Part shown: positions 1 to 27,973 of the stretch, piece after piece
Numbering within the stretch: the first letter of the stretch is position 1
Layout of the letters: every line of letters starts with the position of its first letter
Source: a virus
Lineage: Duplodnaviria > Heunggongvirae > Uroviricota > Caudoviricetes
Length of the DNA: 27,973 nucleotides
Virus record (IMG/VR): IMGVR_UViG_2531839664_000024
Direction: 5' to 3' (one strand)
Made by a program: the position numbers and the translations under genes
Notes under the pieces: generated by a model
The model's database searches: none
Seen by the model: the letters and a program-made list of their open reading frames with translations, nothing else
Told to the model about the DNA's origin: nothing

Positions 1-13115: not shown

Positions 13116-13538
13116 ATGTTCCTGAAAACCGAATCATTTGAACATAACGGTGTGACCGTCACGCTTTCTGAACTGTCAGCCCTGCAGCGCATTGAGCATC
13201 TCGCCCTGATGAAACGGCAGGCAGAACAGGCGGAGTCAGACAGCAATCGGAAGTTTACTGTGGAAGACGCCATCAGAACCGGCGCGTTTCTGGTGGCGAT
13301 GTCCCTGTGGCATAACCATCCGCAGAAGACAAAGATGCCGTCCATGAATGAAGCCGTTAAACAGATTGAGCAGGAAGTGCTTACCACCTGGCCCACGGAG
13401 GCAATTTCTCATGCTGAAAACGTGGTGTACCGGCTGTCTGGTATGTATGAGTTTGTGGTGAATAATGCCCCTGAACAGACAGAGGACGCCGGGCCCGCAG
13501 AGCCTGTTTCTGCGGGAAAGTGTTCGACGGTGAGCTGA
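13116..13538 (+). CDS. G: Tail assembly chaperone G
   Basis: 140-aa ORF ending ...SAGKCSTVS. Confidence 0.9.
   Translation: MFLKTESFEHNGVTVTLSELSALQRIEHLALMKRQAEQAESDSNRKFTVEDAIRTGAFLVAMSLWHNHPQKTKMPSMNEAVKQIEQEVLTTWPTEAISHAENVVYRLSGMYEFVVNNAPEQTEDAGPAEPVSAGKCSTVS
13514..13520 (+). other. Slippery heptamer G GGA AAG for the programmed -1 frameshift producing the G-T fusion
   Basis: GGGAAAG read directly, in the X XXY YYZ register of the G frame, 6 codons before the G stop. Confidence 0.8.
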
Positions 13539-13954
13539 GTTTTGCCCTGAAACTGGCGCGTGAGATGGGGCGACCCGACTGGCGTGCCATGCTTGCCGGG
13601 ATGTCATCCACGGAGTATGCCGACTGGCACCGCTTTTACAGTACCCATTATTTTCATGATGTTCTGCTGGATATGCACTTTTCCGGGCTGACGTACACCG
13701 TGCTCAGCCTGTTTTTCAGCGATCCGGATATGCATCCGCTGGATTTCAGTCTGCTGAACCGGCGCGAGGCTGACGAAGAGCCTGAAGATGATGTGCTGAT
13801 GCAGAAAGCGGCAGGGCTTGCCGGAGGTGTCCGCTTTGGCCCGGACGGGAATGAAGTTATCCCCGCTTCCCCGGATGTGGCGGACATGACGGAGGATGAC
13901 GTAATGCTGATGACAGTATCAGAAGGGATCGCAGGAGGAGTCCGGTATGGCTGA
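13520..13954 (+). CDS. T: T portion of the tail assembly chaperone G-T frameshift product
   Basis: ORF in -1 frame relative to G, overlapping the G 3' end and ending at the H start. Confidence 0.85.
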   Translation: MFDGELSFALKLAREMGRPDWRAMLAGMSSTEYADWHRFYSTHYFHDVLLDMHFSGLTYTVLSLFFSDPDMHPLDFSLLNRREADEEPEDDVLMQKAAGLAGGVRFGPDGNEVIPASPDVADMTEDDVMLMTVSEGIAGGVRYG

Positions 13955-16508
13955 ACCGGTAGGCGATCTGGTCGTTGATTTGAGTCTGGATGCGGCCAGA
14001 TTTGACGAGCAGATGGCCAGAGTCAGGCGTCATTTTTCCGGTACGGAAAGTGATGCGAAAAAAACAGCGGCAGTCGTTGAACAGTCGCTGAGCCGACAGG
14101 CGCTGGCTGCACAGAAAGCGGGGATTTCCGTCGGGCAGTATAAAGCCGCCATGCGTATGCTGCCTGCACAGTTCACCGACGTGGCCACGCAGCTTGCAGG
14201 CGGGCAAAGTCCGTGGCTGATCCTGCTGCAACAGGGGGGGCAGGTGAAGGACTCCTTCGGCGGGATGATCCCCATGTTCAGGGGGCTTGCCGGTGCGATC
14301 ACCCTGCCGATGGTGGGGGCCACCTCGCTGGCGGTGGCGACCGGTGCGCTGGCGTATGCCTGGTATCAGGGCAACTCAACCCTGTCCGATTTCAACAAAA
14401 CGCTGGTCCTTTCCGGCAATCAGGCGGGACTGACGGCAGATCGTATGCTGGTCCTGTCCAGAGCCGGGCAGGCGGCAGGGCTGACGTTTAACCAGACCAG
14501 CGAGTCACTCAGCGCACTGGTTAAGGCGGGGGTAAGCGGTGAGGCTCAGATTGCGTCCATCAGCCAGAGTGTGGCGCGTTTCTCCTCTGCATCCGGCGTG
14601 GAGGTGGACAAGGTCGCTGAAGCCTTCGGGAAGCTGACCACAGACCCGACGTCGGGGCTGACGGCGATGGCACGCCAGTTCCATAACGTGACGGCGGAGC
14701 AGATTGCGTATGTTGCTCAGTTGCAGCGTTCCGGCGATGAAGCCGGGGCATTGCAGGCGGCGAACGAGGCCGCAACGAAAGGGTTTGATGACCAGACCCG
14801 CCGCCTGAAAGAGAACATGGGCACGCTGGAGACCTGGGCAGACAGGACTGCGCGGGCATTCAAATCCATGTGGGATGCGGTGCTGGATATTGGTCGTCCT
14901 GATACCGCGCAGGAGATGCTGATTAAGGCAGAGGTTGCGTTTAAGAAAGCAGACGACATCTGGAATCTGCGCAAGGATGATTATTTTGTTAACGATGAAG
15001 CGCGGGCGCGTTACTGGGATGATCGTGAAAAGGCCCGTCTTGCGCTTGAAGCCGCCCGAAAGAAGGCTGAGCAGCAGACTCAACAGGACAAAAATGCGCA
15101 GCAGCAGAGCGATACCGAAGCGTCACGGCTGAAATATACCGAAGAGGCGCAGAAGGCTTACGAACGGCTGCAGACGCCGCTGGAGAAATATACCGCCCGT
15201 CAGGAAGAACTGAACAAGGCACTGAAAGACGGGAAAATCCTGCAGGCGGATTACAACACGCTGATGGCGGCGGCGAAAAAGGATTATGAAGCGACGCTGA
15301 AAAAGCCGAAACAGTCCGGCGTGAAGGTGTCTGCGGGCGATCGTCAGGAAGACAGTGCTCATGCTGCCCTGCTGACGCTTCAGGCAGAACTCCGGACGCT
15401 GGAGAAGCATGCCGGAGCAAATGAGAAAATCAGCCAGCAGCGCCGGGATTTGTGGAAGGCGGAGAGTCAGTTCGCGGTACTGGAGGAGGCGGCGCAACGT
15501 CGCCAGCTGTCTGCACAGGAGAAATCCCTGCTGGCGCATAAAGATGAGACGCTGGAGTACAAACGCCAGCTGGCTGCACTTGGCGACAAGGTTACGTATC
15601 AGGAGCGCCTGAACGCGCTGGCGCAGCAGGCGGATAAATTCGCACAGCAGCAACGGGCAAAACGGGCCGCCATTGATGCGAAAAGCCGGGGGCTGACTGA
15701 CCGGCAGGCAGAACGGGAAGCCACGGAACAGCGCCTGAAGGAACAGTATGGCGATAATCCGCTGGCGCTGAATAACGTCATGTCAGAGCAGAAAAAGACC
15801 TGGGCGGCTGAAGACCAGCTTCGCGGGAACTGGATGGCAGGCCTCAGGTCCGGCTGGAGCGAGTGGGAAGAGAGCGCCACGGACAGTATGTCGCAGGTAA
15901 AAAGTGCAGCCACGCAGACCTTTGATGGTATTGCACAGAATATGGCGGCGATGCTGACCGGCAGTGAGCAGAACTGGCGCAGCTTCACCCGTTCCGTGCT
16001 GTCCATGATGACAGAAATTCTGCTTAAGCAGGCAATGGTGGGGATTGTCGGGAGTATCGGCAGCGCCATTGGCGGGGCTGTTGGTGGCGGCGCATCCGCG
16101 TCAGGCGGTACAGCCATTCAGGCCGCTGCGGCGAAATTCCATTTTGCAACCGGAGGATTTACGGGAACCGGCGGCAAATATGAGCCAGCGGGGATTGTTC
16201 ACCGTGGTGAGTTTGTCTTCACGAAGGAGGCAACCAGCCGGATTGGCGTGGGGAATCTTTACCGGCTGATGCGCGGCTATGCCACCGGCGGTTATGTCGG
16301 TACACCGGGCAGCATGGCAGACAGCCGGTCGCAGGCGTCCGGGACGTTTGAGCAGAATAACCATGTGGTGATTAACAACGACGGCACGAACGGGCAGATA
16401 GGTCCGGCTGCTCTGAAGGCGGTGTATGACATGGCCCGCAAGGGTGCCCGTGATGAAATTCAGACACAGATGCGTGATGGTGGCCTGTTCTCCGGAGGTG
16501 GACGATGA
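13947..16508 (+). CDS. H: Tail tape measure protein H (853 aa)
   Basis: Long coiled-coil-rich ORF with a C-terminal Gly-rich region, in canonical position. Confidence 0.95.
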   Translation: MAEPVGDLVVDLSLDAARFDEQMARVRRHFSGTESDAKKTAAVVEQSLSRQALAAQKAGISVGQYKAAMRMLPAQFTDVATQLAGGQSPWLILLQQGGQVKDSFGGMIPMFRGLAGAITLPMVGATSLAVATGALAYAWYQGNSTLSDFNKTLVLSGNQAGLTADRMLVLSRAGQAAGLTFNQTSESLSALVKAGVSGEAQIASISQSVARFSSASGVEVDKVAEAFGKLTTDPTSGLTAMARQFHNVTAEQIAYVAQLQRSGDEAGALQAANEAATKGFDDQTRRLKENMGTLETWADRTARAFKSMWDAVLDIGRPDTAQEMLIKAEVAFKKADDIWNLRKDDYFVNDEARARYWDDREKARLALEAARKKAEQQTQQDKNAQQQSDTEASRLKYTEEAQKAYERLQTPLEKYTARQEELNKALKDGKILQADYNTLMAAAKKDYEATLKKPKQSGVKVSAGDRQEDSAHAALLTLQAELRTLEKHAGANEKISQQRRDLWKAESQFAVLEEAAQRRQLSAQEKSLLAHKDETLEYKRQLAALGDKVTYQERLNALAQQADKFAQQQRAKRAAIDAKSRGLTDRQAEREATEQRLKEQYGDNPLALNNVMSEQKKTWAAEDQLRGNWMAGLRSGWSEWEESATDSMSQVKSAATQTFDGIAQNMAAMLTGSEQNWRSFTRSVLSMMTEILLKQAMVGIVGSIGSAIGGAVGGGASASGGTAIQAAAAKFHFATGGFTGTGGKYEPAGIVHRGEFVFTKEATSRIGVGNLYRLMRGYATGGYVGTPGSMADSRSQASGTFEQNNHVVINNDGTNGQIGPAALKAVYDMARKGARDEIQTQMRDGGLFSGGGR

Positions 16509-16834
16509 AGACCTTCCGCTGGAAAGTGAAACCAGGTATGGATGTGGCTTCGGTCCCTTCTGTAAGAAAGGTGCGCTTTGGTGATGGCTATTCTCAGCGA
16601 GCGCCTGCCGGGCTGAACGCTGACCTGAAAACGTACAGCGTGACGCTGTCTGTCTCCCGTGAGGAGGCCACGGCGCTGGAGTCGTTTCTGGCTGAGCACG
16701 GGGGCTGGAAGGCTTTTCTGTGGACGCCGCCTTATGGTTACAGGCAGATAAAGGTGACCTGCGCAAAATGGTCGTCGCAGGTCAGTATGTTGCGTGTTGA
16801 GTTCAGCGCAGAGTTTAAACAGGTGGTGAACTGA
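16505..16834 (+). CDS. M: Tail tip protein M
   Basis: ATGA overlap with H stop; 109 aa. Confidence 0.9.
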   Translation: MKTFRWKVKPGMDVASVPSVRKVRFGDGYSQRAPAGLNADLKTYSVTLSVSREEATALESFLAEHGGWKAFLWTPPYGYRQIKVTCAKWSSQVSMLRVEFSAEFKQVVN

Positions 16835-17532
16835 TGCAGGATATCCGGCAGGAAACACTGAATGAATGCACCCGTGCGGAGCAGTCAGCCAGCGTGGTGC
16901 TCTGGGAAATCGATCTGACAGAGGTCGGTGGAGAACGTTATTTTTTCTGTAATGAGCAGAACGAAAAAGGTGAGCCGGTCACCTGGCAGGGGAGACAGTA
17001 TCAGCCGTATCCCATTCAGGGGAGTGGTTTTGAACTGAATGGCAAAGGCACCAGTACGCGGCCCACGCTGGCAGTCTCTAACCTGTACGGCATGGTCACC
17101 GGGATGGTGGAAGATATGCAGAGTCTGGTCGGCGGAACGGTGGTCCGGCGTAAGGTTTACGCCCGTTTTCTGGATGCGGTGAACTTCGTCAACGGAAACA
17201 GCGACGCCGATCCGGAGCAGGAGGTGATCAGTCGCTGGCGCATCGAGCAGTGCAGCGAACTGAGCGCGGTGAGTGCCTCTTTTGTACTGTCCACGCCGAC
17301 GGAAACGGACGGCGCTGTTTTTCCGGGACGTATCATGCTGGCCAACACCTGCACCTGGACCTATCGCGGTGACGAGTGCGGTTATAGCGGTCCGGCTGTC
17401 GCGGATGAATATGACCAGCCAACGTCCGATATCACGAAGGATAAATGCAGCAAATGCCTGAGCGGTTGTAAGTTCCGCAATAACGTCGGCAACTTTGGCG
17501 GCTTCCTTTCCATTAACAAACTTTCGCAGTAA
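16834..17532 (+). CDS. L: Tail tip protein L
   Basis: TGATG overlap with M stop; 232 aa. Confidence 0.9.
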   Translation: MQDIRQETLNECTRAEQSASVVLWEIDLTEVGGERYFFCNEQNEKGEPVTWQGRQYQPYPIQGSGFELNGKGTSTRPTLAVSNLYGMVTGMVEDMQSLVGGTVVRRKVYARFLDAVNFVNGNSDADPEQEVISRWRIEQCSELSAVSASFVLSTPTETDGAVFPGRIMLANTCTWTYRGDECGYSGPAVADEYDQPTSDITKDKCSKCLSGCKFRNNVGNFGGFLSINKLSQ

Positions 17533-17537
17533 ATCCC

Positions 17538-18281
17538 ATGACACAGACAGAATCAGCGATTCTGGCGCACGCCCGGCGATGTGCGCCAGCGGAGTCGTGC
17601 GGCTTCGTGGTAAGCACGCCGGAGGGGGAAAGATATTTCCCCTGCGTGAATATCTCCGGTGAGCCGGAGGCGTATTTCCGTATGTCGCCGGAAGACTGGC
17701 TGCAGGCAGAAATGCAGGGTGAGATTGTGGCGCTGGTCCACAGCCACCCCGGTGGTCTGCCCTGGCTGAGTGAGGCCGACCGGCGGCTGCAGGTGCAGAG
17801 TGATTTGCCGTGGTGGCTGGTCTGCCGGGGGACGATTCATAAGTTCCGCTGTGTGCCGCATCTCACCGGGCGGCGCTTTGAGCACGGTGTGACGGACTGT
17901 TACACACTGTTCCGGGATGCTTATCATCTGGCGGGGATTGAGATGCCGGACTTTCATCGTGAGGATGACTGGTGGCGTAACGGCCAGAATCTCTATCTGG
18001 ATAATCTGGAGGCGACGGGGCTGTATCAGGTGCCGTTGTCAGCGGCACAGCCGGGCGATGTGCTGCTGTGCTGTTTTGGTTCATCGGTGCCGAATCACGC
18101 CGCAATTTACTGCGGCGACGGCGAGCTGCTGCACCATATTCCTGAACAACTGAGCAAACGAGAGAGGTACACCGACAAATGGCAGCGACGCACACACTCC
18201 CTCTGGCGTCACCGGGCATGGCGCGCATCTGCCTTTACGGGGATTTACAACGATTTGGTCGCCGCATCGACCTTCGTGTGA
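17538..18281 (+). CDS. K: Tail tip assembly protein K with N-terminal JAMM/MPN motif (HSHPGGLPWLSEAD) and C-terminal NlpC/P60-like domain; alternative shorter start at 17682
   Basis: JAMM HxHx7Sx2D motif and upstream ExCG read directly; 247-aa ORF from the first ATG. Confidence 0.85.
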   Translation: MTQTESAILAHARRCAPAESCGFVVSTPEGERYFPCVNISGEPEAYFRMSPEDWLQAEMQGEIVALVHSHPGGLPWLSEADRRLQVQSDLPWWLVCRGTIHKFRCVPHLTGRRFEHGVTDCYTLFRDAYHLAGIEMPDFHREDDWWRNGQNLYLDNLEATGLYQVPLSAAQPGDVLLCCFGSSVPNHAAIYCGDGELLHHIPEQLSKRERYTDKWQRRTHSLWRHRAWRASAFTGIYNDLVAASTFV

Positions 18282-18850
18282 AAACGGGGGCTGAAGCCAT
18301 CCGGGCACTGGCCACACAGCTCCCGGCGTTTCGTCAGAAACTGAGCGACGGCTGGTATCAGGTACGGATTGCCGGGCGGGACGTCAGCACGTCCGGGTTA
18401 ACGGCGCAGTTACATGAGACTCTGCCTGATGGCGCTGTGATTCATATTGTTCCCAGAGTCGCCGGGGCCAAGTCAGGTGGCGTATTCCAGATTGTCCTGG
18501 GGGCTGCCGCCATTGCCGGATCATTCTTTACCGCCGGAGCCACCCTTGCAGCATGGGGGGCAGCCATTGGGGCCGGTGGTATGACCGGCATCCTGTTTTC
18601 TCTCGGTGCCAGTATGGTGCTCGGTGGTGTGGCGCAGATGCTGGCACCGAAAGCCAGAACTCCCCGTACACAGACAACGGATAACGGTAAGCAGAACACC
18701 TATTTCTCCTCACTGGATAACATGGTTGCCCAGGGCAATGTTCTGCCTGTTCTGTACGGGGAAATGCGCGTGGGGTCACGCGTGGTTTCTCAGGAGATCA
18801 GCACGGCAGACGAAGGGGACGGTGGTCAGGTTGTGGTGATTGGTCGCTGA
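18179..18850 (+). CDS. I: Tail tip assembly protein I
   Basis: ATG with GAGAGAGG Shine-Dalgarno, overlapping the K 3' end; 223 aa. Confidence 0.9.
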   Translation: MAATHTLPLASPGMARICLYGDLQRFGRRIDLRVKTGAEAIRALATQLPAFRQKLSDGWYQVRIAGRDVSTSGLTAQLHETLPDGAVIHIVPRVAGAKSGGVFQIVLGAAAIAGSFFTAGATLAAWGAAIGAGGMTGILFSLGASMVLGGVAQMLAPKARTPRTQTTDNGKQNTYFSSLDNMVAQGNVLPVLYGEMRVGSRVVSQEISTADEGDGGQVVVIGR

Positions 18851-18869
18851 TGCAAAATGTTTTATGTGA

Positions 18870-18896
18870 AACCGCCTGCGGGCGGTTTTGTCATTT
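18870..18896 (+). promoter_or_regulatory. Hairpin between I and J (AACCGCC tgcg GGCGGTT followed by TTGTCATTT)
   Basis: Perfect 7-bp stem read directly; function (attenuator or processing site) not established. Confidence 0.4.
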
Positions 18897-18910
18897 ATGG
18901 AGCGTGAGGA

Positions 18911-23486
<4,576 letters not shown>

Positions 23487-23497
23487 CCACTACATTT

Positions 23498-23585
23498 CCA
23501 GAAAGGCAATCAGTGGGCAGGTAATATCACCGACTGTACGGTGATTGTGACCAAAAAAGCCGCTTCCGGCATCAGTATTCGTTGA
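23498..23585 (+). pseudogene. J: Displaced 3' remnant of J (about 28 codons, ...QKGNQWAGNITDCTVIVTKKAASGISIR-stop) downstream of the IS
   Basis: Removing the IS and one TTT copy restores a continuous J frame ending at TGA 23583-23585. Confidence 0.6.
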
Positions 23586-23606
23586 AATTGTTATAACCCA
23601 TATAAG

Positions 23607-23630
23607 GGCACCAGAAATGGTGCCTTTTTT
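23607..23630 (+). terminator. Rho-independent terminator downstream of J (GGCACC agaaat GGTGCC, then T6)
   Basis: Perfect 6-bp stem and T-run read directly. Confidence 0.6.
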
Positions 23631-23654
23631 ATTGCAGAAAAGCGAGAGGTAATT

Positions 23655-24254
23655 ATGCGTAAACTTTATGCCGCCATTTTGTCCGCAGCCATTTGTCTGG
23701 CCGTATCCGGTGCGCCTGCATGGGCATCTGAACATCAGTCCACGCTGAGCGCGGGGTATCTTCATGCCCGGACCAACGTTCCCGGCAGTGATGATCTGAA
23801 CGGGATTAACGTGAAATACCGTTATGAGTTTACGGATACGCTGGGGCTGGTGACGTCATTCAGCTATGCAGGAGACAGGAATCGCCAGCTGACCCGTTAC
23901 AGCGATACCCGCTGGCATGAAGATTCCGTGCGTAACCGCTGGTTCAGCGTGATGGCGGGGCCGTCTGTGCGCGTGAATGAATGGTTCAGCGCGTATGCGA
24001 TGGCGGGTATGGCTTACAGCCGTGTTTCGACTTTTTCCGGGGATTACCTTCGCGTAACTGACAACAAGGGGAAAACGCACGATGTGCTGACCGGAAGTGA
24101 TGACGGTCGCCACAGCAACACGTCTCTGGCGTGGGGGGCTGGCGTGCAGTTTAACCCGACCGAATCCGTGGCCATTGATATTGCTTATGAAGGTTCTGGC
24201 AGTGGTGACTGGCGCACTGACGGTTTCATCGTGGGTGTCGGTTATAAATTCTGA
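23655..24254 (+). CDS. lom: Outer-membrane beta-barrel protein Lom (Ail/OmpX family), with N-terminal signal peptide
   Basis: Signal peptide MRKLYAAILSAAICLAVSGAPAWA then mature protein; aromatic C-terminal residue (..GYKF); GAGAGG Shine-Dalgarno. Confidence 0.9.
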   Translation: MRKLYAAILSAAICLAVSGAPAWASEHQSTLSAGYLHARTNVPGSDDLNGINVKYRYEFTDTLGLVTSFSYAGDRNRQLTRYSDTRWHEDSVRNRWFSVMAGPSVRVNEWFSAYAMAGMAYSRVSTFSGDYLRVTDNKGKTHDVLTGSDDGRHSNTSLAWGAGVQFNPTESVAIDIAYEGSGSGDWRTDGFIVGVGYKF

Positions 24255-24281
24255 TTAGCCAGGTAACACAGTGTTATGACA

Positions 24282-24307
24282 GCCCGCCGGTTCAGGTGGG
24301 CTTTTTT
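24282..24307 (+). terminator. Rho-independent terminator downstream of lom (GCCCGCC ggttca GGTGGGC, then T6)
   Basis: 7-bp stem with one G-U pair, followed by TTTTTT, read directly. Confidence 0.6.
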
Positions 24308-24318
24308 GTGGGGGGAAT

Positions 24319-27300
24319 ATGGCAGTAAAGATTTCAGGTGTACTGAAAGACGGCACAGGAAAACCGGTACAGAACTGCTCAATCCAGCTGAAAGCAAAAC
24401 GTAACAGCACCACGGTGGTGGTGAACACGCTGGCCTCAGAAAATCCGGATGAAGCCGGGCGTTACAGCATGGACGTTGAGTACGGTCAGTACAGCGTTAT
24501 TCTGTTGGTGGAAGGATTCCCGCCGTCACATGCCGGGACCATCACCGTGTATGAAGATTCCCGACCCGGTACGCTGAATGATTTTCTCGGTGCCATGACG
24601 GAGGATGATGCCCGTCCGGAGGCTCTGCGCCGTTTTGAACTGATGGTGGAAGAGGTGGCGCGTAACGCGTCCGCAGTGGCACAGAACACGGCAGCCGCGA
24701 AGAAGTCAGCCAGTGATGCCAGCACATCTGCCAGTGAGGCGGCAACCCATGCGACTGATGCTGCAGACTCAGCACGCGCAGCCAGCACGTCAGCCGGACA
24801 GGCCGCGACGTCGGCTCAGGAGGCTTTTCCAGCGCAGGAACGGCATCAGCAAAAGCCTCTGAGGCATCAAAAAGTGCTGCCGCTGCAGAGTCCTCAAAAA
24901 GCGCGGCGGCTACCAGTGCCGATGCGGCGAAAACGTCAGAAACGAATGCGGCAGCGTCACAACAATCAGCAGCCACTTCTGCATCCACCGCGACCACGAA
25001 AGCGTCAGAAGCTGCCTCCTCAGCCCGGGATGCGTCGGCTTCAAAAGAGGCGGCAAAATCATCAGAAACGAACGCATCATCAAGCGCCAGTAGTGCCGCT
25101 TCCTCGGCAACGGCGGCAGGAAATTCCGCGAAGGCGGCAAAGACGTCTGAGACAAACGCTAAGTCCTCTGAAACGGCAGCGGAACAGAGTGCCTCAGCTG
25201 CGGCAGGCTCAAAAACAGCGGCTGCATCATCTGCCAGTGCCGCGTCAACAAGTGCCGGGCAGGCCTCAGCCAGTGCCACCGCCGCCGGAAAATCGGCAGA
25301 AAGTGCTGCATCGTCCGCTTCAACAGCCACAACGAAGGCTGGCGAAGCCGCTGTACAGGCCAGCGCAGCAGCGAGGTCTGCTTCCGCAGCGAAGACATCC
25401 GAGACGAACGCGAAAGCGTCGGAAACCAGCGCAGAATCCTCAAAAACGGCTGCCGTATCGTCCGCCAGTTCGGCGGCGTCATCGGCATCATCGGCGTCTG
25501 CTTCAAAAGATGAGGCGACCAGACAGGCGTCAGCAGCGAAGGGCAGCGCCACGACAGCATCCACGAAGGCGACAGAGGCAGCTGGCAGTGCGACGGCGGC
25601 AGCACAGAGCAAAAGTACGGCGGAATCCGCGGCAACGCGCGCCGAGACAGCGGCAAAACGGGCAGAGGATATTGCATCCGCCGTGGCGCTTGAGGATGCG
25701 AGCACGACGAAAAAGGGGATAGTACAGCTCAGCAGTGCGACCAACAGCACTTCCGAGTCACAGGCGGCAACGCCAAAAGCCGTTAAGGCCGCGTATGACC
25801 TGGCTAACGGGAAATACACCGCACAGGATGCAACGACAGCACAGAAAGGGATAATCCAGCTAAGCAGCGCGACCAACAGCACATCTGAAACGCTTGCCGC
25901 GACACCAAAGGCAGTAAAAACAGCCTATGACAATGCTGAGAAACGTCTGCAGAAAGATCAGAACGGTGCGGATATCCCTGGCAAAGACACCTTTACGAAA
26001 AATATTGGTGCCTGCCGTGCCTTCGGTGGGTCAGTAAGCACAACAACAGGAAACTGGACGACTGCACAGTTTATCGAGTGGCTGGATTCTCAGGGAGCAT
26101 TTAACCATCCCTACTGGATGTGCAAGGGTTCCTGGTCTTATGGCAATAATAAAATCATTACTGATACTGACTGCGGTAATATTCATCTCGCCGGAGCTGT
26201 CATTGAAGTAATGGGGATAAAGTCAGCGATGACGATCCGCATTACCACACCGACCACCTCCACTGGTGGTGGAACAACTAACGCCCAGTTTACCTATATT
26301 AATCACGGAACAGATTATTCACCTGGCTGGCGAAGGGACTATAACTCCAGAAATAAGCCAACGGCATCAGAGATCGGGGCGTTACCGTCAGGTGGAACAG
26401 CAGTATCATCAGTTAATCTGTCTTCAAAAGGTCGGGTAACCGCGCTGACAGACAATACGCAGGGGGCAACAGGTCTTGAGTTATACGAGGTGTATAACAA
26501 CGGATATCCAACAGCGTATGGAAATATCATTCACCTGAAAGGGATGACAGCCGTTGGCGAAGGTGAGTTACTCATCGGCTGGAGTGGTACAAGCGGTGCT
26601 CATGCTCCGGCATTTATTCGTTCACGACGGGATACGACCGACGCAAACTGGTCGCCGTGGGCGCAGCTTTACACCTCGGCTCATCCTCCTGCAGAGTTTT
26701 ATCCAGTCGGTGCACCAATCCCGTGGCCATCAGATACCGTTCCGTCTGGTTATGCCCTGATGCACGGGCAGACTTTTGACAAATCTGCCTACCCGAAACT
26801 TGCAGCCGCTTATCCGTCAGGCGTGATCCCTGATATGCGTGGCTGGACGATTAAGGGCAAACCTGCCAGTGGTCGTGCCGTATTGTCTCAGGAACAGGAC
26901 GGCATTAAATCGCACACCCACAGCGCCAGCGCATCCAGTACGGATTTGGGGACGAAAACCACATCGTCGTTTGATTACGGCACTAAATCCACGAATAACA
27001 CCGGGGCTCATACGCACAGTCTGAGCGGCTCTACAAGCTCGGCCGGAGCACACTCGCACGTTGATGGTCGCAGGTTTAATACAAGCACTTTTAAAGACAC
27101 CTATCAGTATGGTTCTACAGCTGTCGGAAGTAACTCATACCAGGTACAAGGGGCGGTTGGTCTGGGCATTGGCACGATGGCGAATACGAACTCTGCTGGC
27201 GCGCATACCCACTCACTGTCCGGCACTGCTGCAAGCGCAGGTGCACACGCACATACTGTCGGTATTGGTGCTCATACGCACTCCGTTGCGATTGGCTCAC

Positions 27301-27389
27301 ATGGACACACCATCACCGTTAACGCTGCTGGTAACGCGGAAAACACCGTCAAAAACATCGCATTTAACTATATTGTGAGGCTTGCATAA
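24319..27389 (+). pseudogene. stf: Side tail fibre gene stf, disrupted by a frameshift at the T-run 24825-24828 (N-terminal part in frame 1, remainder in frame 0)
   Basis: Frame 1 gives a lambda-Stf-like N-terminus up to ...SAQEA; frame 0 from 24828 gives the Ala/Ser-rich repeats, the central domain and the His-rich C-terminus ending [11 protein letters not shown]. Confidence 0.85.
24700..25680 (+). repeat. Imperfect tandem coding repeats within stf (A/S/T-rich units such as [16 protein letters not shown])
   Basis: Recurrent GCN/TCN/AAR codon pattern; region is open in three frames on both strands. Confidence 0.7.
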
Positions 27390-27973
27390 TGGCATTCAGA
27401 ATGAGTGAACAAGCACGGACCATAAAAATTTATAATCTGCTGGCCGGAACTAATGAATTTATTGGTGAAGGTGATGCATATATTCCGCCTCATACAGGTC
27501 TGCCAGCAAACAGTACCGATATTGCACCACCAGATATTCCTGCTGGCTTTGTGGCTGTTTTCAACAGTGATGAGGCATCGTGGCATCTCGTTGAAGACCA
27601 TCGGGGTAAAACGGTTTATGACGTAGCGTCAGGGGACGAGTTATTTATTTCTGAACTCGGTCCGTTACCGGAAAATGTTACCTGGTTATCGCCGGAAGGG
27701 GAGTTTCAGAAGTGGAACGGCACAGCCTGGGTGAAAGATGCAGAAGCAGAAAAACTGTTCCGGATCCGAGAGGCGGAAGAAATAAAAAACAGCCTGATGC
27801 AGGTAGCCAGTGAGCATATTGCGCCACTTCAGGATGCTGTAGATCTGGAAATCGCAACGGAGGAAGAAACCTCATTGCTGGAAGCCTGGAAAAAGTATCG
27901 GGTGTTGCTGAACCGTGTTGATACATCAACTGCACCTGATATTGAGTGGCCTACGAACCCTGTCAGGGAGTAA
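27389..27973 (+). CDS. tfa: Tail fibre assembly chaperone Tfa (194 aa)
   Basis: TAATG overlap with stf stop; lambda Tfa-like sequence; ends at the last base of the window. Confidence 0.9.

Follow-up and report, generated by a model that had tools for sequence, protein, structure and literature searches.

The side tail fibre gene (stf) of the prophage analysed here carries a deletion of a single thymine, which shortens a run of five thymines to four and moves the rest of the gene out of frame. With high confidence we regard this T5 to T4 change as a genuine and clonally inherited loss-of-function mutation, representing one step in the neutral decay of a cryptic prophage and not a regulated event. 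Because the frame is broken by this 1-bp deletion at positions 24825–24828 of the window (the whole stretch of DNA analysed, 27,973 nt), the single continuous reading frame of a functional gene is not present and the window's stf belongs to the lambda Stf family as a pseudogene. Coordinates of the features discussed are given in Table 1.

Table 1. Positions in the window of stf, its lesion and the neighbouring genes.
Feature	Position	Strand	Basis
J tail tip gene, interrupted by an insertion sequence ~90 nt before its natural stop	18911..22236	+	PGAP 'missing C-terminus'; blastn against O43 J
IS3-family insertion sequence, 1258 bp	22237..23494	+	blastn, junction sequences, annotation
lom (Ail/Lom outer membrane protein), upstream neighbour of stf	23655..24254	+	ORF, annotation
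stf side tail fibre pseudogene, 3071 nt	24319..27389	+	ORFs, translation, alignment with O43 RM10042
Correctly read N-terminal 170 codons of stf	24319..24828	+	translation; PF08400 (aa 1-134) lies inside
Lesion TTTT (TTTTT in the intact allele)	24825..24828	+	sole indel in pairwise alignment
True stf frame downstream of the lesion, without a start codon	24828..27389	+	translation; Pfam on 25683-27386
Out-of-frame Arg/Pro/Gln-rich tail, 297 codons and stop	24829..25722	+	translation
tfa tail fibre assembly gene, 194 aa, apparently intact	27389..27973	+	ORF; WP_000885574.1

Translation of the locus reveals where the frame changes. The frame opening at ATG 24319 starts with a lambda-type Stf N-terminus (MAVKISGVLKDGTGKPVQNC) and remains sensible through ...SAQEAF, the last codon of which is TTT at 24826–24828. 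Beyond CCA at 24829 it becomes Arg/Pro/Gln-rich nonsense and runs to a stop at 25722, giving 467 amino acids in total. The -1 frame, which includes 24828, reads SSAGTASAK... and is free of stops until TAA at 27389; the third frame contains many stops. A sequence-only reading of this DNA had earlier placed a frameshift at a short T run within 24811–24835, with the tail fibre sequence resuming in the other frame from 24828, and translation of the two frames bears out both points, the run being the TTTT in the context GAG GCT TTT CCA. That reading had also let the nonsense begin directly after Glu-Ala. The change to Arg/Pro/Gln-rich nonsense is indeed there, but the Phe codon TTT is still authentic stf sequence (the intact protein has EAFSSAGT), and it is everything 3' of the deletion that is shifted into the -1 frame.

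The nature of the lesion is directly observed in comparison with E. coli O43 strain RM10042, where stf is an undivided coding sequence of 3072 nt encoding 1023 aa (WP_089585292.1). Pairwise alignment with this intact allele, a comparison that the sequence-only reading had proposed for defining the indel, reveals eight substitutions and exactly one indel over 3072 nt. The indel is located at the T run, where O43 has GGC TTTTT CC and the window has GGC TTTT CC, and corresponds to stf nt 507–511 (codons 169–171). Since both flanks match the intact gene this closely, the change of frame is not a product of chance. A 1-bp loss or a 2-bp gain had been considered from the letters alone; the alignment retains the loss and discards the gain. 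In the intact gene, the T5 starting at nt 507 is the only run of five or more thymines, and homopolymer runs of at least five number ten. Genomes could be told apart at this run by the sequence pair GAGGCTTTTCCAGC versus GAGGCTTTTTCCAGC.

The O43 gene is part of a prophage at the argU site and shares its locus and neighbours with the window (J, lom, stf, tfa, methyltransferase, hydrolase and ompT), including a tfa product of identical protein accession. It differs from the window in having T5 and a continuous frame of 1023 codons, and the O43 prophage differs further in its intact J and its full set of early and lysis genes. A related stf, with ~94% identity over the full length and a match span of 3072 nt, is found in the phages PhiR26_1 and mEp460_ev081, and there too the run is T5 and the gene is a single frame of intact length.

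Pfam analysis recovers the domains of a lambda-type Stf on both sides of the lesion. The prophage tail fibre N-terminal domain (PF08400) covers residues 1–134, corresponding to the full 134-position profile (E = 1.2e-71), and the downstream frame matches Phage_fiber_2 twice (E = 8.8e-42), Collar (E = 2.8e-12) and Phage_fiber (E = 1.8e-05); the set found in the intact allele is phage_tail_N, two copies of Phage_fiber_2, Collar and Phage_fiber. No Pfam match was found in the 467-aa ORF outside its N-terminal region. The content of the downstream frame is an Ala/Ser-rich shaft, two fibre repeats, a collar domain and a His-rich C-terminal tip, and the C-terminus can be aligned with that of lambda Stf. 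The gene order J–lom–stf–tfa is present in the window, and the tfa protein (WP_000885574.1) is annotated in both E. coli O121 strain RM8352 and O43 RM10042.

Compared with lambda Stf, the gene has a mosaic structure. Alignment is good over the first ~300 aa and over the last ~230 aa, the shaft has ~105 aa of additional Ala/Ser-rich sequence as well as a second GI(V/I)... fibre repeat, and the central ~300 aa ahead of the collar domain align only patchily (mosaic regions at window positions 25200–25520 and 25800–26700). An antisense ORF of 446 aa (24542–25882, minus strand) is located over the Ala/Ser/Thr-rich shaft, as is the 297-aa out-of-frame ORF on the plus strand. Both are probably compositional artefacts of the GCN/TCN/ACN codon periodicity in the shaft. 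In lambda, the annotated orf206b has a comparable antisense position.

The sole translatable product of the window's gene would consist of the N-terminal domain, ~36 more correct residues and then 297 nonsense residues. Devoid of shaft, collar and receptor-binding tip, such a product would make side fibre assembly impossible, and we infer from the analogous frameshift in the stf of lambda PaPa that side fibres would be lost. It is very doubtful that the truncated product, an N-terminal tail-attachment domain with a 297-residue basic tail, has been functionally kept, or that low-level -1 slippage yields a fibre for another resident prophage. The length of the open out-of-frame stretch is not evidence for such retention because the codon periodicity of the Ala/Ser-rich shaft keeps it open.

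Laboratory lambda PaPa raises the question of whether the window's lesion is the PaPa lesion itself, either inherited or recombined in, as each lesion removes one base pair from a short homopolymer run in stf. Alignment of J02459 (lambda PaPa, with orf-401 and orf-314) and KT232076 (a lambda record with an undivided 774-aa stf) reveals two substitutions and one indel in the stf region. The indel changes AAAAG CCCC ACTGG to AAAAG CCC ACTGG at lambda positions 20833–20835 (stf nt 1181–1184, codon ~395). A passage in PMC12617516 that cites Hendrix and Duda 1992 describes an stf frameshift that separates laboratory lambda from Ur-lambda and prevents side fibre synthesis and assembly, and our mapping of the C4 to C3 change agrees with it. 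Protein alignment of lambda Stf with O43 Stf, which is only patchy around this site, puts lambda codon 395 at about 25812–25824 of the window, some 1 kb 3' of the T run. The frame of the window is undisturbed there, with no sign of the PaPa C deletion, while at the site of the window's own lesion lambda encodes EASSGAE and has no T run. The stretch holding the PaPa lesion aligns patchily with the mosaic stf of the window, which also speaks against a transfer, and identity of the two lesions can be dismissed. Because both the site and the base differ, the alignments of J02459, KT232076 and the O43 allele indicate that the two inactivations are independent. The sequence-only reading had reached this view by placing the PaPa lesion much further into the gene; that placement proves correct, and its counter-case, a frame change at the same site as in lambda, is not what the alignments place there.

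The two genes nevertheless have much in common. They belong to the same family and share the synteny J–lom–stf–tfa, and in both the loss of one base pair from a short homopolymer splits stf and leaves the N-terminal domain in frame, with the absence of side fibres as the expected outcome. They differ in the position and base of the deletion (codons 169–171 against codon ~395), in length (1023 aa for the longer, mosaic allele against 774 aa in lambda) and in setting, which is a non-viable cryptic prophage in the window and a plaque-forming laboratory phage in PaPa.

To what extent the four-thymine (T4) allele is shared can be seen from 5,426 complete E. coli genomes. A megablast query of 351 nt (24650–25000) gave nine matches of 351 nt at 100% identity, and a further series of 99.7% matches spanning 352 nt, O43 RM10042 among them. 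A second query of 76 nt centred on the T run matched 248 records, exactly nine of which are 100% identical. The genomes with the T4 allele are RM8352, 2014C-4423, 2014C-3599, 2014C-3655, 2015C-3107, 16-9255, FWSEC0006, 2002-3211 and GTVSS-020; serogroup O121 or O121:H19 is stated in the records of five and no serogroup in those of the other four. The other 51 best-ranked records of the 248 all exceed the length of the 76-nt query by one base or more, as does each of 57 non-O121 records taken at even intervals from the whole ranking. One record of 46 kb spans two extra bases and the other relatives inspected have a single extra base. T4 in other lineages, as expected of a mutational hot spot, was thus not found among these 51 best-ranked and 57 sampled records of the 248. 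The survey covered complete RefSeq genomes, and basal members of the lineage could carry the T5 allele.

In all nine genomes the T4 allele occurs together with the junction of an insertion sequence within J (J::IS, described below), and this junction is found in no other of the complete genomes. Clonal inheritance of the allele is indicated by the identity of the nine assemblies together with this co-segregation with a structural marker. The window itself differs from O121 RM8352 (NZ_CP028110.1, 577823–605795) at three of 27,973 positions, so it comes from a very close relative of RM8352 and not from that strain itself. In RM8352, PGAP annotates an stf coding sequence of identical sequence as 'frameshifted'. 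The three differences, at 11670, 12023 and 12057 (C/T, C/T and C/A), lie within 390 bp in genes annotated as 'phage tail protein' and 'phage minor tail U family protein'. Differences packed this closely may point to a short stretch recombined between resident prophages.

In two large genomes, 2013C-3033 and JNEC-KY171, the 351-nt query matches the first part of an stf at 99.7% identity. They were considered as possible T5 members of the O121 lineage and rejected, as the gene lies in another prophage, next to prfC, encodes 971 aa and is accompanied by a different tfa protein (5670–8585 of the examined segments). Since this stf belongs to a different prophage, the two genomes are uninformative on the timing of the mutation. 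They illustrate the modular swapping of tail fibre parts among prophages.

The frameshift is located in a prophage with other lesions. The window begins with an integrase gene adjoining tRNA-Arg (the intD side), and ompT lies past the end of tfa; this site, from tRNA-Arg to ompT, is the DLP12 attachment site (argU–ompT). At the same site, O43 RM10042 has a prophage with a full lambdoid gene set comprising repressor-like regulators, replication-region genes, the antiterminator gene quuD, a porin gene, essD, rrrD, rzpD, bor and nohD, as well as terminase, head and tail genes. In O121 RM8352, the entire region for immunity, replication, antitermination and lysis is absent. What lies there, with a few genes next to int on one side and the small terminase subunit gene on the other, is an IS3-family element (about 1300–3700 of the window, 14149–16440 of the RM8352 segment) with an annotated 'AL1L pseudoknot' frameshift signal; the corresponding interval in O43 RM10042 holds ~15 kb of early and lysis genes. 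A fimbrial chaperone gene annotated as fimC, in an sfm-like operon beside the attachment site, is 'frameshifted' in O121 RM8352 and intact in O43 RM10042; it lies upstream of the prophage, outside the window (6985–7676 of the RM8352 segment).

The second insertion sequence has interrupted J. Its inverted ends are TGTAGTGG...CCACTACA with a 3-bp TTT target duplication, and its OrfA and its ends may resemble those of IS911. The interrupted J acquires a new end, ...EFKVFVVAH*, in place of its last ~30 residues. The 3' remnant of J is left at 23495–23585, and the translation of a 90-nt fragment within it (23496–23585), FQKGNQWAGNITDCTVIVTKKAASGISIR, matches the C-terminal end displaced from J (FQKGNQGAGNITDCTVIVTKKAASGISIR in O43). 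In RM8352, PGAP labels this fragment 'homoprotocatechuate 2,3-dioxygenase, missing N-terminus'. The label looks like a mis-annotation of the J remnant, because the translated fragment corresponds to the C-terminal end of J.

Judged by its gene content, the prophage is predicted to be unable to regulate itself, to replicate, to lyse its host or to form a normal tail tip. Because the insertion in J and the loss of the early region occur in the same prophage, the stf frameshift is one of at least three inactivating lesions. In its position between the tRNA-Arg/intD site and ompT, and in its decay by IS insertion, deletion and point frameshifts, the window resembles other cryptic lambdoid prophages of the DLP12 type. 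However, it has kept the entire head and tail gene block, which DLP12 of K-12 has lost. In literature on O121:H19 prophages, the titles and abstract openings of the matches listed say nothing about this locus; one of the papers (PMC9397093) reportedly deals with IS excision in O121:H19.

An indel within a homopolymer run is a familiar context for long-read errors, and the gene could in principle be intact with T5 and merely misread or misassembled, a concern that the sequence-only reading had raised. However, the identical T4 allele is present in nine complete genomes, whose strain names suggest several sources, and is confined to them, every other relative inspected having an extra base. A run of four to five bases is also short for a systematic error, and the allele co-segregates perfectly with the J::IS junction, which is an independent structural marker. 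An error of sequencing or assembly is therefore highly improbable. Changes in homopolymer length can also underlie phase variation, in which case the T run would toggle the fibre on and off as a contingency locus. Phase-variable homopolymer tracts typically have 7 or more bases, and the tract here, with four bases in the window and five in relatives, is far below that length. Within the lineage there is no length polymorphism (T4 in 9/9 genomes), and the relatives uniformly have one extra base, save for the 46-kb record with two. The combination of a long tract and polymorphism among close isolates was not found in the nine T4 genomes and the relatives inspected, and phase variation appears exceedingly unlikely.

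A programmed or usefully leaky -1 ribosomal frameshift at C-UUU-U would restore full-length Stf, and the shift needed is indeed -1, for which tRNA-Phe could re-pair from UUU at 24826–28 to UUU at 24825–27. There is no X-XXY-YYZ heptamer in the zero frame, and GCU UUU CCA allows re-pairing of a single tRNA only. In non-pseudoknot folding, the 92 nt that follow are no more stable than shuffled sequences (z = -0.39, with 65 of 200 shuffles at least as good). The GGAGG located 2 nt upstream is made up of the codons CAG GAG GCT (Gln-Glu-Ala), and at this spacing would favour, if anything, a +1 shift, by analogy with prfB; the +1 frame here stops after ~12 codons. Beyond the nine T4 genomes, the two-frame arrangement is absent from every relative inspected, phage records included. 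Thus, none of three features looked for at a programmed -1 site, namely a slippery heptamer, downstream structure and conservation, was found. Moreover, with J disrupted, any fibre produced would be without a working tail. We consider recoding at this site very unlikely.

For the decay of the gene, which is the reading we prefer, the following course can be suggested. Replication slippage, the mechanism we infer, would have deleted one T from the T5 run at codons 169–171, and the 853 codons that follow are out of frame as a result. [quoted passage not shown] Within such a decaying prophage the frameshift would presumably be neutral. It is from the J::IS insertion and the missing immunity, replication and lysis region that we place the frameshift as a step in neutral decay.

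The frameshift of the window's stf is ordinary pseudogenisation and mechanistically nothing new, and the frameshifted coding sequence, already flagged in RefSeq, is a known one; its site is distinct from that of PaPa. The T4 allele and the J::IS junction mark a group of nine genomes, STEC O121 wherever a serogroup is stated, and the pair might serve to identify members of this group. For the mining of receptor-binding proteins from prophages, the missing T needs to be repaired before the stf of the window is used. With this lesion, natural inactivation of a lambda-type stf by a 1-bp homopolymer deletion is on record for a second, independent time. The finding is in keeping with the notion that phages can dispense with side fibres and readily lose them, and that small indels and IS insertions are routes of prophage decay.
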